Positions 1-64,000 of a stretch of 64,000 nucleotides of DNA are shown in pieces. Position numbers and translations under genes: made by a program. The stretch comes from Eledone cirrhosa (taxonomy: Eukaryota), in the NCBI GenBank assembly GCA_964016885.1, contig OZ024740.1, forward strand, positions 90,024,001 to 90,088,000. The letters run 5' to 3'. Under the pieces are notes generated by a model, which was not told the origin of the DNA, did no database searches, and was given only the letters and a program-made list of their open reading frames with translations. The first letter of the stretch is position 1. Every line of letters starts with the position of its first letter.

Positions 1-364
1 GCAGTGAACCAGTGGCCGCTGAGGGACGAGCTGCTAGAAAGGGCAGCCCAAAACCACTCAGAGAAGTGTGCTCAACCAAATAGAGAGATAGGGAAGACTG
101 TTATAAGGAGCGAAATATCACGCTAAATTAACGGAGGCATATGCCCTCGTCGTTCCCTGTAAATAATGTGCTCAAAGGAGAATAAATCCTGAGCTCTTTA
201 AAATCCAATATGTTGAAAAGGTAACACACCAGAGATAGATATACAGTGCGCTATCAATAAAACAGGGCAAAAACCACCAGTATATGGAATCTATAACCTA
301 TGAACGGCAGACGATAATTAAAGATATAAATTAAAGCGTAAATAAATACCTCTATAACTATATA

Positions 365-446
365 ACACACGTACAAATCCAAAGAGATCTGATTCGACAG
401 GAATTTGTTGACAGAAATGGAATAACCCGGGTTCCTCAGCGTGTGT
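365..446 (-). ncRNA. Type I hammerhead ribozyme motif, degenerate (GAAT instead of GAAA)
   Basis: Minus strand: acacacg-CTGAGGA-stem II region-GAAT-cagatc/tctttg/gatttg-TA-cgtgtgt; 7-bp stem I, 6-bp stem III. Confidence 0.72.
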
Positions 447-907
447 AAGGCTATACCTTTCAGACAACACTAAGAGAATTTTAAAATTGACTGTCCAGCT
501 ACACGTGGGACAGAGAAGTCACAGCGTGTTTAAGGGCAGTGAACCAGTGGCCTCTGAGGGACGAGCTGCTAGAAAGGGCAGCCCAAACCACTCAGAGAAG
601 TGTGCTCAACCAAATAGAGAGATAGGGAAGACTGTTATAAGGAGCGAAATATCACGCTAAATTAACGGAGCCATAGGCCTTCGTCATTCCCTGTAAATAA
701 TGTGCTCAAAGGAGAATAAATCCTGAGCTCTTTAAAATACAATATGTTTAAAAGGTAACACACCAGAGATAGATATACAGTGCGCTATCAATAAAACAGG
801 GAAAAAACCACCAGTGTATGTAATCTATAACCTATGAAAGGCAGACTATAGACACGATTATTAAAAATATAAAGTAAAACCTAAATAAATACGTCTATAA
901 CTATATA

Positions 908-989
908 ACACACGTACACATCCAAATAGATCTTTTTCTCCAGTGATGTGTTGATAGAAATGGAATAACCACGGTTCCTCAGCGTGTGT
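908..989 (-). ncRNA. Type I hammerhead ribozyme motif (stem III mismatched)
   Basis: Minus strand: acacacg-CTGAGGA-a ccgtggt...atcactgg a-GAAA-aagatc/tatttg/gatgtg-TA-cgtgtgt. Confidence 0.72.
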
Positions 990-1180
990 AAGGCTATAGA
1001 TTTCAGACAACACTAAGAGAATTTTAAAAGTGACTGTCCAACTACACGTGGGAGAGAGAAGTCACAACGTGTTTAAGGGCAGTGAACCAGTGGCCTCCGA
1101 GGGACGAGCTGCTAGAAAGGGCAGCCCAAAACCACTCAGATAATTGTGCTCAACCAAATAGAGAGATAGGAAAGACTGTT

Positions 1181-2217
1181 AGGTCTGGACCTAACCAGAC
1201 ACCGAGCAATTTCACCGGTCCTTTCGTCCAGCGTCCAACAACTATGTCGGAAGGTATGGGTTTTCCTCTCCATGTGCCGAGTTGCAAACCGACAGACTTG
1301 TTTGGGTTTAGTATTGCTCCTGTCAAAGTTTCGTATTCCTGTAAATTGTTGCCGATTACCCTGATTTCCGAGGTTTTCGACACCATTACGGTTATGTCGT
1401 CGGCATAGGTTGACGCTGCTTTCCGCAGTCCAAATTCGATCGGGATGCCCTGCAACAGCTCCAATTTCCGCAGTAACAGCTTGAGATTCAGTACAGAATG
1501 GAGGAGAGAGGGCATTCCTGGCGGATAGAACGCATGATTTGGAATGGCTCTGAAAGGTAGCCATTCACCTTGACTGCCGGGTAGATGCTGGTGTGCATGG
1601 CAGTGATCCAGCTTCTGAAGACGGGACTGAAGCCGGCCGCATTGAGAACTGCTTCCAAATATTGATGGTCGACCCTATCAAATGCCTTAGACTGATCTAA
1701 ATTGATCAGTGCCCCACCAAAGCCAGGTTTACACGCCCTCTATTATCACAAGCTGCTACATAGTCCCAACGTGCGTCTAAGATGCCATTCCATTCCCCCG
1801 CTAACACTAAGGAGCGAGACGTTCCCAGGAATGGCTCCAAATGCTTCAAGAACTCTGGTCGAGAGTTCCCAGTCGGGGCATATAGGGCCACCAGTCTGAA
1901 AGCTCCACCTTCACTACCATTCACGTCCATGACCACCAGGCTGACCTCCGGGTCCAGGAGAATCGTCTGTATTTTGAGATCGAAGTTTTTTTCGAAACAG
2001 AACAGCAACTCCCCCTCCACCTCCTGGCTGACAGAGAGATGCGTAGATCTCAAAATCATCGAACATGGGGTATAGCTGCTGCTTGTCGTGAATTCTGGAC
2101 TCGTTGATGGCTATCACATCTATAGAATGTGACCTGAGATCATTTAGAAGCTGGCCTTGTTTCCAGGACATGCCCAGGCCACGTACATTCATCACATCCA
2201 ACTTGTATAGTCGCCAT
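1181..2217 (-). pseudogene. Tx1 ORF2 remnant (APE N-terminus fused to RT core)
   Basis: NVRGLGMSWKQGQLLNDL, FRLVALYAP, LDQSKAFDRVDH, YADDITV, KLLGVWLGPDL; frameshifts; about 1.2 kb missing at ~1735. Confidence 0.92.
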
Positions 2218-2259
2218 GTTGGTGAAGAAGAGTTAAGGAGAGAAAAGGCAGGAACACTT

Positions 2260-4206
2260 ACCTTTTCGTTTCCTGGAGGTCGGGTTGTTCGATCTCCATA
2301 TCCAGATTGATGGTGTTTGGGGAGGGAGGGAATCCTTTTAGCAGGACATAGTCAAGGGGCTTTTAGCAAAGGGGGCCCACATCATGTGGGATGTTCTCTT
2401 TTAAAGTTTCATACTGTAGGCTTGTTAGCCTGATAAGTTTGAGGTTTGGAGGTGGGTTGTTGGTAGGGAAGGTTTTCCCTTCCGTTTGTATTTTGGGGTC
2501 CTTTCGGACAGTTTTCACCAGTTCTTTCTTTCTTGTTTTTATGTATGTGTAGTGTGTTTTGTTTTTTTGTGTATACTGTTTCTGTTTGTAGTTTTCTTTT
2601 TGTGGTTGGGGTTTGTGATTGTGGTGGTGTGGGTGTTTGTTTTGTTGGTGAAGTGTTTGGTTGTGTTGGTGGTGATTTTGTTGTTGGTGTGTTTTTTTGT
2701 TTTTTCGGCGGTATGTTTATGGTGCGGTTGGGTGTGAGCGTGTTTTCTGTAAATGTTTTTGTGTCTTTTTTGTGTCTTTTTTTGTTTTGGGGGATTTTGG
2801 GGGTTCCTCTTCATTCTCACTGAATCAGGGTAGATGGGAGGGCTATGTTTTGTGGTGGAGTGTTTGTACAGGTGTTTGTGGCAGTATTTAACAGGGGGAG
2901 AAGAGGCAATGAAGGGTTTTTCGGTGGGATTGTCTGTGTGTGGTTGTCTCTGGTCTGTGGTGGTGTGGGAGTGGATGTTGCAGGTGTTTGTGTTGTGTTT
3001 GGTTTGGAGGGTTGAAGTTGGGGTTTTGGTGTTGGTAATAACAACTTGTTTGTCCTCGGTTTATTTAAGAGAGGGCGAAAGGCCTTTAAGTGTGTAGTTT
3101 TCCCACACTTATAGCACTGAGGTCATTTCCCCTCCACTAAAATGGAGATGACATCTTCCTCAAGGACGATACTCTCCGGTATTTTCTCAACTCTCTCTGG
3201 CCTCATTTGTAACAGAACCTCGATGCAGGTTCCAAAACAGTTATGCCGGTCTGTCCTGTCTACAGATAGGATGGTGTCCTCATCCTTCTTCAGGATGCAG
3301 CGTAGGATCCACCATATGTTGACCTCTGCTGGCATCCTGGTTATTTTTATTTTGTAGGATCTTCTTCCCATGTATGTGGGGAAGAAGATGTGTTGATCCG
3401 TTTTTGGGGTGAACCGAGTGTGTTTGTGCCAGAGTTTCGCTCTTAAAGAGCACTGACACACTTCCATACTGGTTACCTCTTTGGAGGTATGCCACATCTG
3501 GTTTGATGTATTTTAGTGCAGCTTCGATAGTGCTTGGTGGGAGCGTTATGGGTTTTTTGGTAGTGATGTCAACTGTTCGATAAATTAGCTTCTTTTTCTG
3601 TGTCATTTCTCTTACTTGTGGGGGTATGTGTATGTGTGGGGTGTCTCCCTCAAACGTCACATAGTTGGAAGCTTCTTCCAAATATTGGGACTTTGGGGAA
3701 ATGTCCATGGAGTAGTATTTAAAATCCTGTTGCTTAGCAACTGTTGTTGCAAATGAAATTGTGTTATTGTTGTTGTTGGTGGTGATGATGGTCTCATTCG
3801 TTGTGTTGCCACTGATTCCTTTTGTTGTGTTGTTGTTCTCATTTATTGTGTTTTTGTTGTTGGTTGTGGTGGTATTAGTGTTTGCTACACATACTTCCTT
3901 CTGTGAGTGGATACATGTGACGTTTGTGACGTCAGGCTTGTTCAGTTGCTTACAAGCAGCTGGAGCTTGTTCCTCTTCTAAATGTTGAGGCGATAATGTT
4001 GGCATTCCTTTGTCCATGTCTGGAAATACCTGCTGGTCAAGTAGACATGGCTTTCCCTCCCCATCTTCTTGTTTTGACAAAAAAGTAGATGCCATTGCTT
4101 CAGCCATTTTTGGAAAATTGAAGTGTTTTGCAAACATTTTTTTAGAAAATATTTTGGATGTTTTTGCCCTGAGGGGCACGATATTTTGAGAGACTGACGA
4201 GTTCAA
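2260..4206 (-). pseudogene. Tx1 ORF1 remnant (gag-like, zinc knuckle)
   Basis: ORFs 3280-4206 and 3123-3497 align with ORF1 of the intact copy (YRTV, RGNQYGSV, ILVEGK*PQCYKCGKTTHL). Confidence 0.82.
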
Positions 4207-4321
4207 AATTTGACCTGTCTGTTCCTCTACAAATTTGTATAAAAATAAAAGTTCACAATGACGAATTTCTAAAGAAATTTAAACAAAAGTTACCGAGCAA
4301 ATTTAACACGTGTCCATCCAA

Positions 4322-4390
4322 GAGATAGATAGATAGAGATAGATACATAATAGATAGATAGATAGATATATATATAGAGATAGATAGATT

Positions 4391-4426
<36 letters not shown>

Positions 4427-4455
4427 TATAGATAGATAGATAGATAGATAGATAT

Positions 4456-4492
<37 letters not shown>

Positions 4493-4513
4493 AAAAATGG
4501 ATAGAGAGAGAGA
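4322..4513. repeat. (GATA)n/(GA)n microsatellite
   Basis: Direct reading. Confidence 0.97.
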
Positions 4514-5120
4514 CATCTAAATTGCTATTAAAATGCATCCCTATAATTTGATCTGTTGAGTGCCTTGCTTGGCCGAACAGGGTACTTATATTTTTGGAAT
4601 CTAATTTGCCTTTACAGCCATGTCCTGTCATGCTGTTGTTAAATCGCTAGTAGTTTCTGGATACCCGACATTATGGATCCCTTATCCGAGGAACTAAATG
4701 GATTTTCAGTTATTTATTTTAATGAGGGATGCTGAGGAAAACCTTTCTTCTAGTTTTAGAATTATTAATTTATAATAATTATAAATAGCTAAGGGCTCAT
4801 AAATCCCTAACGAGTACAAGATTAATTAATAAATATATTTGATATTTGAATAAAATCATATGTATCAAAAGATAAATATTTCTAGTTAGTTTCATCAAGA
4901 AACATAAGCAGACATAGGTTGGGTGAGATACAGAGGGGGATGAATTCCTGGGACAAGCGTATTTTATCAGTAGTGATTAATTATTTCGAAACAGTGTTGT
5001 TCCACCAAGTCGGAAGGAAGTGACAATAAATTCACGTGTCAAACTAGGGGATATATCGAGGTAAATCGTAGTAAAAAAACAACAACGAGAAAGACGTAAA
5101 TCAAACGACTTACAAATAAT

Positions 5121-5299
5121 TGTTTCTACTTTTGGCACAAGGCCAGCAATTACCCACTGTATTACTGGTATTTTATTTTATAGACCCCGTAAGGATGAAA
5201 GGCAAAGTTGACCTCGGCGGAATCTGAACTCAGATAATACAGGGACGTAACTCTATGCTTCAAGGCATGGTATCCGACTCTCTACCGATACTGCCAATC
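5121..5299 (-). mobile_element. tRNA-derived SINE with 19-bp TSD
   Basis: A-box-like tggcagtatcggtaga, B-box-like gagttcagattcc, core gccgaggtcaactttgcctttcatcc; caaacgacttacaaataat at 5102-5120 and 5300-5318. Confidence 0.9.
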
Positions 5300-7234
5300 C
5301 AAACGACTTACAAATAATGATGGGAAGTTAATAAAAGTATTATATAAAATTGGGCAGTGGTAGAGTGACAACAGACTATGGGACGATATGTTTTGTATTG
5401 GAATTACATGGTTTCACCTCCACGTAAATTAATGCTTTCCTATTTGAAGTAATCCTGTATATGAAGTTAATGAAACATTCTACACGAGTATTTTAAATGA
5501 TAAAGAATAGATGAGAATATAATACAGAGCTCAGACATGAAGGCACATTACATGATGTGTTCAGTAGAAATAAATTGATTAATATCTGTCATTTAAATCT
5601 TGAAATAGAAGGCAGGATTTGTTCCATTAGTTACATTAGATTCATTGTTCTTTCAAGTGGCTGCGCATATCCCGATAAATGAGCCACCTACACGCATCAA
5701 TCACTAGTATAGGGATAACGGATGTTGCCATTCTGCAAACGTCATAATACGTAGGTTTGATATATAAATAATCATCATAATCTAATCTACACCGATTACG
5801 ACCTCATTTCGTAAGCCGCCATCTTAATCCCTTCAGTTTGGCTCTTGAATTACTCTCTTAACTTCTACCACGTAAATTACATTCTCCATTTCTATTTCTT
5901 TTCAATGCCATTCATCAGAAGCTCTGGTGCATATTTACCTAGGAAACTGCTGGAAAGGCAGAAAGAAATGTTTTTCTTCTTTTAATATGAAAACCGTATT
6001 TACGTATCTGTGTTTATGAGTCTGCACATCTATATGTATATATGTGATTTTGTGGTAGGTATGTGTGTGTATTTGCATATGCGTGTGTTGCAACACAGAG
6101 TGTGCATGTTAAATAGCAATGTAAATAGCAATGCATCAAATTCGAAAGTTTCATGAATACCTACTCGGCTCTTGCCGTTTACATGAATATCATGCGTTGC
6201 TGAATACAGCTGAATGAAGAACTTTCTAGAGAGAAGACAAAACTTGTAGGCATGAAAATCAAATTTTGGAAGAGAGAAACTGTGATATGTGTATCTAACC
6301 CTATTTGTAAACTTCAATTTAAGGATCTTATGAAACAGAATTACTTTAATAACATTATTTTGTCAAATAACTATCTTTATGTTCTTTCAAAATTTGCAAT
6401 TTAATCAATAATTATTTACAAACATAATGAAATCATTTCATTTCCCTTATGTCAATCTGGTTTGCTACAAATGCAGCAAATTATGAATCGAAATGGCAGT
6501 AAATATGTTCTCTTCGTTTTCAATAACTAATTACGCAATCTCAGATGCATTGGAGAAATGCGATTGAAATGCGATGTGAAACACCATTCTGTCGCTATGT
6601 TATTAAGCCGTCTCAGCGTATTTGAACTACAGACAGAGAGTCATGATTTATTTCTTCATTCATTACATAGAAAGTATTATTCTTTATATGAAATATCCCT
6701 AACAATGCAAATATCCATTATTATCATATTTCCTAAATGGAATATCAGGAGAAATTATAAATTGGATATGTTAAGCATTATACGTGGAAATGGAAGTTTT
6801 GGAAATTACTGTTAGGCGATACACTTCAAAAGATATTTTACTCTTAGCAATTCATTTGCTAATTCATCTAATCATGCTTAGCATGAATTTCCTAACATTA
6901 AATAAAGAATCCTACTTTCATGCAAACGTAAAAGCTGAATAATATCATTTTAAAATAATTCATGTCGTAAATTTGTATAAACATTTTAAATGTCAAATAT
7001 AGTGAATAGTCACTCTTTGCAACAATTGTCAAATACTGACAATGTTTCCAAAATTCTAGTTATCTAGTAAGCCATTTCAAACATATATTCAATCAACAAT
7101 TAATAATTATACGGGATATAATATAATACATTTGATGACAGGACCATTTTTGACATACCAGTTTCAATGGATTTATAATACAAATATGCTAAAATTACAG
7201 TGTTAACATATAAATGGATGATGTATACACACTT

Positions 7235-7450
<216 letters not shown>

Positions 7451-7580
7451 AGAAGTTATATATAATTTGTTGGGATACAACAAGCAAATATTGTTATAAC
7501 TGATATAAAGCACTCAACACATTTTTGGAGTAAAAATACAATATATTAACAAATGGAAACTATATTTATAAAACCATATT

Positions 7581-7645
7581 TATTTCATTATACATATTTC
7601 AAGGAAACCAAAGCAAATTATGGTGCGCTTTCATCAGATAAAATA
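7581..7645 (-). ncRNA. Type I hammerhead ribozyme motif in a PLE-type terminal repeat
   Basis: Minus strand: tattttat-CTGATGA-aag..acc/ggt..ctt-GAAA-tatgta-TA-atgaaata. Confidence 0.72.
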
Positions 7646-7699
7646 TAATTTAGATCAGTTTTATAAACAAATATTGACATACCCTTAAAAATGTGACCA

Positions 7700-9039
7700 T
7701 GTCGGTTGGAAGATAATAGTAGCCACCAACCACTCTAGCGTAGACTTCTTAGACATTATATTTAGACCTTCGCACACACACCCACATACCCTTCCATAAG
7801 CTAAACGAGAAACTTAATTACATTCACAAGGACTCATATCACCCTCCCACTGTTTTTAGAAACTTCCTTAAGAATATCAGCACTAGAATCTCAAACCTCT
7901 CCTCTAATAAGACTATATTTGACAGGGCGGCACGCTACTATAACACAGCGTTGGCTAACAGCGGCTTCTCACAACCTGTCACCTACTCTCCCACTAGCAA
8001 TAACACCATTAAGAAAAGTAAGCGCATCAATAGACAAACTATCTGGTTCTCTCCTTCCTTCTCACTCAACGTTAAAACCAATGTAGGAAAACAATTTCTA
8101 GCCCTCTTAGATAGACACTTCCCCATAGGTCATAAATACCGCTCCATCTTTAACCGACACAAATTTAAACTAGGATACTCCTGCGCTAAGAACATAAAGG
8201 CCCACATCATCAGAAGCCCTAGGAGCAACACCCCACCAGGGTGCTCTTGCCGTAAGCCTGAAGCTTGCCCCCTTCAGCAGCAATGCAACACACCAGCTGT
8301 AATCTATGAAGTTGTGGTCACTTCCAACCTACCAAACGAACCACAGGAGGTCAAATCCAATGTGGGCATGGCGCAGGGCCGATTCAAGGAGCGTTTCCTG
8401 AACCACCAGTCTACGTTCATATACCCGGACAGACGTTCATCCACGAAACCCGCGAGCCACGTATGGTCCCACAAGGATTCAAGTATAGACTACTGCATTC
8501 AATAGAAAGCCATCACTAAGTCAAAGCCATACGCAAGGGGAAATCCGAGGTGTGGCTTATATATTGACGAACAAATAACTATCCTAAAGAGATTACACAA
8601 TAGTGATTGCCTAAACACGAAAGGTGAATTTTTCACACGTTGTCCACACGTCACCAAACATCTATTGCATAACTACAAGGTTTCGGACTGATTTTTTGTA
8701 ATTTTATTTTTAATTTTTTTATTTTATTTTCAACCTTAAACCTTTCCGGACTTTCGCAGTTATCTCCCTTACACCTCCCGCACGCAGTCTAGTATTGCTT
8801 GTGTGAAGTGGCCGAGTTTCTGCGGATGCGCCTTCGTACGGTTTCCTTCCTGTTGCTATAACCATACACATGCCGAGCTGAAGATCCGCGAAGGTGAAAC
8901 AATTGTTCTCGGTATGGTGAACTAACTGTTGTGTAACCTCTTCTATATAGATATATATATATATTATAAAGAATCGGGTGCACCGACTCAATATAACATA
9001 ACAATATTCTACAACCCCAATTATCGAGTACACTGTTGA

Positions 9040-9040
<1 letters not shown>
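7700..9040 (+). mobile_element. 5'-truncated Penelope-like element (RT thumb/linker, GIY-YIG, pLTR)
   Basis: IWFSPSFS..NVGKQFLALLDRHFP, CSCRKPEACPL..C, VIYEV...NVGMAQGRFKERFLNH; HHR downstream; ends in (TA)n. Confidence 0.9.
8869..8916 (+). ncRNA. Minimal type I hammerhead ribozyme with palindromic stem III
   Basis: catgccgag-CTGAAGA-tccgcgaaggt-GAAA-caattg-TT-ctcggtatg (9-bp stem I). Confidence 0.9.
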
Positions 9041-9098
<58 letters not shown>

Positions 9099-9117
9099 AA
9101 TGTATATATATATATAG

Positions 9118-9163
<46 letters not shown>

Positions 9164-10074
9164 ATATGTTTAATATAATAGTGGTTTAATATAATAGAAA
9201 TCTGAGATTTATTGTACAATTCTCTTGATATTCACAAATTCGGTGCTCTTAATTTGCCACTTCATTTTAAAAGGGATTTAAGAAATAATTGAAAATAAAT
9301 AATCTTGAAAATGTGTACGCTATTGTTCTAGGAAATATTTAAATATCGTGTTATAAATGCAACAATAATTTAGAAGAGCATACTTTCAAGAAGGTGAATA
9401 CAAATTTATTTACTTGCTTGTATTTCTCATTCACGTTTCCTGATATGCCGACAATGCTGTCATCAGCAGCTGTGTATATAGAAGGCTGCACGTAGTTTAA
9501 CGAAGTATGTTATGTCATATTATTCGATTTTCTTAAAATTAATTGTTAATTTATTTCAAATATATGCATACTATCTTGCATGCTGTTTGTCTCTGTTTAT
9601 CAAGAGAAAACAATATTATACTCATAAAAATATTTAGCAAAATGCCAATATTTATAACGCTGTGAATGACAAACATATAAGTTATTTTAAGTTTCTAAGT
9701 AATAAAAATGACGGTGGCTAAATTGGAATGTGCTTGTTTTTAAGAGAGACTTTAATTTTCAAAGCTGATTGATGTGTTAAAACTCTTTCTACCCTTAAAT
9801 ACGAAAATGAAATAAGGTTTTTGAAAATTGTTAAGTCATAAGTCTGTGATAACTGCATGAATCATTATATATACTTTTACTATGAAGAAATTAATGCTGT
9901 TGATAACATGATGGTTGGAATTTACATGCCTGTTTTTACATATATTTTATCTATCCCCCTACAAATATATTTATGATTAATTATAGAATATGAATTAAAA
10001 TATATCTCCTAATGATGAAATTGTTGATTTTTACTTTCAAGGTTTGAATTTACGAAATTCATTTAATATTAACG

Positions 10075-12419
10075 TTTAGTAGAGAATAGTATATTTAGAG
10101 GTTGTAATGTTGCCACGAGGAACTTGGTTTGGTAGAAAGATATGATAGGCATATCGACAACGACTTTAGCTTGGTTTTACATTATTTATTAACAGAGGTT
10201 GAGCTGGCATGCCAAGAGAAATAAAATAATTCAATTAAGATTACAAAAGAAAATACGGTCGACTGGATGAGGCGTTTAGCCAATTCCGTAGTAAAATTGT
10301 TGTGTCGTTACATATTGTTTGTGCTGGCGGAGCAACAGAACAAGTGTTGTTTACCTTAGCACGGCCTAGCTGGAAGTGATAGCGTCCTCAAATCTTTGCG
10401 GGCTATTTCTCCCTCAGAACGCGTACGGATACATCCTCTTATACTGGCGCTGATTGGCTGAGCTGAGCCAAATCACGCACAGAGAATGTATGTGAGCCCG
10501 CGGAATGTAGGTCACTACATCACATCCGAGCAGATTTTTAGCCGAAAATCGTTAACGATGAAGCCGAGGACCCTCAGATTATTGAATCAGCAAGAACAAA
10601 TGCTGAAAGAGCACATCAGTGAAAGAATAATTGAGCAGAAAGATACATGCAAGAAAAAAAATGAGGCGCGACAGGCCGTGTTGAGCCGCTGTCAAATGAC
10701 TAGCTGTTTTGTAGTTTATACGTGACCACCAAAGGTCTACCAGAAAACAGATAAAGTCTGACATGAGCGAAGTTGCTGTTCTTGCATTAAATGTTAATGG
10801 TAAGTGTTGTACCAGTAGCTGTGGACGAAGCTATTACGGTAGTTTACCAGTGTTGGCAAGAAGATGATGGGTAGGCGAGAAAATGTTGGCCTCCCAGATG
10901 TATTGCCGAATGTGCTAGGGAGCCAGGAAAAAATGGCTGGTTGCTTTGAAAAGAAAAAAAAGCAAGTTGAATCTGTAGGTGGGTTGCAGTTCTATAATTC
11001 GGGCGAATCCACAGAAGTGTTGAAAATGCTGACAAGTCCATTTTTATTTGTTGTTTTCCCGGTGAGCTGGGTAAGATAACAAGATAGGTTGTTATGGACG
11101 ATGAGTGTGCAACGAAATGCGAAACTGTTTGAGTTCAGCTGCAATTAGCATACTCGTGTTGCGGTGCAGGTGAATTAAGCTGCAAGTGTCGATAGCATAG
11201 TTTGATACCTCCAGAAGGTGAAAAGGGATGTCGCAGAATATTACGACGCTTGAAGATCATACGGTTTTCATATTAAAAGAAGAAAGAAAGAATTGTTTCT
11301 TATCTTTTAACAAAAAGTTCGCTTCTTTTTTCTTTGGGAACGCTCTTACTAGGGAGCTAGTAGAGTTGTTGTTAAAGCAAAGTCACAATGAATCTTCTGA
11401 AGAGTAGAAGTTGAGCGTTGAAGAACCCAGAGTCACCGATATGGCAGCCACGTCTGACGCCATAATGGTGAGAAAACTAATGTCTTAATTTCCCGAGGCC
11501 TTGTGGTAATGAGACAGAAGGTACGGTGGTTGCGTCGGTAAAGTTACAAGCCGTTCTCTAGTGTTGGTTAATAGTTAGCCATGTGTTGCTGCTGATGGGT
11601 GGTACTTGGTGGTAGCCGTTTTGAAATGTCCTCGTGGCGTAAAGTTTTTGAAATACTGCTAATTTTTTTTCCAAAAATTTTCTAAAGAAAATTTGAAAAT
11701 ATTCTAAAGAAAAAAAATTATTTTCCATGATGGCCGATCGGAAAATGTGCCTGTGATAAAGAAGCCGTCATGTGGCACGATGCAGCCAATCAAATGGCTG
11801 TTATTGAAGAAGACAAGCAGTACGCGGGAAAACAAAATGTTTAAGTCTCCATTTGTAATTTTAACAGAAGGTTGAAAGCAAAATTCTATATCCAGAGAAA
11901 TTCTTTTTTTTTTTGTGTTGTATTTTTCTGTTCGTCTGTATGCGTGATTTACTAGTGTCACTATGAAAGTTATGACAGAAATATTGTGCAGGCCGCGTGC
12001 TTCGTTAAGCCACTCCACATAGCCATATAAACGAATGGCGAATTAAAAATAGGCTGCGTTTTCATACTTAATCGTCGAAGGACGCCAATTTGGTTGGGAG
12101 TATATTGTCACCATTTTTAGAGGAGAAGTATTTAGAGAGTAGTAATATCGCCAGGAGGAACCAGGTTTGGTAGAAAGATATGATAGGAATATCGACAAAG
12201 ATTTTAGGACGCTATCACTTGTGCTGGCGCAGCAAAAGAACAAGTGGTGTTTACCTTAGCACGGCCTAGCTGGAAGTGATAGCGTCCTCAACTCTTTGCG
12301 GGCTATTTCTCCCTCAGAACGCGTACGGATACATCCTCTTCTACTGGCGCTGATTGGCTGAGCTGAGCCAAATCACGCACAGAGAATGTATGTGAGCCCG
12401 CGGAATGTAGGTCACTACA
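10075..12419 (-). mobile_element. Non-autonomous LTR element (TRIM/LARD-like), LTRs ~10075-10519 and ~12115-12419
   Basis: Direct repeats start TGTAGTGACC on minus strand; PBS-like TGGTGAC follows the 5' LTR; aacg(t) duplicated at 10071 and 12420; no recognisable internal ORF. Confidence 0.75.
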
Positions 12420-12874
12420 AACGTATAAAAATATATTATCTGTGTAGTCGATAATATGAATGATTAACAATATTAACGCTGTAGTAATTTATCTTAATCA
12501 CTGTTTTATTTACATGCGTATATCTAAGGGACTTTGAGATATTTTCTTCCTTATGGAATTGTTTAAATGATGTAATAGAGATATGGAAACGATTTCATAT
12601 TATGGAATGTTTACATCTTATTTAAATCTGTAAAAATTGAAATGAAGTGTATGAGATGCTGATTTGAAAAAATTCACATAGATGTGTCTATCTGATTGTA
12701 CATCAAGATAAACACATAAATATATGTGCAAATAAAACAACGAAACACATCAAACAATTAAGTATAATGAAGACATATTTTTCACGTTCACGAAAGAATA
12801 TAAATAAATAAATGAATAATTGGTCTAACATATAGGACGTTAGAGTTCATCAGTAAAAAATTAATGTTTGCATG

Positions 12875-12918
<44 letters not shown>

Positions 12919-12972
12919 TAAAAAAATAATGAATAAAACAATGAAACAGTTCCTTATATTAAACAAAAAAAG

Positions 12973-13125
12973 TTCATTATTTAACGATCGTTTCTAGGAC
13001 ATATATATGTTAGAATTGGCATGCATATTCAACAGATCTATGTACAAAATTATACAAAATTATACAAACTATCAAATTTAATATACATACCAACACATAC
13101 ATATGCCGTCTTCAGAAATAATGAA
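12973..13125 (-). ncRNA. Type I hammerhead ribozyme with very long stem II domain
   Basis: Minus strand: ttcattattt-CTGAAGA-(~110 nt, ggcatatgtatgtgttgg...ctaacatatatatgtcc)-GAAA-cgatcg-TT-aaataatgaa. Confidence 0.82.
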
Positions 13126-14221
13126 ATATATTTATTGATAATAACAACAATTCAAAATTACAGGTCTGTTTGGGAACAGAGTTCAAATTGACCAATGAAA
13201 TACACAAAAATATATCCAGAAAATACTGTTAGGTGTGTGTATATATGTAAGTAACTTCGTTCACAGATATGCATACAAATATATGTTCACATGCATACGC
13301 ATGTCGAAAAAATGTATGTAAATACAAAAATTCAGGGCTAATGTCTCTGTATGTTTATAATCTACAGATAAAATACATATACGTATATAAACATATATAC
13401 AATGTCTATGTATTTATATGTGTATATGTATGTGTCTCTATATATATGTGTGTGTATATGTATGCATATATATGTGTGTATATATATATATATATGTATG
13501 TATATATATATATATGTATACCGATGTGTATTTTATATTTTACTTGTTTATATATATATATATATATATATCTTTAATATTTTTATTTTTATTTCTAAAT
13601 TTATAGATACATTTTATAAATGGGCAGGTTGTCTGACACCCGTACTAATTACTGAAACCCTCACCTACTTTCTGTATCTGGATCTAAATATATGTGGCAG
13701 TGCTTATGTGCGCGCCTTAATGTCCATATGCTTATGATAATAATATATACACATATATGTGTGTGTGTGTGTGTGTGGGTGTGTGTGTGTGTATGTTCGT
13801 GGTTATGTGTATGTTTATGCGTATATGCGCGTGTGTGTGTGAATGTATGTATATGTGTGTATATATGAATGTATATATGTTTATATACGTATATGTATTT
13901 TATCTGTAGATTATAAACATACAGAGACATTAGCCCTGAATTTCTGTATTTACATACATTTTTTCGACATGCGTATGCATGTGAACATATATTTTTATGC
14001 ATATCTGTGAACGAAGTTACTTACATATATACACACACCTAAGTGTATTTTCTGGATATATTGTTGTGTATTTCATTGGTCAGTGAACGAAGTTATTTAC
14101 ATATATACACACACCTAACTGTATTTTCTGGATATATTTTTGTGTATTTCATTGGTCAATTTGAACTCTGTTCCCAAACAGACCTGTAATTTTGAATTGT
14201 TGTTATTATCAATAAATATAT

Positions 14222-14373
14222 TTCATTATTTCTGAAGACGGCATATGTATGTGTTGGTATGTATATTAATTTGATAGTTTGTATAATTTTGTATAATTTT
14301 GTCCATAGATCTGTTGAATATGCATGTCAATTCTAACACATATATGTCCTAGAAGCGATCGTTAAATAATGAA
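14222..14373 (+). ncRNA. Second copy of the long-stem-II hammerhead (GAAG instead of GAAA)
   Basis: ttcattattt-CTGAAGA...GAAG-cgatcg-TT-aaataatgaa. Confidence 0.75.
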
Positions 14374-14567
14374 CTTTTTTTGTTTAATATAAGGAACTGT
14401 TTCATTGTTTTATTCATTATTTTTTTAATATTTTATCTTGACTCTGTATTCCGTTTATCTTTCACCGAAAGTGATTTTTTAATGCATCTCTTCTTTCCAT
14501 GATATCCGGATTACATTGAGTTCTTCATACGGATTGGACACTACCGTAAACTCTTGGTAGATTTATC

Positions 14568-14605
<38 letters not shown>

Positions 14606-14911
14606 AACGTTTTATTTAAAATTGTTGGGTTACAACGAGTAAATATTTTATAACTGATATAAAGCACTCAACAAGTTTTGGAGTAGATATACGATATTAA
14701 ACAAATATGGTTTTATAAATATAGTTTCCATTTGTTTAATATCGTATATATATATATATATATATTGTTATACTTTGGGAGGGTCATGTTGCCAATAAGA
14801 AACACACGCACCAGTTGCTTTCAATTCAATTTATTATATATTTATAAATTTATAAATTTATAAATTTCTGGTTGGTTGGTTGGTTCCACAACCAGATAGT
14901 TGTTTATATAT

Positions 14912-14956
14912 AGTCATAGTTCTTTCGTCACGCACTCTGTGACCTCTTCAGTGACT
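14912..14956 (-). ncRNA. Minimal hammerhead in PLE pLTR
   Basis: Minus strand: agtca-CTGAAGA-g gtcac/gtgac-GAAA-gaac-TA-tgact. Confidence 0.82.
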
Positions 14957-15683
14957 GGGGATTCCTTTCTTTGTTTCTCTGCCTCTCCTTTGTTCTGTCC
15001 TACGCCATTTTGTTTCTGTGAGTGTGTTGTGTGCTCAGTCTGCGCATGCGCCACATCCGGGTGTCTGTGTGTGTTTATGTTCATTTATTTATTTGTTTAT
15101 TTACATTTATTTACACTGGTTGGTTGTTTGTTTTATGTGTGTGTGTGTATTCATTTTGTCCTTAATTGTAAGTTGTGATGTTGCTGTTCCACTCATATTT
15201 TCTATTTAATTTTGGTTGTAATTCATTTATGTTTATTGCCTCTGTAATTTGTCTAAAGATTGCGTCTTTTCTGTGTGTAGATTCTATTTTTATTTCTATG
15301 TTCTCTAATTTACCCTTGTGTTCTATCTTAGCATGTTGGTAGAGTACAGATGATTCTTTATTATCTTGAAGGTCTCGCCAGTGTTCATTTATCCGTTCCC
15401 CTACACTACGAGCTGTCTCACCTATGTACACTATATTTTTGTCTCTACATTGTCATTCAGTACATCTTAAGCTATACACTACATTTCTAGTTTTACAGTT
15501 AATATGGGGGCTTATTTTACAGGTTATACATTTCTTATCTATACATGAGGGTCTTTGAAAAGGGTCTTGCTAATAAGTGTTTTTACGGAGGTACTTGGTC
15601 TTTCTACTATCTTAATATTGAGTTTAGTTTAAGCAACTGGTGCGTGTGAAAGCAACTGGTGCGTGTGTTTCTTATTGGCAACG

Positions 15684-17280
15684 TGACCCTCCCAAAGTAT
15701 AACAATATCGGTTTCAACACACGATTTCAGATAAAGAATCTTGCTAAACAAATTCAGAAACGAAATATCGTAAGCCTTAGCCAGGCTAACAAGATACTGA
15801 AAACCACCTTGTTCTGTTGTCTACGAAAAACCATAACATCTCGACAACTACACTTCATAAAACAATGTGCCTCATCCAGAGTTTACACCAACACCATCAA
15901 CACCGACGTTAGAAGATTACAACTCACCAAAAAACAAGCAGATGTGGTAGGGGCCAGCATAAAACTAACCCTTAAGGAACATATGTTCAAATTTAATGGA
16001 AAAACATATGCCCAAGAGGAAGGAGCAGCCATTGGTGTTAGCATTGCCGTCGACATAGCTAACTTATTCATGGTATGGTGGGACAGTAGACTTAAACTTA
16101 AACTTAAAGAACAATTAGAAGACCCCTTAACCCTGATAATGTACTCCCGCTACGTAGATGATATACACATCGTAGTTAAGACACCCCCACTAGAGAACAG
16201 TCAGGAACTAGAGAAAAACACAATGGAAAGCATCCAGCAAATAGCAAACTCCATCCACCAGAGCATTAGAGTTACTATAGACTACCCAAGTAAACACCCC
16301 AACCATCGATTACCTGTACTAGACACAGAGCTCTGGTTAGATACCATTAACAACAAAAAAACAAATCCTCCATTCCCATTATGCCAAACCCATGACTTCC
16401 AAACATCTGATCCACCGAAACTCGGCCATTTCGGACCATACCAAAATCAACATACTGATTGCGGATTTGGCACGTGTGATGAGAAATGTGTCCCGCATGT
16501 TCAACCCCGAAGAACTAGAGAGACAGATACAACACTTCATCCACCGTATACAGTTCTCTGGCTACAATTAGAGAGATAAAATCAGAGTGTATATAGGAGC
16601 CAGGACAAATTGGGAAAAAATGGTAAATAATGACATAAATGGGACCTGCCACTTGTATAGGAGCAAATTGTTGAATAGAATAGAAAGAACTAGGAACAAG
16701 GCTAATAGAATAAACTCATGGTATGATAGCAATAAATACCATAGTGTAATGTTCATCAATACAACCCCTAGAGGTGAATTAGCTTACAAATTTAGAAGGG
16801 CCCTAAATAAACATAAACTCAATATTAAGATAGTAGAAAGACCAGGTACCTCCGTAAAACACTTATTAGCAAGACATACCCTTTTCAAAGACCCTCATGT
16901 ATAGATAAGTAATGTATAACCTGTAAAATAAGCCCCCATATTAACTGTAAAACTAGAAATGTAGTGTACAGCATAAGATGAACTGAGGGACAATGTAGAG
17001 ACAAAAATATAGTGTACATAGGTGAGACAGCTCGTAGTGTAGGGGAACGGATAAATGAACACTGGTGAGACCTTCAAGATAATAAAGAATCATCTGTACT
17101 CTACCAACATGCTAATATAGAACACAAGGGTAAATTAGAGAACATAGAAATAAAAATAGAATCTACACACAGAAAAGACGCAATGTTTAGACAAATTACA
17201 GAGGCAATAAACATAAAAGAATTACAACCAAAATTAAATAGAAAATATGAGTGGAACAGCAACATCACAACTTACAATTA
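15684..17280 (+). pseudogene. PLE RT/GIY-YIG ORF remnant
   Basis: ORFs 15659-16579 and 16587-16904 plus downstream frames; frameshift at A-run ~16355; N-terminus joined to RT at ~15940. Confidence 0.88.
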
Positions 17281-17481
17281 AGGACAAAATGAAAACACAC
17301 ACACACATAGAACAAACAACCAACCAGTAACATGTAAATAAACAAATAAATAAATGAACATAAACACACACAGACACCCGGATGTGGCGCATGCGCAGAC
17401 TGAGCACACAACACACACACAGAAACAAAATGGCGTAGGACAGAACAAAGGAGAGGCAGAGAAACAAAGAAAGGAATCCCC

Positions 17482-17526
17482 AGTCACTTAAGAGGTCACA
17501 ACGTGCGTGACGAAAAAACTATGACT
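17482..17526 (+). ncRNA. Degenerate hammerhead in PLE pLTR (core CTTAAGA)
   Basis: agtca-CTTAAGA-ggtcac/gtgac-GAAA-aaac-TA-tgact. Confidence 0.7.
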
Positions 17527-17733
17527 ATATATAAACAACTATCTGGTTGTGGAACCAACCAACCAACCAACCAGAAATTTATAAATTTATAAATTTATAA
17601 ATATATAATAAATTGAATTGAAACAACTGGTGCGTGTGTTTCTTATTGGCAACATGACCCTCCAAAAGTATAACAATATTGGTTTCAACACACGATTTCA
17701 GATAAAGAATCATGCTAAACTAATTCAGAAACG

Positions 17734-17854
<121 letters not shown>

Positions 17855-17949
17855 TATGTGTGTGTGTGTGTTAGTGTGTGTGTGTGTGTGTATGTGTGTG
17901 AGTGTGTGTGTATGTGTGTGTGTGCGTGTGTGTATGTGTGTGTGATTGA

Positions 17950-20830
17950 CAATCTGCCGACTTTTTCATAACAGATGTCAAGAATGGTATATATGCGTCC
18001 GGTGTTTTATAATAATAAACAAGAAAAGCGAAACTCGTGGTGGTTTGTACCGAGATGGCGCTCTTTCCACGTTAATGAACCAAAACAATAGTGCCCTAAA
18101 TAGGAATAAGAAAATAATCTTAGATATTTTCAACAATTACTTTCTTAGGTTAGAAATAGGAAAAACAATAGAAAAGCCAACTTCCTAGACACAATGTTAA
18201 CCTCGATTCAGGCCTATACCGTACCATAAACCATACCAGACCATACCCTAAATGAACATCTCAATTACGTTAGCTATAAGTCAAACCGCCATAGAAACAT
18301 TAAGAAGGCCATAGTCGAAATTGTAGAACAGAGAATCTCTAGACTCTCAGCTAACAGGGAAATCTTGGATACTAAGGCTAGATTCAATAATATTGCATTG
18401 GCTAGAGTTGGTTACCAGAATAAAATTGAGTACATATATATAGATAAAAATAGCTACACACCCTCTCATAGAAATAAACAAATCATAGACAAAAACACTA
18501 ACATACACACAATAAATGGCAAACAAAATAATAAGGGTACTTGAAACCCCCAAAATAGATTTAGCACAAATCAGGTTTCAAATAGATATAACTCAAACAC
18601 CACCAAAACGTTACTTAAAAGAGGGTTAAATCCCGCTCCATTCTGTGATATAATCCACCCCACTCCCTTGAAATTCAAAATAACATACCTTGGATTTTCT
18701 TTAACGCATTAGATAGGTGTTTTCCTAGATCACATGAATACAGTCACATTTTTAACAGACACACATTCAAACTTTCTTACTCGACTACAAAATCATGGCC
18801 TAGGATATGGCAAACATTAACAATAGAGATCTGGGAATTAAACATAGGGAAAGTAGCAAAGAAAAACACAGGTAGAGTAAACAGCAACTCGAATAACAGG
18901 GATAACACAATTAACATAGATGAGATGAAACTACGGACACACAGACAGAGGGAAGGAACGACGAATAATAATGTAAATAACTGCAACTGTAGAAATCGTA
19001 ATATTTACCCATTGACTTAAAACTCTTTAGAGGATAATATTGTTTCTGAATGCGAAGTAAAAGCAGGCAATAATTATTATAGTTATATTGGTGCAACTTC
19101 CACTAGATTTAAGGAACGGTGGTACAACCATCACCACAACAGATCTAGTACGGCCCGGTCGGAACTGATTTGGTCGTTGAAAAATAAACAAGTTGAATTC
19201 TCCCTTTCTTGGCAAAAACTCTCACCCGCTTTTCCATACATTAATTGATCTATATCTAAGGGGTGTGACCTATGTACCACAGAGACTCTCCAAATCATAA
19301 ATAGTAGACATAAAGTTATAAATAAACGGTAAGAAGTTCTTCTATTCACAAAATGATCAATACATTTCATAGAGTATTCAATTAAAACTTAAATAAGGTT
19401 AAATAGAGTAATTCAAAATAAGTAATTCAACATTTATTAATATATAGATACAGTATAACTAAGTACAAATATCTAACATTAGAAATAGTATCTAAGTGAA
19501 TTGAATCTAGCATAAAACAGAAAAAAAATAGACTAACAGTTCATACATACTACACTTAGAATTTAATAACCAATCTGGTAACTTGATACCCTAGCCAGTT
19601 CACAAACAGCAGCACCAACTGAAACATTCCTCTCCCACCCATAACAGAACTACTACTGGAAATTATTTCGGACATATGCTCACCGGTCGACAAAGAGAAT
19701 AACTCGTGGGACCGGCAACCTATCAACGTATATTTACAACTCGTATGGATTTTTGGTCTGAAGTGTACACGTAGGGCCGTTGTTATAGAAACACGTACGA
19801 TTTGCATTAACCATCATTTATGGATAAACTTTCAAACTCTAAGTTAAGATGGAGTTATTTATACTTAAGCACATATGACGTCCTGCCCTCTATTCAAATA
19901 TGGGTTTTTTTTTACCGATGATAACACTTAATCTATGTTGGATTTTTACTTTGCTGATTATATTTACTCAACACCTAAACTATATAACACATTAAATTTA
20001 ACACATTGACATTTATTTCCCTGAGCATACTTATTCAACATTATTAACTTTGAATTCTGAGTTCAAATCTCGCCGAGGTAAACTTTGCCTTTCATCCTTA
20101 CGGGGTCGATAAAATAAAGTACCAGTAATACACTGGGTAATTGCTGGCCTTGTGCCTAATGTAGAAATAATTATTAACTTTGAATTCAAATCCCGCTGAG
20201 GTTAACTTTGCCTTTCGTCATTCCGGGGTCGATAAAATAAAGTACCAGTAATACACTGGAATAATTGCTGGCATTGTGCCAAAAGTTGAAACAATTATTA
20301 ACTTTGAATAGTTTGAAAAATAATGGTTTATTTTTCTGACTGAATTACGCAGTCAAATCTTTTATACCCATTATTAAAATCATCATTTGGAGATGTATTT
20401 TCATATTTTCAAAACTGCATTTGCACTGCACACCTGCTCTTATTAACTTTATAAATGTTTGTAATGCTTATGATATATATTAATTTACTCATTATGATAT
20501 ATGCCCTGCACTATAATTAACCTTTCTATAGCAACATGTTTTTTTTTACTTTTAATGCTTTTAACTGCTCCAAATTTTATTGCATTCATATGCTAATATT
20601 TTTCAGATGCTTTTTCCGCTTTTGCTATATTTTTTTATATAAATATTGATACTCATGCTTACTTCCCATATTATGTATCCACCTAATGTTCTTAAGACAA
20701 ACTTCTGATATTATATTTGGGTTTTCACTTTTATTATATACTCCGGTGAAGCCGGCCTTGTCCTATGATGAAACAATCGTAAGTGATTAAATGTTTCAAA
20801 CATTCTTTGATTGTTTTTTATAATGTATTG
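17950..20830 (+). mobile_element. Old Penelope-like element remnant with long 3' region
   Basis: GGLYRDG (YRDD-like), NFLD, LNYVSYKSN..RISRLS, CNCRN..., YIGATSTRFKERWYNH; degenerate HHR-like motif ~20737-20785. Confidence 0.75.
20056..20293 (+). mobile_element. Two head-to-tail 5'-truncated SINE copies
   Basis: Same core as 5121-5299; attattaactttgaat occurs before, between and after the copies. Confidence 0.88.
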
Positions 20831-20833
20831 ATA

Positions 20834-20879
<46 letters not shown>

Positions 20880-21074
20880 CACACACGGTAGTGTGTGAAT
20901 AATATTCTTACAGTCAACTTTTTCCCAACGACAGCCATTTCTAGGACTTGTCACTAATTTAGTTCTCGACCAAATTTGATCAGGTTTCGTGCACTAGAAT
21001 GGACTCATCCCCGGCTACATTTTGGTATGATGAAATTGAAATTTGGGTCAGTAGAAAAAAGTTTCCCTTAATTA

Positions 21075-22253
21075 TAATTATTCACAAAAGGCTTGATGAT
21101 ATTTTGGGAAATCCCCCCAAATGGCATATCCTTTTGGAAAAATGAATCTTCTTTTGTTTGGTGATTTGATGCAATTGCCACTTGTAAATGAAAAACCAGT
21201 ATTTTCTAGAATTTCATCATATGATGCCAAAAGAACAGAAATCGGCATTAGTTTCAATATGATGAGCTAACCATTAATATGAGACAAAAAGAAGACAAAG
21301 ACAACTATGTTGATATTTTGGGAAGAATTAGGATTGGTTCCCCATCAGACTCTGATATTAGCATTCTTCAAAAAAGATGCCTCTTTCCTGATAGAAAGGC
21401 ATTTGTTGAAGAAATTGCTAATAATTGATTGAATTGTATTCTATTCCTGAATTAAAATGTGTATGCATTTTACCTTTGAATGAAGCTGTTGATGAGTTGA
21501 CTAATGAAATTATTAAAATAATGCAACATAAATGCAGTCAAACTTGCTGCAAAAGATTCTGGTATGAGACAAGTAAATGGAAGAAAAAAGAAAAATGTTG
21601 AAAAAGGCAAAAACAAGATAACTTCTGATACTGCTGGACTTGAAACTTTGCTAAATGTTGGAATTGGAGCAAGAGTGATGTTGAAACGAAGCATTGATGT
21701 AGATCAAGGCTTATGCAATGGTGTTATTGGAACAGTTATTGAATTAATTGGGAATGGAAGCAATGATGACAACATTTTGGTGTATTTTGATACCAAAAAG
21801 GACAAACCCATTTCCATTGGAAGAGTTCAAGCAGACTATGAAATTTCTCCTGGTGTTTCTGTCACCAGAACACAATTTCCATTGTCTCTTTCTTACTCTA
21901 TAACAATTCACAAATCACAAGGAATTTCTGTGGATGGAATAATTGCTGATTTAGGAAATCAGATATGTTCTGATGGTCAAGCTTATGTGGCTCTTTTAAG
22001 AGCCAGAACACTTTACGATGTGTATCTCTGTGACTTTGATCCAAGATCATTGATCATGGTTCACAAATCTGCATGGGAAGAGTACAACAAACTACGGGCT
22101 AGTACGGGAAGAGCAGATTTGCCTCCTTTGCCACCTTGCAGGAAAAATCATCATTGCATGGCAAATGTTTCTAGCATGCCCAAGAAAAGAACTAAAAGAT
22201 TTAATTTGGAAGAAAATTCAAACCAACCTGCCAAAAAAGAAGAGAAGAAATGA
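21075..22253 (+). pseudogene. PIF1-family (SF1B) helicase C-terminal half
   Basis: PFGKMNLLLFGDLMQLP, LTINMRQ, GARVMLKRSIDVDQGLCNG, RTQFPLSLSYSITIHKSQG, GQAYVAL. Confidence 0.93.
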
Positions 22254-22284
22254 AAACAGCCAAACTTGAATCCCTAAACATCAA

Positions 22285-23130
22285 TTGATCAATCAAAGAA
22301 ATGCTTGTTTTGCAAATGCAGTTGTGCAATCACTGAATCAATTGCCTGAATGTGTAGAGTATTTGCATAATTTTAACAACATGAATGGAGTACATCAATA
22401 ATTAAGCAATATCATTTTTAATAATCATAATAATGTCTCTAATTTAAGAAGAATAATTGGAGGAAGATTTCATGATGGAAATCATCAATGTGCTCATGAA
22501 TTTTGGAAAGAACTCTCTCTACATTTGGACTTGGTATTTAGAGAAAAACTTCAATTTATTCAAACTGATCATACTAGATGCATCCGATTGCATCAAACAA
22601 ATTGCCAAGCTTTAAATAACAATGTTTTCAATTGTAATTCAAGACCTGGATGTGGTATAGAATCTGAACTTCCGTTTCAAATAAAAGAGGATTTGATATT
22701 AAATCCTATTAATGGCATACAACAATTTAAATCTCTACTTTCAACAACAAATACTTTGACTAAATACTGTGATACTTGTTCTTAAAATACTGAGCATCAA
22801 ATAATTTCAAGGATTGAATTTACTAACGATTTCAAATATCTTGTCATCTCAATTAGTAGAATTCTGCTTAATAATGAAGGAGAACAAAGAATTAATTGTG
22901 ATATTATGAACTTTAGCTAAAAAAAGCAGCAAATATATGGCACACATTTCACTTTAAAAGCTGCTATTCTTCATGAAGGAGTATCATCTACGGCAGGCCA
23001 TTATACTTGTATAGTAAAAAGTGGTGCTGAAAATTGGGATGAAATTAGTGACAACATTATCAAAAAAAGGCACAATAAAGTTCCTCCTAAGTTACCCAAT
23101 GTGGTTGTATTGTTTATGGAAAAAATTTAG
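22285..23130 (+). pseudogene. Ubiquitin-specific protease (peptidase C19) domain with 3 in-frame stops
   Basis: Frame +1: LINQRNACFANAVVQSL (Cys box), HQCAHEF, CDTC, KYLVISISR, LKAAILHEGVSSTAGHYTCIV...WDEISD (His/Asp box), VVVLFMEKI*. Confidence 0.88.
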
Positions 23131-23139
23131 ATTTTTGAT

Positions 23140-23392
23140 TTTGGACTATTGATCTTGGACGACCAACTTATAATTAGGACTACTGTTAATTCTGGACTAC
23201 TTCATTTTGGTTTGGACTACTTGCTGATTACTTTGGACTAAATGCTGATTCTGGACTACTTAATTTTATTTTTGACTACTTGCTGCTTATTTTGGACTAA
23301 ATGCTGATTTTCGACTGCATAATTTTATTTTGGACTAAATGCTAATTCTGGACTACTTAATTTCATTTTGGACTAACTGCTAATTATGGACA
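23140..23392 (+). repeat. Degenerate minisatellite (ttttggact-based units) in the Helentron 3' region
   Basis: More than 12 repeats of tggacta / ctggactact / aaatgctgatt. Confidence 0.8.
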
Positions 23393-23924
23393 AATTATTG
23401 TTGAATTTGAGATCACTGTTTATTGGCATTTTATTTATTTACTACTTAATTTTATTTATTTTTGACTCAGTTATTCTAATTGCTTGTTTTTCTAGCATCT
23501 TTAATAGATGTTAAGTTAAACTCTAAATTGATCATTAGCGTATAGTCAATTATAGCTTTGTCTCTATGGGCACACCTGAAGGCTTGTAGTAAGTGTGTTC
23601 AGAAAAGGCAAATGTCCCTATTGATTATATTCTACAAAATATCTTTTCAATTTTAATATTTTGTATTTTATAGAAATATTGAAATGAAAAATTAATTTGT
23701 ATTGATGAAAAAAGGATTGTAAATGCCTTAGCAAATGGTCAATGTAATTTAAATAAAATAATTTGCTGCAATGTCTTAAAAAAAGGGGGACTAGACCGAA
23801 AGATGCGGGCGCATGTGTATTAATATTCTTAAATAATAATAAACCTGGAAAAGTACAGGACAAATAGAATTAACTCTTAAAATTTTGAAGCTGGAATTTG
23901 AAGTTTGAATTTGATCTTAGAATA

Positions 23925-24490
23925 TGTGGCTTTCTTTGAGCTCGCTGACTCCATATTCACCAACTGAAGTCCCTGGCGCTTGGTTTCCGTTCCCTACTAA
24001 GAGTTCCCTGTCTCATTACCCGAGATGTTTCTCCCGAGCATATCTGGTTCAGTTTCAAGACGCTCAAGGATCTCCTATCACACCTGAGTGCGTCGCAAAA
24101 TCTGGTCTTCGTCCGCCAGCTTCGACACCATCTCCACGCAGATCTTTCGTATGCGCTGTCTTGGTATATGACCAGCACACATTCGAAAAGCAACCGACGA
24201 ACGCCATGTTCCACATGCGTCACGTAATCAACTTTAGCCTCAACTCTACTCATTGAAGGATTTCCTCTCCTTGGGTCGACTTCAACGTTCTCGCATCCCC
24301 CGTTGACACTTATTTGCATCTCAAATACCCTGAGAGCGATTTGATATCATTTTCGTAAACTCACTTCAGCTTACAGTTAACAAAGGCACGTAAATAAAGA
24401 TAATATAAATGCAGAGAGACGAGGCCATAATTATACACTGCATGGATATTCCGTCACAAGTTGTCGCAAACCGATAATATCTATCCCACA
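23925..24490 (+). mobile_element. Possible solo LTR
   Basis: GC-richer island bounded by TGTGG...CCACA, AATAAA at ~24393, flanks aata/tata. Confidence 0.35.
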
Positions 24491-24538
24491 TATAGCTCAT
24501 ACGGCACACTAAGTCCTTTTACCTTTCTAACACACTTC

Positions 24539-24600
<62 letters not shown>

Positions 24601-24638
24601 GTCTTCCCTTTCTATATATATTTATCTCTCTCTCTCTC

Positions 24639-24805
<167 letters not shown>

Positions 24806-24959
24806 TGTACTTCCATAACAGTTAGTTCACCATTAGCGAGAGCAATTGTTTCACCTTATTCGAATCCCCAGCTCGGTTTTATAATAGATATATTATTGGC
24901 TGTTTAATTTTGTCAATCTGGAGCTTTGTAATTACGTAATAGATATTTCCATATGTGTT

Positions 24960-25440
24960 TAGACAAGTGGTATTACGTAAACGTCTTAGGATATTGATTC
25001 TTTTTTCAATTCACAGCCCACAAGATGGATTCCAATTTCCGTATGGTTTAGACTTAGTAATAAATTTCCACTGGAGAGAGTAATCTATGCCTGTGTCCTT
25101 GAAGGACCATACGTGGCTCGCGAGCTTCGTAGATGATCGTTTGTCCGCGTATCTGAATGTCAACCGATGATTAGGGAAGCGTTCCTTAAACCGGCCCTGC
25201 GCCACACCTACATAGGATTTAACCACCTGCTGTTGATTTGGTCTGTTAGAAGTCATCACTGCTTCGTAAATTACAGCATGTGTGTTACATTGTTGTACAA
25301 GGGGACAAGCTTCAGGCATTCGGAAAGAGTATCCTCCGACAAGAGCACCCTCAACAGACACAGGGTGAAACCAGGATACTCCTGTGCTAAGAATATGAAG
25401 GCCTAGATCACCAACAACCCGAAGAGCATCACACCACCAG
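24960..25440 (-). mobile_element. PLE GIY-YIG fragment with 5' inversion
   Basis: Minus 25011-25322 VIYEA..YVGVAQGRFKERF; plus 25335-25440 LNRHRVKPGYSCAKNMKA; same family as 7700-9040. Confidence 0.85.
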
Positions 25441-26244
25441 CGTATTTCATTGTTATTTAATAGAATGTATATATTCCAATGACGGATTTATAAGTATTCA
25501 TATATTTAACACACGTTGCGAAATGAAAGTAAATCCAAGATACAGAATTAAGGGACAAATTATTTCAAGAGAAGAAATAATTTCCGAGAAAGCAACAACG
25601 ATATTTGATACACTATTACATATATGAAATCATATTCAAAGCACTCAATATGTATTCATTCAACCATACACTAGTAAAAATATATGAACATATTTCACAC
25701 AAGATATGTCATAGAATACCAATATAGCTGATAATCAGGAATAGAGCTCCTTGAAAGACAACCGGCGTAAATCTAGTGGGTATAGATAATCATTGAATAA
25801 TGGATATTTCGCATTCTCTAAAATAAAATAGACTCATTGATATGAACCAAGTATAGAACATCTAACTTGGTTCTCACATTAAAGGGAAAATCAACCAACT
25901 GTACTTCAATAACCCACTATATTTGAAGCATATTTCCTGTAGTCTTCATTCCGCACAAAACAAGAAGTTTCTTCTTCTTCTTCTTCTTCTTATTCTTCTT
26001 ATTCTTATTATTATTATTATTATTATTGAATGCCATGGTTGACGGAGGCTCGGCTCTGTAAGGTATAGTAATTTTTAACCGTTAAAACAATTGTAAATTG
26101 TTTAAAACTTGAACCAAATTGTTGATAAAGACACCCTCCTCCTCGTGAGAGGGGTCTTTCTGTCCGTTATTTGGCCCTTCGGGGTTAAATAACCAGTTAT
26201 TGGGGGTTTTGTACCCAAAATTTCATTTTAAACAAAAAAACAAC

Positions 26245-28342
26245 ATGGCTACGAAAAAGAAATTTCATACGTCACTCCCACTCATTCCGTCTTCTTCTTC
26301 CTCAATCATCACTACAGCAGAGAGAAGATTGTCTCTCTCCCTCCCTTCTTTAAATGTGTCTCTCTCCCTCCCTTCTCTTTCGCAAGTGACGAAAGAAAAG
26401 AAAAGTCTCGTGCAAAGCGTGCAAGGTTTCTCCACGACGACGACGACAGCGACGAAACAGGTGTGCGGGAAATACGAAAACCCAGTTCATTCGTCTGACG
26501 TCAGGAATAATAGCAGTAGCAGCCGTAATAACAACTGCAACAGTGACAATGAAAACAACAGTAGCAGCCGCAACAGCATCACCAGCAGCATAAACAACAA
26601 CAGCATTAGCAGCAGCAACACCAACAACAACCACAGCAACAGCGGCGGAGGCAGTAGTCGTAGTACCTGCAGCAACAACAAAAGTACCAGCAGCTCTGAC
26701 GACAACAACAACAGCAGAGAAAAACCAATCTCATTTGCAGGTATTGCGAAAAACTTGGAAACAATCCTCATAACAAATGAGGAATTAGAGGAAGCGAAGA
26801 AGATGGTGACAAAGAACGGACACCGAGCAATCTGCAAGGCAGCGGAAAAATTTTTCAAAACCCAAGAGCACTGTACGGTCACGTACCGTACAGTAAGTAC
26901 AAAATCCCGTAGGGTGGAAAGAGCCACAGAGGCCCAAATACAAAAAGCCTTGGGGTCTGTGTGGCAGCGGAAAACGCACATCACCCGAGGCAAAAAAATA
27001 TGCCACCGTAGACGTACTTTTTGCCACACCCCAGGAGGCAAAGGCCCAATCAGTAGTGACCCTAAGGAGCGAGGAAATGGTGTTGGTGCCCTCCTACTGC
27101 GGGCAAAAAATTGTGAGGGTCAAACTGACCCACGTCCCCCCCGGAATGACCCCTTCTTGGCTGGCCGCGTCTGTCCTAATCGGAATCGAGGACAAAACAA
27201 CTGTACTGCAAGTACAGAAAAAAGTAAGAGAAGATTGGGTCGGCTCCTCCATTGAGATGCTAATCCAAACCAACCAGGAGTGCATCGAAGCTATCCCGGA
27301 TGTGATAGACTTCGATAACGGCACTCAACTGCCCATAAGTGTTGAGGGCAAACGCCCGAAATGCTTTCGCTGTGGATCGAAGACTCACCTCAGGGCCTTC
27401 TGCAACGAGAAGACCCTGAGAAAGGAGAAAACCCCCCTCCTTCCGAATCCGGCTCCACCGCTACCAGCAACAGGACAAGCGGCAACCAGGAACGATAGGT
27501 CCGTGGCACCCATACCCACGCCACGGAAATCAAAAACAGCAGCAGCAGTGGAAATATTAACAACAACAACAGCAATACCAAATGCAGCTGCAACAGAGAC
27601 TCCAGTGCAAACATCACCAACAACAACAAGTGAAAGAGTGGAGCTGGTACCCCTCCCCGACCTCACAGAATCAGACATGGAGTGTGAGGTGGGAGAGGGA
27701 TGGCAAAAGGTCGCAAGAAGGCACAAACGCAGAAGCAGCGCATCGTCGCCTTTGAAAAGGGAGGAAAGAAATGAGAAAAGGGTAAAGTCTACTGCAAAGA
27801 GACCCACAGCAGCAACAACACCAACACCATCACCACCCACACTAGCACCACCATCACCACCGGCGACAACCCCACCGCCAACAACACCTTCAACTCCACC
27901 ACCACAAGCACCAACATCGCAAACACAACAACAAAACACACACACCCAGCAACAACGACAAGAAAATAGCAGAACCACACCCCACCCCCAGAAAAACAAA
28001 TGCACGGCAATAAATACACACAACAAGAAACTAATGACTTACATAATTGAACACACAGACATTTCACAACAGGACTACATAATACCAGCACCAATCAAAA
28101 CGCCAACTAACATAAGACTGCTAAAAATAGCACAGAAACAATACACAAACATTAAAACGAAATTCCCCAACGCAGTTGGTGATTTCAGGGACCTAGGAGG
28201 AACCATCAATCGAAGAGTATACTCAGACATTCTCTTAGAAGAGCCGACGACCAGCCGAAGGGACGATTCAACGGTCCCTTCACCAGACGATCAAGTGAAA
28301 ACGGATGTAAAAACCATCCCTCCTCTACCAAAAGTACGGTAA
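26245..28342 (+). CDS. Tx1 ORF1 (gag-like nucleic-acid chaperone), split by a single-base frameshift in A7 at 26992-26998
   Basis: Removing one A gives HITRGKKYATVDVLF...TLRSEE, matching YLQRGNQYGSVSVLF in the minus-strand copy; knuckle CFRCGSKTHLRAFC. Confidence 0.85.
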
Positions 28343-28377
28343 GTGGTCTTTCCCATCTTTTCCACTCTATTTTAAAC

Positions 28378-31300
28378 ATGACCTCACTCAGAATAGGCAG
28401 CATAAATGCGCGTGGCTTGGGGTCGTCATGGAAGCAGGGTCAACTGCTCAACGACCTCAGGTCACTAAACATAGATGTAGTGGCCATCAGCGAGACCAGA
28501 ATCTCCGAAGCACGGGCCTTCGTACCGATCTTCGGCGGCTACGATGTGTACGCATCTCCCAGCCGTCCTGGATCGGGTGGAGGAGTTGCTGTGCTTTTTC
28601 GGAGAGGTTTGGATCTCGCCATACGGGCCATCTTCCTGGACCCAGAGGGTAAGCTGGTGGTGCTGGACGTGACCAGCGGAGACGGGCAAGCCTTCAGGCT
28701 AGTGGCCGTCTATGCCCCGACAGGAGCAGGGCGGCCTGATTTCTTCCGGCGTCTGGAGACCTTTCTTGGAACGTCCCGCTCTTTAGTGTTAGTGGGCGAC
28801 TGGAACGGGATCTTAGATGCACGCTGGGACTGTGTGGGATTAGCGGATAGGGGTGGAGGGTGCAAGAGCCTCACCAACCTGCTCAGGCGTTTTGAACTGT
28901 CTGACAGGTACCGATTGGATTTCCCGAATGTGCCAATGTGGACTTGGACAAACCGCATAGGGTCATCCAGATCATATCTAGATAGAGTATTTTGTAGGGA
29001 AATAGATAGGTCTAGCATAGGCTGTCCACAATTCAAGATAGTCAGCTACACGGACCACCAATTCGTGACCTGTGTGCTTGACTTAGATAGGCTTCATAGA
29101 CGAGGACCCGGCTACTGGAAGCTAAACGCGTCCTTACCAGCGCGCAAGGCCTACAGAGACCGGATTAGCGAACTAGTTAAGCGGGCGTTGACGGGGGCCA
29201 TCGTCAACAACAAGTGGTGGTTTGCTCTGAAAAGAGCGATTAGAATAGAATCGATTAGGTTTAGTAAGGCTTTAGCAATAGAGAAAAATAGAGCAGAGGG
29301 AGAACTAGTTAGAAAATTAGACGAGGCGCTTAGCAAAGGCATTGCGACCGACGTGCTTGCGGCGAAATTGGCCCTTGACCAATTCTTCAATGCAAAGCAC
29401 GAAGGCTGCGTTGTCAGAGCTAGGGTGCGTGCTCTCAGACACGAGGGGACGAAAGCCGTTCAATGGGCCCGAGTGGCGGAGGCGCGTCGTGGCAACAAAG
29501 CCACGATCCGGTCTTTGGTGGACCACGACGGGCGCATGCTACTCGATCCCGGGCAAATGTGTGAAGCTTTTCAGCGACACTTCGCTCAGCTGTTCGGGGG
29601 CAGCGGTGGGCCGGGTAGAGGGATGGACTTTAGTGTCTACCTCGACGGACTGCCGCGGCTCTCGGCCACTGAGGCGAAGTGTTGCGAAAAGCCGATAACA
29701 GCCGCTGAAGTAAGGGAGGCAATGACTGGCTGCACAAGGGGTAAATCGCCTGGTTTGGATGGTCTGCCCTATGAACTTTACGTACAGATGCCAGACTTGT
29801 TCGGAGGCCTCTTGGCGGACGTCTACTGCAACTGGCAACAGAACGGGAGAATTCCCAGTTCTGTGAGCCGAGGAGCGGTGGCACTGCTGAGAAAGGATCC
29901 GAACAAGGGGGATAACATAGACAATTTCCGGCCCATAACTCTGCTAAACACAGAGTTTAAGATTTTGGCCAAGGTGCTAGCAAAGAGGTTGGCGCTTGTC
30001 GTTGGTGGTCTGGTGGGAGAGGCGCAGACATGCGCCATTCCCGACAGATCCATCCACGACAACCTCCACCTCATGCGATACATCGTAGAGAGGGTAGCTA
30101 GGGAACCTGGCACGGGTGGGTCCTTGATCAATTTAGATCAGTCGAAAGCTTTCGATAGGGTCGACCATCGTTACCTAGCGGCAGTCCTGAGGGCGGCTGG
30201 CTTTGGGCCCGTCTTCAGAGGCTGGATCGCTGCCATGCACAGCGACATCTGCTCTGTGGTGAGAGTGAACGGTCACCTGTCGGAACCGTTCAACATCATG
30301 CGCTCGGTCCGCCAAGGATGTCCCCTCTCGTCCCTCTTGTACGTATTGACTCTCGAGCCATTACTGCACAAACTGGAGACGTTGAGGGGAGTCCCGCGCG
30401 AACTAGGATGCGGAAGATCCGTGTCAGCATATGCGGACGATGTCACCGTAGTGGTGTCGAACGCCAAACACATCGAGGCGATCGGCACTACACTAAGAGA
30501 ATACGAAGCGGTGACAGGAGCAATGATCAACCAGGAAAAGTCAGTGGGCCTGCAGCTCGGCACCTGGAGAGGCAGGTCCATGCCGTCCAACAGCGTCGTC
30601 GGGCGCTGGACGGACGGACCGGTTAAATTGCTAGGGGTCTGGTTCGGTCCGGACCTCCAGACGGACAAAAACTGGGACGAGGTGACGAGCAGGGTGGCTT
30701 CTCTCACCCAGAAATGGGCGGAGAGGAAGCTATCCCTGAAAGGTCGAGCGGAGGTGGCTAACGCGTACATCGCGTCTGTCATCTGCTACCGCCTAACCGT
30801 CGTACCTTGTCCTAAGCCTCGCCTGACTGCGCTGGAGCGTTTGCTCTTTCGCTTTTTGTGGATGGGACGTGCTCCGATGGTCAGGCGGTCCATCTGTTGT
30901 CAACACCCGCTACGTGGAGGGCTGGGCATGCCGTGGCTGATGATGCGCAGGCACGCGCTCAGGCTACGACATCTCCACCTCTTCCTCGACGGTGATCAGG
31001 TGTGGTCGCCGTTTGCTAGACGCGTTTTTCCCCAGCTCGTTTCCTTGACGGAGCTGCAGTCCTGGGTCAAGCGAAGACCGAGAGGGAGCGCCTGGAGACT
31101 GGAATGTCTTCAGGCGCTCACAGCCCTCGACCAATCGGGCAATGTGATCGGTGGAAACTCCACCTCAGCGTTCTATAGAGGATTAGTGGAGGGGAAGAGC
31201 GACGACGTACTTGGGGAAACTCTAGGCGTCGACGAAAATCAACTAGCCAATCTCTTCGGAAGAACTTTCGGGCCAGGGCCTATGGACAACTTCCAGAAAT

Positions 31301-31797
31301 CTCTGGCCTGGCAGTGCTACCGAGGAGCCTTGCCAGTTCGGGATAAACTCTACAGGCATGGAGGTGCCGTCAGCCGGGCATGTCCGAGATGCGCGCAGGG
31401 CGACGAAACCGTCCTGCACGCACTCGTCCAGTGTCCGAAAATTGCTGACTTGTGGGTTTATGTCGAACACCTGCTGTCGCGTTTAGGACGGATCCAGCTA
31501 TCATCTGAGTCTATCGTGAGGATTGCCCCGCCCTCCTCCTTTAGCCGGGAAGGGCAGGCAGTTTTTATCTGTCTGGTGGCCATGGCGAAAGAGATAGTAT
31601 GGTGGACACGTTTGAAAGGGCTGAAGACGAGCACTTACCTCTTCGGTGATGCTCTGATTGACTTTTTCAAATTTCATTTGAAAAGGAAAATCAGAGTAGA
31701 GAAGGAAGTGCTCTCTTCCCAGCATTTTGTTGAAAGATGGGTGAGAGAAGCAAGAATGGCCCGAGTGAATGGGCCGACTCTGAGTATATATCTGTAA
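28378..31797 (+). CDS. Tx1 ORF2: AP endonuclease + reverse transcriptase + C-terminal zinc finger, 1139 aa
   Basis: SINARGL, ISETR, VYAP, VGDWN, SYLDR, TDH; KSPGLDG, FRPITLLN, LDQSKAFDRVDH, RQGCPLS, AYADD, KLLGV; CPRC-x8-HALVQC. Confidence 0.97.
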   Translation: MTSLRIGSINARGLGSSWKQGQLLNDLRSLNIDVVAISETRISEARAFVPIFGGYDVYASPSRPGSGGGVAVLFRRGLDLAIRAIFLDPEGKLVVLDVTSGDGQAFRLVAVYAPTGAGRPDFFRRLETFLGTSRSLVLVGDWNGILDARWDCVGLADRGGGCKSLTNLLRRFELSDRYRLDFPNVPMWTWTNRIGSSRSYLDRVFCREIDRSSIGCPQFKIVSYTDHQFVTCVLDLDRLHRRGPGYWKLNASLPARKAYRDRISELVKRALTGAIVNNKWWFALKRAIRIESIRFSKALAIEKNRAEGELVRKLDEALSKGIATDVLAAKLALDQFFNAKHEGCVVRARVRALRHEGTKAVQWARVAEARRGNKATIRSLVDHDGRMLLDPGQMCEAFQRHFAQLFGGSGGPGRGMDFSVYLDGLPRLSATEAKCCEKPITAAEVREAMTGCTRGKSPGLDGLPYELYVQMPDLFGGLLADVYCNWQQNGRIPSSVSRGAVALLRKDPNKGDNIDNFRPITLLNTEFKILAKVLAKRLALVVGGLVGEAQTCAIPDRSIHDNLHLMRYIVERVAREPGTGGSLINLDQSKAFDRVDHRYLAAVLRAAGFGPVFRGWIAAMHSDICSVVRVNGHLSEPFNIMRSVRQGCPLSSLLYVLTLEPLLHKLETLRGVPRELGCGRSVSAYADDVTVVVSNAKHIEAIGTTLREYEAVTGAMINQEKSVGLQLGTWRGRSMPSNSVVGRWTDGPVKLLGVWFGPDLQTDKNWDEVTSRVASLTQKWAERKLSLKGRAEVANAYIASVICYRLTVVPCPKPRLTALERLLFRFLWMGRAPMVRRSICCQHPLRGGLGMPWLMMRRHALRLRHLHLFLDGDQVWSPFARRVFPQLVSLTELQSWVKRRPRGSAWRLECLQALTALDQSGNVIGGNSTSAFYRGLVEGKSDDVLGETLGVDENQLANLFGRTFGPGPMDNFQKSLAWQCYRGALPVRDKLYRHGGAVSRACPRCAQGDETVLHALVQCPKIADLWVYVEHLLSRLGRIQLSSESIVRIAPPSSFSREGQAVFICLVAMAKEIVWWTRLKGLKTSTYLFGDALIDFFKFHLKRKIRVEKEVLSSQHFVERWVREARMARVNGPTLSIYL

Positions 31798-32058
31798 ACT
31801 AAAGGTGGAAAACTGGGAGAGGGCACTTGCCTTGGTGGTCAGGGTCATTGTGGCTTTTTACTGGGCTTTCTCCACAAATGTCCCTCCGAAGTCTCCCCCC
31901 TATTGGGGAATTTTTCATTGTTATTTTCATTGTTATTTTTGTTACATCCTCTGTTTTTGTTTTTTTTACACGCAGAAATGCCCATTTGTACCGTCCTGCA
32001 TTGTCCTGCACTGTCCTTAATGTCTACTTTATGTAAACCCTTGTGGTTAATAAATAAA

Positions 32059-32060
<2 letters not shown>

Positions 32061-32155
<95 letters not shown>
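32061..32155. repeat. (ATT)n tract shared by the convergent Tx1 and Dong 3' ends
   Basis: Direct reading. Confidence 0.96.
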
Positions 32156-35100
32156 GTTCTTTGAGTCTCAGTCATTGATGTTAGTTAACTGGAAAGTTTG
32201 TTGAAATGAATATCAAGCCACTACCTGCAGCCTCAGATGTTCAGGACGTATCGGAGGGTTCTGGCTGTTCCCAGCAAGCATGCCTTTTGAAGCGTTCCAA
32301 AAAGTGTGAAGGGGCGAATTTTCTTTAACAATCCCTGGAAACTTTTTGAGATAGTACCTAGTGAGCCTATGACAATCGGGACCACTTTGGCTTCATGGCA
32401 GTTCCAAATCCTTTTTACCTCCCACTTTAAGTCCTGGTATCAGTTAATTTTCTCCCTCTCCTTCTCTTGCACTCTCGTGTCGAATGTGCAGGCCACATCC
32501 ACAATCAGGCACAATCTTTTTTCTTTGTCCAAAACCACCCGCTCAGGTCTATTGTGTTCCAGTTTCTTGTCCGTCTGTATCCTAAAATCCCACAGCACCT
32601 TCACCTGATCGTTTTCTATCACCGACTCTGGCTTATGCTCATACCACCTCTCAGAATGTGGTAAATTGTTTACTTTGCAGAGGTGCTAGTGGATCACCCT
32701 GCCCATCACATCATGTCTCCAGCCCTTATAGTGAGTCTGGGCTACACTCGGATACAATGTGAGCCACAGTCTTCTCTCTCTCTCCACAGACCCTGCACAG
32801 TGGGCTAGCCTCCTCCTTGTAAATATGGTGTTTCAACCACTTCGTTTTGAGGGCCTGCTCTTGCGCAGCCATTAACATTCCTTCTGTAGCCTTTTTAAGG
32901 TCTCCTCTTTTCAACTAGTTCCATGTCTGTGGATCTCTGAATTCAGTTTTCTCAAAGAAGGTACTATGAAGGGATTTTTTTCCTGAAGGCTGCTCTTTCT
33001 CCTTGTTGTTATTTCCTCCCTGGACATCCCCTGGTCTATTGTCCTCTCCTTCAGTACAGTTCTGAGCATTGGCTCCTTACTATCAGTCACGTATTTGTGT
33101 AGGTTTTTTTTCTCCATCTGAACACAGTCCTCTATTCTGATAAGACCTCTTCCACTTTCAGATCTCCTTAAGTAGAGTCTATCGACATCACTCCTCTTGT
33201 GGAACATGTTGTAGATAGTCAATAATTTCCTAGTCTTCCTATCCATTTCTTTTTGTTCAGCAACATTCTATCTCAGAATTCACGCACTGTACCTAATAAT
33301 AGACAGAGCTCGGGAATTTACTGCCCTTATGGCATTCCTACTGTTCAGATGTGACCTTAATACGCTCCTTACTCTCCGAATGTATTCAGTTCTTATCAAT
33401 TCCTTCATTTTTTTGTTCTTGATGCCATCAGCCACTAGAACACCCAAATACGTGTATCTTTCTTCAATGTCAATTTCCCTTTATCATCTCACCTGTTGGA
33501 ACCTGGATTCTGCTGAATTTACCCCCCCCCCCCTTCATCACAAGGACTCCTCGCTTACTTATACCAAATAGCATACATATATCATTGCTGAAAATACGGA
33601 CAGAGTCAACAAGCACATCCAACTCCTTCTCGCTCTTCCCGAAGAGTTTAAGATCGTCCATGAAGAGGAGGTGATTGATGGTAAGCTCTCTCTTTCCCAA
33701 CTTGTAGCCTGCTCTCACTTTTCGCAGTATAATGGTCAGGGGCATCAGGGCAAGGACAAACAACAGTGGGGACAGACTATCTCCCAGGAAGATACCTCTC
33801 TTGATTTTCACGCCTCCCAAGATTTCTCCAGCTGCTGTTAACTCTGTTTCCCAGGACTTCATACTTTTGCCCAACAACTGTCTGATGTTATCTGCCACCT
33901 TGAAGATCCCCAGGCTTTTGGTGATCCAAGAATTAGGTACCATGTCAAATGCTTTTTTGTAGTCTATCCATCCCATGGCAAGACCAGTGTGTCTCTTCTT
34001 GCAATTCCTGATTACCATCTTATCAATAAGAGACTGGTTATTTGTACCACGGGACTTCTTTCGGCATCCTTTCTGTTCGTCCGGTAACAAGTTGTTTGTG
34101 TGGAGGTCATGGTAGATTTCCTCAGACATAATGCTTGTCAACACTTTCCACATTACGGACAGACATGTGATAGGTCTATAGTTGGTGACATCATTACCCT
34201 TGATTCGGTCCTTCATTACCAGAACTGTGGTACCTTTTGTCAACCACTCTGGTACCTCACCTGACATCAAGCAGTCATTGAACATGGTTGTCAGTTTCGG
34301 GTGGAGGGATGTTATATTTTTAATGTAATACCCCTGCACACCATCTGGGCCTGCTGATTTCCAGTTGGTTAGTTTTTTGGCCTGCCCCTTAAGAGTTTCA
34401 ACTGTGATACTCAAGTCAGTTTGTTGGTGTGCCTGTTCACTAATCTCCTTCTGTACTGTCTCAATCCACACTGCCTGGTCATTATGTCTAACATCATGCT
34501 CCCATATTCCTCTCCAGAATGTTTTAGTTTATTCCGCCTCAGTGATCAAGTCGTTGCCTCTTTCTTTCCCTTCAAGTTGTCCAAACAGCATCTTCTGGTT
34601 GTTGTCAAATATGCAGTTCTGTCTAGACTGACTGACTCTGCTCTCGTATCGCCTAATTGTTGCACTCTTTGCTACAATGCATTGCTTCCGTTCCTCTATG
34701 ATAATATCTAGCTTTTTCCTCCTAGTGTTGTACTTTATTTCCAGTCTATTTTTAGTGTCTATGTTTTTTAGTGTCCCATTCAGTAGGGACTCTAGCTTTC
34801 CAATGTCAGTTCTCATTTCCCTGATTTGACCACTCAGTCCATTCTTCCACCAAGGCTTTGATCTTTCTTGTTTGCTGTTTCCTCTCCCTTTTATACCAAG
34901 TAATTTCTTCACCGCATTTGCTGTTGCTTTGAGGATATTGTTGCACTGGTGAAGGCTCCATGCCTCAAGGTATGGGATGACTTTGTTTACCTTAGCTGTT
35001 CTTTCTTTAAACTTTTTCCTGTCTACAAATCTCAGGTTTCCCACTATCATTGTTCAATTCATCTACCACGAAGTTTAGAATATCAACCAAATCTTGTCCT

Positions 35101-35790
35101 AGCCCGTCAGCATTCATCTCCTCAATGGCCATATCTTTGTTCCAGGTATTATTTATTTCAGCATTCAGATCATTGTCTGCGTTCGTCCGTTCTCTCACCC
35201 TCTTCACCTTCATTTCCCACTGCGTTCCTCCGTTCTCTCACCCTCTTCACCTTCATTTCCCACTAGTTTGTTTGCCTGGCATACTCCACTCTCCATTTCC
35301 AAGCTAATCTCTCTGCCCAGTTCCTCCAGTTCCAGCTCGCTTATCCACCCATTAGTTCTTATTACCCGTGCCTGCCCGGCCAATTTTTGTTCATCTAATT
35401 TAAATAGACCAATCTCGTTCCAGAAGTTATGCATCCGTTTCCTATAGCCTTTCTTCTTGGGGTTACTCTTCAGGTAACATTGCATAACAGTTCTATTCAA
35501 TTCTTTCGTCCAGTTGGTTCTGGTCCCTTTCCTTATTCTTCATCCTCCGGCACCGGCAGTATTTGGTTAACAGCCAGGTCCCTGCTGCTGAGCCAGGGAG
35601 CACCTGCTGGGTGAGAGTCTGTCACATGACATACTAGTCTCCACTTCACCGTTATTCGAACTGTTTAGGTTCGACATTTAAACACTCTTATCGAGGATTG
35701 GTGAATGTATGGTTACATAACCACCGGTGATTTCATCACTCCCGGTGATGTTTGTGTGGCACTATCACGCTGTAGACGAACATAACTAAA
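32156..35790 (-). mobile_element. Near full-length degenerate R4/Dong-like retrotransposon (RT + restriction-like endonuclease)
   Basis: VMQCY..NP..KGYRKRM, WKSAGPDG, NYRPITCL, WIDYKKAFD, GIFLGDSLSP, LFMDDLK, CRVC..HIVSEC, WDFRIQTD..HNRP..D, VPIVIGSLG; ends in (AAT)n; many frameshifts and stops. Confidence 0.93.
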
Positions 35791-36764
35791 CAAACAAACA
35801 GGCAAAAAAAAAAAAAAAGAATAAGCATATGTTTCATTGTAATGTAATGTTTGACTGTCTGACTTAGTTTTTCCTTTCCCTTCTCTGCCCGTCTGTTTTT
35901 TTTCTCTTCATTTTTTTACGTGTTTCGTTGTTGCTGTGCTGCTTTGATTTTTGATTTTTGTTTTTTTGATTTTTTGACCGGGTCATCAAATCAGTCTATT
36001 TATATATTTTGATGCCTCCCTCTTTTAGTGGCGACACTACGATGCATGTCTTAGCAGGAGAAAGTGGGAGAGAATAGCGGCGGTAGTGATAATGAGGCAG
36101 TGGTGGGGGTGGTGGTGGTGGTGCTGTGCTACTAGTACTTAGAAGGAGGTAGTGGGAGAGAAAAGCTGCGGTTGCGATAATGAGGCAGTGGTGGTGGTGA
36201 TGTGATCGTAGTACTGTAGTGATGGTGTTGAAGTTGAAGTAGAAATAGAAGTTGAGGTAACTTGACTAGAGTTTTTAGCGTGGTAGTGGAGGTGGTGTTG
36301 GTGGTGAAATGATTTTCTCTGTCCACTTAGCCATTTAGCTATTTAGCTATTTAGCCATTTTGCATTTTCCTATTTTTCGACTATAACATTCCTGATCCAA
36401 AATTAAATATTAATATTGTCTAGTGATACCGCCACCTTCCCCGTTCGTAAGTTAACAGAAGGTAATGGGGGAATAGTGGTGGTAGTAATGAAGGAGTGGT
36501 GGCGGCGGTGATGGGATAGTGGTGGTAGTAATGAAGGAGTGGTGGCGGCGGTGATGGGATAGTGGTAGCAATGATGGATGGAATGTTGGCGGCGGTGACT
36601 ATAGTGATGGCGTTGTCGTTACTGAGTTTTGTTGAATAGATTGTATTTTTTTGTTATCTGTGTATCTATGCGGTTTGTCGCGTATGTTTAATATATGTGT
36701 TGACATATTTTCTTAATATTGGAATTAAACATTTTCTGAAAACTTGAGACAATAATTTTCATTT

Positions 36765-37101
36765 TTCATTTCATTTCATTTTACGTCCGCTTTTCCCTGC
36801 TTGCAAGGGTGGGACGGGAACTGATTCTGGCATGATTTCTACAGCTGGATGCCCTTCCTAACACCAACCTCATTTACAGTGAGTGCTGGGTGCTTTTTTG
36901 CCGTGGCACCTCCACGACCACTTTGCAGTGGAATGATAGAGACCCCAGTCCCTATCATCTCATTTCTACAGCTGAGTAAACTGGAGCAATGTGGAATAAA
37001 GTCTCTTGCTCAAGGAAACAACACATCACCCGGTCTGAGAATTGAACTCACAACCTTTCGATTGCAAGGCCAATGCTCTAACCACTAAGCCATGTGCCTC
37101 C
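36765..37101 (-). mobile_element. tRNA-derived CORE-type SINE with RTE-like 3' tail
   Basis: Minus strand: tggcttagtggttaga (A box), gagttcaattc (B box), tttccttgagcaagagact core, ttaggaagggcatccagctgtagaaa, (aaatg)n tail. Confidence 0.82.
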
Positions 37102-37547
37102 TAATTATTATTATTATGCTGGGATTGGTGGTGGATTGGTGCCTCCTAATTATTATTATTATGCTGGGATTGGTGGTGGTGGTGGTGGTGAAATTGCCGT
37201 TATCTGGCTGTTGTATTTAGTGTACACAGAGGGGTGATGGGATAGGTGGTGTATCTAGTTTGTGGTGTTGGTGAAATTGCTGTTATTTGGCTGTTCTATA
37301 TAGTGTAGACAGAGGGGGTGTTCTTCCATTTATAACCATTTTCTGTTTTGAATATAAAATGTATAATACAAAATTAAATATTTGAGCGATATAACAGGAT
37401 ATTATGGATCCGAATTTTCTGAGAGTTGACTCTTATGCTTTATGTATCATTTGTACTAAGAATTGTTATTTCACAATTGATTTAAATATGGTAAAAATCA
37501 AAAACTTACGGGAGCGATTTCATGACCTTCTATCCACCACGTGCGTC

Positions 37548-37586
<39 letters not shown>

Positions 37587-38218
37587 CAGAATGTGGTAAA
37601 TTGTTTACTTTGCGTAGGTGCCAGTGGATCACTCTGCCCATCACATCATGTCTCCAGCCTTTATAGTGAGTCTGGGCTAGGTGTTTACACTCGGTTGCAA
37701 TATAAGCCACAGTCTCGTCTCTCTCCACAGATCCTACACCGTAGGCTAGCCTCCTCCTCGTAAATATGGTGTTTCATCCACTTCGTTTTGAGGCCTGCTC
37801 TTGCGCAGCCATTAGCATTCCTTCTGTACCCTTTTTAAGGTCTCCTCTTTTTAACCAGTTCCATGTCTGTGTATCACTAAATTCAGTTTTCTCAAAGAAG
37901 GTACTATTAAGGGATTGTTCATGAAGGTTACTATTCCTTCCTGCTGTTATTTCCTCCTTGGACATAACTGGTCTATTGTCCTCTCCTTCAGTACAATTAT
38001 GAACATTGGCTCCCTACTGTCAGTCACGTATTTGTGCAGGTTATTTTTCTCCTTCTGAACACAGTCCTCTGTGCTGATAAGAACTCTTCCACATTCAGAT
38101 CTCTTTAAGTAGAGTCTATCGACATCACTCCTCTTGTGGAACATGTAGATAGTGGACATTGTAGATAGTCAATCGCTTCCAAGTCTTCCTATCCATTTAT
38201 TTTTGTTCAGCAACACTA
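37587..38218 (-). mobile_element. R4/Dong-like fragment (post-RT to zinc finger)
   Basis: Highly similar to 32655-33265 (WLKRGDLKK.TEGMLMAAQEQ, ETVAYIATECK). Confidence 0.9.
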
Positions 38219-38219
38219 T

Positions 38220-40660
38220 TAATATCACAATACACAGCCATAGACACAGACAACACAAAGCTTTTAAATTACATTCAACAACACACCAACATCACAGAAA
38301 CAATGTACGTACAAACCACCAAAATTGCACCCCCACACATAAAAATAATATAAATTACACAATCAAATTACATAACATTCAAAAAAAAATGTTCCCCACA
38401 TCAATTGGAGACTCCCGAGGGAACATCACCAAAAGAATATTCACGGATATTCTCCTCGAGAAACCCAATGGTCGCAGGGATGGATCACCCACCCCTTACT
38501 AAAGAAGAACAACAGGTAATTGTTTGTGTACCTATCCCTTCTCACTTGTTTTCCTCCTATCCTAGCCAACATGGCTACTCTCAGAATAGGTAGCATAAAT
38601 GTACGTGGCCTGGGGTCGTCTTGGAAGCAAGGCCACCTGCTGAACGATCTCGGGTCGCTAAACATAGATGTGGTGGCCATCAGTGAAACCAGAATCTCCG
38701 AGGCACGGGCCTTCGCACCGATATTCGGCGGCTAAGATCTGTACGCATCTCCCAGCCGTCCTGGGTCGGTGGAGGGGGGAGTTGCTGTGCTTTTTCGGAG
38801 AGGTTTGGATCTCGCCATACGAGACATCTTCCTGGACCCAGAAGGTAAGGTGGTGGTGCTGGACGTGACAAGCGGAGACAGGCAAGCTTTTAGGCTAGTG
38901 GCCGTCTATGCCCCGACAGGAGCTATTGACTATCTACAACATGTTCCACAAGAAAGCTGGAGCTGTTGCAGGGCACCCACTCAAACCGGGACGTGGACAG
39001 GCGGTGTCGGCTTATGCGGACGACATCACCGTGATGGTGTCAGACTGCTCGGAAATCGAACTGGTCGGTACATTATTGAAGGAATATGAAAGGTTGACAG
39101 GAGCGAAACTTAACCACAAAAGGTCGGTAGGCTTGCAGCTCGGAACCTGGTGAGGCAGCCTATGCCGTCCAACAGCGTTGTGGGGCGCTGGACGGACGGA
39201 CCGGTAAAGTTGCTCGGGGTTTGGTTCGGACCAGACCTGCAGGTGGAAAATACTTGGGAGGAGGTAACGAACAGAGTAGCCAGTCTCACCCCAAAAATGG
39301 GATGAGAGGAAGCTATCACTGAAAGGTCGCGTGGTGGTGGTGAATGCGTACATCGAGTCCCTCATCTACTGCCACCTGACCGTCGTGCCATGCCCCCGTC
39401 CGCGCCTCGTCATGTTGGAACGGCTCCTCTTCAAATTCTTGTGGAAAGGACCAGTTCCGTTGGTGAGGCTGTCCATCTGCTGCCAGCGCCCTCTACGCGG
39501 AGGGCTGGGCATATTGTGGCTAATGATGCGCAGACATGCGCTAAGGCTGAGATATCTCCAGATATTCTGCCTAAACGGTGAACAGTGTTTCGCCGTTTAT
39601 CAGACGGGCCTTTCCACAGCTTATTTCTTTGACTGAGACGCAGTCCTGGGTCAAGAAGAGACCGATACTAGGTGACTAGCACTAGGAATGTTGTCAGGCA
39701 CTCTCTGCCCTCTACCAAGTGGGCAATGCGATTAGTTGAACTTCCACTCTCGAGTTTTATAGAGGATTAGTGGTGGGAGAGTGCGATGACACACTCGGAG
39801 AAGCTTGGGGCCTCGACGAAGTCAAACTGACCAGTCTGTACAGGAGGTCTTTCGAGCCGGGGACGATGGACATTTCCAGAAATCCTTCGCTTTGCAGTGA
39901 TAGCGGGGGGGGGGGGGCACTGCAGGTTCGGGATAAACTCTACAGACACGGAAGTGCTGTCAGACGGACCTGCCCAAGATAAGCACAGAGCGACGAAACC
40001 GTTCTGCACGCACTTGTCCAAAGTTCGTGCATTACTGCCTTGTGGTTTTATGTCGAACAGCTACTGTCGCGTGTGGAACGGAACCGGCTATCGGCCGAGT
40101 CCATAGTGAAGATCGACCCGCCGCCTTCCTTAGGCCAGGAAGAGGAGTCTGTCCAGCGGCCATTGCGAAAGAGGTTATATGTGGACCAGATTAAAAGGAC
40201 TGAAGACATACACTTTTCTCTTCGGCCACTCCCTCATCAACTTCTTCAAGTTTCACCTGGAAAAGAAGGTGAGGGTGGAGAGAGAAGTGCTGCCCCTCCC
40301 CGTACATTTGTTTAAAGGTAGATGAATGTGGCGTGAATGGCTCGTGTGAATGGGCCTACATAGACCATGCGCCTATAGGCTAGCTAACTTGAGGAGAGGG
40401 TGCTCTCCCTGAGTGCACTAGAAGCCCAGGGTTGTTCAGGATTGGTGGGGTACCTGAGTCACCCCAGGGTCGTCCACCCCCTATCGGGGAATTTATTTTG
40501 TTATATTTATGCATAGTTTATTTTATACTGTTATATCTTCATTGTTAACTTAGTCTTGCCATTATGCACTTTTACTCGACCTTATTGTAAACCCCACTGT
40601 CTCTGTCTTTGTATTGTCCCCTCCATATCGGCCCTTGTGGCTAATAAATGAAATCATTAT
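38220..40660 (+). mobile_element. Rearranged Tx1 copy (ORF1 tail, APE start, RT C-half, 3'UTR)
   Basis: MATLRIGSINVRGLG, AYADDITV, LGVWFGPDL; 3' end cccttgtggctaataaatgaaatc-att. Confidence 0.92.
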
Positions 40661-40669
40661 TTTTATTAT

Positions 40670-40858
40670 TGCTTTTTCATTTTTATTGTTTACATATATA
40701 TATATGTTTCTATACCTTTTTCTTTTTCTTTTCTCATATAAATAATAAAAATCTTTACACGAACAAAACCCACATCGTACCGACCTGTACCGTCCTGTGC
40801 CGTCTGTAATGTTTTTCTTGATGTCAGCCTTTGTGGCCAATAGAGAAATCATTATTAT
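40670..40858 (+). mobile_element. Additional Tx1 3'UTR fragment
   Basis: tgtaccgtcctg...ctttgtggccaatagagaaatc-attattatt resembles 31985-32070. Confidence 0.7.
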
Positions 40859-41036
40859 TTTTATTGCTATTATTATTATATTATTGTTGTTGTTGTTGCT
40901 ATTGTTGTTATTCTATCCCCCTCCTCCTTCTCCTCCTCCTCCTCATTCTCCCCCACCTCCTCCTCCTTCTTATTATTCTTATTCTTCTTCTTCTTCTTCT
41001 TCTTCTTCTTCTTCTTCTTCTTCTTCTTCTTCTTCT

Positions 41037-42400
41037 CCGTCCTATGATTCCTGAGTGGCTTATGCGTGCAGAGTCCTCAAACATTCCTTCCACGGGTCCT
41101 GTCAGAAGCAAGCCCCTCAAACTAATCCGGCTGGATCCCCAAGTGAGACAAACTAAGCCCATGGATGTTATCCAACAACCTTCTTCGGGATCTATCCCTG
41201 GATCTCCTGTTGGTTGATTTAAAATCTGGCCACTGACTATTTTTGGTGACAGTCAACCCTCATGCTCACAGTAATGGAGCTCTGACCTTTTATTTCAGAG
41301 AAGTAGCAGCTCAGCCTGGTGTTCCTCTCTAATCTCCGAGCGACAAACTCTAATAAGAAACGTTACTCCATAGACCCTCGGAGGAATCCTATTCCAGCTG
41401 CTTGTATTCGCGATTGTATTATTTTTGTCATCGCCTAAGATTCATGACCATATATAAGGGTTCGCGCGAAAAACGAATTGAAAATTATGAGTTTTTCTGT
41501 TACGCCTGCTTCGTCCGAGGCGCAAACTACAGTGTTCATCAGCTAGCTTGGACTCAACTATCCCTCTGTTTCTCTTTGCTAGACATTTAACATATACCTT
41601 ACCGTGGATGTTTAACAAGGACAACCCTCTGTAATTGGAATAATCTAACTTGTGTCGCTTTTTCGAAAACTGGTATTTTCACTCAAGATTCTCATTGCTT
41701 ATGTGCGAGTCTAGACATCCAGACCACCCGGAACACACAGGTCAGCCAGAGAATACCTTCTCTATTTAATGATCGGAATTTATTTTCCAGAGAGGCCTTG
41801 CTGCATTTGAACTCTTTAACCGTTATTGTGACCTCAGTTTCTGAGAGATTTTTACCTCTCTCAGATGCCCTTTGTTTACATCAGAAGGTGTTGTTTTGAT
41901 AGGGTTTAGGAAATTAGCAAATATATTGTCTCCTCCTCGTGAAGATGCACCTCTCCGAAACAGGAGAACCCCAGTTGTGATCGTGATATCTGGTGTGGTG
42001 GAGAGCTTGTTATCACGGAGTCGGTGAATGGTCTGCCAGAACACTTTATTTGCTGATCTGAAGTCGGATTCCCTCTTAAACTCGAGGTCCACCCATGTCA
42101 TAACTTTGGATGTCTTTACTTTGTCTGTTACTAGTATTCGTACCTATTTGTACGGTGCAGGAAGGATGGTTTATTTCCAAGCCACGATTTGTATACTTGC
42201 TTCTTTGCTCGGATGGCATCGTTGATCTCTTCATTGAACCACTTTGGCTTGCAGCATTTAACAATCTCCTCGCTGTTTCAATGTCCTCAGTTATCTCAAG
42301 GTATTCTCAGAATGTTGATGCAATAGTATCTGCATACCTGGTCCTGACTTCCTTATCCAGCAATGCTTTCCACTTTATCCTCTAGGTCACCGTAGACCTG
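41037..42400 (-). mobile_element. Degenerate RTE (Expander/Rex3-like) LINE with (GAA)n tail
   Basis: DFRSANKVFWQTIHRLR, NYRGLSLLNIHGKVY; 3' end runs into the (TTC)n tract at 40982-41035. Confidence 0.78.
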
Positions 42401-42908
42401 CTAGTATAGTGGGGTACCTTGGCTTCAGTTAATCTTGAGATAACTAAGTTGATTATGATAGTGTCAGTGCAATTTATCATGAGGTTATGTAATCTATATT
42501 GATTTGGGGAAAAGTATCAAAATCTAAACATTCTACTACGAATAATATAAATACGCGCACGCACATAAATACAGAGACACATACACACACATACACACGC
42601 ACACATATTTTTTAATTCAGTAAATAAACATTTTATAAAATAATATTCGGTATGCACGACCTGGAAGTAGCTTTAAACGGTAAACAGAATCATTTGGAGG
42701 TTACCATGTAATTGTATGGCAATTCTACGATTTATTCGAACGTTAGCGCAATTTATCTATATTCAAATGATGTTTTTAGCAGATATTTATCGATCGTGAA
42801 TGAAATAACGTAGTGCTTTGTATGTAAACAGAAAGAATATGTTGTTTTACATCGACGAATTCCAAAAGAAAACAGAGGAGTCTCAGCGTCAGAATGCACA
42901 AGAAATAC

Positions 42909-42943
<35 letters not shown>

Positions 42944-42945
42944 CA

Positions 42946-42987
<42 letters not shown>

Positions 42988-43917
42988 AACACACACACAC
43001 ATACACACGTACACACATATACACGTGTGTGTTTGTGTTTATATAGTTATGTATAAATATATGTGTGTCTGTATACAATATGAGGCTGGACCTCAAATTC
43101 TAAATTCATTGAATTATACATAGAAACATAATTAAAGAAATATATGAAGAAAAACATATATAAATAAAACAAAGAACGATGAGAGGCTATACTACTAACA
43201 ATATTATCATTTCTATGTCTAACCAATATTTTCTTATATAAACTGTGGTACTTCGAAAAACAATATTTATCTAAACAACGCTACTAAAAGTGGCATTAAT
43301 GGCGTCGGAATGGCTAGCATATTATTGAGTGTTATTCAAACAGTGATAATTCTTAGTTTCACAATATTTGTCGTATTAGTGCGTTTACCATTAGTAACAC
43401 CCGTATGAGAATGTAAAATCAGATATGATAACTACATTGTATTCGCAATGATGAAAATAAGCGTACCATTTAAAGAAACGGCATCTAAACGAATATAAAA
43501 TATAGTGCTTAGAATATAAACTGGTTTTCATCATTTATAGTAATCTTTGAATGAAGAGAAATACTTTGAGTACCAAATCATGATTCTACGGTTACTTACT
43601 TGTCTTTTAACGATATCTATGAACGTTGTGATAGTCAAGGCTTTTTTATAACTTCTAGCTGAACAGCATGCGTATTATACTTAACTACATTTAAGTATTG
43701 CATAAAGAACACATTACTTGAAATTATTCAGCTATTTATTTCATTCCTGGTAAAATAAGGGAATACTAATATCAGAACTTGCATGTATATAAATAACACA
43801 CAAATTAAGCCAATATGAAATTTCGAATTCACTTTCATTCAATGAGTTTAATTAGTGGAGGAAACTCAGTGCTCCGTAACTGCAGTGTATGTTTATATAT
43901 TTAACATACACTAAATA

Positions 43918-45226
43918 CGAGGGGAGATCAACACTTCGCGGAATTTTTCAGAAAATATTCTATTTTTCAAAAAATATGATTTGCCTTCGATTTATTTTTC
44001 TACATAGTTGCCATCCAGGTCAATACACTTGACAAGGCGATGCTTCCAGCTTCGTAAGCCGTCTCTAAAGAAAGATGAAGGCCTTGTTCGAAGCCATGTG
44101 TTGGCAGTGTTTTAGCTTCTTCAACACCACGAAAACGGGTTCCTTTTAGCATTTCTTTGAGTTTTGGAAAGAGGAAAAAGTCTGATGGGTTAAATATGGA
44201 CTATAAGGCGGGTGAGGAAGCACTTCCCATCGAAATTCTCGAAGAACTTCTTTTGCAACCCACGCAGAATGCACTGGTGCATTGTCAGGGTGAAACAAGA
44301 TCCCACCATGAAGTTTCCCTTTTCGTTTATTGACTAATGCCTCTTTCAGCTTCCTTAAAACATTCGCATAGTAAGCTCCTGTCACAGTTCTTTGACCTTC
44401 AAGATAATCTATTAGTATCACCCCATCTGAATCCCAGAAAATGGTGGCCATCACTTTTTGATCCGACTTTTGAGATTTGAACTTGATTGGCCAGGATGAT
44501 CCACGTGGAAGCCACTGTTTTGACTGCTGTTTGGATTCAGCATCATACTGGTAGATCCAGGTTTCATCTCCGGTGATGATTCTGGTCAGGAAATGCTCTT
44601 CATCAACTTCAATTTTGTTTAATATCGCCAAAGACAGATCACTTCGAAGAATCAGCTGATCAGGGCGCAACGCTTTTGGGACACATCGCGCTGAAAGCTT
44701 GCTTAGTCACAAATTATCGTGCAGAATTGAATTTGCCGAGCCATATGAAATGTCTAGGGACTTAGCTAACTGATTAACTGTTATTCTTCGATCTTCTTCA
44801 ATTAAAGTCAGAGCAGCCTCATCGCTTTGGTCATGTTTTGATGTTTCTAGTCTTCCACTGTGATGGTCGTCTTCAAGGTCGTCTCTCCCTTGTTTGAATC
44901 GCTGAATCCACTTGTAGACAGCAGTTTACCTTGGAGCAGTAGTACCGAAAACTTTAACTAAAGCCTCCATAATCTGTGTCCCTTTCCATTTGAGTTTCAC
45001 CAGAAACTTGATATTCGATCTTATCTCAAAATAACTATATTCCATTGTTCCAAAAAGTGGTTTTTTAAAGAGTGTCAGTACTGTACAATAGTCCACGCAT
45101 AACTGACTGCAAGTGACTAATAGCAAGGTAAACACCCAGTGACAATGTTCTGACATGTTTAATATTGTTTTAATCTATTTTTTTCTTACTACGATAAAAT
45201 TCCGCTAACTTTTTGATCCCCCCTCG
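43918..45226 (-). mobile_element. Full-length defective mariner transposon
   Basis: Imperfect ~30-bp TIRs cgaggggagatcaa / ttgatccccccctcg with TA TSDs. Confidence 0.93.
43992..45045 (-). pseudogene. Mariner DD34D transposase pseudogene
   Basis: IRSNIKF..VYKWIQRF, ARCVP (WVP), ITGDETW, HPDNAP, HPPYSPYL (third Asp lost); stops and a frameshift. Confidence 0.93.
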
Positions 45227-45381
45227 TATATCGATATTTCCACACACCTTCAATACACTTCAAGACATAAACTCACACACATTTATAAACACACTCACAC
45301 ACTCTCACACACACATCTATATGTATATGTATATATATATGTGTGTGTTTATATATATGAGTGTATATATATATGTGTGTG

Positions 45382-45492
<111 letters not shown>

Positions 45493-45731
45493 TAAAATAA
45501 CAGATTATATATATAAAAGAAGATGAAATCGAAAATGCAACTGGTGTCTTATTTTAAAAATATATATATATTTATTTGGTTCCTCTACCGGTTTCGCAGT
45601 TCTTCTGCTTTTCAAAAGTAGAGTTGAGATAGACGGTCTGTGGTTTTTCTCACATCTGATGTGAGAAAAACCACAAAGCGGGCGTTATAATAAACGTTCG
45701 CTAAACTGATACGTACATATATATATGTGTA

Positions 45732-45803
<72 letters not shown>

Positions 45804-45851
45804 TGCTACTGTACGTCTGTATACATATATGTATGTACGTATACATACATA

Positions 45852-45904
<53 letters not shown>

Positions 45905-45909
45905 GTAAG

Positions 45910-45967
<58 letters not shown>

Positions 45968-45973
<6 letters not shown>

Positions 45974-46283
45974 TTCTTGGGACGACCAGCGTTTCTTGCT
46001 CCATGAGATGGACTCCATAACAACACATCACCTGCTATTTTTTCATTGCTGTGCCAACAGTGGCCAGCAAACCTGAGTCTCTGTCCACGTATTGCGCTGC
46101 TGATAGGTGGTATATTGCCATAGATATCCTTCTTTGTTGGGTCTTCCCTCCAAGACACGTTTAAAGCAGCTTGAGGACGATACTGGATGCACTGCGGAAG
46201 AATTGGCAAATGCTATGAGAGACAGAGATGGATAGAGGAAACGTGAGGTAGAAAGCCGAGCAAGCTCGACCTGATGGTGATGA
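45968..46283 (+). mobile_element. RTE-X-like LINE 3' fragment with 5' inversion, inserted in (TA)n
   Basis: Minus 45968-46166 LRFAGHCWH...GRPKKTYI; plus 46167-46283 QLEDDTGCTAEELANAMRDRDG followed by (gat) tail. Confidence 0.8.
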
Positions 46284-46296
46284 TATATATATATAT

Positions 46297-46328
<32 letters not shown>

Positions 46329-46345
46329 TGAGAGAGAGAGAGAGG

Positions 46346-46394
<49 letters not shown>

Positions 46395-46779
46395 TTATTA
46401 TATTGATTGATAGGTACAAATATGCAATGTGTCGAATAAATCAAGTCCTTAGGGCGGGGTTTGAATATAATTTCGAAGGCTAGTTACTACATCAGCGACA
46501 TACGGTATGTACGTTTCGTTAGCTTTGAGGACCAACGTATTCAACCTCTGTCCCGTATTTAGAGAAAAGAAAAATTACTGAACACAGTTGGAACAACTTG
46601 TTCCTCGGGGCTAACGAAACGTACGTACCTTGTATGTCACTGTTGTAGTAACTGATATTTTTTTTTTATTTTGCCTATTCCAGCATCAGACCAACACATC
46701 TTTTTGTTCTGTTGCACAAGCTATCCTTATATAAATGGTCGCCCCTTTTTCAGCGCGAAAACATGTTCGTATTTCTACA

Positions 46780-47655
46780 GTTCTGTATTTCACCTTATTT
46801 TATCTTCTTCATTCTTTCTCAAGGGTTGCGTTGGCTTACACGATTGCCATCACACTTACTAGTGTTCCTATGACAATCGGGACGACTTTGATCTCATGAC
46901 TGTCCCTTATCTTTTTTAACTCCCACTTTAAATCCTGGTATCGGTCAATTTCCTCCTTCTCCTTTTCTTTCACTCTTGTGTCCAAAAGGCAGACGTTTCT
47001 ATTGTATTGATTGTACTTTTCGTAATATGTGTGCAGTGTCTAGGTGTGCACTCTTGTGTATGCTGTATTGCTGTATATATTTGTAAGTGCTGGGGTTTGG
47101 GCTATGTATTTGTCTGGGTGTGGTTTTTTTTGTATCGTTTCTATAACACCTATTACTACAGGTATTGTTTCTGTGTTCATTCTTCACATTCTTTCTCTAG
47201 ATATTTATCTTTGGAGAGTTTCTGTTTCCTCGGAAGATATACTGTCGTCTCTGGAGATTGATACATCTATTAGACGGCATTTTTTCTTTGTGGTCTTTGA
47301 TTATAATATTTGGTCGGTTCGCTTTGATATCTATGTATGTATTTGTATATCCTTGCTTTGTCATTCTCTGACACATTTTCTGGTTTGGGTTTGTACCATC
47401 TTTTTTCTGTTGGTATTTCATAAATCTGACAAAAGGTCCTGTGTATGGAAATCTCAACACTATCATACCTGTGGATATATTATTTTTTTTATCTAAAGCT
47501 GTTTATCCAGGGACTATGTGTTTAACTGTTTCTTCCCTACCCCCACATATTCCACAGTTACATATTGGGCTTTATTTCATTATGCACTTCTTGCAGTTTC
47601 TGGTTGGTAGACTCTTGTCCTGCTCTGCAATTAGAAATCCTTCCGAGGGTTGATT
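46780..47655 (-). mobile_element. Two adjacent R4/Dong-like RLE 3' fragments from different subfamilies
   Basis: 46860-46990 YQDLKWEL..VVPIVIGTL; 46998-47655 SEGFLIAEQD, CGICGG.EETVKHIV, NRPNIIIKD..LIDVS, TAHILRKV. Confidence 0.8.
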
Positions 47656-47664
47656 TGCAGTATA

Positions 47665-47872
47665 GGCAGATCATCGGAAACCTTTCTTCGAAGCATAGAG
47701 TTACGACCCTCTACGTTCTGAGTTCATATCCCGCCGAGGTTTTCTTTGCCCTTCATCCCTACGGGGCTGAGAAAATACAGCACCAATAATGCAATGGGGT
47801 CAATAATAATCGACTTTTCCCTCCCCTTCAATTTGTTGGCCTTGTGCCTAAAGTAGAAACAATTATTATTAT
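47665..47872 (+). mobile_element. tRNA-derived SINE related to 5121-5299
   Basis: ctgagttcatatcccgccgagg...ttcatccctacgggg...ggccttgtgcctaaagtagaaacaattatt. Confidence 0.85.
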
Positions 47873-48322
47873 CATTATGTATATTTGTATTATTATTTCT
47901 GCAAAATGATATTAAATATGTGATTACCAAGATATATTTTGAAGTAATATGATTGCAATTAAGCCGTACGAAAATCATTTATTTTAATAAAAAATATCTA
48001 CGTTAAACTAAAGTAAATTGATGTGATATGTAATTGTTATGTCATTTATTGTTTAAAATATAACTTCATTAATATATTGATATACATTTGGGATAGAGTG
48101 ATAATTAGGTGCACTGAAATTTAGGGTATAATTTCATCAACACGCCATGCACCACTCACTAAGTACATGCAAGTATGTATATATGTATGGCAGCCTCGAC
48201 TTTATTAATGCATTGAGCTTATCTTATCTTACCAAAATATATGTGGATTATAACCTACTTATTATATCTATCTATCTCCCTATCTATCTATTTACCTCTC
48301 TCTCTGTCTATTTATATATCTT

Positions 48323-48429
<107 letters not shown>

Positions 48430-48487
48430 CGTAAAATAAGAACATTTAAAAAATTTTTTTTTTTAAATTAACTTACTTAAATTTTCA

Positions 48488-48567
48488 CTCCAACTAATTA
48501 GTTTCTGCAATGGGATAAAGACAGTTACGTAATGAACTGTTGAGAATTTCATTGCGTCATCAGGGAG
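48488..48567 (-). ncRNA. Type I hammerhead, inverted copy
   Basis: ctcc-CTGATGA-c gcaatg..cattgc a-GAAA-ctaattag-TT-ggag. Confidence 0.82.
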
Positions 48568-48662
48568 GTCTATTCTCAGCTGTTCCATTTACCGAATTAT
48601 TATTATTTTTATATGAGTCCCCAGTGTCCGCGCATTGCCTGAAGACTTGGCTGAGAATAGAC

Positions 48663-48742
48663 CTCCCTGATGACGCAATAACATTCTCAACAGTTCATTA
48701 TGTAACTGTCTTTATTCCATTGCAGAAACTACTTAGTTGGAG
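48663..48742 (+). ncRNA. Type I hammerhead, array unit 1 (substitutions in stems II and III)
   Basis: ctcc-CTGATGA-cgcaata..cattgca-GAAA-ctacttag-TT-ggag. Confidence 0.78.
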
Positions 48743-49210
48743 TGAAAATTTAAGTAAGTAAGTTACTTTTTTTAAATTTTTTTTTTTTATTTTCTTATTT
48801 TACGTCTTTTATATTATTGTTCTGCATCCTCCTGCATTGAACCACCTAGGTACTATGACAAAACCTGTGTACTTGCTGGCATTGGCGTACATCTGTGCGC
48901 TTATGTTAGTAGATATATTAATTATCTATATTTAAATCCAAATCACTGATTTGTCGAGCAAACCTGCCAAAACCACAACTAAAAATTTGGTGTGTTAGTA
49001 GACGTCTGTCATCTTACCATCCCATTCCTACCGACTAGCCTCAGTGTCACGTGATTGATTCTTTAGAATCGGCCATTTGACCAGTGGCAGCGAGAATGTT
49101 CAGTGCTTGGAATCCAGTCCCCGATAGCTGTTCCATTTACCGAATTATTATTATTTTTATATGAGTCCCCAGTGTCCGCACATTGCCTGGAGACTTGGCT
49201 GAGAATAGAC

Positions 49211-49288
49211 CTCCCTGATGACGCAATGAAATTCTCAATAGTTCATTACGTAACTCTTTATCCCATTGCAGAAACTAATTAGTTGGAG
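49211..49288 (+). ncRNA. Type I hammerhead, array unit 2
   Basis: ctcc-CTGATGA-cgcaatg..cattgca-GAAA-ctaattag-TT-ggag. Confidence 0.83.
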
Positions 49289-49752
49289 TGAAAATTTAAG
49301 TAAGTTAATTTAAAAAAAAAAATTTTTTTAATTTTCTTATTTTACGTCTTTTATATTATTGTTCTGCATCCTCCTGCATTGAACCACCTAGGTACTATGA
49401 CAAAACCTGTGTATTTGCTGGCATTGGCGTACATCTGTGCGCTTATGTTAGTAGATATATTAATTATCTATATTTAACTCCAAATCACTGATTTGTCGAG
49501 CAAACCTGCCAAAATCACAACTAAAAATTTGGTGTGTTAGTAGGCGTCTGTCATCTTACCATGCCATTCCTACCGACTAGCCTCAGTGTCACGTGATTGA
49601 TTCTTTAGAATCGGCCATTCGACCAGTGGCAGCGAGAATTTTCAGTGCTTGGAATCCAGTCCCCGATAGCTGTTCCATTTACCGAATAATTATCATTTTT
49701 ATATGAGTCCCCAGTGTCCGCGCATTGCCTGGAGACTTGACTGAGAATAGAC

Positions 49753-49832
49753 CTCCCTGATGACGCAATGAAATTATCAACAGTTCATTACGTAACTGTC
49801 TTTATCCCATTGCAGAAACTAATTAGTTGGAG
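49753..49832 (+). ncRNA. Type I hammerhead, array unit 3
   Basis: Same motif as unit 2. Confidence 0.83.
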
Positions 49833-50010
49833 TGAAAATTTAAGTAAGTAAGTTAATTTAAAAAAATAGTTTTTTAAATTTTCTTATTTTACGTCTTTTA
49901 TATTATTGTTCTGCATCCTCCTGCATTGAACCACCTAGGTACTATGACAAAACCTGTGTATTTGCTGGCATTGGCGTACATCTGTGCGCTTATGTTAGTA
50001 GATTTATTAA

Positions 50011-50108
<98 letters not shown>

Positions 50109-50295
50109 GGTGGTGGCCACCTCGTTTTGTTTTCGAGTACGGCCACTACTTTATATCCATGTAGGAGAACCCCTACCGATGCGCTGAACGAGTGTGACTC
50201 TAGAGTCCAGCCAGCGACTTGAAAACTCTGGTACAAACACTACACTTGTGACAATTATTGACACATAGTGTCATATATATATATATATATATATA

Positions 50296-50382
<87 letters not shown>

Positions 50383-50396
50383 ATATCTATATCTAT

Positions 50397-50441
<45 letters not shown>

Positions 50442-50512
50442 TATGTACATGTACTCAGCCGTTAATATGCATAAGGTAAGTATATACGTTCAACAATCTG
50501 GCAGGAAGGTAT

Positions 50513-50555
50513 ACGTTGCTGACGATAGCTAACAAGCTTGAAACTAGTACAGCGT
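50513..50555 (+). ncRNA. Minimal type I hammerhead
   Basis: acgttg-CTGACGA-t agct aaca agct t-GAAA-ctag-TA-cagcgt. Confidence 0.88.
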
Positions 50556-50934
50556 TCCTTTGTCAGTGTTGAACAAACGAGCAACGGTGGTTGCTAGACA
50601 CTACGGCTTAATACGGGATGTTTGTTTACAAACACACCGAGCATTATAATAAATGTTCGGTGAATCCATACGTGCATATATATATGTGTGCATGTATGTA
50701 TATATATATATACATACTACTGTACGTCGGTATACATATATGTATGTACGTGTACATACTTATATTTAAGTAACAGCCGTACTAAGAGTGGGAAATGAAA
50801 TATCGTTTCATTTTTTCCGTTTATCGTTTTCGGTGCACCCGGCCGATTAACCCACTCGATATGCATATTGGGCTACTCAGCCGTTAATATGCATAAGGTA
50901 AGTATATACGTTCAACAATCTGGCAGGAAGGTAT

Positions 50935-50977
50935 ACGTTGCTGACGATAGCTAACAAGCTTGAAACTAGTACAGCGT
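50935..50977 (+). ncRNA. Minimal type I hammerhead, second unit
   Basis: Identical to 50513-50555. Confidence 0.88.
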
Positions 50978-51242
50978 TCCTTTGTCAGTGTTGAACAAAC
51001 GAGCAACGGTGGTTGCTAGACACTACGGCTTAATACGGGATGTTTGTTTACAAACACACCGAGCATTATAATAAATGTTCGGTGAATCCATACGTGCATA
51101 TATATATATGTGTGCATGTATGTATATATATATATACATACTACTGTACGTCGGTATACATATATGTATGTACGTGTACATACTTATATTTAAGTAACAG
51201 CCGTACTAAGAGTGGGAAATGAAATATCGTTTCATTTTTTCC

Positions 51243-51283
<41 letters not shown>

Positions 51284-51549
51284 CATGCATATATATACAC
51301 ACATATTCTCTTAGCTTGGTATCGATGTGTGAACGCACGCAAACATACTCCAGCGCGCGCTTATAATCACACCCTCACATACCTTTACATCGCGTGCAAT
51401 AAGTAAATAGTATAGTGATGACATCTTTAGACAACTGCTTTTGATAAGCGTGAAATCTTTTATGTTATCTACAGTCTGTATTTGTTGTCACATCTACGTA
51501 TTTTTTGTACATCCCTTTCTTTTTGTAATTCAGTTACTTTGTAGTTATT

Positions 51550-52050
51550 TTCGGTTCTTGGGTCGCAAAAGCATATAATTCAAAGTGAAGAGCCAATATA
51601 GCGGTTACTGTCCAAAGGTAGACTCATTTGCTTATCTATATGAGTCTCAATTTGGAACATCCTCGCAACATAGCCAAGCATTTATTTTTGCGTGATGAAA
51701 TTCAGTTTGTCATCAATGGAGTAATTGTGGTGTTGCTGTGCAATTTCCTTAGGTTTGAATGTTTGGTAATCATGCATATGTGTACCTAGCCTTTCCTGTG
51801 TTTGCAAATAATGAAACAACAACAATACAAGATAAAACATTTTGCAAAATGCGTGGGAATACGTTCCCATATAACCACCAGGTATCCTTGTAAACAGCGT
51901 GGTTCCCATTGAACAGCGAGGTTGCAATAGAACCCGTTGCCATGCATGCCAAAAAACACATGCATTAGATATTGTTTCGGTTTCAAATGCTGAATAATCA
52001 AATTTTGTAACAAAAAAAATGAAAACATTATCTTATACCTGTTCAACTCC
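51550..52050 (-). mobile_element. Possible very old hAT (Charlie-like) transposase 3' remnant
   Basis: Fragmentary FW..., FPT.F.C..., NIQ..Q..H* pattern and gggtcgc subterminal motif; weak. Confidence 0.25.
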
Positions 52051-52174
52051 TGCCCTACCCATTAGAACTATTTACTTTTGATATAATTACAACTTTTTAC
52101 GTAGAGGTTTGTAATAGATTAGATTTATTTAAATGATAATGCTATATATATATATATATATATATACATATATA

Positions 52175-52860
52175 TTAGATTATGCAAGAAATGCTTAGGA
52201 TTATCCTGAATGCAGTAATGGTTAATTACTACACCGGATAGAGTCGACGTACGGTGAGGGGTTACTCAACGAGTTTCAAAAGAACAGTTAAAGAAACTTG
52301 GCTTCCGATTCTTCTATATTCCGTAGTGTAGATAAAGAATGATTAATTAAACAGGTAGACATCATAAAAAAGTAATTTATTCCAAGTGTTTACAAATGTT
52401 TCCTTGGTAGTTACACAGCCTAGTCAAGCTATATGAAAATCGCTAGTTATTAATTTGCAGATACTCAATTTTCAAATGCTGTTCGTACCACCAATTCTTC
52501 AAAACTAATATGGCTGGATCATAATTTCTTAGTATTACTAAAAGGGAGTAATTGGGGAAGATAGAGTAGAAAAGGAAGAGAGGAAGAAAGGGAGAGCGTG
52601 AGAGAGAGATATGTAGGGGTAGGAGAAATGGGAGAGAGTGGTTTGAAGAATACAGATAGCTTAATCTAAAGGTTGTTATAGGGGTTCAACAAGTGGTTTT
52701 ATTATAATGCTTACTCTCAAAGTGACAACTTAGGCATTGTGTTGATGTTATCAAGTTTGGAATTATTTACTGCCACAGATAGCAGGTTAATAGATGTAGG
52801 GAAGGAAGGAGATAGAGAGAAAGAAAGAGAGAAAGAAAGTGAGAGAGAGAAATATAGAGA

Positions 52861-52926
<66 letters not shown>

Positions 52927-54650
52927 AAACAAGTTAAGAGAAGGGGAAGGAAAGGCGATATACATCGAGTTGATGGTTGTAGTTTGCTGATCATACTTAA
53001 GTATCCATTTATTACGATAAGCAAGGTACTGGTTAGTAGTGTGTGTGTGTGGGTGGGGATAGTTAGGAACTAAGTATTCAGTGAAATTAGTTAGCGAGAA
53101 AGTGGTGTAGTACTCTCGTGTTCAAATTATGTTAAGTTACTTTTATAGTGAGAAAATTTAGCCTCAGTTTGTGGTCGTAGTATAACGATCGTTCGATTCT
53201 GTCATTTAGTAAATTGTTTTTAGATTTCAAGATATAAAAAAGTTGAAGGTTGCACAATCTGCAGTATTTTAATCCACTCCGATATGCACTAGCGCTGGAT
53301 AATTTATCCCATTTTAGGGTGAACTGAGTTGCCATGTCTTATTAGCGAATGTAATTACATAACGGTGTTCAGGATGCTTAATCGAACATCGATGACGATA
53401 CCAGCGTGACTTAAAGGAAGTAGTGGTAGACCCGACGTAATAACATTTCTGGTCGTTTGATTCGACAGTGCATTGATAAACAATGTTCGACTCCAGGCAT
53501 TTATTCTTCACTGGGCATCTCTCGGGTAGGTGGCAATTACAGTTTTTGTTATGTGTAACAACAGTACTATGGATAGGCTGTGATAACAGTACATGTGGGT
53601 TGTGTAATACCCGCCTCCCATTTGGTGGTTGGGAAGTTGATATTATGTTATGCCCATCTGTGTCTAAAATATTTTATTTGTAGTGTTGTTTAATTATGGC
53701 TTTAAGTTAAGTTCTTTTTATGTGTGCTTCTAGGTTTGGTGCAGTGGAGTATGAAAGCCTAACAGTCTTAGAGTTTAGAATGTTACTGTATTTATGGGAA
53801 TTAGGGGAATGCTTGTTAATTATCTTAAAGAATAAAAGAGATAGTTTCGTACTAATCGAAGCGTTAAAAATGGGATTATACCAGGCATACTTCCTACAAC
53901 GTAATTTATTTGAGTTTGGTGATGATTTTCTATTATTAGTATGACTGGTGGTACAGCGTGTGTGTGTTTGTGTGCCTGCGCCCCGGTTACATATTCTTCG
54001 ATTCCGTGTGTTGCTCTGTTTGCTCTAGTGATTCTTATCAATGTATTCTATTTTATCCCTGTGGTCAGCATTCCCCAGTGCGTTATTATAGTATTCTGCA
54101 TGTTCGCTGAAAATCTGAGAGTTAGACGATACGCCAGAGATTCTAAGATAAATACTACGAGGAACCGATTTGATCATGGAAATTGGGTGATTGGAGTTGT
54201 AATTAATATAGGTAAGGTTCTCGTTTATCTTGTGGAAGGGTCGTATCAATCCTGTGTTCAAATTAAGAGTTACGGCTAGAAAATTCGCTTTGGAGTGGAT
54301 TAAAATACTGCAGATTATGCAACCTTGAAATTTTTTTAGATCTTGAAATCTAAAAACAAATGACAGAATCGAACGATCGTTATACTGCAACCACAAACTA
54401 AGGCTACATTTTCTCACTATAAAAGTAACTTAACATAATTTGAACCCGAGACTACTACACCACTTACTCTCTAACAAATTTCACTCAAAACTTACTTCTT
54501 AACTATACCCCCCACCCCCACCCCCCACACACACACTACTAACCAGTACCTACCTTATCGTAATAAATGGTTACTTAAGTACGATCAGCAAACTACAACC
54601 ATCAACTCGGTGTATATCGCCTTTCCTTCCCCTTCTCTTAACTTTTTTCT

Positions 54651-54703
<53 letters not shown>

Positions 54704-54704
54704 A

Positions 54705-54745
<41 letters not shown>

Positions 54746-54998
54746 ATCTCTTTCTTTCTCTCTATCTTTCTCTCTCTCTCACTCGCTCTCTCTCTCTCTA
54801 TCTCCTTCCATCCCTACATCTATTAACCTGCTCTCTGCGGCAGTAAATAATTCCAAACTTGATAACATCAAAACAATGCCTAAATTGTCACTTTGAGAGT
54901 AAGCATTATAATAAAACCACTTGTTGAACCCTATCACAAAATTTAGATTAAACTATCTGTATTCTTCAAACCCAGCTCTCCCATTTATCCTACCCCTA

Positions 54999-55079
<81 letters not shown>

Positions 55080-55412
55080 ATATATATATATATCTCAATA
55101 TATATCTCTCTCCCTCTCGCTTTCTTTCTCTACCTCTGTCTCTCTCTCTTTCTCCCTCTCTTTCTCTCTTCATTTTCTACTTTACCTTCTCCAATTACTC
55201 CCTTTAAGAAATATTAAGAAACTATGATCCAGCCATATTAGTTCTGAAGAATTTTTGGTACGACCAGCATTGGAAAATTGAGTATCTGCAAATTAATAAC
55301 TACCAATTTGCATATAGCATGACTAGGCTGTGTAACTACTAAGGAAACATTTGGAAACACTTGGAATAAATTACCTTTTCATGATGTCTACCTGTTTTAT
55401 TAATCATTCTTT
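52175..55412 (-). mobile_element. Penelope-like element with long inverted terminal arms (~52330-53215 and ~54330-55410)
   Basis: RPFHK..YINYNSNHP..RISGVSS, WYNP.F, CNC..CPVKNKCLESNIVY..YVGSTTTSFKSRWYRH; degenerate CTGAAGA..GAAA motif at ~55237-55300. Confidence 0.88.
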
Positions 55413-55429
55413 ATTTATATATATATATA

Positions 55430-55499
<70 letters not shown>

Positions 55500-55519
55500 A
55501 GTGTATATATATATATATA

Positions 55520-57247
55520 TTGTTATACTTTGGGAGGGTCATGTTGCCAATAAGAAATACACGCACCAGCTGCTTTCACTTCAATTCATTATAATAAATT
55601 TATAAATTTACGAATTTATAAATGTCCGGTTGGTTGGTTATTTCCACAACCAGATGGTTGTTTATATATCGTCAACGTTCTTTTGTCACACAATCTGTGA
55701 CCTCTTCAGTGACTGGGATTTATTTTCTTTGTTTTTGTGCCTCTCCTTTGTTCTGTCCTACGCCATCTTGTTTCTGTGTGTGTACTCAGTCTGCGCATGC
55801 GCCACTTCCGGGTGCCTGTGTGTGTTTATATTCGTTTATTTATTTGTTTATTTACAGGTTAGTTGTATGTTCTATGTGCCTGTGTGTTTTCATTTTGTCC
55901 TTAATTGTAAGTTGTGATGTTGCTGTTCCACTCATGTTTTCTATTTAATTTGGGTTCTAATTCTTTTATGTTTATTGCCTTTGTGATTTGTCTAAACATT
56001 GCGTCTTTTCTGTGTGTAGATACTATTATTATTTCTATGTTCTCTAATTTACCCTTATTTTCTATTTTAGCATGTTGGTAGAGTACAGATGATTCTTTAC
56101 TATCTTGAAGGTTTCGCCAGTGTTCATTTATCCGTTCCCCTACACTATGAGCTGTTTCACCTATGTACACTATATTTTTGTCTCTACATTGTCCTTCAGT
56201 ACATCTTATGCTATATACTACATTTCTAGTTTTACAGTTAATATGGGGGCTTAATTTACAGATTATACATTTCTTATCTATACAGGGGTCTTTGAAAAGG
56301 GTATGTCTTGCTAATAAGTGTTTTTTATGGAGGTACCAGGTCTTTCTACTATCTTAATATTGAGTTTATGTTTATCTAGGGCCCTTCTAAATTTGTAAGC
56401 TAATTCACCACTAGGGGTTGTATCGATGAACATTACACTCTGGTATGTATTGCTATCATACCATGAGTTTATTCTATTAGCCTTATTCCTGGTTCTTTCT
56501 ATTCTATTCAACAATTTGCTCCTATACAAGGGGCAGGTCCCATTTGTGTCATTATTTACCATTTTTTCCCATTTGGTTCTGGCTCCTCTATACACTCTGA
56601 TATTATCTCTCTGATTGTAACCAGAGAACTGCATACGGTGGATGAAGTGTTGTATGTGTCTCTCTAGTTCTTCGGGGTTGCACATGCGGGACACGTTTCT
56701 CATCACCCGTACCAAATCCGCAATCAGTATGTTGATTTTGGTATGGTCCGAAACAGCTGAGTTTCGGTGGATCAGATATTTGGAAGTCATGGGTTTGGCA
56801 TAATGGGAATGGAGGATTTGTTTGTTGTTATTAATGTTATCTATACAGAGCTCTGTGTCAAGTACAGGTAACCGATGGTTGGGGTGTTTACTTGGGTAGT
56901 CTATAGGAACTCTAATACTCTGCTTGATGGAGTTAGCTATTTGCTGGATGCTTTCCATTGTTTTTCTCTAATTCCTGACTGTTCTCTAGTGGGGGTGTTT
57001 TAATTACGATGTTTATATCATCAACGTAGCGGGAGTACATTATCAGGGTTAAGGGGTCTTCTAATTGTTCTTTAAGTTTAAGTTTAAGTCTATTGTCCCA
57101 CCATACCATGAATAAGTTAGCTATGTCGCCTGCAGTGCTAACACCAATGGCTGCTCCTTCCGCTTGGGCATATGTTTTTCCATTAAATTTGAACATATGT
57201 TCCTTAAGGGTTAATATTATGCTAGCCCCTACCGCATGTGCAATCAT
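55520..57247 (-). mobile_element. 5'-truncated Penelope-like element, same family as 14765-17740
   Basis: GAAIG, YSRYVDD, YIGETA; pLTR with degenerate HHR at 55671-55714 (AAAA instead of GAAA); (TA)n on both sides. Confidence 0.92.
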
Positions 57248-57266
57248 ATATATATATGTGAGTGTT

Positions 57267-57361
<95 letters not shown>

Positions 57362-59224
57362 CGAAGGACATGTGGTAAGGAACCAGGTGGACCATAACGC
57401 ACCAAAGTACTCAATACTTGGGGTAGTAGAGTGGGTAATAGGAAGCAGTAAGACCCCGAAGGGCTCTTACTGGTTCCTATATATATATAATTTTTTTTCT
57501 TTTTACCATATGCAATACACATTTTTTACATACTTCAGTTAAAGTAACATATGATAATGAATATGTCCTCCGCAGAATGGAAATATATGGATTTTGAGAA
57601 GTAAACAAATAATGTTTCGCAATAATCTATACATATTTACCTTGATATGAATGAAAATTATCGCAATGCATTTTCTTTGAAGTACGAATTGAATTCAGTA
57701 ATTACTAGCTACGATATTTCCTGCTAAACTATTTTTTGACACGTCATTATTATATGAATATAATGGTTTATCACAGGTGTAACGTAATGAGCTTGATTTC
57801 ATTGATTAGCTATCGTTATCAAGGTTATACATTGATTTGATTATGTTAGTCTTCTATTTCAAAGCATATTCAGCAAATACCATGCTTCAATTTGGAGATA
57901 AATCCTTTACAATCATATACCATTTATATTTTCGAATTTAATATTCATTTTGGTATCTCATTAGATTTTATACGTATTAATCAGTTTATATACGAGTTTC
58001 TATCAGCAACATGTAAACTGCCTTCTCTAAAAGGATTCTTTCTATTCAGCTAGACATGCAATGTCAAAACGTAAATAAATAAAAGAGAATTGAATAACAA
58101 AATATTATAATCTTCTAGTTTCTAAATATATTAATAAATCTCATATAGCATTAACTTTGGAGACTACCAAGTTTTATGTCTGCTTCCTCATAGTCGGGAA
58201 CACCATTAATTTAATAGTGACGCTATTTACAATCGAATATTATTAGCCCTCATACCAAGATCAATGGCGACCATATTCTAGATACAAATATCAACGGCTT
58301 TTGCTAATATAATGATAAAAAAGCAATTGTGATTTGTTTTGCGCTATTTTCTAAAATATCAATTAACACGATGTATAAAAAAGTAAACACATATGAATAG
58401 ATCTGAAAAGAATACCAAAGTCAACAAGTGAAATACAACTAAAATGTTAGATTCTCTGAAATTGCTGCAGCTTAAAATGATTATAATATGAGCAACAGAA
58501 TTATTGGAAAATGCTTGTAAAAGTAAAATATATTAAGGCAAAATGAAATTAATCATTATTTTTACAGTAAAAATATTTTATTACAAAGAACGTTGGAGGT
58601 TGAGATGATTGTGAATATCATCATTCTTAAGTATATTATGTAATTATAAACTGCTTGAGTTTGACATTGCCATATGGCGATTTTCTCTCACAGTATTGTT
58701 ATGCTATTCCATAAAGTACCACATCGATTATAATGCAGGTCAAAACAAATAGAGTTATGGAGATATATTTAAATGTGAAACTTGTAGATGCGTTAGCCTA
58801 TAACTATTGTAAATAATAAATCTTATGATGTATGTGACACAATCAGGAAATACGCTCTTGATACGATTGTTGTTGAGCTACCGTTTCATATAGGAAACAG
58901 ACTCACGGGGAAAACTTCTCGAGGAATATCAAGCGGTTTCAAATTATAAGTAGATTGTAGACACGTACCTTATGGAATTTATTTCGGAATATAATTTTTT
59001 AATATCAGATATCATCGTCAGCCATACACTTTTTATATACTTTGTCATATATTACTTGCTCAAAGTAATACAAAACAATCAAATTGTCATTTACCTAAAA
59101 TTGAAAGATCTGCCTTCCTCAGAGCAAGCTGCAGGAACAGTTTATCTAAATATTTACATAATTACACATACAGAGTAATACACACATTTATAGAAATAAA
59201 CACACAGACGCACAGATACAAACA

Positions 59225-59311
<87 letters not shown>

Positions 59312-59312
59312 G

Positions 59313-59348
<36 letters not shown>

Positions 59349-59399
59349 AGTATATATATATATATATACATAACGTATAATATTAGGAATAACCAAAGT

Positions 59400-60580
59400 G
59401 TGCTTAGAAATACATTGTTTTATTTGCTAACAGTGTTTCATCCATACCTTAGGGCAAGAATCATCAGGGGCTATAAACAAAAGTATATCAAATGTTGCAG
59501 ACTCCATCGAGCCTAGTCACAATAGCAAGGAAGAAAAACAAGTAGGGGGCACACAATACATGATACATATAATGTCATAGAAAATTACATCATATGAAAT
59601 TACATCATACAAAATTACATCAAAAGTTTATCACATAAATTGTGCAATAGATCATCAGGAGATTGAGAGAGGAGAGCAAGAAATGAATGAGGGTGTTACT
59701 CAGCATGATTAAAAAACAAACCACGCATAGATACATCAATCCTCAAGCAGTGTAAGTACATGATTTACAGGCAGAGTATGAAAGCTTGTAAGCAGGAGTC
59801 AGTAAACAGAAAAGTTGTTTAGCAATGGTACAGCTTTACAGACAGGATTGTTATATGAGAAATGTTGCACTCCAGTATTATCAACTTGTAACAGGTTGAT
59901 TTCTCGATATCCGGCCACCACCCTCTATCCATTGGTTCCAGTTCTAAGTATTAGGCGACATAATACTAGGTTTCCAAATAAACGCATAGAGGATTTTTCC
60001 ACAGAGGCAGTCTCCAGCAAACACCTTAAATCCAAAACAGAATACAATGAAGTGAGGTAAAGCGGAGTACATGCACTGCTGGCATTCCAATGAAGGAATT
60101 GGAAATAAAACGGGTCCGAAATATCTCCTATCTCTCACAGTCTTCACGTTAGGTTACGCAACCCAACGTCCCACGTGAAATACACAGTATGGCCTAGTCT
60201 GCATCGGGCTAAAGTGCCAAACCATATGTAAATATACTATAGTAAATGCTCTTCTTAATGGCTAGTTAGTCTCGTAGAGAGAAAGCGTATTTAGAAAACT
60301 GCGCCTATGGAATTATCTAGGTCAGAGTGAAGGAAAATCAGTTATGGTTAGGTTATTAGGCGAGCTTATTAGTAAAAGTGTAAATTTCTGGTGTTTGCAA
60401 GTGCTGCAGAAGATATATTAAACTCACGGCTAGAACTACCGATGACAACAATGTTGTTCCTTATCCACCACGTGGTTTTCGTGCAGATCACTGAATCTGG
60501 AGGTTGTAATCCTTTCACAGTAGGGTATAACCCCTCCTGGGTTGGCTGGAAGTCAATATCAACTGTCGCACTTTGCCTTT
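59400..60580 (-). mobile_element. Possible highly decayed LINE fragment
   Basis: GC-richer block with broken coding-like character; no diagnostic motif seen. Confidence 0.25.
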
Positions 60581-60919
60581 AATTTGGTTTCATAATTTAT
60601 CATATTTGCAAAATTTCAATATTTACCTTCTCGTTAGTAACTCCCTGTCTCTCATCACATATGTATATGTATGTATAGATGTGTGTGAAGATAATGTGAA
60701 AGTAAATTACTAAGGCTATATGTATGTGTAGATGTGTGTGTGAATTTAATTTAACAAACTCGCAAACACGCACTCACACTCACAGGCACATACCCACTCA
60801 TATGAAAAATGTGGCGTGGTGGTGGTGGTGGTGCTGGTTGGGGATTAGTATAGTTCACTATAGAAAGGTTATTTTAGATAAAATATTATATTGATTTAAT
60901 ACAAATGAAAATAACAATT

Positions 60920-61038
60920 TCATGTTCATACTCCCGCGGTATAATACCATTACCTTGTAAAATATAATTTAATTTGGTCCGGGCGTTTGTGAATGCATAG
61001 TAACAGACATACAGACAGATACAGGGAATGTTATATAT
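60920..61038 (+). mobile_element. Possible Helitron/HINE-type non-autonomous fragment
   Basis: aatttggtccgggcgttt followed by (acag)n. Confidence 0.4.
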
Positions 61039-61300
61039 GCAGAGAAAGATATCTGCATACTACACAAATTCGCTGATTGTGTGCTTGTGTTTAATCGAAT
61101 ACACCCAAAACGGCACATAATGGTAAAATCATTTGAAGGGAAGTTGCCCCTTCAATTGGAATGCAAATGGATACAAATGGTGTAACACAAGTTTCGCGTA
61201 AATAGCAGCCGAGTTTCCGAGATACGGGATCTTTTCGAGTACCTTCATGAATAGAGAGCGAGAGATAGAGAGAGAGAGGGAGAGAGAGAGATATATATAG

Positions 61301-61393
<93 letters not shown>

Positions 61394-61547
61394 AATCGAA
61401 TACACCATTACTGTATCTACCTAGAATTTGTTGCCTTAATATTAAGTCATATGTATCATATAACTTGTGTTAGGACAATTTGCGTATAGCGAATATTTAC
61501 TGCTAAATATGAAGGGTTTCTAAGTTCGTGTCTTTAAGTTTGTATAT

Positions 61548-61595
<48 letters not shown>

Positions 61596-62604
61596 CTATA
61601 TATGTATATACATATATACACACACACATATATATAGCACACACACACACACATACGGTTCATCTAATTTCATTTTACATTATATACATGTCTGTATTTT
61701 AATTATTTAAAAATTATTTTTATGCTAACATGATTTTAAGAATTATTTTTAAGTGACCCAACGGGTGTCGATTGGTCTAGTATAATATATAGCTCAAGAG
61801 GTGAAACTGGTCATCGTATACATTCTAGCATATGGCTTTCATTTCTGTTGCAAAATATTCTATCATAGATGTATCGAATGATGGGCATACCTCGTCGGTA
61901 ACATATATGATTATATTTCGTTACAGACGTCTGTATTTAAAAGATAGCTTAAGCCCAAATGAGGCATCCATAATGTCAGAAATGTGGGCAATATTTCAAT
62001 TAATGGAATGTAAATTGATATTGAAGTTAATATATCGCTCTGAATGTAAATTTAATATTTTTGTATATTCATGGTTATATAAATATACCGCTGGATAAGA
62101 ATATGTGTAAATATGTATGAATAATTTATATCAGTCTAGTAGATAAAATATTATATGAATTCAAACATTATTTATTACTATATATTAGGTTTTATTTGGT
62201 TGCTGTACGAGCTAACGGAAAATTTAATTTGATATATCAGCCAAAATATGTGTAGACATGGTGCCACTAATTCATAAACAAACAAATAAATGTTCACCTT
62301 CAGGTCCCAATAATAATATTTTGAATATCAATAATTATGGGATTTGCTCTGAATAAAGCACCACTTGTTGAATAGATAGAAATAAATAATATGATGTGAA
62401 AAGCAAATAATAAACACTAGTTTGGGAAACAGTTGAGAGAAAGTCCAATAAATGCTAACAATGTAAAAGGAAGAGAAAATATCAAAATGTAATAAAATAC
62501 AGCAGAAAAAAAAAAGTATTGAACTGCACTGGTTCACTTGAGTTTGTGGTGAATAGTGTCCTCTAATGAAACTCCCATTGAATCAATTTCAACTTTGATG
62601 TATA

Positions 62605-62698
62605 CAGGGTGTACTAAATAATGTATACGCACTTTGAGTACCTGTAAAGGCATATATTTATTACAAGGCTGAGGTGTAAGAGTTTTTGGGATACGCTG
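62605..62698. mobile_element. Tiny Tc1/mariner-type MITE remnant
   Basis: ta-cagggtgtactaaa ... tttgggatacgctg-ta. Confidence 0.5.
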
Positions 62699-62707
62699 TA
62701 TATATAC

Positions 62708-62746
<39 letters not shown>

Positions 62747-62829
62747 CGTTATTCCGGGTTGAATCGGAGGTAACCACAGTAAGTAAGGTACTCAATACAT
62801 TGCAGATTATAACAGTTTTAATATAGATG

Positions 62830-62880
62830 ATATTCTACGGGAGCAGAACTGTTTCATTCTTTAGAAATCATCAGGAATCT
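62830..62880 (-). ncRNA. Type I hammerhead, slightly degenerate arm copy
   Basis: agattc-CTGATGA-tttctaaagaat-GAAA-cagttctgctcccg-TA-gaatat. Confidence 0.78.
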
Positions 62881-63289
62881 GGGTACTAAAAAGTAAGTAT
62901 GGTATTTATAGGTCTCTTCGAGTGGTAGGAGAGGGTAGGGAGTGGGATGGGTGTAGGTCATTGGTTGATAGAAAAGGGAATTCATTAAAAGCTAATTCTA
63001 CAAAGCCATAGGTTATTTTTATTTTTATTTTTATTTTTAGAGTAACAAAGGCAGAAATAATTCTATAAACAAGTTGTTTATAGAATTCAAACAAACTTGT
63101 TTATAGAATTTTTTCTTTCTTTTGTTACTCTAAAAATAAAAATAAAAATAAAAATAAACTATAGCTTTGTAGAATTAGCTTTTAATGAATTCCCTTTTCT
63201 ATCAACCAATGACCTACACCCATCCCACTCCCTACCCTCTCCTACCACTCGGAGAGACCTATAAATACCATACTTATTTTTTGATACCC

Positions 63290-63340
63290 AGATTCCTGAT
63301 GATTTCTAAAGAATGAAACAGTTCTAGTCCTGTAGAATCT
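63290..63340 (+). ncRNA. Type I hammerhead with intact core
   Basis: agattc-CTGATGA-t ttc taaa gaa t-GAAA-cag ttctagtc ctg-TA-gaatct. Confidence 0.88.
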
Positions 63341-63372
63341 CATCTATACTAAAACTATATATATATATATAT

Positions 63373-63556
63373 AACGAAGTAAGTGTGTTAAGGAACAAGA
63401 TGTACCATAACGCACCAGAGTACTCAATACTTAGGGTAGTAGAGTGGGTAATAGGAACATGTTTAACCCCGACGGCAGAACTCAAGCCGTTTCGACAGCT
63501 ATTCCAGAAATAGCTGTCGAAGCGGCTTGAGCTCTGCCGTCGGGGTTGAACATGTT
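63373..63556. repeat. pLTR-end-like short repeat ending in a ~100-bp hairpin; relative at 57360-57480
   Basis: Shared accataacgcacca..gtactcaatactt.gggtagtagagtgggtaatagga; hairpin at 63456-63556. Confidence 0.8.
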
Positions 63557-63789
63557 TATATATATATATATATATAATAATAATGATAATAATAGTAATA
63601 ATAATAGTAATAATAATAGTAATAATAATAGTAATAATAATAAATTTGAAGACTAAAATGCAAAGCAGGCTCGATAAGGGGCAAAGAACGGGACAAAACG
63701 AATATAATACGTCATTATTTGGAGCGGTGAAAAACAATTACACGCAAAGAGAAAACCACGTTTATGGTATAAAGAAGTCATAGATTAAT

Positions 63790-63909
63790 TGTTTCTACTT
63801 TAGGCACAAGGCCAGCAACTACCCAGTGCCCCACTGGTACTTTATTTTATCGACCCCGTAAGGATGAAAGGCAAAGTCAACCTCGGCGGTACTACCAATC
63901 CACCGCCCT
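63790..63909 (-). mobile_element. Internally deleted SINE with 17-bp TSD
   Basis: agaagtcatagattaat at 63773-63789 and 63910-63926. Confidence 0.88.
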
Positions 63910-64000
63910 AGAAGTCATAGATTAATATTCTATTAGGTGGTTCATAGAGACGTTCTCTGGCAATGAACGGAAAAAACGAAGACAATACGTCATATGTGGA

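Follow-up and report, generated by a model that had tools for sequence, protein, structure and literature searches.

A dead Helitron2-type element of Eledone cirrhosa and the ubiquitin-specific protease fused to the transposase of its relatives

The 64,000-nucleotide stretch of Eledone cirrhosa DNA analyzed here (contig OZ024740.1, positions 90,024,001 to 90,088,000; hereafter the window) contains a dead derivative of a Helitron2-type (HLE2) rolling-circle transposon, in whose intact relatives the transposase ends in an in-frame ubiquitin-specific protease (USP) domain. We consider it likely, with a probability of roughly three in four, that this domain serves as a tethered deubiquitinase (DUB), protecting the transposase or clearing ubiquitin at the site of transposition. 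The copy in the window is itself a functionless fossil, a dead deletion derivative, and consists of the following parts (positions are those of the window):

20839..20874, no strand: (TA)n host tract, the insertion site of the element
20875..23911 (about), + strand: HLE2 remnant, family A, non-autonomous; 20 of 20 fetched copies align with it over helicase and USP
20875..20900, + strand: 5' terminus with an immediate hairpin of 10-bp stem; TC in other copies, TA here
20900..20910, + strand: left sub-terminal inverted repeat of 12 bp (family A), paired with a repeat situated 30 nt before the 3' end
21085..22100, + strand: C-terminal half of an HLE2-type, PIF1-type helicase, with stops and frameshifts upstream of 21522
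22100..22281, + strand: basic linker of about 60 amino acids, with a private extra base (+1) and a private stop at 22267
22282..23130, + strand: USP/C19 deubiquitinase domain, pseudogenized; Cys 22306, His 22999, Ser 23047, Asp 23050
23138..23394, + strand: GGACTA-type minisatellite 3' of the ORF, varying between copies
23790..23911, - strand: the element's own 3' terminus, repeated internally in inverted orientation; the copy in the window ends where this arm ends

The initial annotation had placed a USP domain with retained Cys, His and Asp codons behind a PIF1 helicase, and both translation and Pfam agree with it: the codons TGT (22306), CAT (22999) and GAC (23050) share one frame in a three-frame translation, and the Pfam UCH profile matches both ends of that frame (E 8e-4 and 7e-7). 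The Asp, which had been called catalytic, is indeed retained, but it ranks as the fourth critical residue: Ser-Asp comes after the His box, and Ser 23047 of this pair holds the canonical third position. According to the accessible text of PMC10867860, this third residue is Asp, Asn or Ser in USPs, with the adjacent Asp conserved, and Ser occupies it in the active enzymes USP16, USP30 and USP45. Because several homologues also have Ser-Asp, we do not regard this pair as a product of decay. The three reported stops were located at 22399, 22783 and 22918, ahead of the end stop at 23128, and an additional one lies in the linker at 22267, where 17 of the 18 other aligned family-A copies read TTA. 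The stop at 22399 is private to the window, while those at 22783 and 22918 recur in 1 and 7 of the 18 others, respectively; the catalytic residues are kept in 18 (Cys), 15 (His) and 17 (Asp) of these copies.

Upstream of the USP domain, the PIF1 assignment holds for what is left, but the helicase is reduced to its C-terminal half, itself broken, and the replication initiator (Rep) domain is missing. The window copy retains its 5' end and has lost Rep and the first half of the helicase to deletion, including an additional 5' deletion relative to other family-A copies. What remains is about 50% identical to an intact protein of the related family B (see below) from residue ~1570 on, and Pif1_2B is matched by Pfam in the ORF at 21522-22253. 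The 5' hairpin, with a folding energy of about -10 kcal/mol (DNA parameters), is preceded by ATC in 19 of 20 family-A sequences and by ATA in the window. At its other end, the copy stops at 23911 without the last ~1 kb (the spacer and the true 3' end), for which no second location was found within the window; the terminal arm at 23790..23911 is 93-94% identical to both arms of another copy (L055). Further mobile elements are visible in the same window. Fragments at 14900-15620 and 15650-17600 lie in an inverted "tail" arrangement and are presumably Penelope-like, judging by reverse transcriptase (RT) and GIY-YIG motifs, and more GIY-YIG fragments occur at 19021-19330 and 25011-25487. A LINE at 26149-31797 has a broken ORF1 and an unbroken ORF2 (28183-31797) that encodes a 1,204-aa endonuclease-RT. 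Finally, two SINE-like fragments of ~120 bp stand in tandem at 20054-20300; the repeat to which they belong abounds in the fetched loci and inserts into the AT-rich arms of the element as well.

In the 3.0-Gb genome, the USP DNA of the window has at least 43 matches (a lower bound, with 40 of 48 candidates scored), the near-full-length ones being 91-97% identical, and in view of these matches the helicase-USP arrangement is not a chance juxtaposition. The helicase half lies upstream of the USP in all 20 fetched copies. Among 14 family-A copies with paired ends, 12 measure 4,070-4,573 bp and two are longer (7,466 and 8,863 bp); the long copies L025 and L032 retain Rep together with helicase and USP. 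The shared termini are a 5' TC with hairpin (19 of 20) and a 3' GCATTTTTCGGTCTAG (14 of 16). The frameshift that had been noted between helicase and USP is real in the window, but private to it: the frame across the linker is kept in 12 of the 18 other copies that could be aligned (2 of the 20 were dropped for missing anchors), and 9 of the 18 are stop-free from the helicase into the USP. None of 19 family-A copies has an unbroken USP; each carries 1-7 frameshifts and diverges by 0.8-3.2% from the column majority, and the column-majority codons contain no stop over ~690 codons. With pN/pS values within the family of 0.85 for the USP and 1.29 for the helicase, family A is dead and has been decaying neutrally, and its copies would have been produced in trans, partly from a master that was already broken.

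Searching the genome with the helicase revealed three further related families, making four in all (A-D). In family B, seven loci have unbroken frames of 2,230-2,245 aa, each with a helicase and a whole USP; the single Rep-Hel-USP ORF that the initial annotation had suggested looking for among intact copies thus exists naturally. Three of these ORFs, examined at full length, are 98.7-99.5% identical. In the one ORF that was scanned, the Pfam domains above the cut-off are, in order, DUF6570 (572-704, E 2e-17), Helitron_like_N (807-996), PIF1 (1459-1656) and UCH (1967-2228); UCH is terminal, and no Exo_endo_phos match, which would mark an AP endonuclease (EN), was found in this ORF. The HUH, YxxxY (Y2 Rep) and helicase motifs are all intact. 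The 5' and 3' ends of family B yielded 786 and 775 first-look candidates in the genome, numbers that do not equal copy numbers, and the 40 scored for each end are 98-100% identical; copies fetched without selection are mostly derivatives of 3.5-3.8 kb. Judging by this identity and the intact frames, family B is likely still mobile. Family C keeps the USP, with one stop in copy C13, and in family D three copies have lost most of it, from which the domain may be dispensable.

Several features of individual family-B loci deserve mention. Near the N-terminus of the transposase (ORF L067:556-7290, residues ~75-185) there are basic, helical repeats of ~17 aa, which have no Pfam match and are reminiscent of STPR repeats. 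At 136.47-136.49 Mb of contig C28 (L146/L147), a family-B derivative sits cleanly inside the 5' region of another family-B copy in the opposite orientation, and three further insertions (L148, L154, L159) have flanks that match other fetched loci; nested insertion appears to be common. Two insertions 14.7 kb apart (L097/L098, at 371.635 and 371.650 Mb of contig C3) have identical 5' flanks within a tandem array, together with which they were probably duplicated.

The family-B USP, which is 40% identical to that of the window, was modeled with AlphaFold (pLDDT 92.7, from a 36-sequence alignment), and its best Foldseek match is USP21 (E 7e-19, TM 0.77). Matches to USP21, 12, 14, 46 and 2 have E-values from 1e-17 down to ~1e-18 at 15-19% identity, and phmmer finds USP15 (E 2e-4); the domain is thus predicted to fold as a USP with a Cys/His/(Ser or Asn)-Asp center. 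With cellular USPs such as USP21, USP12/46, USP2 and USP30 (PF00443), which we take to be MEROPS family C19, it shares the predicted fold, the Cys and His boxes, a Gln-Asp-Ala-like box (QQCAH in this case) and the finger cysteines. It differs from them in its 15-19% identity, in its compact size (~285 aa, without accessory domains), and in the pair after the His box, which is Ser-Asp in families A and C and Asn-Asp in B. The dN/dS comparison that had been proposed gave 0.21-0.25 for the USP when family A was set against family C (6 copies, with dS close to saturation) and 0.40-0.54 against decayed subfamily copies (6 comparisons). For the helicase in the same A-C pairs we obtained 0.12-0.17, the USP values being mostly higher; comparisons of B with A and with C were left out, as their dS is saturated. 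Purifying selection has therefore acted on the USP between families, and the domain was functional in autonomous lineages under a constraint weaker than that on the helicase. In a tree of 87 USP domains, 34 of them with helicase sequence, the fused domains do not form one clade and deep support is weak; we therefore claim neither a donor nor a single origin for the USP.

All four families have the same end layout: a 5' TC with hairpin and a 3' GCATTTTT followed by 3-5 nt and CTRG. In 4 of 4 families, each judged from one copy, sub-terminal inverted repeats of 10-13 bp are set back by 25-29 nt at the 5' terminus and by 30-34 nt at the 3' terminus. Folding energies range from -1.7 to -5.2 kcal/mol for the last 70 nt and from -10 to -21.5 for the 5' ends, and a strong or GC-rich hairpin near the 3' end is absent in the four families. 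Insertion occurs between A and T (A-T target), as seen in 13 of 14 family-A insertions and in 21 of 22 of family B, the latter count having a 5' base biased by the query. Empty sites, counted without two matches against diverged paralogues, comprise eight matches without duplication, one of them with a CA left flank, which ruled out a TA target-site duplication. One family-C insertion (L060) has an 11-bp sequence on both sides and 8 bp of filler, while the joints elsewhere are clean A-T.

In addition, the last 140-213 bp recur in every family as an inverted copy, located about 0.95-1.1 kb farther upstream. Within one element the two arms are 95.7-99.5% identical; across families the figure is 88% for C against D, A shares 26-35 matching bases with C/D, B has no match, and the spacers are unrelated; high identity within elements and low identity between families indicate that the arms evolve in concert. 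Family-B copies retain them in 29 of 30 and 19 of 19 cases, and both are present in 13 of 16 family-A copies. The spacer between them was found flipped in 0 of 30 family-B and 0 of 15 family-A copies. A standalone MITE derived from the 3' segment was considered for family B and rejected, since in 29 of 29 cases one and the same element-internal sequence flanks the inner arm.

Beyond Eledone, the best 120 of 273 homologues include 24 with PF00443, 37 with OTU and 3 with an endonuclease, and in all 16 tested of the 24 flagged proteins UCH is C-terminal to PIF1. No lungfish or axolotl protein appears among the named minority of these 120. We built a Rep-Hel tree with FastTree (126 sequences, 1,031 columns, 2 dropped as short), rooted it on four HLE1 frames of the same genome and assigned USP labels from a profile of the USP columns only. 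The four families form one clade, nested in a clade of 97 sequences (SH-like support 1.0) that is sister to the group holding the proteins with EN or VTD. Of these 97, 34 end in USP, 35 in OTU and 2 in both; in 2 more the only OTU is N-terminal, and for the remaining 24, some of them truncated predictions, no C-terminal DUB was detected. Outside the clade, USP was found in 0 of 29 sequences and a C-terminal OTU in 3. As kin share labels, these counts do not represent independent events; USP and OTU nevertheless occupy the same slot in several subclades. Four proteins, P0067 and P0070 (Bemisia), P0066 and P0068, have two tandem USPs, or a USP and then an OTU, behind the helicase. Three Helitron transposases labelled as bacterial MAG proteins (P0001, P0105 and P0107; Gammaproteobacteria, Ca. 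Thiodiazotropha) are likely contamination from animal hosts. Among 26 metagenome loci examined out of 80 fetched, 13 have a C-terminal OTU and 1 a USP, and none has the 3' motif of the Eledone families, most contigs ending early. At one metagenome locus (L210:9189-9425), a 237-bp imperfect palindrome lies ~1.4 kb 3' of a USP-fused Helitron ORF and is possibly analogous to the 3' inverted repeat. In viral contigs, 22 pattern matches contained no relative.

With regard to classification, the element is HLE2 by protein. In the family-B ORF, Rep (HUH, Y2) lies upstream of PIF1 (in the window copy it is deleted), the HLE2 marker DUF6570 is present, and the protein groups with those bearing EN or VTD, far from the four HLE1 frames. 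The initial proposal of a rolling-circle lineage with a USP where Helentrons have their endonuclease is borne out, in that this HLE2 protein has its USP C-terminal to the helicase; its Helentron-like label is not, since EN is absent and the clade is a separate one. The ends are mixed: the short asymmetric terminal inverted repeats are an HLE2 trait, the target is A-T instead of the T-T usual for HLE2, to which the proto-Helentron is the exception on record, and 5' TC, 3' CTRR, A-T insertion and lack of duplication are those of HLE1. The short GC-rich hairpin that in HLE1 stands just ahead of the 3' end is missing, and the transposase is not of HLE1 type, with 21-26% identity to the HLE1 frames of this genome and a long branch.

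A catalogued architecture was among the refuting conditions that the initial annotation had set, and the claim of novelty is mostly refuted, USP cargo of HLE2 being already known. In the accessible parts of the HELIANO study (Li et al. 2024, PMC11417382), UCH/PF00443 is listed among stably captured domains and enriched in HLE2 subgroups c and d, mostly of lungfish and axolotl, which resemble our families in their HLE2-type RepHel, DUF6570, UCH and lack of endonuclease. UCH is counted there among the domains in separate ORFs, in contrast to the in-frame fusion here. The same source reports proto-Helentron ends only from Phytophthora, with none seen in 404 genomes. As described in the text available to us, the proto-Helentron of Phytophthora infestans (Thomas et al. 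2014, PMC4067079; PMC11417382) shares with our families an EN-less HLE2 protein, 3' CTAG, A-T insertion without duplication, a 5' stem-loop and short inverted repeats. It starts with TT instead of TC, has its left repeat 3.6 kb inside instead of at 25-29 nt, and carries SET/TIR cargo, as opposed to a USP and a long 3' inverted repeat in an animal-type genome. The Helitron2 elements FoHeli1-5 ("HLE2-reverse") of Fusarium oxysporum (Chellapan et al. 2016, PMC5148889, accessible sections) have the same 5' hairpin at the start and asymmetric inverted repeats, of which the 3' one lies ~20-50 bp from the end, and FoHeli3-5 likewise lack a 3' hairpin. Their termini are ATTTT or CTCCTGT, as against GCATTTTT, 3-5 nt and CTRG, and those sections describe neither a USP nor a long 3' inverted repeat. 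Transposase-DUB fusions are also found in the Helentrons that carry AP endonuclease, OTU and VTD (Herpes_teg_N) domains (PMC9741609). They differ in DUB class and position and in TT insertion, and EN/VTD proteins fall outside the 97-sequence clade.

Our searches of open-access literature turned up neither an in-frame RepHel-USP fusion nor proto-Helentron ends in animals, and no account of the long 3' inverted repeat; the supplementary figures of HELIANO may bear on all three points; the portions seen of PMC13282606, PMC12001565, PMC6431247 and two preprints contain nothing on a USP fusion or such ends. To the literature searched, this work adds the in-frame fusion (where HELIANO, as far as its accessible text goes, has a separate ORF), a C-terminal slot filled by USP or OTU across one clade, TC-plus-hairpin to CTRG ends at A-T, a layout otherwise reported from Phytophthora only, and the inverted copy of the 3' end ~1 kb inside all four families.

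How such an element would move can be sketched by analogy. Following the known Helitron mechanism, Rep would nick the ends and the helicase would unwind them, and the window family may have spread in trans, an autonomous transposase recognizing its ends, in part at a time when the family's own USP was already broken. The long 3' inverted repeat could fold the displaced strand into a panhandle and may replace the missing 3' terminator hairpin; its conservation is what suggests a role as terminator or origin. We tentatively put forward, at somewhat below even odds, that these families are a currently active animal lineage with a third type of Helitron end: an HLE2 transposase with HLE1-like TC...CTAG ends and A-T target, a 5' hairpin, a self-maintained 1-kb 3' panhandle acting as terminator or second-strand origin, and a clade-wide need for a C-terminal DUB, USP or OTU interchangeably. 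If this is true, ends of the proto-Helentron type are not peculiar to Phytophthora, and annotation tools that rely on structure wrongly file such elements under HLE1.

As to the USP itself, the DUB may remove ubiquitin that signals degradation or repair; the analogy is with the VTD DUBs of zebrafish Helentrons, which, in the accessible text of PMC9741609, are active on K48 and K63 chains, transposon OTUs being untested. It could instead act on host proteins or chromatin at large, such as ubiquitinated histones and silencing factors, against transposon silencing; the closest folds are the host enzymes USP21/12/46/2, the linker is basic and NLS-like, and the same paper, in the part available, speculates on germline counter-defence. 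We consider this unlikely: at 15-19% identity to host USPs, fold rank is uninformative about the substrate, and fusion to a DNA-bound transposase would favor local action. Less probable still is that the domain cuts a Rep-Hel-USP polyprotein, as had also been proposed, or removes a ubiquitin-like modifier other than ubiquitin. Such readings draw on the one long ORF with its flexible linker and on the fact that some USP folds, with USP18 among our fold matches, cut ISG15, whereas the intact protein contains no [LR]RGG, GG occurs in only 4 of 31 linkers at no shared position, and the fact that USP and OTU replace each other in one slot suggests that what they have in common is the removal of ubiquitin. 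That the helicase-USP piece is passive cargo, either a host USP retrocopy or an HLE2 fragment caught by an HLE1 element that supplied the TC...CTAG ends, would suit the HLE1-like ends and target and the HLE1 elements present in this genome, but is very improbable and already contradicted by the same ends around Rep, helicase and USP in L025 and L032, by the shared end layout of intact family B with family-specific end sequences, by recurrence of the fusion in proteins of Rhodnius, Nasonia, Bemisia, Cyamophila and Prorops, by the purifying selection on the USP, and by 0 of 106 USP matches being of the host-gene kind (by eye, in a loose first look).

Helitrons have acquired at least three unrelated DUB classes: OTU, VTD and USP. 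The hybrid ends of the families described here blur the HLE1/HLE2 definitions used by annotation tools. Family B offers natural transposases that are unbroken and 99% identical, its ends are defined, and candidate short derivatives number in the hundreds; the role of the DUB is therefore testable by a single point mutation in a transposition assay.
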